NCBI RefSeq assembly: GCF_032062105.1 | Contig: NW_026926521.1 | Coordinates: forward strand, 1 to 64,000 | Direction: 5' to 3' | DNA: 64,000 nucleotides | DNA from: Saccostrea cucullata | Taxonomy: Eukaryota | Shown: positions 1 through 64,000 of the stretch, piece by piece | Numbering within the stretch: the first letter of the stretch is position 1 | Layout of the letters: each line of letters begins with the position of its first letter | Made by a program: the position numbers and the translations under genes | Notes under the pieces: generated by a model | Database searches by the model: none | Seen by the model: the letters and a program-made list of their open reading frames with translations, nothing else | What the model was told of the DNA's origin: nothing

Positions 1-2665
1 TTTTAGAAAAAGTTTTATTGCCTATTTAGTTTTTAAGCGGTTAGCTACCTATCGATTACGGAAACTTCAACAAAGCCTCTACCTAGTATATATGATTTGT
101 TTCTAACACATATAACATATGTTATATAAAATCAAGACTATCAAACAACACAATCGTTCGGTTTTTTAATATTTTTTCCGATTTTGTTTGTCAATGAAAT
201 AAATTTATAATTGTTATATAAAAAAAAGTTTATGTATAGGAGCATTTGGTGTTGAGATTAAATTTCCGTGACATCAGCTGATGGCGATCGGGCCCTGTGA
301 CAAAATTCGAAGTCAGCATGAAGTTTAGCTGATAACATTATCAACGCGTTGGATTTAAACTTTAAGGAGAAATGTATAGCGAGAAATATCATATTTGAAC
401 CCAATGCTACACGAAACCAGCAGGCATTTCCGATTTATGTGTTAAATTGAAGCCTGAATCGAACAGGTGGTCAAAATGGCGTTGGACACCTTGTGTATTT
501 ATATACAATGTATAGAGGGGGGAGAATGTTTCCATATTTGGCTAATTTAGAGACTTACTGATAAGAATCCAGATGCCTGTGATTGATTATAAGACACCCC
601 TCATGAACAATAAATATTTGACAGAATTATGCTACTGGGCACAGGGAGGACGGGTTAATTACTGGCTAAAGGGGTTGAAGGTTATTACCGACTGCAAAAC
701 ACCGGAGAATCTCTCGATCTAGTTTCATTTTCCAAAATATTAAGGCATCCCTTTAATTAACTTAAGTAATACTAGTACGCAAAGAAAGCCTTTATATAAA
801 AATACTGAATACATCTTAAGTTGTACAGTTATGGATTACTTCCATAATGAAACGTTTTATTGAAATTATTTAATAGATGATAAAAGCTTTGTTTCCAGGG
901 ATAAATTCTGTACTCACTCTAATTATTACAAACGATTTTAAAGGATCACATTTTTATTTAAAAAAAAATAATGGGAGCCTGAAAATACTAAAATTAATTT
1001 TTAAAAAATTGGAGAAAAAATTAAATTGGAATTCGGTCCTATTCTAAAAATCAGCCGATATAAAATATGCACAGAAAAAAGAGGCATGAAAAATCTTGAC
1101 GATAAGCACAAATTGAAAATTATATCTAATGAATGATTATATTTGAAAGTTTGCTAAATTCCTATGCAAGGTATAAGTTGTAAAAATACTTTTTAAATTT
1201 AATTTGAATTTGTCCAATTTATTAATTATCATTTTGAGCCTTTGAGAAGAAATAAAAATTTAAATACAGATGCTTACAGACATATTGATAGAAATTCACA
1301 TAATTGTTTTTAGTTAAAAAAATGTATTGCTTGTGCGACATATTGAAGAAAGTGACAATGATACCTAGGTAATTCTTGCAATGGATAATTAAATTGTTTG
1401 TTATAAACTGACTTTTAGTGAACCTTTGAATTTTTAAAATACTAGTATTGATGGATTAAACAACAACTTTCCTTACCACACGTTTTTTGTTGTTTTTTTA
1501 TTCTTTTTTTTCAATATTTCATGAAAATATTTGCCAAATACTCAGTATATATTCATTTATACATATCGTGCAAGACTCTTTTTTAAATAATTGTCATATA
1601 CCATTTATTTAAATTATTCGAACATTTAATTGTATGAAAAGTCAATAATGTACATTTCTTAAAACTTTATTATCTTGTTTGCTTGTCTTTCTTCCTGTGA
1701 GAGAAATAGTTCATAATATTAATAAACAGATGTACTCAGTATCGGTATCAAATTACAGAATGAACAGCGATTGGTCTCAAAAGAAAAACGGATCTTTGAA
1801 AGTTCCGGTGCCTAGGAGAAGTAAGCTTCTCCAATGACAGGTCACACCTGCTGACCGGCAATGAGCCTACGAAACTGAAGCTCTCTGAAATTAATTAATT
1901 CTCTGCTCGTCCATCCGTTTTTCTCAGACTAGCCAGCTAAAGATCTATGTACAGTACTCCAAATCAATTAATCTAAAGAATTTGAATTATCATTTTTTCT
2001 TTTTGAGTTGTTTGCTATAGTAGCCTTTACAGTTACCTAATTTCAGAATCAATAGAGCATGAAAGCCAATTAAATTTGCAACATCAACATAATTTTTTTT
2101 TCGTTCTGAGCACGTTTGGACGCCACCAATGGAGACAATTGGGGAGAAATTTTTGAAATTGAACTTCCTGTCTTTCAAACTAAAAGTCTCAGGTTGATAT
2201 TTTGAAACAAACATTTGTGACATCAGTCTGGAATGTTATTGGTTATACCATTTAGTTAAGTACTACAAAATTTAGTGTGTCTGCTTCTTCGCTGATGACA
2301 TTGGGAAAAGATATGCATGCCTACTTTAATAGCATCATTCAATGCATTTTTTGTTATTGTACACTGTACATATTCGATGAAAGCATGCTAACCGCTTTTC
2401 AGTACTTTGATTTAAAATCTCATATATGTTACGTTTTAGTGCAAAAACGTCACACAATAATTTACGCGCATTAATTTGCAAAATTTGTTCAATTAATAAT
2501 GTTTTTAAGTTTTGTGTGAGTTATTGCATGGTGTGTGAATCACACAGACTTGTCATAGGCATATTTTATGAAGCGCGCTAATAAATATAATTTTATTTTA
2601 CGTAAAAAACTGATTATTTAAACTATTTTGTGTCGAGATCATTATTATATTGTTCGTTGTAACAT

Positions 2666-3387
2666 AGTGTAGATTCCTAATTATACGCGAGGAATTAATT
2701 TCCGCGTAATTTCGCGATAAGCATCGTTCGCAAAAAAAATATTTCTCGTTTTTATTTTTATGGTGCTGAAATCTATGTACATTTTTAAGGAATCACTGTC
2801 TAGTTCGTATAGTATGCCAGGGCATCAACGATAGTGGGAAACATGGGATAATTTGCATAACGGGCGAAGCCCGTTATGCTTAAATTATCCCATGTTTCCC
2901 ACTATCGTTGATGTCCCTGGCATACTATACGAACTAGACAGTGATTCCTTATATTTCCGTTTCACTGTGAAATAAAATTGTATATTTATATTTTTAAAAT
3001 GTTGACATAGATTTAAACTACATGAAGACTCCCTTGCCATTTTCCATAGCCCTCTCCCACTGACGTCAAACACAATTGCAGCCGCACGAGATTTTCATGC
3101 ATATTTGGCATCCTTCGCCTCAGACACAGAGACAGATGCGCACGAGATTTGCATGTATATTAAGCCTCCCCAACTCCTGACCTTTCGACCTGCCTAATTT
3201 ACATTCCGACAGGTTTATCAATAAATTAACTCCGCTAAATTTCAAAGAGTTATCACAGAGACAAAAATAAGAAATGGAAATATTACTTGATCAACCGTCC
3301 ATTCGCAAATTATAATTCTCGCGTTATGAAGTTAAAGAGCCAGTTCGCGGAAAAAAGCACTCGCGAAAAATAAGGAATTTACAGTAG
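2666..3387. mobile_element. TA-flanked MITE (CTGTA...TACAG type) interrupted by a hairpin element
   Basis: Left end tagtgtagattcctaatt (one mismatch to tactgtag); right end aaggaatttacagta; internal ttcgcg/cgcgaa subrepeats as in the MITEs at 31222 and 54301; interrupted at ~2781-3285. Confidence 0.6.
2781..3285 (+). mobile_element. Non-autonomous terminal-hairpin element A (Crypton-like, inferred)
   Basis: Near-perfect palindrome 2786-2951 (arms ~80 bp, apex GCGAAGC), then TATA-tttccgtttc whose inverted copy gaaatggaaa-TA lies at 3271-3282; no coding capacity. Confidence 0.6.
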
Positions 3388-3485
3388 CTAATATGTACGT
3401 AATTTTTCTTAAGGTTTAATTTGTAGGGGTTCAAAACATTAATTCATTCAGACCATAGCAGGCCTAATATTATGCCTATATATCG

Positions 3486-5570
3486 AACAAGAGGCCCAGA
3501 GGCCACAGCGCTCACCTGAGCACATCGGCTAGGAAAAAGCACATATCAGATCAGAACGGAAAGTTTACTGAGGTGATGGTGGGGGGAAAGGGGGCTTGAA
3601 TTTTAACCCCCCCCAGGGGTTCATGATTTGAACTAGAATCTACACTACCTTAGGATGATTCCATATAAATATCACTGATCATGGCTTTGAAGTACTTGAA
3701 AAGAAGATTTTAAATATATTGGTTTCCCAATATATCCCTATGTAAAACTTGGGTCGGCCATTTTGGCCCCACCCTAGCCCAAGGAGTCATGATTTGAACA
3801 AACCTGAATCTACACTATCTGAGGATAATTTCACACGAGTTTTATCTTTCCTGTCTCAATGGTTCTTGAGAAGAAGATTTTTAAAGATTTTTCCTATATC
3901 TTCCTATGTAAAACATGGGTCGGCCATTTCGGCCCCGCCCTAGCCCCGGGGGTCATGATTTGAACAAATTTGAATCTACACTACCTCAGGATGATTCCAC
4001 ATGAGTTTTATATTTCCTGGCCCAGTGGTTCTTGAGAGGAAGATTTTTAAAGATTTTTCCTATATATTCCTTTGTAAAACTTGGGTCGGCCATTGTGGCC
4101 CCACCCTAGCCTGGGGGGTCAAGATTTGAACAAACTTGAGTCTACACTACCTGAGAATGATTCCACATGAGTTTCATCTTTCCTAACCCCGTGGTTCTTG
4201 AGAAATTTTTAAAGATTTTTCCTATATATTCCTATGTAAAACTTGGGTCGGCCATTTTGGCCCCGCCCTAGCCCCAGGGCTCATGATTTGAACAAACTTG
4301 AATTTTCACTACCTAAGAATGATTCCACATGAGTTTCATCTTTCCTGTTCAAGTGGTTCTTGAGAAGAAGATTTTTAAAAATTTTTCCTATATATTCCTA
4401 TGTTAAACTTGGGTTGGCCATTTTGGCCCCACCCTTGCCCCGGGGGTCATCATTTGAACAAACTTGAACCTACACTACCTGAGGATGATTCCACATGAGT
4501 TTCATCTTTTCTGGCCCAGTGGTTCTTGAGAAGAAGAAATTTTTAAAGATTTTTCCTATAAATTCCTATGTAAAACTTGGGTCGGCCATTTTGGCCCCAC
4601 CCTTGCCCCGGGGGTCATGATTTGAACAAACTTGAATCTACACTACCTGAGGATGATTCCACATGATTTTCATCTTTCCTAGCCCAGTGGTTCTTGAGAA
4701 GAAGATTTTTAAAGATTTTTCCTATATACTACTATGTAAAACTTTGATCGGCCATTGTGGCCCCACCCTAGCCTGGGGGGTCAAGATTTGAACAAACTTG
4801 AGTCTACACTACCTGAGAATGATTCCACATGAGTTTCATCTTTCCTAACCCCGTGGTTCTTGAGAAATTTTTAAAGATTTTTCCTATATATTCCTATGTA
4901 AAACTTGGGTCGGCCATTTTGGCCCCGCCCTAGCCCCAGGGCTCATGATTTGAACAAACTTGAATTTTCACTACCTAAGAATGATTCCACATGAGTTTCA
5001 TCTTTCCTGTTCAAGTGGTTCTTGAGAAGAAGATTTTTAAAAATTTTTCCTATATATTCCTATGTTAAACTTGGGTTGGCCATTTTGGCCCCACCCTTGC
5101 CCCGGGGGTCATCATTTGAACAAACTTGAACCTACACTACCTGAGGATGATTCCACATGAGTTTCATCTTTCCTGGCCCAGTGGTTCTTGAGAAGAAGAA
5201 ATTTTTAAAGATTTTTCCTATAAATTCCTATGTAAAACTTGGGTCGGCCATTTTGGCCCCACCCTTGCCCCGGGGGTCATGATTTGAACAAACTTGAATC
5301 TACACTACCTGAGGATGATTCCACATGATTTTCATCTTTCCTAGCCCAGTGGTTCTTGAGAAGAAGATTTTTAAAGATTTTTCCTATATATTCCTATGTA
5401 AAACTTGGGTCGGCCATTGTGGCCCCACCCTTGCCCCGGGGGTTATGACTTGAACAAACTTGAATCTACACTACCTGAGGATGCTTCCACATGAGTTTCA
5501 TCTTTCCTGGCCCAGCGGTTCTGGAGAAGAAGATTTTTTAAAAATGCCATTAATTTTTAACAAATTCATG

Positions 5571-5624
<54 letters not shown>

Positions 5625-5641
5625 TTTCACCTAAGGATACT

Positions 5642-5681
<40 letters not shown>

Positions 5682-5710
5682 GAAGAAGATGAAAATGTAA
5701 AAAGTTTACG

Positions 5711-5758
<48 letters not shown>

Positions 5759-5775
5759 AGCTCAGGTGAGCTAAT
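3486..5775 (+). mobile_element. Non-autonomous Helentron/HINE-type element carrying a satellite array
   Basis: Starts aacaagaggccc; subterminal IR gctcacctgagc (3510-3521) / gctcaggtgagc (5760-5771); terminal hairpin 5742-5772; ACG/GAC microsatellite 5708-5725; architecture matches oyster HINE elements as recalled from the literature. Confidence 0.8.
3615..5545 (+). repeat. ~166-bp satellite, about 11-12 monomers (Cg170/HindIII-like)
   Basis: Marker ttgggtcggccatt (or variant) recurs at ~3749, 3915, 4081, 4243, 4409, 4577, 4743, 4905, 5071, 5239, 5405. Confidence 0.9.
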
Positions 5776-7234
5776 AAAAAGCATTACAGCTGATCAGAAA
5801 CTAGAGGAAATGTGAACACGGAGCTCACTTGCTCCTTCGAACGGTCCCTGCAAATTTCTCTGGGCTATATAACTTTTGTTATTGGGAAACAATAAAAGCT
5901 CATACTTGGTATGCAGTCTCAGCTTGCTTAATTTAATTATCATCCTGCAGAATGTATTAAAATTAACCCTATTATTAGGTTATTATGCGGCAAGTTCAAG
6001 GTGACTGACAGTAAAAATATAAATTCCCCCATGCTTATACATTTACTACTCATTTGACCTTGTATTGGAGTTTATTTATCACCAGAAAATCAAACAAAAT
6101 ACAAAGATTGTTAAACCCCTTGACAAGAGTTGTTACGACCTTGATCCAAGGTTATTCAAGTAGGTTCAAAGTGGCTGGTGGAAAAAATACTGGAAGCTTA
6201 TACTTGGTAAAGATTGCTTTTCATTAAGTTCTGACCCAGGGATAAATAATTAGGCCATTCAATCACATTTAAGTCACAGGTACAAGTATAAAACTCTAGC
6301 CTGGACTCTAACACTGGAATCGAGAATCATCAGATGCTCAGACTTGGTACAAAGACTGCCAACATTCTTTGGATTTGTAATGACCTTAATACACCATCCT
6401 TTCTGTAAGTTCAAGGTCAATTAATGGCAGAAAAGTAAAAAAAAAATCTTCCTGACTTAAACTTTGTAGGGTCATTACAAGATATACAATAAAACTCAGA
6501 AAACAGATAGTGGTAATATCTTTTAATAGACTTTGAATAAAAATAATATTATAAATTGATGAGTCATGAACAGGGATTAATATATAAACATGTATAAACA
6601 CTGTATAAAATTAATATCACAGACAATATTTCAGAAAAAAATTATTCACAAAAAAAACTTCCTATGACCCTTTTTCCCTTGTTTCAACTTAAGTTTAATT
6701 AAAAGTCAATCATTTTCTTGACAGAATATATTTTACCATAGGAACTAAAACCCCTCAGAAGCTTGTATATGTATATAAGGCTTTCTGTAGGCATATCAGT
6801 TAAATATGAGCCATGCAAAACAGCATTAAGTAATGTTCTGGGTTATAATATGGTGTATAATCAGATGTGGTGTCATTGTTTTACAACTCTTGCATAAAGT
6901 CCTGCCAGTTGCATTCTAATGAAATTAGTAATACTTTTTAAAATAAAAATAATCTTAACTTTTCCAAATTATTAAAAAAAAAATATCAGGGTTATACTGT
7001 AAATGATACAGTTATTGTGACCTTTCTCCGTTACTACTAAAAAAAATCTTCAATCCCTTTATCTATTTTCATTCAATAGTCATGACCAAGGTTGTTCAAG
7101 TTTTTTGAAAAGTGGGTCAAATTTCAAGGTCAAAGTCACAGGGACATGCATATTCACATGCATGCAAGTATTTCATAAATACATGTATATAATTGTGAAA
7201 TAAATTAATGAATCTACATAAGAATCAGCCAATA

Positions 7235-10200
7235 TCAGGATTTTTCCTCCATGTGTAAAAGTTCCTCTTTACTATGTCCCTCTGGAATGTCAAGGTCAAA
7301 CACAATAGGTGAATTGGTGGGTTTGTATCTCCTTGTACAGGTTGAAGCATTGATAAAGGTCGTGAACCCATCAGAAGTCATCCCATAACCTACAAAAATA
7401 TCATTGTCATTAAATGTGCAAATCTCATTTTTTTGATAAAGAAGTTCAGAACAACAGGTCTGTTAACATGGTTAAAACTATAAATGGCAGCATGCAGCAG
7501 CCAATGAATATTTCAGAAAAAATAGGCCTATCCTTTAATATAAAGAATCTATATTCACGAATGAGGCAATTTCTGGCTACTAGAATTTCTTACTTTCATG
7601 AATGTGTCCAAACACATGGTACTTTGGTTTGACACGTTTCTGTACTGTATTGAGGAGCTCCACACAGCCTACATTATTGTTACCACCGGTCAGGTCCCCA
7701 TGTCCTGTTAGAATAATTACAGGTGAGTCATTTCATCATAGAGACCAGAAAGGTCCGAAAATACCATTTCTCAGATAAGAAAAACATATATAGGCCTAAT
7801 ATGTATACTGTACATGCCAATTTATGAAATTAATGCAGCTTTAGGGTCTAGCATGTCCTGTTATTTTGACCAGAGGAGAGCTAAGGTGTTTCAAATCTTT
7901 TCACATAATTAAATAATCTATTCACTCAGGATCTTACCACAAGGAGGGGTATGGGTCATTAAAATATCAGTATTTTCTGGTATTTTGTCCCAACATTTCT
8001 TTAATCCTGCTCCCCTACGCGGCTGAAAAGCCATTCCCTTGAAGTGCTTTGGTGACCTGCATATACAGAAACGCAGTCAAGAAATTCTCTTTTTTAAAAG
8101 TGATCCAAAGGTATTAATAGAAAATTAGCATGATATAAACCATTTTGTGTTCAAAACTATTAATTTTGCATACCTGTAAGACTGTGTTGGTTGCTTCAGG
8201 TTACATGTATCCCATCTTGAGACCCCCCCCCCCCCCCATTACAAGACATTAACTAAAATGTTTAAATTCTGTTTGTATGCACTGGGATTGAAATGAGCTC
8301 AATCATTGCTCATGTATAATGTAATAATGGTGTTTGTCAACTTACTGATAATTGAGCGAGCATATTTTATACATATACCAGTTGCAACATTTAAATATTA
8401 TTTGTTTACTACAAAGGATTGGTATATATACAGGCAGAGGGGAATTCTACACAATCAGCAAGCACAAATCTAGCACTTCAAGAGAACAGCTTTTAGTTGG
8501 TCTGATATTTTATATGTTAAGGAATCCAAAGTGCAATGAGACTCCATAGTCTGATGGTCACGCTGTTGTGTGATAATCTGTGCCAAACCATGATGGTTAA
8601 AAACACCAAAGTCTGATGATGCAGAAAACAATAAATGTTTACAACCGTTATAGGACTACAGCACAAAAATGCAATGCCAAGGTCCCATTGTATAAAATAA
8701 ATGCAATGAATATTAACTGCGAAGACTAACTCTCATCTTTTGAATAGACGCTACAGTCAAAAATATGTATCAATTTTAACTTGAATATCTTGGGTGAGTG
8801 CTGGACTAACCCAATTCAGTTGAATAGTCTGTGAGGACTAACACTTAATCTCTCAGAGGGGTTCAAAGTAACACATTATCAGTCCAAAAGTGTTCAAGGA
8901 CTAATCTTAACTAAGGGTAGTTTCTCTGGTTGGTGCAACCAATTAGCAAAATCAGTAAAATTGTATGAATAGGACAATTGCAGAACTGATGGCTTTTGAA
9001 TGCAGGACAATGGCGTCAAATTATAGTGATGTCATAAATGTTAAAATTATAGTGATGTCATAAATGTTGATTATTTTTTGGCGTTTCAGACCATTGCACT
9101 TAAGCATGTCGCTTCTTGGTGGAAGCCAGCCATCAGATTTTGGCATCCGTCAGAACAGCATGCAATTGGGATTTGGCGCAGACTATTGCACTTTGGCATC
9201 ATATCGCACTTTGGAGTCTTACATTACATGTACAAAGAAAGTTACAAAGAGGTCTTACCAACTGGGGGTCCATGTGTTATGAGGATATCAGTGTCAGCTG
9301 GGATTTTCTGCCATTTCTCTAACAGTTCCTTCCCTCTATTCACATTGAAACCCCAGTTACAAAAGACAGGTTGCCTGCAAGCGAGTTAATATCACACAAT
9401 TTTTCTTTTTTTGTCTGAATCTGAGATACATGTGCAAGTTATCAATTAATTTAAAAAAAAACTATTTTAAATGAGTGCTTGCTGACCGTATACAATTCTT
9501 TATATTTTATTTTGAACTCGCTTGTAAAATTTAATTGCATATTGAATACTTTCGATCACTTTTTTTTTTTAGAGAGAGAGCTTTATTTTTGCATAAATAC
9601 ACGAGCATGTTGACTGCTTGCAAAAATTACTTTCTCACATTTAAGTAAAGATTATATATGTATATACCCGGTACAACAAAGACCATACCTCGCGAAAAAT
9701 TTTTGTCTCACTTACAAATATTAAATAATTTTCTTGTGAAAAATATGTTGTCATGAATATATGCAGTATTCTTCTGAAAATCTTAAAAGATATTAATTTT
9801 TTAGCAATTATAGAAATAAATGTTTATGGTGAAAAAAAAATGACTATGACACTATGACTTACCAGGGTGCACCATAGACCTTGATCCCACAAATACTGAC
9901 TGAAGAATCTAGGAGATAGATGGCATTTGTTAACATTTTGCTGACAGATTTAAGTCCCCTGGCTTTAAGGTAAGACTCTATCTCAGATTTTCGCAATCCA
10001 AATGACAACAGAGTTGAATCACTGAGCTCTTCATCCAAAGTTAAATCATGGTTTCCAGCTACAAGGATCTTTAGTTGGTATGGCAGAGAACCTGTAGTAT
10101 ATTTAAATAACAATATGGATAATTATTACTCATAATAGTTTCAAACAATAACATTAAAATGGCATCATATAAAATGTAATTTTATTTACATGTACTCCAG

Positions 10201-10245
10201 TGCATTTCTAGTGTTAAAATCCTCATCTTTATAAAAACAGACACC

Positions 10246-10288
<43 letters not shown>

Positions 10289-12505
10289 CTCATACGTGTT
10301 GGTGATACAGGCCGTTGGATAAACTTGTGCTTTATCAACGGGTAGATGCTTTATCAATAGCACTTCCGGTTTTGACACGATCCCTCGCTTCAAGATTTTA
10401 TTTTATTGAAACTTTTATTTGTGAAAATTGTTGCCCTTATAAAATGAATGTTAAAGAGTAGTTATATCGTAAAAAGCAAGAAAAAGACTGGTATATGTCA
10501 AAGAAGTGTCTTATTTTATCAAGGAACCCGTTGGCTATTTGAAGACAGATGTTAACACCCCCCCCCCCCCTTAAATCGTTTTCGGAGAAAGTAAAGCCTA
10601 CCAGTTAACTTGTTGTTATGAGACTCCTTTGACATCTTTAACAATGCTTTCTTATATTATACTACGTATGCCTACCTAGTAATCTAGGTGTAACTTACCA
10701 TGGATCAGCAAACAATCTAGACAAAGTCTAGGCCCCTAGCCTTGCCTAGCACGATTTGTACTGTCATCGTAAAAAGAGTTGATTTTCACGATCCCCATAG
10801 TCCTAACAACTTTCAGTCAGAAGTTCGTTTGATGTACAGCTCCAACAATTGTCACATGATGTTTTCAAAGACACAGATATCAACGGTGCTACGTCATCAA
10901 GTTATACGTCATCAATTTGATTTTGGCAGTCATTCATGTAGTTTCGCAGGGGAAGTCTCAAAGTTTTGTTAAAATTAAAGTCGTATGAGATAAATAGAAC
11001 ATCTATAATTGTGTGATTTGATATTGGCTTTATCCAACTCGTTGAAATGGTGTATATTCGCTCGGCAAGCCTCGCGAATATATACACCATTTCAACTCGT
11101 TGGATAAAGCCAATATCTATATACCTGATGTAATTAAAAAAAAATCATACAGAACTGGTTTAATATTACATAAAGTAAAAGTTTATGAAATAAGAAGTTT
11201 TTCCCTTAATGAAGGTTAATATAATACATGTATTTATCTCATACGTGTGGGTGATACAGGCCGTTGGATAAACTTGTGCTTTATCAACAGGTAGATGCTT
11301 TATCAATAGCACTTCCGGTTTTGACACGATCCCTCGCTTCAAAATTTTATTTGAAACTTTTATTTGTGATCCCTATTATTGCCCTAATAAAATGAATGAT
11401 AAAGAGCGATAACATCGTTAAAAGCAAGAAAAAGACTCGTATATGTCAAAGAAGTGTCTCATTTTATCAAGGAACCTGTATTGGCTACTTGAAGACAGAT
11501 GTTACCCCCCCCCCCCTTTAAATCGTTTTCGGAAAAAGTAAAGCCTACCAGTTAAGTTGTTGTTATAAGATTCCTTTAACATCTTCAATAATGCTGTCTT
11601 ATATTATACTACGTATGCCTACCTAGTAACGTAGGTGTAACTTACCATGGATCAACAATGAATCTACCAGTAGGCCCCTAGCCTTGCCTATCACGTTTTG
11701 TACTGCCATCGTCCAAACGAGTTCATTTTCATGATCCAATGGTCCTTACAACTGTCAGTCAGAAGTCCGTTCGATGTAAAGCTCCAGCAATTGTCACATA
11801 ATGTTTTCAAAGACGCAGATAGCAAAAATTCTAAATTTTGAACAAGATCTACTTTCTTTCGAGGGATGTCAACATCAACGGTGCTACGTCATCAAGTTGT
11901 ACGTCATCAATTTGAATTTAGCAATCATTCATGTAGTTTCGCAGGGGAAGTCTCAAAGTTTTGTTAAAATGAAAGTCGTATGAGATAAATAGAACATCTA
12001 TAATTGTGTAATTTGATAGTGGCTTCATCCAACTCGTTGAAATGGTGTATATTCACTGGGCAAGCCTTTTGAATATATACACCATTTCAATTCGTTGGAT
12101 AAAGCCAATATCAAATCACACAATATAGATATCCTCTATATATAAATATAGCACTTCTATTTTCTCAGACACATCCAATTTGAAATACAAAGTTACATCC
12201 CTTTTTACAAAATGATCAATACCTAAGTAGGAGTTAAATTTCTCTATCTCTGTAAGATTTCCTCTCATTGTGAAGTCCCCAGCATGAAGAAGCACGTCTC
12301 CTGCAGGCATACGTAACCCTGACCTCTCAATCTTCCCGTGGGTGTCAGAGATACAGACAAACCTGATCTTGTCGGGGGTGACAGGGGTGACCGGGTCTGG
12401 GTGGGGACATCGGATGTGCTGCTGGTGGATCCGAATTCTCTCCCAGGCCTTTGTTGGATTTGCTGTGTCTTTGTCAACCGTTATTTCTTCACTGCCTGAC
12501 ATCAT
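7235..12505 (-). CDS. MPPED1: Metallophosphoesterase domain-containing protein (MPPED1/2 co-ortholog), 5 coding exons, ~297 aa
   Basis: Exons 12505-12223, 10091-9863, 9374-9259, 7704-7594, 7389-7235 join in phase at GT-AG sites; motifs ISDTH, HAGDFT, AGNHD, THGPP, FGHIHE, FINAS. Confidence 0.92.
10284..11117 (-). mobile_element. Terminal-hairpin element B, copy 1 (hairpin end truncated)
   Basis: Starts tttatctcatacg, inverted copy cgtatgagataaa at ~10982-10994, then hairpin ~11020-11117; highly similar to 11233-12133. Confidence 0.7.
11233..12133 (-). mobile_element. Terminal-hairpin element B, copy 2
   Basis: Same architecture; hairpin ~11996-12130; carries an extra ~47-bp segment near 11820-11868 absent from copy 1. 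Confidence 0.7.
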
Positions 12506-12769
12506 TTAGATTCCTATAAACATAGAGTGTAAAATCAGATATATGTATATCTATTATAGTACTACATGGAATTTAATAATAAAGAAATCCTTTAAAGATT
12601 AGTAAAAAATTAAAGCAAATGTTTTACATGACTTTAGCTATATTACCTAGAGATACTGTGAGCACTATGGTTTTGGAAACCCGAAATAAGTGTCAGATCA
12701 TAAGTGAAACAGGAGGAGCACAATATGTAATAAAATTACCCATACACGTAATCGGGAGAATGCAACTGA

Positions 12770-12987
12770 CTAGACTGGGATTCAAACCCGAGCTCCAGTC
12801 AGGTGCTCTACCAACTGAGCTACCGCTTATCAAATCAGTCTGACTACCCCATTCCTCCCTCCTGAGGGAGGAATGGGGGTAGTCAGAGTGATTTGATCAG
12901 TTTAAGGACGGAGGAATGGGGTAGTCAGACTGATTTGATAACCGGTAGCTCAGTTGGTAGAGCACCTGACTGGAGCTTGGGTTTGAC
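12770..12987. repeat. Inverted pair of tRNA-derived SINE head fragments
   Basis: ggtagctcagttggtagagcacctgact (A-box-like) at ~12943 and its reverse complement at ~12797-12824; B-box-like gggtttga; third partial copy at 13156-13180; no complete cloverleaf. Confidence 0.55.
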
Positions 12988-24379: not shown

Positions 24380-27300
24380 TTAATGGCTCCCTAGAAACAA
24401 GGGATCTACTGAAGCCAGCTTAGCAGACAGAAAGGCGTGGATGCAGTAAAGCAGGGTGTGGAGACTGGAGCACTGGATCTCCTACAAACACAACCAACAA
24501 ACAGTCAATATAAAATAGAATAATAATGTAATATGATGCTTCTGTCCCATTTCTGTTGGGATAAAGGTTAGTCAAAACTCCGGCCCTTTTGGCTAGTTCT
24601 CAAAAAATTATTTTGTACCTGTGTCAAAATTAATTAACCAATCAAATTATGCAGTGTGTTTTATATGTTTCAAGCTTCTCTGTCTCTAAGATGTGTGGCT
24701 TGTTGTCAGACAAGATTCAAATTATCTACTTAAAAAAAAATACTTTGAAAAATTATTTAGGTTTAAAGAATAATTATTCATTATGACAATCTGTGATTGA
24801 ACATTGTTCTGATTTTGTCCTTACCCTGGTTTCTGTATTGTTGGAATTCTCCGTGCTGTGGAAGTGCAGCCTCAGTTTGGATCTGTTATCATCTGAGGAA
24901 CCTTTGAGTTGGGAGAATTTATAAGTCCACATGTAGCTCTATGAAAAAAGAAAAAAATGGCCTTTTTTTCTTTGCTTCACATGACACTAAATCAAGAGAT
25001 GTTTGTAAAAAATATTGGATTTCATTTAAATATGTGCAACCTCTACACAGAAAATGAATGGAAACTGATGGTGGACCAACAGGCACCCATATAGACTGAC
25101 AGCAGCAAAGCAATACGCCCTCCCTTCTTTGGAGGGGGGGGGCATGGTTATTAGGGTTTTTTTCTGGGGAATTAATCATCTTTATACATACCTTTAAAGT
25201 GTTGTCATACAGAGAAAATCCAGACTCGAGATCCAGGGTTAATCCAGACAGCTGTCCCCTCCAGGTACAACCAAAGGTTTTACTCTACAATGAAATATCA
25301 ACATGTAACAAAAATCTCTTTTATATGCTAGTTATACTGGTGTGATTGTGTTTACCTTCATGCTTGTTATACTGGTGTGGTTATTTACCTTCATGCTAGT
25401 TATACTGGTGTTGTTTTCCCTTCATGCTTGTTATACTGGTGTGGTTATTTACCTTCATACTTGTTATACTGGTGTGGTTGTGCTTTCCTTCATGCTTGTT
25501 ATACTGGTGTGGCTGTGTTTACCTTTATGCTTGTTATACTGGTGTGGCTGTGTTTACCTTTATGCTTGTTATACTGGTGTGGCTGTGTTTACCTTCATGC
25601 TTGTTATACTGGTGTGGTTGTGCTTACCTTCATGCTTGTTATACTGGTGTGGTTGTGCTTACCTTCATGCTTGTTATACTGGTGTGGTTGTGCTTACCTT
25701 CATGCTTGTTATACTGGTGTGGTTATATACCTTCATGCTTGTTATACAGTGTACTGGTTATTTACCTTCATGATTGTTATACTGGTGTGGTTATTTAAGA
25801 AATAAACAACGTTATTTAGTGAACATGGCGTTATGAATAGCAATTGCTCTGCTGGCATATTCCATGATGCGCGCTAGCGCATCATGGAAAATATGCCAGC
25901 AGAGCTATTACTATTCATTACGCCATGTTCACTAAATAATCGTTGTTTATTACTTATATTTGCATTCTTTGATGTTGACAAGAATATCAGAGGAAATCCT
26001 GACTTACATAAGGACGCAGCTTCTTCTGTCTTCAGTAAAGAAAACCATATGGCTTTAAAATCAATACACCTGATCAATACTCCTTTTCTCTAATAAATCA
26101 CAATTTATAAAGTATTTCCCTCTCAAACACAGTTATCTGGATACAAGCAGCGCCGTCATCACATTCTCTTAATTTTTGTTTTGATGCAGTCGTGACGTCA
26201 TCAATCAACGTTATTGAAATCCTCTGACAAAAATCAATAATTTAACACTATGATAAAGATGAGAATGCTTTTATTATTATTATTACTCCAGTATGCTTTT
26301 CTGTGATTTTTTTTGGGTACTTTTTCTATTTATTTTTTCTTGAAATAGATATAGATCTACTATAGTTAAAGAAATTTTCTTTTCTGAATGTTATTACCCA
26401 AGTTTGAAGAGTTATCGTTCTTTGTACAAGTATGCATGATACGAAAAAATAAAAATATGGAGTTCTATTTAATTTTTAAAAAGTTTTATTTTACAATTAA
26501 ATACATTTACCAAAATTAAATTTTTAAATATATCAAACAGCAATTTCAAATTGTTCTGAATTCCTTTTTTTCCAAAAAATATTATTAAAAACTTATATTT
26601 AGTCCTTTTACGAAACATTTCATATATATACTTCTCAACACGGTAATTAAGTAGTAGAGCTTGTTCTACACGAGTGAGATAGAGCACTTGCACTCATAGT
26701 GGAGGCAGTTGCGTCTATAGTCATATGAACGCAGTTGAGGGCTACATGTTCATAGTGGAAGAGAGCAGTGGATATGCAAATATTTACATTTATGCTTGTT
26801 ACACTGGTGAGGTTATATTACCTTCATGCTTGTTATACTGGTGTGGTTGTGCTTACCTTCATGCTTGTTATACTGGTGTGGTTGTGCTTACCTTCATGCT
26901 TGTTATACTGGTGTGGTTGTGCTTACCTTCATGCTTGTTATACTGGTGTGGTTATATTACCTTCATGCTTGTTATACCAGATTGGCTGTGTTTACCTTCA
27001 TGCTAGTTATGCTGGTGTGGTTGTGCTTACCTTCATGCTTGTTATACTGGTGTGGTTATATTACTTTAATGCTTGTTATACTGGTTTGGCTGTGTTTACT
27101 TTCATGCTTTTTATACTGGTGTGGTTCTTTACCTTCATGCTTGTTATACTGATGTGGTTTTTATACCTTCATGCTTGTTAGAGTTGGGTATTGCGAGTGA
27201 AAACCATATTGCGATATATTGCAATATTTATGTTGAATATTGCAATATACTGCGATATATTGTAGATGAATTATCATTAATAAATTTGTGCAGAAAGTTT

Positions 27301-27499
27301 AAAATGCTGTCAATTTCAAAGACTATTTGAATTTATCTATAAATTTTAAAGGGGGGGGGGGGATAAGACATTAATCGCACACAAAATTATAATAACTTTT
27401 AATCGAAAACCAGGTAAAAAATTAAAACAAAATGTATTCATTTGATGTATTTTCAAATTGAAAAAAAAGTTTATGCATAGTATATTCTTTATACGTTTC

Positions 27500-27533
<34 letters not shown>

Positions 27534-30500
27534 GGTGTTTTATTGAAATAACATAAAATGGAACTTAATGATTAAAACAATACATATATACTATATAGAA
27601 ATTTTATGTGGTCACAAAATAAAATTAAAGCCAGAAAGAAATTGTGACCTAATTTCGGACGTTTGGTGTTTTAGTCTGACCCGACCTAATTTCACATTAT
27701 GACATACGATCAGGAACGGCATTGGCCTATTTCTATTGTTTTAATATACATGCTACTGGTATAGCATGAAGGTGTTTAAAATGGCATGAAACTTGTTAAA
27801 GAATAATAAAAAACACTGTATCAAGTGAAAACATGGATGGCCATTTACTTGTAATATGTATCTTGAACTTAACATTCATCGTCGATCGTGTAGATTCCAT
27901 GAGATTTTGAGAACCACAGTACACATGGTAAACACCCTGTAGAAATGTTTTATGTATTTTCCTTTTTAATAATTTTATTTAAAAGTCTTTTTATTAATTA
28001 TTTATTTTATTTTAAAGTAAGAAATTTAAAATTGACAGTGAATGAAAAGCTTCCCCCCCTCTCTCTCTTTTCTCTCTATCTGCCTCTGAAAGCTGACGAA
28101 GTATTTTTTTTTTACTAGATTGAAAAGGCCTGGGGAAGTTACAAGTATTATTTCAGCAGTTTCTACAATACAGGAGTTTTTTATATATTTTATAAATATC
28201 GTGAAATACCGGTATCTGACTTTCATATCGCGATATATTATCGTGATGGATAATACCGCAATATACCGATATACCGGTAATATTGCACAGCCCTAATGCT
28301 TGTTATACTGGTGTAGTTGTTTTTCCCTTCATGCTTGTTATACTGGTGTAGTTGTTTTTCCCTTCATGCTTGTTATACAGAGGTGTAGTTATTTGCCTTT
28401 ATGCTTGTTATACTGGTGTGGTTGTATTACCTTCATGCTTGTTATACTGGTGTGGTTATTATACCTTCATGCTTGTTATACTGGTTTGGTTGTGCTTACC
28501 TTCATGCTTGTTATACTGGTGTGGTTGTGCTTACCTTTATGCTTGTTATACTGGTGTGGTTGTGCTTACCTTCATGCTTGTTATACTGGTGTGGTTGTGC
28601 TTACCTTCATGCTTGTTATACTAGTGTGGTTATATTACCTTCATGCTTGTTATACTGGTGTGGTTGTTCTTACCTTCATGCTTGTTATACTGGTGTGGTT
28701 GTGCTTACCTTCATGCTTGTTATACTGGTATGGTTATTATACCTTCATGCTTGTTATACTGGTGTGGTTGTGCTTACCTTCATGCTTGTTATACTGGTAT
28801 GGTTGTGCTTACCTTCATGCTTGTTATACTGGTGTGGTTGTGCTTAACCTTCATGCTTGTTATACTGGTGTGGTTGTGCTTACCTTCATGCTTGTTATAC
28901 TGGTGTGGTTGTGCTTACCTTCATGCTTGTTATACTGGTATGGTTATTATACCTTCATGCTTGTTATACTGGTGTGGTTGTGCTTACCTTCATGCTTGTT
29001 ATACTGGTGTGGTTGGTTTTGTACCAGGCTTTCTCCAGTTGGAGGAGATCAGAGCGGCTCTCGGTACTCAGGTAGAACTTTTCACCTGTCCCACAGTGTA
29101 TGGTGCAACAATGCTGGCGATCATCCAGAAGTTCAACATCCTGACAAAAGATACATTATTTTTTATGTAAACACAGCTGTAAAAAGAATACCATTCACCT
29201 AAACAGTTTAATTCTGGTATCTTCAACACAGGTACATTGCAGCTTCTTTATCATGGATATGTATCAAAAATTTCAAATATTTTGAAATTTTTCTTTGCTC
29301 CATCAAGTTTGAAAAGATTTGACTGTTTTGGCCTCAATCAAAGCCTTTTTCAAGAATCCATGGTTTGTGAAATTACTTGCACACTATAAAACACGCATAA
29401 ATATAAGTTTTTAAAATATAAACTAACTGAAGAAAATTTACTTTCTTCAACTTAAATACCTTGAGAACCTTAAACATGCACTCATAAACTTTGAACACAG
29501 TGTCACAGCGAACCCAGTCTCTTGTCTGCATCTAAAAATAACAAAAAAGAATTCAATTTACATCTTTTACAGAAGAGCTGTATCTTTGTGCTATAGGTAA
29601 CAACTCCCAATCATAAAAAAATTCATATTAATAGAGTATTCAATGATGAATATCATATGCAATATCAGAAACTATAAAATATATTGAAAGGACTTACTGG
29701 TGGAACATCAAACAAGCAAATTTCAGCTCCTTTTAGACATAGAAATTTTGGTTTCCAGGCTTGAAAGTGCCGCATGGGAGAGACTCTTTCTTGGGTCCAT
29801 GTCATGTGAACAACCTGGTAAAAAATAAATATTTTTCAATACATATTCTGTAAGATAGATTACACGTTTTAAAAGAAATTGTGACTGATGTTAGCACAAC
29901 TTACTTGATCTTCTGGGATCAACAGTCTGTTGCTCATTTTTATCTGAAATGAAAATGTTCAATTCATATATTTTTCATCTGACACAGTGAAAACCAGCAC
30001 TGTATCATACAACACAAGCTAAAATTCAACACACCGCTCAAAGCATCTGAATGAACAGTAATTTATAATTCACATATCAACATTACAGTAGCAAATACAC
30101 AATATTGTCATACCATATGAGTGAGCAATGCTGAAATATTATTGGTTATTGCTCTTATCCAATCAGCCAATGATCTACTGTCTTCACATTGTACAACTCC
30201 TGTTGAAGCAGAGTTCACACCAACCACCTCAAAGGCATTTGTTCTGAAAGATTCAACATATATTACAGTGTACAGTCAAATACAACCAAACATATTCTAT
30301 ATCAAAGCAATTTACAGGTATAATAAAACACTTATGCCCCCTCCTCCAAATAATTGGAAGTCTAAGGGGCACAACTCTGGTCAAAATAGCCTGATCGTAC
30401 CCAAAATAAAACTTGACCTAGATATTCTCATGAAAAATTCTTTGCAGAGGTTGCACATATTGAAATAAAATGTGGTATACAGATTTATTATAAAAATATC

Positions 30501-33500
30501 TAGGTCAAGTTTTGTTATGGGTACGATCAGGCCATTTCTGACAGAGTTATGCACTTTCGACTTTAAAAAATTCCAATTATTTGGGGGAGGGGGGCAGTGT
30601 TTATAAATATCTCTCGTTAACATTCAGTATTGTATTCAGAATTATTTCATCAAAGACATCCCAGTGACCTGAATACAGTACTTCATCTCACCTGAGTTTG
30701 TCTGTTCCGGGGATGAATCTGGACAGGTAGGCAAACAGTAAGGGGATAGTAACATAGACCACCCACTGTCGCTCGAGGTCAGGGATGGACGGAGACTGGG
30801 AACTCTTTATACAAAGAACACAAATGAGAAAGTGAATTCTTAACTTACAATATAAAAGACAATCTGATATAATTTTTACCTTTTGCATATGTAAAAAAAG
30901 AAAACTTACAGGTTTTTGGGCAATCATTCATGTTTTTTTTTTTTTTTTAGAGAGAATTAATTAATACATGCCTTATAGCCTGTTATGCATACATTAGTAT
31001 TCATTCATAAGAGTCCATACAGCAAAAAAACTTTAAAATTTTTCTAAATTCTATATGTTTGATACTTACTCCTGGAGAACTTGCACTGCTCTGTGACTCT
31101 AAAAATGAAAGAAAAATGATAATCATATCTATACACATGCAATAATAAATTAAAATTTCATACCACGGTAAGTTTCAAAATTAACAAGCATACACATGTA
31201 CATGCTGCAAAAAATGTAATACTGTAGATCACTAAATTTTCGCGACACCATATTTTCACGAGATAGTCCTTGACTCTTGATTAGCGAAACAAAATTTTCA
31301 CGAATTGTGGTTATTGCTCTATATAATCTTAAGGAATACTATTATACGCGAGAATTAAATTTTCGCGAGCACACTGTCTCACGTAATTATGCGCAAATGA
31401 AGTTCTCGCGAATAAAAAGTGATTTACAGTATACAGTGTGGTCTGCAAATATTGATTTTTTTTCTTCAATTTCCTATAGACAATATATTATTGTTGAAGA
31501 CCTTGTCTCAGGAAAAAATTATAATACTTACCCCTTTTCAGGAAAAGTGCAGCTGGTTTAAAGTATCTGACTGTCAAGATAACAGTCTGTCCTGCTAATT
31601 TCAGTGTCTCAATGACTGCATCATGTTCCATTTTATCACATTCTATGTCATTTATCTAAAACATTAGATAATCCATTATGGATTAAAATCTTTAATGAAT
31701 TCAAGACACTGGGAAACAAACCAAAGCAATTGTTCCTATGTATTTTTAGTTGGTACATGTAAATACACACTGAAGACAGTAATCATGAATCCAGATACAG
31801 TATTCAAATCTGCAAAGATTGTTTATTCCTGACAATGAAAAGCAATTTCTTGTAGCTAATTAAAAGCCTACCTTTAGAATAGCATCTCCAATCAGTAGTT
31901 TGCCAGAATTTGATGCTGGAAGATTGGGGGGCATTTTTGATATGAATACAGGAAGGCCACAATCTGCACCCCCCTTAAGACCGAGTCCTAGCCCCCCGGA
32001 GTCATCTCTCACCAGACACACCTCACGAACCTGTTGAAATTCTCATCATTCAGTACATTGAAATAAGCGTCCATATAAACTTGATATCAGCTGGATTTGG
32101 GGAGTTAACTCTTGGTCCAAAACTCAATGTTTGACTTAAAAGCAAGTTCTAGAAACACTACCTATGCTGACTTAAAAGCAGATCAATGGCAAATTTCTCC
32201 AAAATAATCTGAACAAAACAACCATGCAGCTAAAAGTAAATTGATTTATATGAAAGCATCTATGGTATTATAGACTTAAAATTGTAATTTGATATATGTA
32301 GGAGTAAATATGAAAATGCTTTGGAATTATTATAATGATATACAAGTGGTGCTAATGGCCAAATAGTGTTAGGAACTCCACATAAATTACCTCATAACAA
32401 TTAAAGAAATAGAAAACTGTCTTTGTGTATTTGTCACTGTAGTGTTCTGTACATTTACCTGGTTAAGCATCTCATCGTTCCCATTGCTGTCAGTTGACAC
32501 GATTTCCTCCCTCAGAACACTCAGTGTGTCCGTTGTTAAGACAAGCTTGGCTGTTCTGGGTTTTCCTATGGAGTCAAGGATGGTTACTAAACCAGTCTTC
32601 TCCTGGAAAATAAATCATATATTTAGAAGAGTTTCATTTTAATGCAGATTAAAAATTCACTTTTAAATTGTTTAATGTGAAATTTTTGGCTTTTAAAAAT
32701 TTTTTTTTGGGGGGGGGAGGGGGGTATATCTTACTTTTTGTCTTTGAATTTGAAATTTGTACAAAAGATTCAATTTGCTCAGAGACAAAAATGGGCAATG
32801 ATTTACTGAGCATCATATTGAGTGAATAACAAAGAAAGGGGGAGGGGCCTAAGTTTACTTTTATTGTATGAAAAGTATACATGGCAGAAATGTTGTACAA
32901 TAAATAAAAAAGATATATATATTAACATTTATAATGATTACAGAGATTTCTTTCTTGATGCATGTATTTGGTACTTTAGTTTTGAGAATAGATAGTTTTT
33001 GATGGACCTAAATTTAGCAAAAGTTACCTCCTGTTGGTCGCCATATTGGGGGTCGACTCGGTGAGTTTTCCTCTTTGTCTTACCAAGTTTAAGAAAATAT
33101 AGCAGAAATATTTGGTGGAAAATCTTTATTAAATAATTTTTTTTTAATAAAGGAGGCTTCCAAAAATTTACATACTTCAGAAAAATAATTATTCCTAATT
33201 CAAAATAGCAAATATAAAAATTTAAAATTGGTTGAACAATGAAGGAATATAAACATTTGGACCTCCAGTTTGGCGGCCAATGGGAGGTAACTTTTGCTAA
33301 ATTTAGGTCCATCGAAAACTATCTATGGTTAAATAACATATACATGTAATAAAAATTTTGTTACATTATCAAAATCATTTCAAATGGTATATTGGTTTGA
33401 AAGTTTGACTTAGGTTTGTTCTCAGTTTATGATGTTAAAGCCTGTTTTTATACACATGTAACCCTTCAAAGTTAAAATCTATCACTTCATAAAAATTTGA

Positions 33501-33978
33501 CTTATGAATAATTGAATTACCCATTCAACATGTTCAATAAGAATGTACGTATAGGGGCTAAAAATATGAATTAGAATTTAGACAGGGGTGCTTTAGACCT
33601 GCTTCATGCTTAGAAGTAATCCAATTAAACAGTGGTGCTACAGTACATTTAAAATGTAGTCTTTCTAAATGTATCAGACCTGTCTAGACCATATTTGAGG
33701 CCAGAGGGGATAAAAATAAACAAACCAAAAAAAAAATGCCCACAAAATTACCGCTATATAGATAAGTTTAAAAACTTCTCTGAGAATAAAGTACCACATT
33801 TTTTGTCTACATCCTTGGATCTTTAGAAGAGAAGGAATAAAATGAAGTACTTTATGAGAAAAATATTTATTTATGAGGAAATTCGAGCTGATTTATTGCA
33901 TACTTTTAAATTATTTCTTTTTTTGTTTTTCACACCGATCATATACATATTACATTCAGCTATACTTACTTCGTTCAT
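24380..33978 (-). CDS. SNTG1: Gamma-syntrophin (PH-PDZ-PH-SU), 14 coding exons
   Basis: ATG 33978 (MNE|); PDZ exon VREVCLVRDDSGGLGLGLKGGAD (~31872-32030); LERQW...GTDKLR; exon 29140-28988; SKTFGCTW (25284-25192); YKFSQLKGSSDD; C-terminus LLYCIHAFLSAKLASVDPLFLGSH*; phases consistent, including a 29-nt microexon at 31098-31070. Confidence 0.9.
25792..26786 (+). mobile_element. Terminal-hairpin element C bounded by 6-bp direct repeat TATTTA (Crypton-like, inferred)
   Basis: Palindrome 25796-25956; TATTTA at 25792-25797 and 26781-26786; empty site ggtTATTTAcc visible in neighbouring repeat units; short IR tatttgcat / atgcaaata. Confidence 0.75.
27179..28295. mobile_element. Non-autonomous hAT element
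   Basis: Ends tagagttgggtatt / aatattgcacagcccta; perfect 8-bp TSD atgcttgt at 27171-27178 and 28296-28303; subterminal gcgatat/gcaatat subrepeats. Confidence 0.85.
31222..31429. mobile_element. 208-bp TA-flanked MITE, copy 1
   Basis: TA-ctgtagatcact ... agtgatttacag-TA; near-identical to 54301-54508. Confidence 0.85.
32988..33326. mobile_element. MITE with ~65-bp TIRs
   Basis: atagatagtttttgatggacctaaatttagcaaaagttacctcc / ggaggtaacttttgctaaatttaggtccatcgaaaactatctat; no clear TSD. Confidence 0.7.
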
Positions 33979-34220
33979 TATGTTGCAATCCCTTCATTAA
34001 TTTATTTAAACAATGTCTAAATTTAATCAATAAATCGAGTCGATAAAAATTTTACAAATTGGAACTCTTCTATTTTGAAGGTAAATTTAGACTTTATGTA
34101 GAGATCTCGGGATTTCACGCGTTGGTTCTGTTTGGTTAGCAACCACATTGTAACTATTGTATGGGTGACTGTGTTGTTGGGATACACACGACAGATAAAC
34201 TGAAGGGATAGAAACACACA
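33979..34220. promoter_or_regulatory. Bidirectional promoter SNTG/EFHC1 with RFX X-box-like site
   Basis: Divergent ATGs separated by 242 bp; GTTTGGTTAGCAAC at ~34130-34143 has a good RFX half-site. Confidence 0.55.
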
Positions 34221-37200
34221 ATGGAGGGTCTGCCGTTTCTTCCAGGGAATTCCTTCAGGGACCCAACTGTAAGTAACTTTAGAAATTTGTGGTTTTATTT
34301 GTAAAATCATAATAAAATTTTAATGCAAAGATAACATTGTTCTGCAGCATATGTATTTTAGTAGGCATCAATCTGCATTGCAGTCATAGTCAATATCAAC
34401 TTAACAATATTTTTCTTTATTGGTGCTAATATAAAAGACATAATGTGCACATAATGCGCAAGTTTTATCGTTTTTATATAGCCTAATTTCAGTAATTACA
34501 CATTTCACTAAAATTTCTGAACTATTCAACAGTGGAAATATAAAATAAAAATTCTATGAAATACTTACAGCAAAACAAGTATCATAGGAGCCATTCCTTG
34601 AACTACAAAAATGGTTATTCCATCCCCACACTGCCTACCTCAGGTATTGGTGGTCAACCCATCATGTACAACCAACTGAGTGATCAAGAACTTGATGAAT
34701 TAGCCAACTTCAATCCAACTCTTACTTATGGACAGGCCAAGCAAGCTCCTCCAGAGGACTTTGTTCCAGCACATAAAGCATGGGACAAAAAGGTAATGTA
34801 GATCTAATATCAACATGATTTATGTTTTTATTATGAAACTTGTTGATTGATTATTTTAAATCATTTTTACGTGTACGGTACCTATGGTCTACCTATAGTC
34901 TTTGTTGCACCAGTGGCGCATCTGAAGGACAAAGAGATTTTTGCATGTGCATATGTTCAACTGGATTTTTTTTTCTTTTTTTACCACAGGTTCTGAGATT
35001 TAATGCTTACTTTAAGCAAACTGTACATGAATCCCCAGCAGAATATTACAGAGTTAGACCAGTAGATATTTATTATTATCTGGAAGATGACAGCATCTCT
35101 GTTGTCGAACCTCATGTTGAAAACAGTGGGATGCCACAAGGTAGATTTGATTTATTCTTGCTCATACTTTAAAAATTAAAAGTTTTATAAATGCCAAAGC
35201 TCTTCTTAAAGTTTATTTTATCAAAATTTTCATAGTATTAAAATTGGGGCTTTAAATAAGTACATTTCAATACTTCTATTCAGGAAAACTTATCAAGAGA
35301 CAGAGACTTCCAAAGAATGACCAGGGAGACAATTGGCACTGGAAGGATCTGAATAACGGCACCAATGCCACCTTCTATGGAAAGGTTTTCCACATTGTGA
35401 ATTGTGACCAATTTACACAGGTATGCATCCTCTTTTATTTTCATCATGAGTTTTACAAAAAACGTTTTTATTTCATGACAATTTTGATTATTGTTTCCTC
35501 TACATAGCAGAATAATAGATGTACTTAATTTTCTGCAATATATATATATATATATAGACATACTTGCTTTAAGAAATTCAAAAAATATTCACTTTTAATT
35601 TACAGAATTTCCTTGAGAGTGAAGGATTGGTTGTAAACCCCTCAGAGGATATGCCATCAGACCCCTACATTGAGAAGAGGAAGGATGCTGCAGCCCTCAG
35701 AACCTACCAAACTCCCTCTGCCTTTGATAAGACAAAGCAGTTCCTGGAAATGGACCGAAAAGTGCTACGATTCTATTGTGTGTGGGATGACAGAGATAAC
35801 ATGTTCGGAGAAATGCGTCCATATGTCATTCATGTAAGTTTAATATTAATGATAATTTTTTTTAACAACTTTATCATTTAGTACCTGTAGATTATTGAAA
35901 ATATATGCCAGTGGAATTTATCATTGAGTAATTTTGAAAATATTAATATTATTTTTAAATAACTGAAATGCATATAAAAATTTTCATTTCCATCAACGTT
36001 CCATCCTTGCATCAATTATGCTGCATTTTTTAGTGAAAACATTTGAATTGTAATTTTTTTTTATCTTTTTTCAGTATTATTTGGTGGATGATACTTTGGA
36101 GGTCCGTGAAGTCCACACAGCCAATGACGGAAGAGATCCATTCCCCGTACTCATCGGAAGACACAAGGTTCCCAAAAATAGATACGAAGTGGAGTCCTCC
36201 TTCCCTGCAGTAGTGATGGAGTTATCAGATAATGAAATCAAAGCATATTACACACCTAAAGACTTCAAAATAGGAGCAACTGTTCCTATCTATGGGCGAA
36301 AATTCCTCATTTATGATTGTGATAACTTTACAAAAGCCTTCTACTACCATCACTTTGGACAGACAGAATTCAATTCTCTAGATGTCAAAGAGAAATTAAA
36401 GGATTTGCCCAAAATGGTAAGTTTATGCTTGCATATCAAAATTGTACTCTTTCTAGAGAAAAAAAAAATTATATGTGCAACAACATTGAAAATGCTTAAA
36501 TGTGTTGTGTAGTTTTACTTAATTAATTCCATACAGTTCTTGAGAGGATCCTTCATACATATAAGTTCATTTGATAATTAATTTTAATTGGATTAACTTT
36601 TAATCCTCTACAGGAAATTCCCCCATACAATCACTTTGGTTCTCTGGAAGACTCCCTGCAGTCCTGCTTGTCACTGATACCACAGCCGCCCAAGAAGGAC
36701 TTCATCAAGATGTTAGAGAACGACCACAAAGTGCTCAGATTTGAAGCAGTCATGGTATGTTCTCTTTTAAACTTTTCTATTTTCTACTCAAATAGGCATT
36801 GACCCAGTCTTCTTTTTGATATTGACATTTCCTCCTGCCACTATAAAATGACAGTAGATGGCTAAACAATATGTGGTTGTTTTGTAGGATTCAGTCAGAC
36901 CTGAGGACAATGGTAGAAGATTCATCATTTCCTACAGATTGGCCGATGACATGATGACAATTTACGAGCCCCCAGTCAGGAACTCTGGAATCATTGGAGG
37001 AAAATTCCTGGAAAGAACCAGAGTGGCTAAGCCCAGTTCTGCCCCTGATCAGCCCACATTCTATGGTCCTCAGGACTTTTACATTGGTGCTGTAATCGAC
37101 ATTTTCAAACACCGCTTTGTCATCACAGGAGCTGATGAATATGTACTGAAATACATGGAGGACCACAAATCTCAATTCCCAGGTAACAATGCATATAGCT

Positions 37201-38175
37201 ATTAAAACAATGCAAATAACTACTAAATCAATGAAAAATAATTTTTTAAAAAATATATCCTGTTCTACAACTTCTTTTCCAAGCAAAAACAATTATGGCT
37301 ATCACATTATTTTTAAATTAAAATTTTTAATTTTACAGTCTGGAATCTGTATAAAATATAATTATGTTCAATTATATGTTTTTTGCAGAGACTACCATCC
37401 AAACCCTAAGGGATTATCTGGGTCAATCCAGAGCTCAGAAAGAAATGATCAAAGGAGGACCAATGAAAGTCAGGAGAAGGTATGTTTAGAAAAATGCATT
37501 ACTGAATATTCACACTTTTAAAATTGATTTGAAAAAAATCCCCTGTATCTGAAATATTGAGAGTTAAAATATGGCTTGATTTTGTGTTTCACAGCCCAGG
37601 AGATCTTGATATCCTAGTGAAACAAGTAAGAGCTCAGTTGAAGAAAATTGCCATCACAGACAAGACGCGTGTTGATGAGATGTTCCTCAGATACAACAAG
37701 GACCGTAGCGGGTTTATTGATGCAGACAACATGAGAAATCTATGTCGTAGTTTACAATTACCAGTTGATGATGATGTCATAGGAGCTGTAAGTATTGAGT
37801 ATTGTGAAATCACTAATTTTCGTGGTTTTCAAGGTATGAAGAGACCCACAAATTTATGTCCACCATGAAATGCCATTTTTTACATATATTACTACTGAAC
37901 AATTCTTCAACCACGAAATCCCCATGAACCAATATTTTTCCTCAAACCACGAAAATGTGACCCCTTGAAAATATGTGATTTTACAGTATTAATATAAAAA
38001 ATGTTTAAATAATTTTCTAAGAATTTATTTTAAATTTTTTTACTGTGACACATCTTTTAAAAACTAAGATCTTTTACTCTCTTTTTTTTTTTTTTAGCTT
38101 ATTGCGCAGTGCACATCTGACCCTGAAGGAAAAATCAGCTTAGAGGACTTCAGAAGATTTGTAGAAAGTTCATGA
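34221..38175 (+). CDS. EFHC1: EF-hand domain-containing protein 1 (Rib72/myoclonin; three DM10 domains plus EF-hand)
   Basis: N-terminus [16 protein letters not shown]; three VLRF-initiated DM10 repeats ([23 protein letters not shown]; [12 protein letters not shown]; [28 protein letters not shown]); EF-hand [10 protein letters not shown]; stop TGA 38173-38175. Confidence 0.95.
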
Positions 38176-38688
38176 AGAAATATCTGTTTATTAAACTATT
38201 TACTGTGATATGTGACTATGGAATCTTTTTTCATTGCAATACAGATATGGATTCTGTCCCAAAACCAATCTTCAGTTTATATGTACATACTGTTAGGATA
38301 TTTTACAAATCAGGATTTAAAATGTGCTGTACACTTGTCTTACACCAAGGAAGAACCAGAAAGTTGAAGCATTTACTGTTTTTTAATCATTTAATTGTTT
38401 TTGAAATGACAGTCACCAAAAAAGGGAGACAAAACCTATATTTCTCTCATCATATAAAATTATTGTAAAAATATTGATGTGAATATTAAATTATTAAAAA
38501 TTGAAAAATAATAACATGACTTGAGTTGTATGTAGCAAGTGGGACAAAAACAAAAGAGCAATCAAAATACACAAGCATTTAGACTTGTCAAATATAAAAT
38601 TTATTCTACCGGTACATTTCCCTCGAAATGCTTATCTTCTGATTTTGCACTATAAAAAATAAGATCCCATGTGAAAAAAATATTAAAA

Positions 38689-41600
38689 TTAAGGATCTAT
38701 GTTGTCTTTGAGTCTGGAAACAACTGAGTCCATGGAAACAAGAAGGTAAAGAGAGTTTGTGGAAGGGTCCTGGAAGGCATCTGCAATAATCCTAACTGCC
38801 TCACGGTGGTCCACATTAAACAAGGACAGACCATTCACTTCTAAAATCGTGTGTCCACATTTCAGGCCTCCTGATTCAAACGCTGATCCCCCATGCTAAA
38901 AGAAAAGACTATGTTTAAGAACTTGCAAACAGGGGGTATTAAAAAAAAATCAGGATTTGCTCTTATTTATAATGCCATTCTCAAGACGTATACCCATTTA
39001 CAAATGCTTGAAATTGTTTTGAAATCCATACAAAATTTCTAATGCCAGAAAAAAAATTGTCTTTGTGTGACTGTCAATTGATGCAAACCTTTAACCTTGA
39101 GAAAATATTAGAGCACATGCTATTGGTTTATTGTACCTGTACATGCATGACTTTTTATTAATCTTTAAAACATGTTAAATATTTATAATGTTTTCTTAAT
39201 ACATCCTTATTTAATATTTTGTGAATTTTATATACCTGAATACTTATGACTTTTGGAATTGGCTGACGAGTGTTATGGCCACCCTCTATAGCAACACCAA
39301 GTGTGGGCTTTGTCTTGTAAATCATGACAAGATTCAGGGAAATGTCTCCATATTTCTTTTTGGCACTGGCCAACAGTGATTCCTCCTAAAATTAAACAAT
39401 TTTTATATCAGTGCTTGTTACAAAATAAATTTTGTAACAAATTAACCTAAGGATACAATCATATAAACAAAAACACTAAAAATGTTGTAGACATTGATTT
39501 CACAAAATGATACCGGTAATTAATTTTCTAAAAAGAAAATGTGTTCATTTGCCTTTGCATCTTTATGCTTTACATTGCAACTTTGCACTTTTGCTCTTGG
39601 CCTTCGAAACATTGCACTTTTTGCCTTAGAGCAACTTTACACTTGCATTTTTGCTCAAAGGCAAGAGTGCATCAACATAAGAGGCCCCAATGGAATATAG
39701 AGTTTAAACTTGTAGACTTTACCTTTGTAGACTGATGTGAATTGTGGAGCTGTATTTGTTATAAAATTACTTATATAGACACTTAGAGGGGTAATATTGA
39801 ATATACAAGGTCCATGAAAAATGCTTATTGTGCTTGGCTGACACCTCATATATTTCTGTATTACCCCTCTATTAAAGTGTCTTCATAACAAATTTATCAT
39901 GTCAAAGATTTTAAAAAAAGAAGTTTATTTTCTCTGAGTTAAGTAAACCGTTCTGTAACAAGTATTGATATTAAATTTCAGGATAAAAGTACATTTTGGA
40001 AAATATGTCAGTACATGATACCCTGCCCCCCTCCCCTCCCCTTATGGTTATAATTGCAAAGTCCATTTTTTGCTCTAGGAGACGCAAAATATGCTGCAGA
40101 TAAAAAAGTAAAATACACTTTACATAAATGAGGTGCAACGAGGCACCATAAAAAAAGATTCTGTGAAAGTCTCATCCAGTGATAAATGAGGAGTTGCAGT
40201 TAAGAGATAGGTATCCAAAAGCATAATATACAGATAGACAGACTTCTCTATCCCTCTCAACTTTCCTCCACTCTCTCTCTCTCCCTCCACTCTCTCCCTC
40301 CACTCTTACTCTCTCCCTACACACTCTCCTTCCACTCTCACTCTCTCCCCACTCTCTCTTTCTCCCCAAACTCTCCCTCCACTCTCTACCTCTCCCATTC
40401 TCCCCCTCCACTCTCACTCTCTACCCCTCCACTCTCATTCTCCCCCCCACTCTCCACAATCTTCCCCTCCACTCTCTCCCCACACTCACCCCACACTCTC
40501 CCTTGTCTCTCACTCTCTCCAATCTCTCTCCCCACACTCCACTCTCCCTCCCCCCAGAGACACTTTCTCTCTCTTTCTACAGTCTCTTTCTCACCATTCT
40601 GTCTCTCTCTCTCTCCAACTCTCTCTTTCACCCTACTCTCTCCATTCTCTCTCTCCCTAAACTCTCTACCCACACTCTTTTCCCCTCTCTTTACCCACTC
40701 TCTACCAATACAGAGAGTTGTTCAGAGTGGAGATAGATTTCCACCCTCTTCGGAGGAAGAGAGCAGAGAATGTAAGGAGAGGTTCCACTCTCTTAGCAGA
40801 AGAGAGTGGAGAGAAAGAAGAGAGGCAAATTTCTCCCCTACTCGTCTTCCCTCCCTACATTCAGTCTTACCAAACATTCCCTTTTCCCCCACTTTCTCAC
40901 TCTCTCTTTCTTTTTTTTTTTTTTGTTTGTCTGTCTAATTTATTTATGTGAAATAAGCTATCTATATGCATAAAACTTTGATATTTTATAGTTTATTTCC
41001 GATAAAATCAATGGGGAAAATTTATTTTACAACAAAGACAAAAAAGAAAATAAGGATTTTCTATACATTATTCTTGGTCTTTTTATTTTAAAATGTATTT
41101 TACAGATTTGTTTAATTATGGAAAAAATGAATGCAATTTAAAGTGATAAGGTCAATAACTTCACATAATAGAAAGAATTTCTTCCCGAATCACAAGACCA
41201 TCTGGATATCATTAATTTGTTGTACCATTTTTAGTGAGCGACTGATACCCTAAATCATTCACATGCAGAATACACGTCTAAAAACTATATTTCTTTTGAT
41301 GTATACATACATACTAGTACACATACACTCTCTCTTTCCCTTGTATGCATTCAGTTAAGTTTAATTCTACTTTTTATAATTTTTGTCCTATTCAAATATC
41401 CTGTCGTTGCATTGAATGTTAGCCAAAATGCACTTTCTTATTTTCTCTTTGCATATATAATATTCGTTTGTGTTTCATTAAAATGCGTACTGTCAATAAT
41501 CTTACATGTAACCTATACGGTTGCATGGTTCTACTCTATTGAACGCGGATTTCAACCTTACATTTTTGAAAGGGCAGTGTTAAATGATTGACCGTTAGGC

Positions 41601-43349
41601 CATCAGTGTAATTTGAGTAAATGTTCACCTAATTACGGGCCCTAGCCATGCTTCTGGGGGAAAAAACAATCACTCAATTAAGAAATAGAGCCATTTAATC
41701 AAAAAAGAGAGTCATAAAAAATATGGGCTAAAAGTGTGTTTACATATGCCTCCGTTGCGCATAGCGCGCCCTCATCCAAGCCACGTAACGCTATAGAGAT
41801 AAAAAATTGTAAATCACAAAACTCTTAAAACAAGCATTCAATTCTAAGTATAAAGAACGGATTTAAATTATGAAAAGAACCGGGGTGAAAGAGTGGGTGC
41901 AAACATTAAAAAAGTTTAAAAGTTTCGCGAATATACACGAAAGTTGCGTAACTTTTCCATTTTTGCGTTATGAAGCGGAACTTTTGCGAATAAATGCGAG
42001 TTATGTTCGCTAATAAGGCAAATTTTCTTTCTCAAATAAACGCAAAACTTTCACGTTATAAGGATCGAGAAACTTCCTTGAATAAAAGCGAAACCTTTGC
42101 AAAAATGCGCAGAACTTCTGCTTATTTATAAACGCAAAACTTTCGCAAAAATACGCTAAAATTTCGCTTGAAACGCGCAACTTTCGCAAAAAGATGTTTT
42201 TCTCTTTACAACTACAACACTTAACTTTCGCGAAATAAACGCGAAATGTTTGCGTTTTAACGCGTAACCTTCGCATTTTTACGCGAATATTTTGCGTTAT
42301 AACGCACAACTTCAGCGAACTAACGCGAAGCTAATGTGGAATTGCCTACTCCTGTTATGGTCAACGGTGGAAAACTATGCCAGACAGACTTTATTTACCT
42401 GAGTAGCATCATTAAACCAGAGGAGGGTATCCACATAAAGTACAGCTGACTATAGGCAAAGCCATAAGCGTATTTAGAGAAATGAGTAAGATTTTGAGAT
42501 CTGTACAGTTCAGCACCAAGATGAAGTCCTACCAGAGCTTTGTTATATCAACTCTCCTGTATGGATCGGAATGCTGGAGAATAAGAGAGACAGATCTTTA
42601 CGATCCTTCCACATCGCCTGTCTCCGCAGAATACACAGGATTTTCTGGCCTGGGAAGATTACAAATGTAGACCCGCTGAGAAGGCGCAAACAAGAGGACA
42701 TGGGTACCATCATTACCAAACGCTGATGGAGATGGAAAAGATCCCCAGTCAACAATGACATCACTGCATCGGACCCCCAAAGAGCAAAAGAAAGAGAGGG
42801 AGGCCTAGAACATCAAGGCGAAGGACATTGAAAGTGAGATGAAAGCTATGCACCAGACCTAGGGACCATTGACGAGAATGGCGAAGAATAGACAAGAGTG
42901 GGGGAAGTCTGCTGCTGCCCTCCACACAACAGGGTGTAAAGGACTGATGATGAAATGCGCTCAATGGGCTTCCATACTTGCTAAATAAAAATTTACTGAA
43001 TGGAAAGATTAACCCATACCGCCCTCTCCGCTTATTAGATGGGTACATCATACTCACCATTCACTTTACTTATTTTACTAAACCAAAAAAATCTTAATAT
43101 ATTGAGCATCCTATACGTTAACTTTACAAATGTCCTTATTTTTTTATTAATTTAAAAAATCATTGCAATTCTTCACGACAAATTCAAAACCATCAGTTCG
43201 TATAGTAAAATCCCCCCCCCCCAATAAACCCCTACTAGAACCTTTCATTAACCCACCTTTTCTTTTGCTTCAATGACAGCTAAATCCACGTAGGAGAGGT
43301 AAGAAGGGCGCGGGATCTTGATAGGCGTGATATCCAGACATCCATCCAT
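38689..43349 (-). CDS. Small single-PDZ protein (149 aa), PDZ most like whirlin/PDZD7 PDZ3
   Basis: Exons 43349-43257, 39385-39236, 38895-38689, all phase 0; TLGVAIEGGHNTRQPIPKVISIQ-HGGSAFESGGLKCGHTILEVNG...HREAVRIIADAF; first exon is less certain than the two PDZ exons. Confidence 0.75.
40240..40705 (+). repeat. CT-rich low-complexity polypyrimidine tract
   Basis: ~460 bp of ctct/ccact/ctccc motifs with almost no G on the plus strand. Confidence 0.85.
41920..42332. repeat. Degenerate short-subrepeat region (aactttcgc/aaacgcg motifs), probably transposon-derived
   Basis: Repeated CpG-rich ~20-bp motifs in an AT-rich background. Confidence 0.45.
42360..42953 (+). mobile_element. Degenerate 3' fragment of an RTE-like LINE
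   Basis: Broken frames give STLLYGSECW, CLRRIHRIFWP, KRKRGRPR typical of RTE-clade C-termini; ends in a tgatgatga tail. Confidence 0.7.
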
Positions 43350-43402
43350 TGGTACATGTGTAAGGCTATTGATCAACCTCTACTAGGTAGTAAGCTTACA
43401 TA

Positions 43403-43416
43403 GTTACCGTGGTAAC
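43403..43416. promoter_or_regulatory. RFX X-box
   Basis: GTTACCGTGGTAAC, one mismatch from GTTNCCATGGNAAC, ~54 bp upstream of the predicted ATG of the small PDZ gene. Confidence 0.65.
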
Positions 43417-44089
43417 AATTTCCAGGTATACAAGAATAAAATCAATGATTTGCAGTATCCAGTGCCACAAACGATTACTTTAAAGGATAATATTTGTTAA
43501 ACAATATAAACTAATTGTAAATTTTTGAGATAAGTATTTGAAAGACTAGTATATGTATCACATGCGCGGATCTAAAAAGTGAAAAGGAAGGAGGTTGAGA
43601 GAGACACCCCCCCCCCCCCCAAAAAAAAACGGATTTTGAAATGTAAATTAATTTTTGAGTAAAAGAAATGAAAAAATGGCAAGAAGACAGATCCCTCATA
43701 ATATGCTAAGAATAAATGAATATCTCGCTATTTTAAGTTGATGTGGAAACATCCCCCCAATTGATGCGGACCCACCAGTTTTGTGGGAAAAATCTTGGAT
43801 CAGCACTTACATAAGACTTTCTAGTGCATGATTTAACACGAGTAGTAATTTGAGTACAATCATTCCTATTCAAGTATTTCTGATCAATATGCTTTTTTTT
43901 CAAATATTGTTAGGTTGTTTTGTCCATTTTACTTCTCTCTCTTCATTCTTCCCTTTATCGATTTTTTGCCCGTAAAAAATACCAAGAAAGATGTTAAACT
44001 CAGAAGTATGATAATTTATTTTCAAACTAAAATTTTATAGGATCGATATCCACTCAGAACAGTCAGGGTGGCGGATCAATCCATGCTGC

Positions 44090-47000
44090 CTAGCGCCGGG
44101 AGCGTGGGGAGTCACCAGGCGAACGTTGACCGCCTTTTTTGTTTTTTCCAGCACGCTTACACAGGCAGAATGTGAAACCAAGTCCAAGTAACTGACAAAA
44201 TAAAACAAATAAATATGTCATTTTAAAAGAGGAATTGAAAAGTTGAAATGCAGCTTTTTGAAACATTTGAGACGCTAGGAAGAGAAACTTAAAATTTCCG
44301 TGATTCTACATATAGTTTAATACTCTGTAATAATCAGAAAAGACGGTTATTTACAAAAACAGGTACTCAATCACATATTGTTGTTTAATTTGTTTGTGTT
44401 CGTTTTTTAATATACCTGGAAAAGGGCCACACTGATGCCAAATCCTCCCAGCATATCGACATTGGATTGGATCCACGTTAGCATCTTGGTATAACAACCC
44501 TACAACATTATACACCAGATTCATTTGCATTCAGTTCAGTTGTCTGGGTTCTAGAGATTTTGTATATATTTAATACATTTTCTAGACGAAACAGTGATTT
44601 ACGTTAACTTTCAAGTTTATTGCGCACCCCCCTCTCCGCCACTGATACAAGGTTCATCAAGGTTTATTTTTGCTTTAATTGTTCTTATCGGAAATTTTTG
44701 AAACGTCACTTTCATCAGGATGAAAGATCTATGAAATGTGGCTATTAAACTTTCGTATGTGTGAACATCATTAGTGAAATCCATATATACCGATTATACC
44801 CACTGACATAATTGTACTAATTTAACAGTTGCTCGTACCTGTGAGTAGATGGTGCTATTGTTGATGGCCGCATTGCAGCCGTTGGCGTTCCTGTCTATAC
44901 AGCAGGACACAGGCACAGCCGCACTGGAGTTGAAGTAGGTGGCGTTATTCCAATCACTTGGTGAATTGAAACCGCAGCACTCAAACTGTGGAAGACAAAA
45001 AGTAACATTATACTTTGTAGAAAGATACATTATATTGAAAAAAAAAAAATAAACATTTTTGATAATCAGAAGTTATAAATTACAAGATACACATTATATT
45101 TACTTCCTTAAAGAAAATCTGTAAAAATATATGTATTTCATATTTAATATATAAAGTTGCTTATCATTTACTATCGAAAAAACAATTTTTCACATCGAAT
45201 TTTACTTAGCATAAAAACGTATATATATACCGGTGAAGGGCGTGTATGGTTTCATTAGTATTTTATGCAGCAAACCTTTGAAGTTTAAAATACTCGGCAC
45301 ACAGGGCCATTGAGCAGTGAGGAATCCTTATCGTGCCAACGCCTACCGTGACAAGGGGGTTCGATTTTTAAGGTCTCATCCGAAGGGCTCGCATCTTTCA
45401 TTCAAAATGCCGAGCGCATGGTGAAGGAACAGTTGCTACCATTTTTTATATTGACTAGGGTAAGTCGCGACCGAGATCCAAACTCACGATCTTTCGATTA
45501 CGGAGCCAGCCAATTTAGAAAGGATGAACCAAAATACATATACTACTAAACATAGTCTTTGGATATATCTTTTTTTTGAACAACAATTATTTACCCCCCC
45601 TCGACGTTTTCAAGCTTAAGGTCCATACCTCCATTTGCAGTTCATCCACAGCTAAAGTGACCAGGTTGTACTCTTTGCGTCCATACTTGCTGCTTATTGT
45701 ATCCTTGACTTTACTTGTCAAAAATGGCTCCAGCTAAAAGACACAATAATTTTTTTTAAGTTCCAAACCACATTTTATTTAGAACATATTACAAGAGAAT
45801 GAATAAAAATTGCTTCTATTTTCAATCTACTTCTAGCAATAAAAATGAATCAGGTACCTGTCCGTAGAAGAGGAACCCCACAACACCTGCTGCAGCCTCT
45901 AATATGAAGGTGATTAACAGGACCGTAAAATACTGAAACAAAGCAACAATTTCGACAGTATTACATGTACATGTATATTCAAGTCACGTAATACATGGAA
46001 CATAGTGACTGAGATTTATGCAATTGTTTTGGATCATATGCTCATATATGAGTCTGTCTCTAATATTATGCTGAGCTATTTTGACAACATAGTTCTGTTT
46101 ATTGTGTTGCAATTTTCAGCTGAATTTTCAGTGAAGCCTTTTGAAAATTATAAAGCTGACATTGATCTTACGAAGATCAGAAGACATTTGTTCTCGACTA
46201 ATGCACCAAAACACCCCGCCATGGACACCAAGATGACAGCTCCCCCCGCTGCTAGTAACAGGTAAGCCCCGCTCTCCATCAAGTTCTCTCCGACCAGGGC
46301 TCCAAACTGCTCACCATTGGCGATGGTATAAGCACCCATGGCGGCGACTCCCATGCCACAAAGCTGAAAGTGATAAAATTAAAACAGAATTTGATAATAT
46401 TTGTGACCAAAATCAAAACAAGGGCTGTCATCAGCTTTTTTGAGGGTCGGTGGGGAAAGGGAGAGAGTTTATATAGACCTTTACACGAGAGACTCTACCG
46501 TAAGGCATTCTAGGATATTGTCCTGGAATTCATTTGACTCTTTAAAAAATGTGTGAACACATTCTAGCAGTATCAAGTTAATCTTCATGTTTTAGTATCA
46601 ATTTTTAAGTTTTAGAGCTGAATGTGTCCTAATTTTTTACCTTTATCTGTCCTTGAAAAGTTATCCTTCTTTGCCTTTAATCAATAAAAATAAATATTTT
46701 AAAAAATCTATCTTGTGAAAAATTAGTATTTAATTTTTTTTATTCTTAGAAATTATATACCATAGCATTTTTAGTATTTAAATTTTTATTTTCAAAAATT
46801 TGCTTGCTTCCCTAGACCTCAATGCATTCTTCATTAATTAATTACTGCTCAGGTAATTATATTTTTGAAAATTTCCCCTAGTAAATCATCTTCTATTCTA
46901 AACTGCTTTGAATTGGTTTCAGAGTATTCAATACAGGATGAATATTTAAAATTAGAAAATTATGTCATAATATGGGTCGGTAGTACCTTAAGGAAAGGGG

Positions 47001-47404
47001 CAGCAAAAAGAGCGACTAATCTGACATTTCTTATGCCAGTTATGGCCTTAAATTTCAAAAGTCATAACTGTTTTTTCTTTAACTAAATCAACTGTGCATA
47101 AGAGTGAAATTTAAGTTGAAAATTTATTGATGATGTTTATTAAAATTTAAAACTAAATAGGCCTATATATTAGATCTATTGTCAGGTCCTAGTGTCTTTC
47201 CACAAATTTTATTTAAAAATAAACTTTTTGTTATGACTACTTGCCAAGCGAGTCATCCCCCAATATAATAAAAATATTGTCCCCAATTATTTGTTCATAG
47301 CACACGTTCAAAGAGTGTCAAAAATTAGACGTGTCACTAGTACTTACCAGAAATAGAAAATTGAAAATAACCACCACGTATTTCACTAATGTCATCGATG
47401 TCAT
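44090..47404 (-). CDS. Tetraspanin, 7 coding exons
   Basis: VKYVVVIFNFLF (TM1); GCFGALVENKCLL; FECCG and VPVSCC in the large loop; GC before TM4; exons 47404-47348, 46363-46172, 45933-45859, 45734-45630, 44985-44839, 44499-44416, 44191-44090. Confidence 0.92.
45229..45505 (-). mobile_element. Probable SINE fragment (common bivalve interspersed repeat)
   Basis: accggtgaagggc...gccattgagcagtgagg...aaggtctcatccgaagg; a related degenerate copy lies near 49990-50190. Confidence 0.4.
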
Positions 47405-48221
47405 GATAGTACCTTTAAATCTGCAAGTATAATATTTGTCACGATAATAAATTCATTTATGAACCATTTATTTTATAAATTTTGACTCTGAATTTTAGGA
47501 AATTCAATATATTGTCCATTTTTGGTTTCTTTATTTGTTCTTTTCCACGTTTTTGGCAAAAATGTGAAAAAGAACAAATAAACAAACAAAAACATTTTTG
47601 CTTCACAATCCAAATGAATGAAGGCTGGATTCGTTGATCTCAAACATTCTTTCAACAGAAATTGAAACCTAATTTCAGGTACATTCCTACCATGGAAAAC
47701 TTACGTTGATGCTGAGACTTTTCAAAACTTGGCAACGTTCAACTTTATAAAAGTCAGGGTTGCAAACACGCTTGAATATTAGGGACTCGGACACGAACTC
47801 ATTCATTTTGCACGGCCTCAAATCTGACAACGAGATGCTCACATAAGATTGGTAGTCACGGTATACCGTATGGACCATGAATCTTAACAGATTTGAAATT
47901 TCGCGCAATGCGAAACTAAGGACGAAAATATATGTCACGGTCAAGGATATTCTTTATAAACTGGGACGGAGACGTCCAACTCTGAGCAGCAACTTATCAT
48001 ACAACACGCACGTGCACGTTGGAGCTGCAAAGAAAAGAAATCAAGACAAACTCATCTGCGTATGCAAAGAAGGTGTTGCATAAAAAATATTTTTGAAGCT
48101 ACACGTGCATGATATCGTCAACTAGGCCTGTCAACGATAACGCACTATTTGACCGAATTTACTCGGAGATAGGTCGAAAATTTTAGAATCAAGACGACAC
48201 GTGTATGATTTTAAAGAAGAA

Positions 48222-49882
48222 ATGTCAACCACGAGAGACAAGCAAATAATATTGAAATTGGGCAGTAAAGGACGTGTGCCAGCACTAGGATTTGGAACAT
48301 ATGCCCCTAGAGAGGTAAGCCTTGAGAACAATATCCATGGCATGGGAACGCATATACATGTAATATTAACTTTGTGACCTCAGTCAAGTGCTGGTATTTT
48401 CACTTGATAAACATGATAAACAACAGTTTGCAATTTTTCACTATAAGGCCATCCTTAAAAAATTGTTTGTGGAATTTTCACTTGAAAATAAACATGACAC
48501 TATAAACAACATGTAATGGGTAAAAAAAAAGTTAAAAAAAAAATCTTCCTACTTTTGCAAATTTTCACTACAATTCTATAGTATTTAAATCAAGTTAAGA
48601 TATAATATTTAATAATGTTTTTAACAGTGAAAAAATTGAAAATTTTTATTTTGGCTATAAAAATCATATATGTAAAAAGGAATAACTTTTGGTTAGCAAG
48701 TTTTTTGACCTAGATTGACATCCCAAACTTCATGTAATTCAACAACCAGGTAAACAAATTAAAATAGAATAAGACCAAAAATTAGATATTAAGTCAGGTG
48801 TCATCAGATAGTACATGTAGTAGTCTAGACTCGGCTTTTATCAGGTTAAAATATGTTCATATACCTGTATACTTGTCTTGCTATCTCAAGATTGTTTTAT
48901 TTATGAAATTAGACTGTACATGGAGATAAAAATAAATGCAATTGACCGGCTATCATTAACACTATACTGTCACCTGCATCATGTGCAGTGGACAGAGTGT
49001 TTGCTGTAAGGTTATGAAATAAGATGATCGTTACATCAAGGGATGAAGAACCACTGCAGGACATGAAGATCATTTTTTCCTCCATCTGGCTTCAAATGAG
49101 ACAATAAATGTAAATGTTGGTCTGATGTCACAGTACAATTATGTAGGTGATGGCACAAAAAGCTCCCTCACTGCTCAAATGCCCCAGGTGAAATCTCTTT
49201 ATAAGTGAAAAATTCTTTGATTTTTCGCATACATACCGCAAAAAAGTCGGGGGAAGATAAAATGTGATACCATGGGCATCCCGTGAAGGCTTTTGAGCAG
49301 ATTTAATCAGAGATGCATGGAAGTTGCTTCTAGTATGTTTCTTTGTAGCAGTCAAGGTTACAGATGCTGCAAGGTCAACTTTAAACTATAACATGTATAA
49401 GTTAACTATAAAGCCTATATTGACCAAACTTGCATGGATGATATCTAAGGAAGTACAATACCAGGCTTGCTTCGGATGTTAGATCAACTGTACATTTTCT
49501 TTTCTAGATGAGTGACCGGGTAAAAGTTTTTGGAGCATTCTCATTTCCAAGTTACTAATAAGCTCTATGTTGACCAAACTTGCAAGGATGATACATCTAA
49601 GAATTGCACTACCAAGCTTGTTTTGGATGCAGTATCTGACATACATTTTCCAGAAAAGCATATTTGGAGCAGGTCCATTCCCAAGTAACCATAAGCTCTA
49701 TGCATGTATTGACCAAACTTGCATGGATGGTACATCTAAGGATGCACTTTACCAAGCTTGCTTCAGATGCTGGGTCTGACTCACATTTTCTAGAAAAGTA
49801 ATCAGGTTTTTGGAGCAGATCCATTCCAAAGTTACTATAAGACCTACCTATGTTTCAATGATTTCATGTATGAGTTGACTTA

Positions 49883-49920
<38 letters not shown>

Positions 49921-52900
49921 AGAAGACCTCTCCAGCCCTCCCTTCATTACAAATTATTATACTGGGATGCTGTACACGTATATCATTAGCCTGTGGAGGA
50001 CTGCAAATTTACACCTTTTAAAACTTTTAATTATGGTCTAGCATTGAGAAGTGGGGAACATTTTTTATGACAACATCTACCTACATGTACTATGACTTTT
50101 AAGACCTCAGTTTCTCAGGGTCATACTATAAAATCACCATTTAAGGACTAATTTCCAGGTCCCTCAGGGAGATTCAAACCCAGCAATGTAAGGGTCAATT
50201 CCTTATCTCTATAGACTCTGCAATAATAGTTTAAATTTTATTTTTAACGAGATTAAAGATCAATATCAAGGACAAAAGGTCAGGTTGCCTGCATATTTAA
50301 ACAAACTAGGATTTAAGACTAAGACAAAAGCTAACAGCAATTTTTTTTACCTATCATTTTTGGAAATATATTACAGATATTGAGATTTTAACTCCATTTG
50401 ATGTATACATTGTATGAAATAAAAATATCAATGATATACCATATAAGCAAAATTTTTAGCAAGGATTTAATTTTGGCATTATTAGCGAGGGTGCCAAGAT
50501 CGCTAAAATTGAATATCGCTAAAAATTAATTGCGCTTTATTTGTATTAGCTTCTATTGTTATCTTTTTAAAATCGCTAAAATTACATCTCACTAACAATA
50601 AAATTCTAGTTTTTAAGGAAAAATCGCTAAATTTGTGTGTCGCTAAAATTTCACTTACCAGTATATGGTAGTATGAATTTTATAAATTAGCAATTATAAT
50701 GCCATTGAGAACTTCTTCTGTTCAGAGTGAAGATGATGTGTATGAAGCAGTGCGAGTGGCTATAAAAGCAGGGTACCGACATCTAGACTGTGCTGCCATC
50801 TATAGGAATGAGAGAGCAGTGGGTCAGGCCATCAAACAAACTATCGTAGAAGACAAGGTCAAGAGGGAGGACTTGTTCATCACAAGCAAGGTTTATTTAT
50901 TTGTTAAACAAAGCAGCTCAGTTTATTCAGTAGTTATAAGTTAAATGAGTGAAATCTCAGACCCCCCCTCACACACACACAATTCACAATCATTGATGTA
51001 AATTTCACATTTTCTATTTATATTTTTGTACCATTTTCATATTTAGCCCCTTAAAAGTTAATTGCATTAAATAAGAGTACACAAAGTACATTGTACATTT
51101 TACTTCAAAAAGTTTGGGCTGTGTGACTTTTACATGCATATCAACTTTTCATTTTATTTCAGCTATGGAATTCCTGTCACAGTCCAGATTTAGTAAGAAC
51201 TAGCCTCAAAAAGAGCATGGAAGACCTAGGACTGCAGTACTTGGATCTGTACCTCATCCACTGGCCAATTGGTCTAAAGGTGAGATTACTTTACATTTGG
51301 TATATATGCATGCATTTACGGTATAGCAGGTTTTCTTGGCAGTCGTAAAATTTGGTGTTTTGCTTGCTCTAAGGTATGACAGTAGTTTTAGCGTAATTTA
51401 TTTTAGTGGACGCAGGCTTTAAGCTCTTTGCAGATGGACACTTATAAGATTACTGACTATTTTAGTGATTGAAATTTTGACGGATTATCATCAAAACACC
51501 AAAATAAGCCAAAATTAGCACCCCGTTAAAATAACCTGCTATGCAGTATATGTCAAGGTAGTTTGTTTTTCTAACCCTATATAAATTCTTAATTTCTAGG
51601 AAGGAGGTGCATTTATTCCAAAGGATGAAAAAGGAAATGTTCTATTCTCTGATGTTGACTATGTAGACACTTGGAAGGTAAATATCAGAGAAAAGAAATT
51701 ATTATCATGATTCTAGTAGTAATGAATTCTGACTGATTGGTTCAGAAAAAAAAAGAACAAAAGTGTTTGTATTTTATTCCAAAATTAAGTTTTCGTAGAA
51801 AGAAGAGAGGTAAATAACAAACACATTTCTGTTGTAGGCAATGGAAGACTGTGTGGATGAGGGACTTGTAAAACACATTGGATTGTCCAACTTTAACAGT
51901 GAGCAAATCCAAAGAATTCTGGATGTAGCCAGGATTAAACCTGTCATGAATCAGGTGGGACTTGCTTAAATGTTTTTCACTTGAATATAAATTAACAATC
52001 AAAGAGAACTAAAATGAAGTACACTGCACTCTGTAATTTAAACTAGTATGTAATATGATCAAAGAAATTTAGATGGGATGAAACAACTTTGTATTTAGAC
52101 ATGTTTGTTTACTAGTATTTGTTTTAAATGATGAAATTTTAAAAATTTAGGGTTTCCTCTTTATAAAATGACTTATTTAAGTTGTATTAAAATTACATAT
52201 GTGACATGTATCTACTGTATATTATATTCAGGTAAAAAAAAAAACTTCTTCATTTCTTTCACAAGAAAGAGTATTATATCTGCATACATTATATTTTCAC
52301 AGGTTGAATGTCATATATACCTAAGTCAAGAAAAGCTGATAGAATTTTGCAAAGCCCGGGGCATTACAGTAACAGCATACTCTCCATTTGCTAGTCCTGG
52401 ACACAAAACGTAAGGTGGACAATGAATGTCAGTTTCTGTTACCTTATACCTTATTGATCTAAGAAGCTTTGTTTCAATTTTAAAGGGGTAAATTTTCTAA
52501 GATCCTCACTTTGTGAAGTTGATTCAAGTTTATTCCAATATAGGGTAATACCTTCTTTCAAAGGAAGACAACTCAGAATTGTGATAATTTAAGAACATCT
52601 ATTACATAATCTGTTTAAGAATCACTGGGCCAAAATATAGACATTATGTGAAACCTTCATTATGTATAGTGGAGATTCAAGTTCCTTTAAATCATGATTG
52701 AAGTTTAACAATAATTTATAATTAAAAACAAATCTGCTGATGAGGAACATCAGGGTCATATTGATTCAGATGAGTGTAGTGGCCTATGGGCCTCTTGTTA
52801 AAAATTTCTTGGGAATAATTCATGTACCAGCATCATATTGAGTTTTTATACACCAGCATGATCTTTGTTACCTGTTTTCTATAGTATTCCTTACACCCCA

Positions 52901-54015
52901 TGCCTGCAGGAGCCAGTCATAGTAGATATTGCTAAAAACAAGCAAAAGACTCCTGCTCAGGTAATTCCAGTTTCATGACCATAATAGATGACATTGAAAT
53001 GCATTTTGTAGTGGATGTCTGTGGTGAATCTGATATTCTAAGCTGCAGGTTGTCTTTTTCAGGTCATTATAAGGTTTCTTCTTCAGAGAGAACTAGTGGT
53101 GATTCCAAAATCAGTCAGTCCTGGTAGAGTCATTGAAAATTTTCAGGTAAATGACCAACCATTTTTTTCTTATACATGTATACATGTAATTTTGCAATTT
53201 CTTACAGTGCAAAGAACTTTTTCTGCTGCATAAACGAAATATAGACTTTATCGACTTCATTAAAAACCATATTGCTAGGCAGAAAAATATGTTTTTGTTA
53301 TACCCTTATAAATATTTCTATATAATATATAAAAAGTCCAACAAAAGAAATTGCTACTTTCAGATATGTTAAAACAACTTGATTTAGTCATGCCCAAGAA
53401 GTTAGAGTTGCTGCTAACAGCATAAACGAAATATATTTTGTGATAAATAATTTTTGTGATCTAGATATATAATTGCTTCAGCTTGATGTTTTATATTTTA
53501 AAAACATACATATCTAATTTTTTTTTGAGCAGTGAAGGGTATAACAAAACAGTTATAGAATTATCTTGGCCTGCGGCCTCGGGCAACAAGGCATTGCATA
53601 GATAAAATATGTTTATATTGCAGGTGTTTGATTTTGAACTGACAGATGAAGAAATGAAAAAGATCCTTGCTTTGAATAAAAATCATAGAATTAACACAGA
53701 GGATATGTAAGTACATGTATAGCAAAACTGTGTTGTAGATGTACATTTGATTGTTTGAACAATTAAATATATTCATTAATTTATTTGACTAAAACATTTG
53801 AACAACTGAAAATGACATATTTTTGACACCTTATTCTCACTAAAAAGTCATTTGGAATTAGTAAAGCAAGACAAAATTTTTGTTGTTGCTAATAATTCTT
53901 TGAAATATTGACATTAGAAATCCATTAGAAATTTTTACTTTATTTCTACATGACTTTTCCTTTGTTTTACAGAGCATTGACACACAAGTACTATCCATTC
54001 AACATTGAATTCTAA
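48222..54015 (+). CDS. Aldo-keto reductase family 1 (aldose reductase-like)
   Basis: PALGFGTY; [11 protein letters not shown] (catalytic D, Y); FITSK|LW (K); DLYLIHWP (H); IGLSNFN; NQVECH; VIPKS; C-terminus [10 protein letters not shown]. Confidence 0.93.
49360..49840. repeat. Degenerate ~140-150-bp tandem repeat, 3 units
   Basis: ttgaccaaacttgca(t/a)ggatg recurs at ~49420, 49570, 49709. Confidence 0.6.
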
Positions 54016-54300
54016 TACAGATTCTTCAGCTGAACCATCTCCTTCTATGTAGAATATGCAAATTTAAACCTGTATTTTTGTGTTTCCTATGTGATTTTTG
54101 TGCATGGAGAATCAGTTTGTTTTGAATGGCATTACACAATGTGACAATCAAAGAAATCTAAAGTGCTTCTTTCGATGAAGCTGAATAAGTATTTCAAATG
54201 TGTATATGTGATTATAAGTGTTATAATTATTAATGTTCAAAGTCCTTGTTAATTACCTCTTAGGTAAAGGAACCTGTAGTTATACAGAGTTAAAGATATA

Positions 54301-54508
54301 CTGTAGATCACTAAATTTTCGCGACACCTTATTTTCGCGAGATAGTCATTGACTCTTGATTAGCGAGACAAAATTTTCGCGAAGTGTGGTTATTGTTCTA
54401 TATAATCTTAAGGAATGCTATTATATGCGAGAATTAAATTTTCGCGAGCACACTGTCTCGCGTAATTACGCAAAAATAAAGTTCTCGCGAATAAAACATG
54501 ATTTACAG
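54301..54508. mobile_element. 208-bp TA-flanked MITE, copy 2
   Basis: Near-identical to 31222-31429; similarly built TA-flanked MITEs at ~37800-37988, ~50436-50670, ~51317-51548. Confidence 0.85.
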
Positions 54509-55658
54509 TATTGTTTACTATTTAGTTCCTAATTATCAAATGAAAGGCACATTATTTTATTTTTTTGGGGGAAAAAATCTTATGCTCTTTATACTTCATT
54601 TCATTAGGACTTACTATTGGTCATTTGCATATCCAGTAAAAGAACCAAATTCGAATTAAAAACAGACTCCTTTTCCACATAAAAGTAGAAATTCCAAGAT
54701 AATTTTGATTTTTTAAGTGTTTTCCAGAAATCTGCATTTTCATTGATGTAAATATAGGATAAGCCTTTTATTCAAACAGTCTTTGTTTTACAATTTACAT
54801 ATTTTATTACAAATAATCACTTAATCACATTTTAACATTTTCTGATTAAATTCCCATTGAAAGGATATAAGACCCTGTTAATAAACCCTGGCCATTTTTT
54901 ATTTTTGTTCAGTGTTCATTTTTGTGCCATAGATTATCTTCATTAATTTTTCACCTTACGTATGTCTGTAATCTTATTTAACCCTGCTTTTAAGATGCCG
55001 GAAAGCAATAAATTTTTTAATTTTTTTGAAAAATTTTAAGTTTCAAAAGCATAGTTATTGTTATTTCTAAAAATGCCTCAAGTTGTGGAAATTTAGCTTG
55101 TTAAATCTTGCTTTTGATGAGGTATGTGTTATGATATTTTTTTGAACATATGTGTAAGTAGATGTTTAAGATTGTCTATTTACTGTTGATTTTAATTTTG
55201 TGACAATTTTTATGGTTGAACCATGAAGCAAAATGTTGCAATATTTTTTTTTTTTTTTTACTTCTGATTATTATTTTAAGGAAATACTGTAGGTATTTGT
55301 ATACCCAAACAATGCAGGTATAATTTTAGTATGTTTTCTAAAAAGAAAAATTCATAATAGGTTTAATATAATTTGTAGTCAAGTATCAAAATTGAAGTTT
55401 GAATGCACTGTCAGTATCTAATTTTATTTGTACATAGCTCATACACTTATCCATATGACTTTAAAAGTCTTTGGTGCCTGTACAATTATGCAATCACATT
55501 TAATATTAAAATATCAAATTAATGAATGCATTGTTTTTGGATTTTTTGATAACTAATATGTAAGAGAAAAAGGGGAAAATGCATGACTAGACTGGGCATC
55601 AAGCTGAGGACCCTGCTGATATTCGCGGAAACTATAACATTCTGCTCCAATGAAGATA

Positions 55659-56996
55659 CGCGGGTTGTTCGATATGTATTGTGTACCACAGCGCGATAAC
55701 GCCTTGCACGATTTCGTCGATATTTATACGCCTGGATAACTCTATTCAATACCTTGCCAACAGTATAAACATGAGCCTTCATCTACACATGGTTATAAAA
55801 TAATCGTCATTTCAGTAGAGCCATTCGTTGACCACTGTTGTAAAAATGGTTGGGAAAATGGGTGAGAATATTGAAGAAATTAGAGCTTATATAAAAGTTC
55901 GCACAAAACTCGGTAATTCGGTAAAGCAGATTTTTACTGAATTGGGGGAAGTTTATGGGTCTGATAAGGTATCTTATGAGACAGTTCGTAGGTGGAGACA
56001 GAAATTTCTGACTGGTACAGAGTCCGTCAAAGATGCAGCAAAATTGGGTCGACATGTGACTGTATCAGGCAAGACAAATGTCTCAAAAGTCAAGGAAACA
56101 GATGAAAGTGATGGCACTGGTACACGATTTGTGATATTGCCAAAGCTGTTGGCATATCGCTATCGCGGTTGCATTTCATTTTGAAGCGTATTTTGAAAGT
56201 ACGAAAAATTTCTGCCAGATGGATACCCCATATATTGACAGATGACCATAAAAAGGTACGAATACAAACCGCTAAGCGACTGCTAAAAATGTTTCCAAAC
56301 TTCAATCAAAGACAGTTTGCAAACATAGTTACTGGTGACGAAACATGGGTTCACTATTTCGAACCAGTAAGAAAAGTTGGAAAGAAATTATGGCTAACCA
56401 AACACGTAGAAGGCCTGTAGTTGCCAAAAGGACAATGAGCACAAAGAAGGTCCTTTATTGCATATTCTTCTCTTGTGATGGTTTAGCCTGTATTTATTCC
56501 GGTGCCGAAGGGCAAAAAAGTATTACAGGTCGGTATTACCGAGATGTTGTACTGAAAAAGCTCAAGAAATATTATCAGAAACGAAGTCCTGTGTCGGAAT
56601 TTAGGCATGTTCGCCTTCTTCATGATAATGCTCCATCACATACATCTGAGCTTGTGAAGCAATTTTTGAAGTCTGAGAAGGTAACCGTCTTGCCACACCC
56701 ACCATACTTTCCGGATCTAGCACCATGCGACTTTTTCCTTTTTCCAAAACTTAAAAAGTTCTTATCTGGTCGCTTTACAAGTCCCGACAGGCCCTTGGCT
56801 CAGCCGTCAGTCAGTGCCTCAGAGGGTATACCTAAATCAGCGTACCATGACGCATTTCAGAAATGGATTCAGAGATTAAAATTGTGTATTTCAAATCACG
56901 GAGAATACTTTGAAGGGATATAATGTCCATTGGACTATTTGAATCAAATGCTTTTGAGATATCGTACAATACACAATACATATCGAACAACCCTCG
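55659..56996 (+). mobile_element. Full-length mariner (DD34D) transposon, 1338 bp
   Basis: 27-bp TIRs cg(c/a)gggttgttcgatatgtattgtgta with TA target duplication. Confidence 0.95.
55846..56923 (+). pseudogene. Frameshifted mariner transposase
   Basis: Split over three ORFs; motifs WIPHILT, TGDETW, HDNAPSH, YFPDLAPCDF with 34 residues between the second and third Asp. Confidence 0.92.
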
Positions 56997-57967
56997 TACA
57001 TGTACAACATAAGTTTTTAATGTGCCCCAGGTAAGTTAAAGTAATTCACCCTCAAGTTCAGGGGTGGTCAGAGGCACCAAATCTGGAATGAGAAAAGGAA
57101 AAAGTGTATGGTTGGATTGCAGGAAAGGTAATTTAAACCACGACTCCTGCATCACTGATTTATAGTTGCTTATCGACTGAGCTTACAGGAAGATATCCAT
57201 GGCTCAAACTATTACAATATAATGCAGCCATTGTACTCCAAAAGCAAAATCACAGTGATCTACATTGGGTCATGAGACATCATTTACTATATACATAGTT
57301 ATTTTTGCCCTTTAACACTCACAAAACAATTTGCCCAGTCACAGTCATCGTCGCAAACAACGGCTAAAATGTAGACTACGATCCTCTTTAATCTGGATGA
57401 GAGAGCTAATAACATGCGGACTCGAACCGTGGCTTGAGACTACGAGTTACAGTTTATACTGTTTTTTTTATTCGCCATGTTTACATTCGTCCACCTGATG
57501 TTATTAATTTCAATGAGAATATATTCGCCATTTGACATCCGCTAATTAAATAGCGCCGAGAATGGCATGCCTTAATGAAAGGCCAAGCTCCACTGAGAAT
57601 TGTACTATGTATACGACGAATCTAATTGTCCATAATATGTTGTATAATTTGGAATATCGGTTCCAATGGCATTCAAATCAGCCATTTGACGACACATTTT
57701 CTTTGTGAACAAATGGAGTATAATTATTTGACAATCAATGTTCCGAAGAAAGCTGAACAAGTTCCACGGGAAAAAGTTTCCTCTTAAATGCGCATCGTTG
57801 CATAGATGTCATCATGTCATTATGTTATATCAGTAAACAACGATCGAAGAGAGCTCATAACCTTTCAAGGAAAAGGAAAGTATTACCACTTCAATTCTTT
57901 TTACCGGTATTTTATCTTTCAAACTTTACATAGTGCAGACCAAGGACTTTCAAATCTTGTAAGTTGT

Positions 57968-60900
57968 ATGTTGTTGTATGGAAGGTATGGGTAACCAGGG
58001 CTTGATCAAAACGTTTTAAATTATCTGTGCCTTTAATCATTGATTTAAGATAAATTTAAACGTCAGTGTAATTTTACAGACAGCTAATGCAAAATGTAAA
58101 TATTACAAGTAGCTTGTATAGTAATAATGATGAAATGAAACTAAAAGGAAAATTTAATATAAATCACATAAGGTACGTAAATGAATTTAACAAAATATGA
58201 ATTTTGAAAATTGAAATATAATGAAAGATTTAAATAAGCTACGTCGACGTCATTACAAGAAAAACAAAGCCATTTTTGCTTGTAAAAATATATGCTTTAC
58301 AAATAAGATATACATTGTATTTATGTGTAATATAAGCAATACTTAGTCTTCAGAATGAATGATTGTTCACTTTTGTTTTACTTAAAACCAAGGATGGTTC
58401 TAGTGGATGTTCCACTAAGAATAAATGTATTTAAAAATTATGTTACAGTTTCCTTACAATTTTGTTTGGGATCCTTTCTAAAAGCCATTTTGTTCAGTGC
58501 AACTTTAACGAGTCCAATCAGACTCTCATCAAGAGCATACTCAATGAGCACCAGAAACAAGTAGATGACAAACTCAGTGAGCACCAGAAACAAGTAGATG
58601 GAGAACTCAATGAGTACCAGAAACAAGTAGATGGAAAACTCAATGAGCACCAGAAACAAGTTGATGGAGAACTCAATGAGCACCAGAAACAAGTAGATGG
58701 AAAACTCAATGAGCATCAGAAACAAGTAGATGGCAAACTCAATGAGCACCAGAAACAAGTAGATGGCAAACTCAATGAGCATCAGAAACAAGTAGATGAC
58801 AAACTCAATGAGCACCAGAAACAAGTAGATGGAGTACTCAATGAGCAACAGAAACAAGTAGATGGAGAACTCAATGAGCACCAGAAAAAAGTAGATGACA
58901 AACTCAATGAGCACCAGAAACAAGTAGATGGGCACAACAGAAACAAGTAGATGGAAAACTCAATGAGCACCAGAAACAAGTAGATGGAGAACTCAATGAG
59001 CACCAGAAACAAGTAGATGGAGAACTCAATGAGCACCAGAAACAAGTAGATGGAGAACTCAATGAGCATCAGATACAAGTAGATGGAGAACTTAATGAGC
59101 ACCAGAGACAAGTAGATGGAGTACTCAATGAGCACCAGAAACAAGTAGATGGAGAACTCAATGAGCACCAGAAACAAGTAGATGGAAAACTTAATGGGCA
59201 CCAGAAACAAGTAGATGGCAAACTCAATGAGCAACAGAAACAAGTAGATGGAAAACTCAATGAGCAACAGAAACAAGTAGATGGAGTACTCAATGAGCAC
59301 CAGAAACAAGTAGTTGGAGAACTCAATGAGCACCAGAAACAAGTAGATGGAAAACTCAATGAGCATCAGATACAAGTAGATGGAGAACTCAATGAGCACC
59401 AGATACAAGTAGATGGAGAACTCAATGAACACCACAAACAGGAAGATGGAAAACTTAATGAACACCGGAAACAAGTAGATGGAAAACTCAATGAGCACCA
59501 GAAACAAGTAGATGGCAAACTCAATGAGCACCAGAAACAAGTAGATGACAAACTCAATGAACACCAGAAACAAGTAGATGGCAAACTCAATGAGCACCAG
59601 AAACAAGTAGATGGCAAACTCAATGAGCACAAGAAACAAGTAGATGACAAACTCAATGAGCACCAGAAACAAGTACATGTAGATGACAAACTCAATGAAA
59701 TGACACAGATGTTAACAAGAATGGAGCAGAGAATAGTCAAAATAGAGAGAAGTATATTAAAAATTCAGACTCTTCAAGAAAAGGCAGAACGGGCAGATGA
59801 ACAATTGGAAGATAAAATTCCAAAATCAACATCCTTTCAACAATCACAGTTTAAAAAACGAAATAATGTTTTAGAAGGCAGAAAGGAATTTGAGACAAAT
59901 TCATACAAAACACGACCTAAATGCACTAAAACAGGAAACGTCGAACCTTGGTTTCAAAGGTATCATAATGTAAATGCAGGAGGGAGAGAAAGAAAATTGG
60001 AAGACATGTGCAAAAAGAAGACAGTCAGTGGAAAGACACAAACGTGTTGTACGTAACAAAACTTTTTCATGAATGTACGAAATGTTTTGATCTGATTATA
60101 CGTGTGTTGTATAATACGATAATATTTTAAATTTATGTTTTTGCAGATGTATTTGTTCTGGAATTACCTCTGTTACAATCAACTCCAGTCAACATTTTTG
60201 TCGCCATCAGTTGTATCTGTACTTGTTTCTGCTGTTGGTACTGTTTTTGCCGTCGTACGAAGCAAGTACTGGATTCCCCTTCGCTGAAGTCTGATTTGCA
60301 ACACACAAAACCAGAAGTGAAAATACAGCCTACAGTAGTAAGTAGTAAATGATGACTGATTAGATTATTGTTGTTTTACACTGAGTCGGCAATGTTTCAG
60401 GCATAGTTCGGCAGTAAAAAAGCTCTTATGCTAAATACTGCATTAACATGTTGCAATATTTATTCATTGACTGATGTTTAAAAGTTAAATAAAAGTTAGT
60501 TATCACAATGTCATATAGAAGAATAATCCAGTTTGAATTATAATTATTTACTTGGCAAGACCAAAAAAACAATACAGTATTTCTATTTTCAACGATCAAA
60601 CCCGAGAAGTGTTTAAATCTCGAAGACTCCCTCTGCATCATTAGTTTTGATGAGCAATCTAGCAGGGAACACCATCTACCAATGACGAAAGAAATCACAG
60701 AATCCGGTGAATGGGCAGCTAAACTTCAAACTAAGAGAGTCACCGTTAAAGGAGGTTATAGCGACCAGATCAAGGATATGATTCCACCATCTAAGGTATA
60801 ATATATTATACTTGCTGACTTTGTTAAAAAATATGTGCATCGTCATTCATTCCATTACTTTCATGCCCTTAATCTAGGATTTTTATGGTTATAGGTTTTT

Positions 60901-61502
60901 CTTGTTTACGTTAATTACAATGAAGGAAATTTAATCCTGGAACGCGATAATCAAGGGCTTAGAAGGAGGACTGTTAAATATCTTTTAGAAACAGGAGGTT
61001 AGTATTTAAACTAATTTGTGTTATAAAGCTGCTAATTATATAAATTTTACTTACTGCATCTTAAAAAAAAAGCATGAATATCTCAAACAATTTTAACGAA
61101 TGGAAACAATGTTTGTAGATTGTCTAATTAATAAAACATTGCAGAATGTGTGTAAATTTCCCCCAAACAGGTGTAATCTGATAGATTTTAAAGCATAAGA
61201 AAACATAAGCTAAATCCACGGGAAGTTTTCTTTTATTTTCTTTTAAAATTTTTGATTAAAAAACAGTTTTATTTTTCATAGCCATTGTTTTTATCGTGTA
61301 TTGTCTCGAAAAGTCATCAGAAAATCTCCTGGATGAGATGTATGCACAGAAACTTTCCAGCATCAGCTATGATTCCATGCTGAAGAATTTCAGTGCAAAG
61401 AAGAGGATACTTAGTATTTACAAAAAGTACAGTCGACATCAGCTTGTGGCCATTTGCCAACAAATCAATAATTTTAACAAGGAAATATTAGAGAAAGACT
61501 GA
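57968..61502 (+). CDS. Uncharacterised type I membrane protein: signal peptide, 11-residue coiled-coil repeat, TM/Cys cluster, cytoplasmic alpha/beta domain; disrupted in this sequence
   Basis: Exons 57968-57984, 58449-60048, 60147-60337, ~60595-60795, 60895-60997, 61282-61502 join in phase; one frameshift at ~58932 and a missing AG at ~60594. Confidence 0.6.
58540..59699 (+). repeat. 33-bp coding minisatellite, ~35 units (LNEHQKQVDGK)
   Basis: Unit ctcaatgagcaccagaaacaagtagatggaaaa; one 23-bp unit at 58924-58946; one unit has a 6-bp in-frame insertion at 59674-59681. Confidence 0.95.
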
Positions 61503-62267
61503 AGTTAAATGGTGAATTGAAGAGCAGAATAAGTATTGCATCTTGTATATGAAGTCCACAGAGAATACAATGTAAGTATAAGACAAAAGAAAAGTGTTTT
61601 CATTTTGAATTAATATTTTAACATTCTGTAAAGGACAGATATAGGCTATGCCTGCTGCCTAATCCATTTATGTTTTAGTACATAATAAAATATGTTCAGA
61701 TCAAATTAATATGCAAGCATATTGTGGTAGATTTACATCACTTTTTCAAATTTAAATTGAGAACAAGTAAGTCTTCGTTTTGTACAATTATTGATTAATT
61801 TAAAATATATTTTACTCATTGAATTGGATTGAACAATTATTGATTGACGTTTCCATTAAAAATTGAGCATAATTGATTACTAGTACTGAATGCAGTTCAA
61901 ATTTTCACTTTTCATGATAATGAGAATGTGAGACGTTATTATTTCCAAATAATATTTATCATGCATTTTCATACAAATTAAAGTACACGCATCGCCAAAA
62001 CACTTAATGTATTCTTGACTTTAGACAAATGGAAATATTTATTCTGAAAACAACTTTCCTATTTCTATGAAATAACTGAAAATAAATAACAACAGTATAT
62101 TTTATTTCATTAAAACATGAGATTGCATTTCAAATTTCAAATATTTTTGGCACAATTTATTACAAAAAAGGAAGACTTTAAAATCGATAACAAAAATGAA
62201 TATCAGTGATATCATATCTTTCCATGGTATAATATGAGACATAAAGCGTCAGTTATACAAAATATTA

Positions 62268-63218
62268 TCACAGAAATGTCGTGGCACTTGTGATGCTCAG
62301 GTTTTCAGTTGTCCCATACCCCGAGTCTGACTTAGCCAAGACCCTATGGCGAGGAAAGCCATTTTTCAAAGGAAATGTTAGTTTTTCTGCCATTGAGACA
62401 TCAGATGTAAGATTTTTTGGATCTGAAGCCATTTCATGAAGTTCATTCAGTATTTCTTGGACTGCTGCTTCGTCATGTTTATGCAAACTATTTTCATTGC
62501 TTTCAAATGCAAGGTTTTCATGACATTGTTCAAGCAAAGTGATTTTGTTAGTGGAAGAGAAATCTTTTGTCTCATTTACTTCACTTTTTTCCGAATGGGT
62601 TTCCAAAACATTATTTGACGGCGACTTAGTAACTTTTGTTTTGTTCCCCAATAATCCTCGGAAAAAGTTTTCAAAGCTGTACTTTCTGCATCGTAAGTCT
62701 TCGGTTTCTGGAGATTTCTTGCTTTGACAATATCCTTCAAAGAAACTCTCAGCACTAAGTTTCCTTATTTTGAGCTTTCCTACACCGTTTCGATTTTGGA
62801 AAGTGCGGATGTTATCCGAAACATCTCCTGCGCTAAACTTACGTCTGTTGCACCTAGTTTGCCTCTGTAATGACGTGTTTACGTCAGTTAATGAGCTACT
62901 ATTGCTTGTAGTCCTTCGAAAGCTTCCTATCCCAGAATCCCCTGTTTGGCTTCCTGTGCTGTACTTTTTCTTAACATCAAGTTCACAAAAGTCATTTTTA
63001 CTAATCTGGTCAGCATCAAGTTGTGAAAGTCTTTTTGTTTCTCCAATACAACTGTTTCTGTGTGTCACTTCTTTCTCTTTGTTTTTCTGAGATACACAAG
63101 ATAAACCAGTCTTCCGACACCTCTCTGGATTATTCGTTATGATATTCGACGAGACCCCGTTGACGGTCGAGGCTCGGGCACTAGGACCTTGGACAGTCCC
63201 AGCACCCGAGGCGTACCG
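62268..63218 (-). CDS. Putative stop-codon readthrough extension of the guanylyl cyclase (316 codons)
   Basis: Same frame as the cyclase exon; open from the codon after TGA 63221-63219 to TGA-TAA at 62270-62265. Confidence 0.7.
   Translation of the reverse strand, partial: RYASGAGTVQGPSARASTVNGVSSNIITNNPERCRKTGLSCVSQKNKEKEVTHRNSCIGETKRLSQLDADQISKNDFCELDVKKKYSTGSQTGDSGIGSFRRTTSNSSSLTDVNTSLQRQTRCNRRKFSAGDVSDNIRTFQNRNGVGKLKIRKLSAESFFEGYCQSKKSPETEDLRCRKYSFENFFRGLLGNKTKVTKSPSNNVLETHSEKSEVNETKDFSSTNKITLLEQCHENLAFESNENSLHKHDEAAVQEILNELHEMASDPKNLTSDVSMAEKLTFPLKNGFPRHRVLAKSDSGYGTTENLSITSATTFL

Positions 63219-63221
<3 letters not shown>
63161..63221 (-). promoter_or_regulatory. Candidate readthrough-stimulating RNA element
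   Basis: UGA-CGG, 8-nt spacer, 15-bp stem 63210-63196 / 63187-63173 containing three G-U pairs. Confidence 0.7.

Positions 63222-64000
<779 letters not shown>

Follow-up and report, generated by a model that had tools for sequence, protein, structure and literature searches.

Terminal hairpins and internal mirror sites in CryptonA-type elements suggest a folded single-strand route of transposition

Introduction

What kind of mobile element interrupts a 35-bp minisatellite of Saccostrea cucullata, and in what form would it move? The window (the whole stretch of 64,000 nucleotides analyzed here) consists of animal DNA that is rich in AT and includes host genes split by introns. A sequence-only reading of it had described, at this minisatellite, an insertion (here element A; Table 1) with a hairpin at one end and, in its interior, an inverted copy of its own end-to-end junction, and had proposed a non-autonomous element that a tyrosine recombinase would mobilize by way of a folded single-stranded intermediate. 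An autonomous Crypton encodes a tyrosine recombinase; element A encodes none.

The cuts made by tyrosine recombinases fall at the edges of a 6–8-bp spacer that separates two inverted arms (PMC3212892). The DUF3504 domain marks the CryptonA group (PMC13465315), and Crypton-A is named first among the DNA elements with new insertions in an oyster (bioRxiv 10.64898/2026.02.10.705023). The available text of PMC13565253 gives Crypton transposition as lacking experimental demonstration, with a double-stranded circle as the standing model. CryptonA elements and their non-autonomous derivatives are described as having neither terminal inverted repeats nor target duplications (available text of PMC3212892). 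Animal Cryptons are reported without terminal repeats, and a hairpin, a mirror, or a spacer and target rule goes unmentioned in the available portions of PMC3212892 and PMC13465315.

Anatomy and borders of element A

The insertion lies inside the minisatellite, as had been claimed, and its empty site can be read: excision of the insert brings back the 35-bp register, the unit starts then being 33, 35, 33, and 34 nt apart. The inserted element first placed at 25792–26786 is real, and its limits are re-read from this register and from the loose ends of aligned contigs as those of a 989-bp non-coding element (Table 1). The hexamer TATTTA is indeed found at both borders (25792–25797 and 26781–26786), and no inverted repeat joins the two ends of the element, in keeping with the reported absence of conventional terminal inverted repeats. 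A MITE of a DDE transposon has terminal inverted repeats and a target duplication of fixed length, neither of which is seen in element A.

The ~80-bp hairpin at the left end is also as described, with arms at 25796–25872 and 25877–25956, and the interior does mirror the junction: reverse-complemented, the mirror is identical to the far end. A circle of the element is predicted to fold across that junction, with pairing probabilities between mirror and far end of 0.76–1.0 on either strand (0.6 for the terminal T) and with a 2-nt bulge in the mirror–junction duplex. The core of this duplex had been read as 6 against 4 nt. The 2-nt difference in length is real, because the empty-site register fixes it; for the core itself, a 7-nt spacer opposed to a 5-nt spacer is the better reading, with the cut after 25794 and after 26783. 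Since the loose-end evidence consists of 24 of 654 entries, the exact cut register of element A should hold to within about 2 nt.

Two numbers describe how far the mirror could be a coincidence. A free search in 1.5 kb gives a 10-nt match with p=0.12, which is not significant alone, and when the match is required to start at the border and at the foot of the hairpin, chance produces it in 0 of 20,000 cases (analytic value 2e-4). Three TA-N8-TA sites are present in the reconstructed empty array, the target of element A among them. None of the 32 frames of at least 22 aa in the element has a Pfam hit, and its longest stop-to-stop frame is 74 aa. The same minisatellite is also split by a second, 1.1-kb insertion (27181–28295), the ends of which look like those of a short-inverted-repeat element and which we take to resemble hAT-type MITEs.

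Table 1. Positions in the window of element A, its parts and flanks, and elements B and C.
Feature	Positions	Strand	Remark
Element C	2785..3283	+	Unrelated sequence, same design; cut placed by analogy
Element B1	10285..11121	-	Second family B copy; hairpin end decayed, end approximate
Element B2	11234..12139	-	Unrelated sequence, same design; target TA-N8-TA
35-bp minisatellite, left part	25325..25794		
Host bases TAT	25792..25794	+	5' of the inferred cut; target preference T-A-N; from contig ends and the rule in five sister-design families
Element A	25795..26783	+	989 bp, non-coding; from empty-site register and contig loose ends
7-nt spacer	25795..25801	+	Element-encoded spacer of the predicted recombination site; register inferred
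Outer hairpin arm	25802..25872	+	First bases are the right arm of the predicted site
Apex loop GCTA	25873..25876	+	C-G closed, GNNA type, as in recombinase locus L040
Inner hairpin arm	25877..25950	+	
5-nt spacer	25951..25955	-	Internal mirror site
Mirror of far end	25956..25965	-	10/10 bases
AT-rich interior	25966..26773		Differs between copies; replaced in another organism
Far end	26774..26783	+	Forms the left arm of the predicted site, with the cut behind its last base
Host target spacer (7 nt), then TA	26784..26792	+	With 25792–25794 forms the TA-N8-TA target
35-bp minisatellite, right part	26784..27180		

Element A as a repeated family

Contigs that match the window or part of it are present in 24 sequencing runs, one of them an oyster metagenome with a small share; this run and a 166-bp satellite of the window point to an oyster source. 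Contigs of four runs were aligned (X1, 3,764; X5, 1,232; X8, 4; X11, 1,174); X8 was too thin and was left aside, and summed depth was not taken as copy number. In X1 and X5 the contig cover spans element A, the cover of the flanks being about a hundredfold or more lower, and element A is a high-copy repeated family. Run X11 comes from a different organism. There, cover is strong on the hairpin and mirror and appears again, more weakly, at the far end, and 27 contigs run past 25966 into another interior, every base of the mirror being retained. What is conserved in the element is thus the hairpin together with the complete mirror. The sequence-only reading depended on the internal junction copy being conserved across copies, and contigs of related copies from other organisms have kept it. 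Moreover, frequent contig variants at 25906, 25910, and 25919 convert mismatches of the window copy into pairs. Complementary variants at 25817 and 25934 were discounted as covariation, as contigs of one arm may align to the other.

The contigs also bear on the borders. In X1, 41 contigs depart after 26783 into mixed flanks (agreement 0.46), which is the best-supported right border among 24 of the 654 loose-end entries; among the same 24, the left-border entries of X11 start at 25790–25793 (8, 17, 14, and 12 contigs). Departure after 26783 falls inside the TATTTA repeat. These entries suggest that the hexamer is not a core repeat of the whole family, and its presence at both borders probably reflects chance at this insertion site. 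A direct repeat of 4–6 bp at both ends, which characterizes Cryptons of the fungal/oomycete type, is found in the window copy of element A and is absent in five sister families of the same design. None of the 15 joint entries listed, out of 91, is a junction contig, a count that is no evidence of absence. An 18-nt pattern of element A gave one viral and ten metagenome matches, lone stretches of 18–22 nt without a hairpin that were set aside as chance, and its two-arm pattern gave no match in the genome contig collection.

Elements of the same design in the window

Elements B and C have no sequence relationship to A and also possess a terminal hairpin, the inner arm of which continues into a mirror of the far end. 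The mirror of B2 comprises 12 contiguous bases, and element C has a hairpin with a GAA loop, a 7-against-5-nt spacer, and a mirror of 10/11 bases. In the unanchored search the chance of the mirror is p=0.002 for B and p=0.05 for C. A, B1, and C together have 69 short frames, and nothing recognizable as a coding remnant is found in any of them; the patterns of family B have 0 and 2 viral matches. The window has 158 frames of at least 62 aa, and in 150 of these no partner encoding DUF3504 was found.

Some features of the surroundings are recorded here in their own right. B1 and B2 are arranged head to tail (10285–12139), ~110 bp apart and with no exact junction. Element C appears nested in an inverted-repeat MITE (about 2666–3387) that is related to 31219–31432 and 54298–54511. 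The motif TGACGTCA or TACGTCA, presumably CRE/ATF-like, is present in the interior of A (26193–26200), C (3061–3068), and B (10890–10896). Elsewhere, the window carries a 166-bp satellite of 11.5 copies (3631–5538), which we assume to resemble the oyster Cg170 satellite, a tRNA-like sequence arranged as nested inverted repeats (12782–13183), a frameshifted mariner-type transposase (HTH_48, DDE_3; 55819–56920), and a 33-bp tandem repeat of 35 copies (58539–59679) that overlaps a 381-codon open frame. Further hairpins are found at 12782, 30337, 32981, 20255, 47520, 19103, and 22058.

Recombinase-bearing elements of the same design

A degenerate recombinase motif was searched in the genome contig collection and gave 13 loci (L014–L026) spread over four assemblies titled bacterial (G001–G004); in viral contigs it gave no match. 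Matches to DUF3504 number 34 in the 16-Mb assembly G001 and 2, 5, and 2 in the other three. The tandem arrays, repeat families, and DUF3504 matches suggest that the motif-bearing DNA of these assemblies is mis-binned animal-like DNA, likely host contamination in a species-representative collection. Long hairpins are found near most of the DUF3504 genes, upstream of the gene in most loci and downstream in four (L028, L029, L030, and L040).

Five families in G001 have the design of element A, and three of them (L025, L016, and L035) include a copy with an internal DUF3504 gene, the recombinase-bearing elements being 1.7–2.0 kb long. The element at L025, with 1,991 bp, has an intact frame of 527 codons in which Pfam identifies DUF3504 (E 9e-35), Phage_integrase (E 5e-11), and QRICH1, that is, recombinase-type domains only. 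Its empty site is represented by L063, and five short derivatives have ends identical to its own; short derivatives with the ends of a recombinase-only element are a likeness to CryptonA. The H, R, and H of box II and the Y are invariant in 8/8 aligned recombinase frames, and of 6,618 candidates 842 are homologues of the L025 enzyme at E<=1e-30. The predicted structure of this enzyme (mean pLDDT 80.7) is nearest to that of Cre (Z 17.5, rmsd 3.6, 281 aligned); IntI4 scores lower (Z 13.4). The top recombinase match of its sequence profile is IntI4 (E 1e-7), over 66 positions only.

How close is element A to these elements? Its predicted recombination site agrees with that of family L035 at 17/21 bases (shuffle p 2e-5), and its hairpin has no significant match in G001–G004, the single 21-nt hit having E 0.06. 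Longer, recombinase-encoding elements of the same layout exist in G001 as DUF3504 elements; none with A's own ends was found among the window frames covered. Since no recombinase-encoding partner with those ends was found, the link between element A and a recombinase consists of the design and the 21-nt site. Element A shares with DUF3504 elements the end design, including the 7-against-5 spacers, and it shows the CryptonA traits of having no terminal inverted or long direct repeats and, given its mixed flanks, no true target duplication. Taken together with the site match, these features make it very probable that element A is a non-autonomous CryptonA-type transposon.

Spacers, targets, and the insertion footprint

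The borders of the five G001 families were set by variation from copy to copy, that of C by analogy, and those of A from loose ends. When the ends are joined, the order is arm, cut, 7-nt spacer, and arm; in the internal mirror these arms flank a spacer of 5 nt. With the length left free from 2 to 10, this 7-against-5 arrangement is the best fit in 8/8 families (A, B, C, and the five from G001), a count that is partly conditioned by the choice of copies on hairpin similarity. The rule in eight families is what identifies the 6-against-4 core of element A as a 7-against-5 spacer. The counts for footprint and spacer are not independent, given the relatedness of the families and the origin of four fifths of the data in a single assembly.

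Blind searches for the mirror gave an equivocal picture, in part because stem feet were misplaced and because some elements were truncated or of another kind: in 19 single DUF3504 loci the inner side exceeded all shuffles in 7 and the host side in 5, and in an earlier test 6/23 loci reached p<=0.05. Together with the free search in element A, these tests are what would speak for the far-end match being chance and the hairpin a fold-back accident in an ordinary repeat. That reading is hardly credible and already largely refuted by the anchored test, the agreement of 8/8 families, and the conservation seen in X11.

The footprint was read from 30 insertions, 29 of them distinct (L076 and L081 have the same flanks, and both were counted). 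Excluded were L071–L075, L078, and L082, in which the far end is interrupted or falls outside the stretch; L083, a nested pair; the duplicates L084 and L087; L051–L054, L061, L062, and L064–L066, for which no far end was established; and L094–L096. In the target, A is found at position -2 in 30/30 insertions, T at -3 and T at +8 in 23/30 each, and TA at +8/9 or +9/10 in 20/30. The target agrees with the element spacer at 2.17 of 7 bases on average, against 2.11 in the null (p=0.40). A repeat at the border measures 0–1 nt in 19/30 insertions and never more than 5; ordinary target duplications, which the sequence-only reading had named as evidence against itself, do not occur in the sister families. 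The hairpin end holds the element's own spacer in 30/30 insertions.

This footprint is the one that would be expected if only one strand were exchanged. A duplex circle with two exchanges over unlike spacers would leave host-derived spacers at the hairpin end of some copies, and 0/30 are seen. A single exchange of the hairpin-first strand followed by replication would leave the footprint as seen, and this is the integron route (PMC3458562). In two head-to-tail pairs (L070 and L083) the predicted junction is present base for base; such pairs could come from a dimer circle or from insertion of one copy at the end of another.

Strand bias of the hairpins

Mismatches of the tandem GA/GA type and loops of the GNA or GNNA type stabilize folded DNA strands. 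In 22 hairpins, the hairpin-first strand carries 25 tandem GA/GA mismatches against 4 TC/TC, and 13 GNA/GNNA loops are on that strand against 3 on the other. This bias holds for either direction of the gene. Fold energy favors the hairpin-first strand in only 13/22 hairpins and so picks no strand, and the hairpin of element A itself has no GA/GA pair. At two loci of known orientation the loop motif is on the other strand. In L016:2608–2670 and the hairpin of L027 the apex loop motif is on the strand opposite to that of most families, perhaps as a result of inversion of the hairpin tip.

The strand bias bears on the form in which the element moves. A CryptonA-type element might instead travel as a double-stranded circle, in line with the standing model (PMC13565253), with a strand-biased exchange or a cruciform, the mirror being an accessory binding site or one that is active only on extrusion from supercoiled DNA. 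Bacterial SE elements are biased toward one strand without folded sites (available text of PMC9345347), attC sites also fold as cruciforms (PMC8946536), and the folded single-strand intermediate is here a prediction from sequence. A double-stranded circle nevertheless leaves two observations unexplained, namely that in 8/8 families a distance of exactly 5 nt separates the mirror from the foot of the hairpin and that GA/GA mismatches favor one strand, while in the cruciform version the folded strand is used all the same. We consider movement as a double-stranded circle unlikely.

Comparison with known systems

The geometry of element A has a counterpart in DIRS-1, a tyrosine-recombinase element with a single-stranded stage, which has an internal stretch near one end that is complementary to both ends (PMC7192593). 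In DIRS-1 this region is essential, and the cDNA is single-stranded (PMC7192593). Inverse PCR was unsuccessful for DIRS-1 (PMC7192593), and other self-pairing junctions may resist it as well. Element A could accordingly be pictured as a non-autonomous DIRS-type retroelement, served by DIRS in trans, with the mirror as the internal complementary region used after reverse transcription. However, element A has no inverted terminal repeats and no genes for reverse transcriptase, RNase H, or recombinase, and its match is imperfect (7 against 5 nt) and runs on into the 80-bp hairpin. Moreover, the recombinase elements of the same design are short, the L025 frame has no domains other than those of the recombinase type, and the hairpin can be on either side of the gene. 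In the DIRS model, furthermore, the circle is made double-stranded before insertion (PMC7192593). A DIRS origin is therefore very unlikely.

Helitron2 or Helentron elements also have a short asymmetric inverted repeat beside a hairpin and no target duplication (available text of PMC3627910). On the minus strand of element A, the 10 nt at the terminus can pair with a second copy located immediately upstream of the hairpin, as in these elements (PMC3627910), and a target duplication is absent here as well, so that far end and mirror could be the asymmetric terminal inverted repeat upstream of the 3′ hairpin of a non-autonomous member. Spacing, hairpin size, and the HUH enzyme of Helitron2 differ: its inner repeat is 20–30 bp from the end, with hairpins at both ends (PMC3627910), whereas the mirror of A is 161–171 bp from the end (~160 bp), before an 80-bp hairpin, and no far-end hairpin is found among the 25 longest of 80 pairs. 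The same design also travels with a tyrosine recombinase gene, and the site of A matches that of one such family. A Helitron2 affiliation is, if anything, still less probable than one with DIRS.

Bacterial SEs resemble the present elements in having a tyrosine recombinase, a circle made from one strand, and an element end that is carried into the junction spacer (PMC9345347). They differ from element A in having four genes, 19-bp terminal inverted motifs, few target sites, and no attC-like fold (available text of PMC9345347).

The closest parallel in mechanism is offered by folded recombination sites. The attP site of CTX phage is a fold-back recombination site at which one strand is exchanged. 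It is named in PMC9345347. In integron attC cassettes, imperfect fold-back yields a site in which the arms are paired and the spacer is not (PMC3458562, PMC8946536); exchange involves a single strand, and the junction is then resolved by replication (PMC3458562). In contrast to attC, the site of the present elements would arise only after the ends are joined, the elements are eukaryotic, and their TA-N8/9-TA target is loose. In its predicted fold the L025 enzyme is closer to Cre than to the integron integrase (Z 17.5 against 13.4).

A model for transposition

Because the same design is found in recombinase-carrying Cryptons of another animal, a folded single strand is the likely form in which these elements transpose, as it is for bacterial integron cassettes. 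By analogy, element A probably moves as a folded single-stranded circle, with a DUF3504 tyrosine recombinase acting in trans. The original proposal of a non-autonomous element, a tyrosine recombinase, and a folded strand finds support in the DUF3504 elements of the same layout and in the one-strand footprint.

Starting from the observed anatomy and repetition of element A and from the borders, absent duplications, and target preference of the recombinase-bearing families, the folding, circle formation, and replicative resolution can be pictured as follows. The hairpin-first strand would be exposed and fold, and the mirror would act as a splint that holds the far end beside the hairpin end. The recombinase would then cut this strand at both borders and join its ends into a circle, the folded junction of which would be the recombination site, its two arms paired and its spacer 7 against 5 nt. 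In the next step, one strand would be exchanged with a double-stranded TA-N8/9-TA target without homology between the spacers. Replication would finally resolve the junction.

On balance, we lean toward the view that animal CryptonA elements, which are abundant and polymorphic in oysters, follow an integron-like route that is new to eukaryotes, with a mirror-splinted 7/5 site, a Cre-like enzyme, and a target that can be nearly any TA-N8/9-TA sequence, without homology or duplication. A search found no description of hairpin-plus-mirror ends or of a single-strand route for Cryptons, and subscription journals or Repbase notes may carry one; the end design of element A was thus not found in print, and the element itself may already be catalogued. 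Eulor5/6 are assigned to the Cryptons in PMC5753468. Their ends may be laid out in a similar way.

Implications

The rule yields exact Crypton borders, the position of the cut, a target consensus, and a predicted strand for animal elements whose ends have so far been undefined. If the model is true, Crypton ends would be definable by structure, which would serve curators, and the enzyme would be a compact, homology-independent integrase for single-stranded donors. The predictions of the rule are testable with oligonucleotides and one intact enzyme (L025/P0001). Eukaryotes would, in that case, possess an integron-like single-strand route of their own.

What the first reader, a model, noticed from the sequence alone, without database searches (positions are those of the whole stretch)
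62265..63221. Programmed stop-codon readthrough signature in a guanylyl cyclase
Seen: the last cyclase exon reads ...EISAL TGA CGG TAC GCC... and the same frame stays open for 316 more codons, ending in a double stop TGA TAA. Eight nt after the UGA starts CUCGGGUGCUGGGAC, which pairs over all 15 positions with GUCCUAGUGCCCGAG (three G-U pairs, 8-nt loop). UGACGGU can also pair with ACCGUCA at 63167-63161. This GC-rich island sits in AT-rich DNA, and G-U pairs point to selection on RNA rather than a DNA inverted repeat. Established: UGA-C is the leakiest stop context; UGA-CGG/CUA plus a stem about 8-12 nt downstream stimulates readthrough in alphaviruses; downstream hairpins act in Drosophila headcase and in the SELENON redefinition element. 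Inference: this mollusc cyclase makes a short and a ~317-aa longer isoform by recoding. I know of no description of this for a mollusc cyclase but cannot search.
Basis: partly seen in the sequence, partly recalled or inferred. Interest (0 to 1): 0.88.

Follow-up and report, generated by a model that had tools for sequence, protein, structure and literature searches.

The report
Conserved leaky stop in oyster cyclase
An oyster receptor guanylyl cyclase gene has an in-frame UGA stop followed by a strong RNA hairpin, and three oyster species keep both while the 316 codons behind them still evolve like protein, so the stop is most likely read through part of the time to give a short and a long form of the enzyme.

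Summary
On the minus strand the last cyclase exon reads ...EISAL-UGA-CGG. The frame then stays open for 316 codons to TGA TAA. A 16-bp hairpin starts 8 nt after the UGA (-49.8 kcal/mol, z -5.9).

It is not a private nonsense allele or an assembly error. Saccostrea echinata and an unidentified oyster contig from a metagenome both keep TTA-TGA-CGG-T, the spacer and the hairpin. Stem changes in those species preserve pairing.

In these UGA-bearing species the downstream frame has dN/dS 0.14-0.19 (p 2e-15 to 4e-30). Synonymous change is depressed across the hairpin. Crassostrea virginica and Magallana gigas encode the same tail in one uninterrupted ORF, with no stop and no hairpin.

UGA-CGG, an 8-nt spacer and a stem match the viral "type II" readthrough signal. 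No SECIS was found. The A of the UGA has a 5' G, which ADAR disfavours. The tail has no usable start codon of its own.

One rival is not excluded: a conserved, in-frame, 120-nt GT...AG interval that would splice out the stop.

Verdict: programmed readthrough is the best-supported mechanism (about 0.6). It would be a new member of a known kind. NCBI currently annotates the S. echinata locus as two genes.

The parts
63222..63598 (-). Part of the last exon before the stop. It encodes the end of the guanylyl cyclase catalytic domain plus a linker, ending ...EISAL.
   Evidence: Translation. Pfam PF00211 positions 143-182 of 183. The acceptor ttgcag| was read. 57% identical to C. virginica XP_078332427 residues 1058 onwards.
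63219..63221 (-). In-frame UGA stop, in the context UUA-UGA-CGG-U.
   Evidence: Identical in S. echinata (L003:4848-4850) and in metagenome contig L006 (1698-1700).
63211..63218 (-). 8-nt spacer CGGUACGC between the stop and the inner stem.
   Evidence: The length is conserved, with one substitution (A>G) in L006.
63173..63210 (-). Inner hairpin of 16 bp with a 6-nt loop. The arms are 63210-63195 and 63188-63173.
   Evidence: Folds of -49.8, -49.0 and -43.6 kcal/mol with z -5.9, -5.0 and -4.1 in the three species. 95.8% of cells are paired, and 5 pairs change on one side and stay paired.
63161..63167 (-). 3' strand (ACCGUCA) of the outer helix, which pairs with UGACGGU (63221-63215) and so includes the stop codon.
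   Evidence: It is kept in both other species, where U-A becomes U-G.
62271..63218 (-). 316-codon extension in the frame of the cyclase. It is a conserved and mostly disordered C-terminal tail ending ...SATTFL.
   Evidence: Open frame. dN/dS is 0.19, 0.14 and 0.15 among the species that carry the stop, with Fisher p 2e-15 to 4e-30. It is homologous to the uninterrupted tails of C. virginica and M. gigas. AlphaFold2 gives pLDDT 40, with one confident helix at tail residues 247-265.
62265..62270 (-). Tandem stops TGA TAA that end the extension.
   Evidence: The same TGATAA is present in S. echinata and in a Magallana-like contig.
63125..63244 (-). Candidate 120-nt in-frame intron of the rival explanation, A|GTATGA...TCCAG|AG. 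Splicing it out would remove the stop and the hairpin.
   Evidence: GT and AG lie at the same columns and the length is 120 nt in all three species. GC is 0.53-0.57 and the pyrimidine tract is poor, whereas the real introns of this gene are AT-rich and mostly start GTAAG. No RNA data were available.
63692..63802 (-). Penultimate coding exon ([36 protein letters not shown]), the core of the cyclase catalytic domain.
   Evidence: Sequence and splice sites read. 85% identical to C. virginica residues 1012-1058.
62101..62161 (-). Two AATAAA hexamers (62161-62156 and 62106-62101) about 105 and 160 nt after the double stop. They are candidate polyadenylation signals.
   Evidence: Read. This is inference only.

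Best explanation
This is the 3' end of a receptor-type (ANP-receptor-like) guanylyl cyclase gene of a Saccostrea-like oyster. Most ribosomes probably stop at the UGA and make a cyclase ending ...EISAL. A fraction decode the UGA with a near-cognate tRNA and continue for 316 codons. That adds a conserved, largely disordered tail ending ...SATTFL.

I infer that readthrough is stimulated by three features: the leaky context UGA-CGG, an 8-nt spacer, and a stable 16-bp hairpin. With the UGA in the A site, that spacing would put the hairpin at the mRNA entrance of the ribosome.

Shown here: the conserved stop, context, spacer and structure, and purifying selection on the extension. Inferred: the decoding event itself, its efficiency, and what the tail does.
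For: 1. The stop is old and conserved. S. echinata and a third oyster (L006) have the identical TTATGACGGT and the hairpin, while the flanks diverge (dS about 0.4 and about 1.5).
2. The extension evolves as protein in exactly these species. dN/dS is 0.19, 0.14 and 0.15, and differences by codon position are 22/22/61. Shifted frames give pN/pS above 1.1. Fisher p is 2e-15 to 4e-30.
3. The tail is the ancestral C-terminus of this cyclase. C. virginica (1497 aa) and M. gigas (1517 aa) encode it in one ORF.
4. The RNA structure is conserved. z is -5.9, -5.0 and -4.1. 95.7% of cells are paired, against 32-50% when the partners are slid. Nine pairs change on one side and stay paired, while three show unpaired cells (rough binomial p 0.004).
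5. The structure is stronger on the sense strand, by 7-15 kcal/mol.
6. Synonymous change is depressed over the 31 codons that hold the hairpin (p 0.016, 0.009, 0.054).
7. The signal fits a known one. UGA-CGG or UGA-CUA, with a stem of 12 bp or more after a spacer of about 8 nt, is the readthrough signal described for alphaviruses, coltiviruses, furoviruses and others, and a similar spacer and stem is described for Drosophila hdc (PMC3159437). In insects, TGA-C, a conserved stop and a conserved 3' structure mark readthrough genes (PMC5100048).
8. The tail is not a separate ORF. In the window it has no in-frame ATG until residue 263 of 316.
9. The hairpin is single-copy in this genome, so it is not a repeat element.
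Against:
- A GT...AG interval of exactly 120 nt that would remove the stop in frame is conserved in all three species.
- With only three species there is no double-sided compensatory change in the stem.
- The stop itself lies inside the outer helix, which is not a feature of the viral signals and would also suit an ADAR substrate.
- Part of the motif reported for plant viruses (xxG at codon +3) is not met, since the codon here is GCC.
Confidence: 0.6

Rival explanations
1. Alternative splicing. A short, structured, exitron-like intron (63244-63125: donor A|GTATGA, acceptor TCCAG|AG, 120 nt) is removed in some transcripts. That joins ...LPRRP-K-RCRKTGL... and deletes the stop and the hairpin. 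Retention gives the short form. The hairpin would bring the splice sites together or regulate the choice. A variant of the idea uses the same acceptor with the donor of the penultimate exon, which is also in phase.
For: The GT and AG are at the same alignment columns in all three species that carry the stop. The length is 120 nt in each, so the frame is kept. L006 has a CTCTAAC branch-point-like motif about 14 nt before its CAG. Neither C. virginica nor M. gigas has the stop or the hairpin.
Against: - The same bases are also in-frame codons (AGT Ser, CAG/GAG), so their conservation is expected anyway. The multiple-of-three length follows from the absence of indels.
- The interval has 53-57% GC and a poor pyrimidine tract. 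Eleven real introns of this gene are AT-rich, mostly start GTAAG and end in T-rich tracts.
- Splicing does not explain the conserved UGA-C context or the exact 8-nt spacing.
- The stretch just before the proposed acceptor in L006 (GGVSPDSNTKPSER) still resembles the coding sequence of M. gigas (GDVLPDSVIKTVER) at saturated dS. That suggests it is translated.
- NCBI's S. echinata models end the cyclase at the UGA and give no spliced isoform. This is weak evidence.
Confidence: 0.18
2. A-to-I editing. ADAR deaminates the A of the UGA, which sits in the outer helix of a duplex of about 25 bp. The codon is then read as UGG (Trp) in a fraction of mRNAs. The precedent is the amber/W site of hepatitis delta virus, cited from my own knowledge.
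For: The UGA is base-paired (A with U) inside a long, conserved, sense-strand-specific duplex. Oysters have ADAR editing (PMC9989829).
Against: The edited A would have a 5' G, which is the disfavoured neighbour in all metazoans examined, oyster included (PMC9989829). UAG would be the expected codon for such a switch, yet UGA is kept in all three species. The 8-nt spacer and the C at +4 have no role in editing.
Confidence: 0.08
3. Selenocysteine. The UGA encodes Sec, and the adjacent hairpin acts as a Sec redefinition element as in SELENON.
For: A hairpin a few nucleotides after an in-frame UGA is what an SRE looks like.
Against: - No SECIS-family match was found at E up to 10 in 3 kb around the window gene end, or anywhere in L003 and L006.
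- The 3' UTR after the double stop is short and AT-rich.
- Orthologs without the stop have a gap there, not Cys.
- The site lies in a variable, disordered linker with no redox motif.
Confidence: 0.03
4. True termination only. The UGA is simply the stop, and the tail is either decaying or is made from its own transcript or start, as in NCBI's two-gene model for S. echinata.
For: NCBI annotates the S. echinata tail as a separate uncharacterized protein, LOC133186688, starting at an internal ATG.
Against: - That ATG is not conserved. The window has GTG there, and its first in-frame ATG is at residue 263 of 316.
- Coding conservation extends upstream of that ATG (ER.RKTGL.C).
- dN/dS of 0.14-0.19 over dS of about 1.5 rules out decay.
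Confidence: 0.04

Closest known systems
Viral 'type II' readthrough signals: UGA-CGG or UGA-CUA with an extended 3' stem-loop (alphaviruses, coltiviruses, furoviruses, tobraviruses; Firth et al. 2011, PMC3159437)
   Same: A UGA followed by CGG. An A at the end of the preceding codon. A spacer of 8 nt. A stem of 12 bp or more. Depressed synonymous change over the stem arms.
   Different: This is a cellular gene of a mollusc. The hairpin is local and nearly perfect, with a 6-nt loop, whereas the viral stems enclose about 100-270 nt. The stop also lies inside an outer helix. The xxG at codon +3 is not met.
Programmed readthrough in insect genes (Drosophila headcase and kelch; the several hundred Drosophila and Anopheles candidates of Jungreis et al., PMC5100048)
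   Same: The same evolutionary signature: a conserved TGA-C, protein-like evolution downstream in frame, and a conserved RNA structure within 100 nt 3' of the stop. Extensions can be long.
   Different: The phylum differs. Those authors conjectured that abundant readthrough is confined to Pancrustacea. In this gene, relatives encode the extension as ordinary uninterrupted coding sequence, so the stop appears to have arisen inside a coding region rather than the ORF extending into a 3' UTR. I did not root that polarity with an outgroup.
SELENON Sec redefinition element (SRE)
   Same: A stable hairpin a few nucleotides 3' of an in-frame UGA.
   Different: No SECIS was found, there is no Cys or Sec homology at the site, and there is no redox context.
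Hepatitis delta virus amber/W editing site (from my own knowledge)
   Same: A stop codon embedded in a duplex whose removal extends the protein, giving short and long isoforms.
   Different: The HDV codon is UAG, with the favoured 5' U. Here the codon is UGA, with the disfavoured 5' G.
Receptor guanylyl cyclases annotated as 'atrial natriuretic peptide receptor 1-like / 2' in C. virginica (XP_078332427) and M. gigas
   Same: These are orthologous genes. They have the same exon structure at the 3' end and the same tail motifs (GKLKIRKLSAESFFEGYC, HDEAAVQEI.NELHEMA.DP...SATTFL).
   Different: They have no stop and no hairpin. About 14 codons are missing at the site of the module.

Membership tests
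Programmed stop-codon readthrough (UGA-CGG plus 3' stem-loop type) | Leaky stop context: UGA followed by C (CGG or CUA) | tested here: met
   UUA-UGA-CGG-U in the window, in S. echinata and in L006. The motif is as given in PMC3159437.
Programmed stop-codon readthrough (UGA-CGG plus 3' stem-loop type) | The stop codon is conserved across species rather than being private or replaced by other stops | tested here: met
   An identical TGA in three species separated by dS of about 0.4 and about 1.5.
Programmed stop-codon readthrough (UGA-CGG plus 3' stem-loop type) | Protein-coding constraint in the same frame downstream of the stop | tested here: met
   dN/dS 0.14-0.19, third-position bias, and shifted-frame controls above 1.1. 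p 2e-15 to 4e-30. The frame is open for 316-318 codons in all three species.
Programmed stop-codon readthrough (UGA-CGG plus 3' stem-loop type) | A conserved RNA structure about 8 nt 3' of the stop | tested here: met
   8-nt spacer and 16-bp stem. z is -5.9, -5.0 and -4.1. 95.7% of cells are paired and one-sided changes keep pairing, but there are no double-sided compensatory changes with three sequences.
Programmed stop-codon readthrough (UGA-CGG plus 3' stem-loop type) | The mRNA is unspliced and unedited at the stop, and ribosomes pass it (footprints, peptides or a reporter) | not testable with these tools
No transcript-derived proteins of the stop-bearing species turned up in the protein collections.
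Selenoprotein gene | A SECIS element in the 3' UTR | tested here: not met
   No SECIS family at E up to 10 in window 61000-64000, L003 or L006. Rfam models are not exhaustive.
Selenoprotein gene | Cys or Sec at the homologous position in relatives | tested here: not met
   C. virginica and M. gigas have a gap there.
ADAR-edited stop codon | The target A lies in a duplex with a favoured 5' neighbour (U or A) | tested here: not met
   The duplex is present, but the 5' neighbour is G, which is disfavoured in all metazoans (PMC9989829).
ADAR-edited stop codon | A-to-G difference between RNA and DNA at the site | not testable with these tools
Exitron / retained short intron | Conserved GT...AG with a length that is a multiple of three | tested here: met
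   120 nt in all three species. The same bases are also in-frame codons, so this is weak evidence.
Exitron / retained short intron | Splice signals and composition comparable to real introns of the gene | tested here: inconclusive
   The donors are GTATGA and GTACGA, against mostly GTAAG. The pyrimidine tract is poor, and GC is 0.53-0.57 against AT-rich real introns.
Receptor guanylyl cyclase (ANP-receptor-like) | ANF_receptor, protein-kinase-like, HNOBA and Guanylate_cyc domains | tested here: met
   Guanylate_cyc in the last exon. All four domains are in the S. echinata and M. gigas orthologous models. Exons matching the whole C. virginica protein lie at C8658:62271-79582.

The most novel reading that the evidence does not exclude
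A compact recoding cassette (UGA-CGG, an 8-nt spacer and a 16-bp hairpin, about 14 extra codons) arose inside an ancestrally uninterrupted coding region of an oyster receptor guanylyl cyclase. It turned a constitutive regulatory tail into an optional one. This would be a cellular, molluscan counterpart of the alphavirus opal/sense switch. Because it depends on one local hairpin, the ratio of short to long enzyme could be tuned by conditions that change RNA stability or decoding in intertidal oysters, such as temperature.
Probability: 0.4. Interest if true: 0.75.

Novelty: new member of a known kind. Interest (0 to 1): 0.66.

Why it matters
Few cellular readthrough genes have a signal this clear. 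Most cellular cases have only a leaky context or a long-range stem. This cassette is short, local and portable. It comes with natural controls in sister genera, Crassostrea and Magallana, that make the same tail with no stop.

If confirmed, it would extend well-supported programmed readthrough to molluscs. One group has conjectured that abundant readthrough is confined to Pancrustacea (PMC5100048). My library searches found no description of readthrough in a mollusc or in a guanylyl cyclase.

It would also show a stop codon being born inside a coding region together with its own suppression signal.

There is a practical consequence too. Genome annotation currently splits the S. echinata gene into a cyclase and an "uncharacterized protein", and the same error is likely in other oysters.

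Functionally, the tail carries invariant motifs that look like sites for basophilic kinases (PKA or PKG), and it ends in a PDZ-ligand-like sequence. That is my reading of the motifs and is untested. If it holds, the switch may control feedback regulation or localisation of a cGMP-producing receptor.

Tried and rejected
- **Metagenome scan.** The scan for the 16-base stop-plus-spacer motif returned only chance hits in GC-rich bacterial contigs. A longer pattern found none of them to be an ortholog. My first version of that pattern was off by one base. The scan was wasted.
- **Repeat or transposon origin of the hairpin.** Rejected, because the 96-nt element is single-copy in the 1.17-Gb genome.
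- **Paralogous tails in the genome.** None found.
- **Rfam.** Nothing relevant in any of the three loci.
- **Tail function.** Pfam found nothing above its cut-off. The ESM Atlas gave no lead, with all scores under 0.9. AlphaFold2 on a 6-sequence alignment gave pLDDT 40, so I ran no fold search.
- **Earlier findings of the scan.** Nothing found.
- **Translational bypassing (hopping) from UUA to a downstream UUA.** Considered and rejected. The in-frame UUA in KTGLSC is CUG in L006, and such hopping is not known for cytosolic eukaryotic ribosomes.
- **Independent initiation of the tail.** Rejected, because there is no conserved start codon.
- **Other.** Exons and the two pieces around the stop were searched separately by reference.
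Full report
**1. What is in the window**

The gene lies on the minus strand. The last coding exon starts at 63598, after the acceptor ttgcag. Its first 40 or so residues match the end of Pfam Guanylate_cyc, positions 143-182 of 183.

The exon reads on to ...[12 protein letters not shown], then TGA at 63221-63219, then CGG TAC GCC. The same frame stays open for exactly 316 codons (63218-62271) and closes with TGA TAA at 62270-62265. From base composition, the chance of 316 open codons is 3e-10. The other two frames of the same stretch hold 12 and 39 stops. The 948 nt beyond the double stop hold 15-26 stops per frame.

Eight nucleotides after the UGA a hairpin starts. ViennaRNA gives 16 bp (63210-63195 with 63188-63173) and a 6-nt loop, plus an outer helix UGACGGU/ACCGUCA (63221-63215 with 63167-63161). 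The fold has -49.8 kcal/mol and z -5.86, and none of 200 shuffles folds as well. GC peaks at 0.61 here, in DNA of 0.2-0.4.

**2. What gene this is**

Exons matching the whole of a C. virginica receptor guanylyl cyclase lie at C8658:62271-79582 on the same strand. That protein is XP_078332427, "atrial natriuretic peptide receptor 1-like", 1497 aa. The orthologous models in S. echinata and M. gigas carry ANF_receptor, protein-kinase-like, HNOBA and Guanylate_cyc domains.

**3. The stop is not an error or a private allele**

An exhaustive profile-free search with the 316-residue extension found only four relatives. Their genomic loci were then fetched.

- **Saccostrea echinata** (L003, GCA_033153115.1). 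It is 85% identical in the tail. It has the same ...EISAL TGA CGG TAC GCC and the same hairpin, and the frame is open for 318 codons.
- **An unidentified oyster contig from a JGI metagenome** (L006). It is 62% identical. It has ...ETSIL TGA CGG TGC GCC, the hairpin, and 317 open codons.

In the three-way alignment the block TTATGACGGT.CGCCTCGGG and the 3' arm through ACCGTC are almost invariant, while the flanks of L006 are heavily substituted. So the stop, its context, the 8-nt spacer and the hairpin have been kept across synonymous divergences of about 0.4 and about 1.5.

**4. The extension is translated in the species that carry the stop**

The table gives Nei-Gojobori estimates on a codon alignment, for the tail from ER.RK to the end.

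| Pair | dN/dS | Differences at codon positions 1/2/3 | Fisher p, nonsynonymous vs synonymous |
|---|---|---|---|
| window - S. echinata | 0.19 | 22/22/61 | 2e-15 |
| window - L006 | 0.14 | 68/58/136 | 4e-30 |
| S. echinata - L006 | 0.15 | 66/56/125 | 3e-30 |

Reading the same alignment in the two shifted frames gives pN/pS of 1.1-1.6, against 0.23 and 0.32 in the true frame. These were computed for the two window pairs only.

The tail is the ordinary C-terminus of this cyclase in relatives. C. virginica (three RefSeq isoforms) and M. gigas (1517 aa) encode it in one uninterrupted last exon. Several motifs are invariant across all five species, among them GKLKIRKLSAESFFEGYC, DSGIGSFRR, HDEA.VQEI.NELHEMA.DP and the C-terminus SATTFL.

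The tail cannot be a separately initiated ORF. In the window its first in-frame ATG is residue 263 of 316, and the ATG that NCBI uses in S. echinata is GTG here. Coding similarity also runs upstream of that point.

**5. The hairpin behaves as a selected RNA structure**

- All three species fold into the same structure: -49.8, -49.0 and -43.6 kcal/mol, with z -5.9, -5.0 and -4.1.
- Counting the named structure on the alignment, 95.7% of cells are standard pairs, against 32-50% when partners are slid by 1-3 columns. Nine pairs change on one side and stay paired (G-C to G-U, G-U to A-U and so on). Three pairs show unpaired cells, two of them at helix ends.
- If about one third of random substitutions would preserve pairing, 9 of 12 has p of about 0.004. 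This is a rough figure.
- With three sequences there are no double-sided compensatory changes, and the shuffle control is uninformative.
- The complementary strand folds 7-15 kcal/mol worse in each species.
- Synonymous change in the 31 codons that hold the structure is depressed: dS is 0.12 against 0.41-0.69, and 0.6 against about 1.7. Fisher p is 0.016, 0.009 and 0.054. dN/dS there is about 0.55-0.63, meaning a weak protein constraint with an overlapping RNA constraint.
- The homologous stretches of M. gigas (z 0.27) and C. virginica (z -2.1, a different fold) have no such hairpin.
- The 96-nt element occurs once in the 1.17-Gb genome, so it is not a repeat.

**6. Mechanism**

The arrangement is UGA-CGG, an A at the end of the preceding codon, an 8-nt spacer and a stem of 12 bp or more. 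That is the signal described for readthrough in alphaviruses, coltiviruses, furoviruses and related plant viruses. A similar spacer and stem is described for Drosophila headcase. The 8-nt distance is thought to place the structure at the unwinding site of the mRNA channel (PMC3159437). In insects, readthrough genes are marked by TGA-C, a conserved stop, coding signatures downstream, and enrichment of conserved structures within 100 nt (PMC5100048). This locus shows all of these marks. I therefore take translational readthrough as the best explanation, with confidence of about 0.6.

**7. Rivals**

- **Splicing (about 0.18).** The interval 63244-63125 begins A|GTATGA and ends TCCAG|AG and is 120 nt long. 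The same GT and AG and the same length are present in S. echinata and in L006, which has GTACGA...CTTCAG and a CTCTAAC upstream.
  - Removing the interval would join the two parts in frame.
  - Against it: these bases are also in-frame codons, so their conservation is expected.
  - The interval has 53-57% GC and a poor pyrimidine tract. Eleven real introns of the gene are AT-rich and mostly start GTAAG.
  - Splicing does not explain the stop context or the spacing.
  - The residues just before the proposed acceptor in L006 still resemble M. gigas coding sequence.
  - NCBI has no spliced isoform.
  - Only RNA data can settle this.
- **A-to-I editing of UGA to UGG (about 0.08).** The A is paired inside a long duplex. 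However, its 5' neighbour is G, which is disfavoured in all metazoans examined, including oyster (PMC9989829).
- **Selenocysteine (about 0.03).** No SECIS was found at E up to 10 in any of the three loci. Relatives have no Cys at the site, and it lies in a disordered linker.
- **Termination only, or a separate gene (about 0.04).** Excluded by the selection on the tail and by the lack of a conserved start.

**8. Evolution**

In the protein alignment the stop-bearing species have about 14 extra codons exactly where the stop and the 5' arm lie. More distant cyclase tails from other contigs (P0007, P0008) are also uninterrupted.

The simplest reading is that a stop-plus-hairpin module arose inside an ancestral coding region in the Saccostrea/L006 lineage. 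I have not rooted this with a proper outgroup, and I did not identify the organism behind L006.

dN/dS of the tail is somewhat higher in the stop-bearing pairs (0.14-0.19) than in C. virginica versus M. gigas (0.06). That would fit a less abundantly made product, but dS is saturated in that comparison.

**9. What the two products may differ in (inference)**

AlphaFold2 on a shallow alignment predicts a mostly disordered tail (mean pLDDT 40) with one confident helix at tail residues 247-265. The invariant motifs RK.S, RRK.S, KIRKLS and FRR..S resemble basophilic-kinase sites (PKA or PKG). The end -T-F-L fits a class I PDZ ligand. So does the end of the short form, -S-A-L or -S-I-L, which is conserved between the window and L006 although its neighbours vary. 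These are readings of motifs from general knowledge and were not tested.

**10. Novelty**

Full-text searches found no paper linking stop-codon readthrough with a mollusc, an oyster or a guanylyl cyclase. NCBI annotates the S. echinata locus as two genes. The mechanism is of a known kind. What is new is the host phylum, the gene family, the compactness of the signal and its apparent birth inside a coding region.

**11. Limits**

- No RNA or protein evidence was obtained.
- Only three species carry the module.
- The identity of the window species was not established, beyond its closeness to S. echinata, and the L006 organism is unknown.
- A joined full-length protein model was not built. The pieces were analysed separately by reference.

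Noticed in passing
G000:C8658:117948-137154 (outside the window, same strand, upstream of the gene): A second set of exons matches the N-terminal receptor part of the same cyclase: aa 1-85, 117-165, 164-242 and 348-446 of the C. virginica protein. It is either a tandem partial duplicate or a block of alternative 5' exons. C. virginica isoforms X1 and X2 also differ at the N-terminus.
   Followed up: no
L003:5001-5810 (Saccostrea echinata, GCA_033153115.1): NCBI annotates the tail as a separate gene, 'uncharacterized protein LOC133186688' (269 aa), and ends the cyclase model at the UGA. This is probably one readthrough gene that has been split.
   Followed up: partly
window 63222-63236 and 62271-62288 (minus strand): Both possible C-termini fit the class I PDZ-ligand pattern S/T-x-hydrophobic. 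They are ...E-I-S-A-L (E-T-S-I-L in L006) before the UGA, and ...S-A-T-T-F-L at the end of the extension. This is a motif reading only.
   Followed up: no
L004:421-546 (Logan contig of run SRR20648584, Magallana-like): The tail ORF is broken into two called genes at a run of eight A's (423-430). This is probably a homopolymer assembly error or an indel in that contig.
   Followed up: no
window 61336-61404: Weak matches to plant miRNA precursor models on both strands (E 2.9 and 7.1, far below the gathering scores). They are most likely a chance AT-rich inverted repeat.
   Followed up: no
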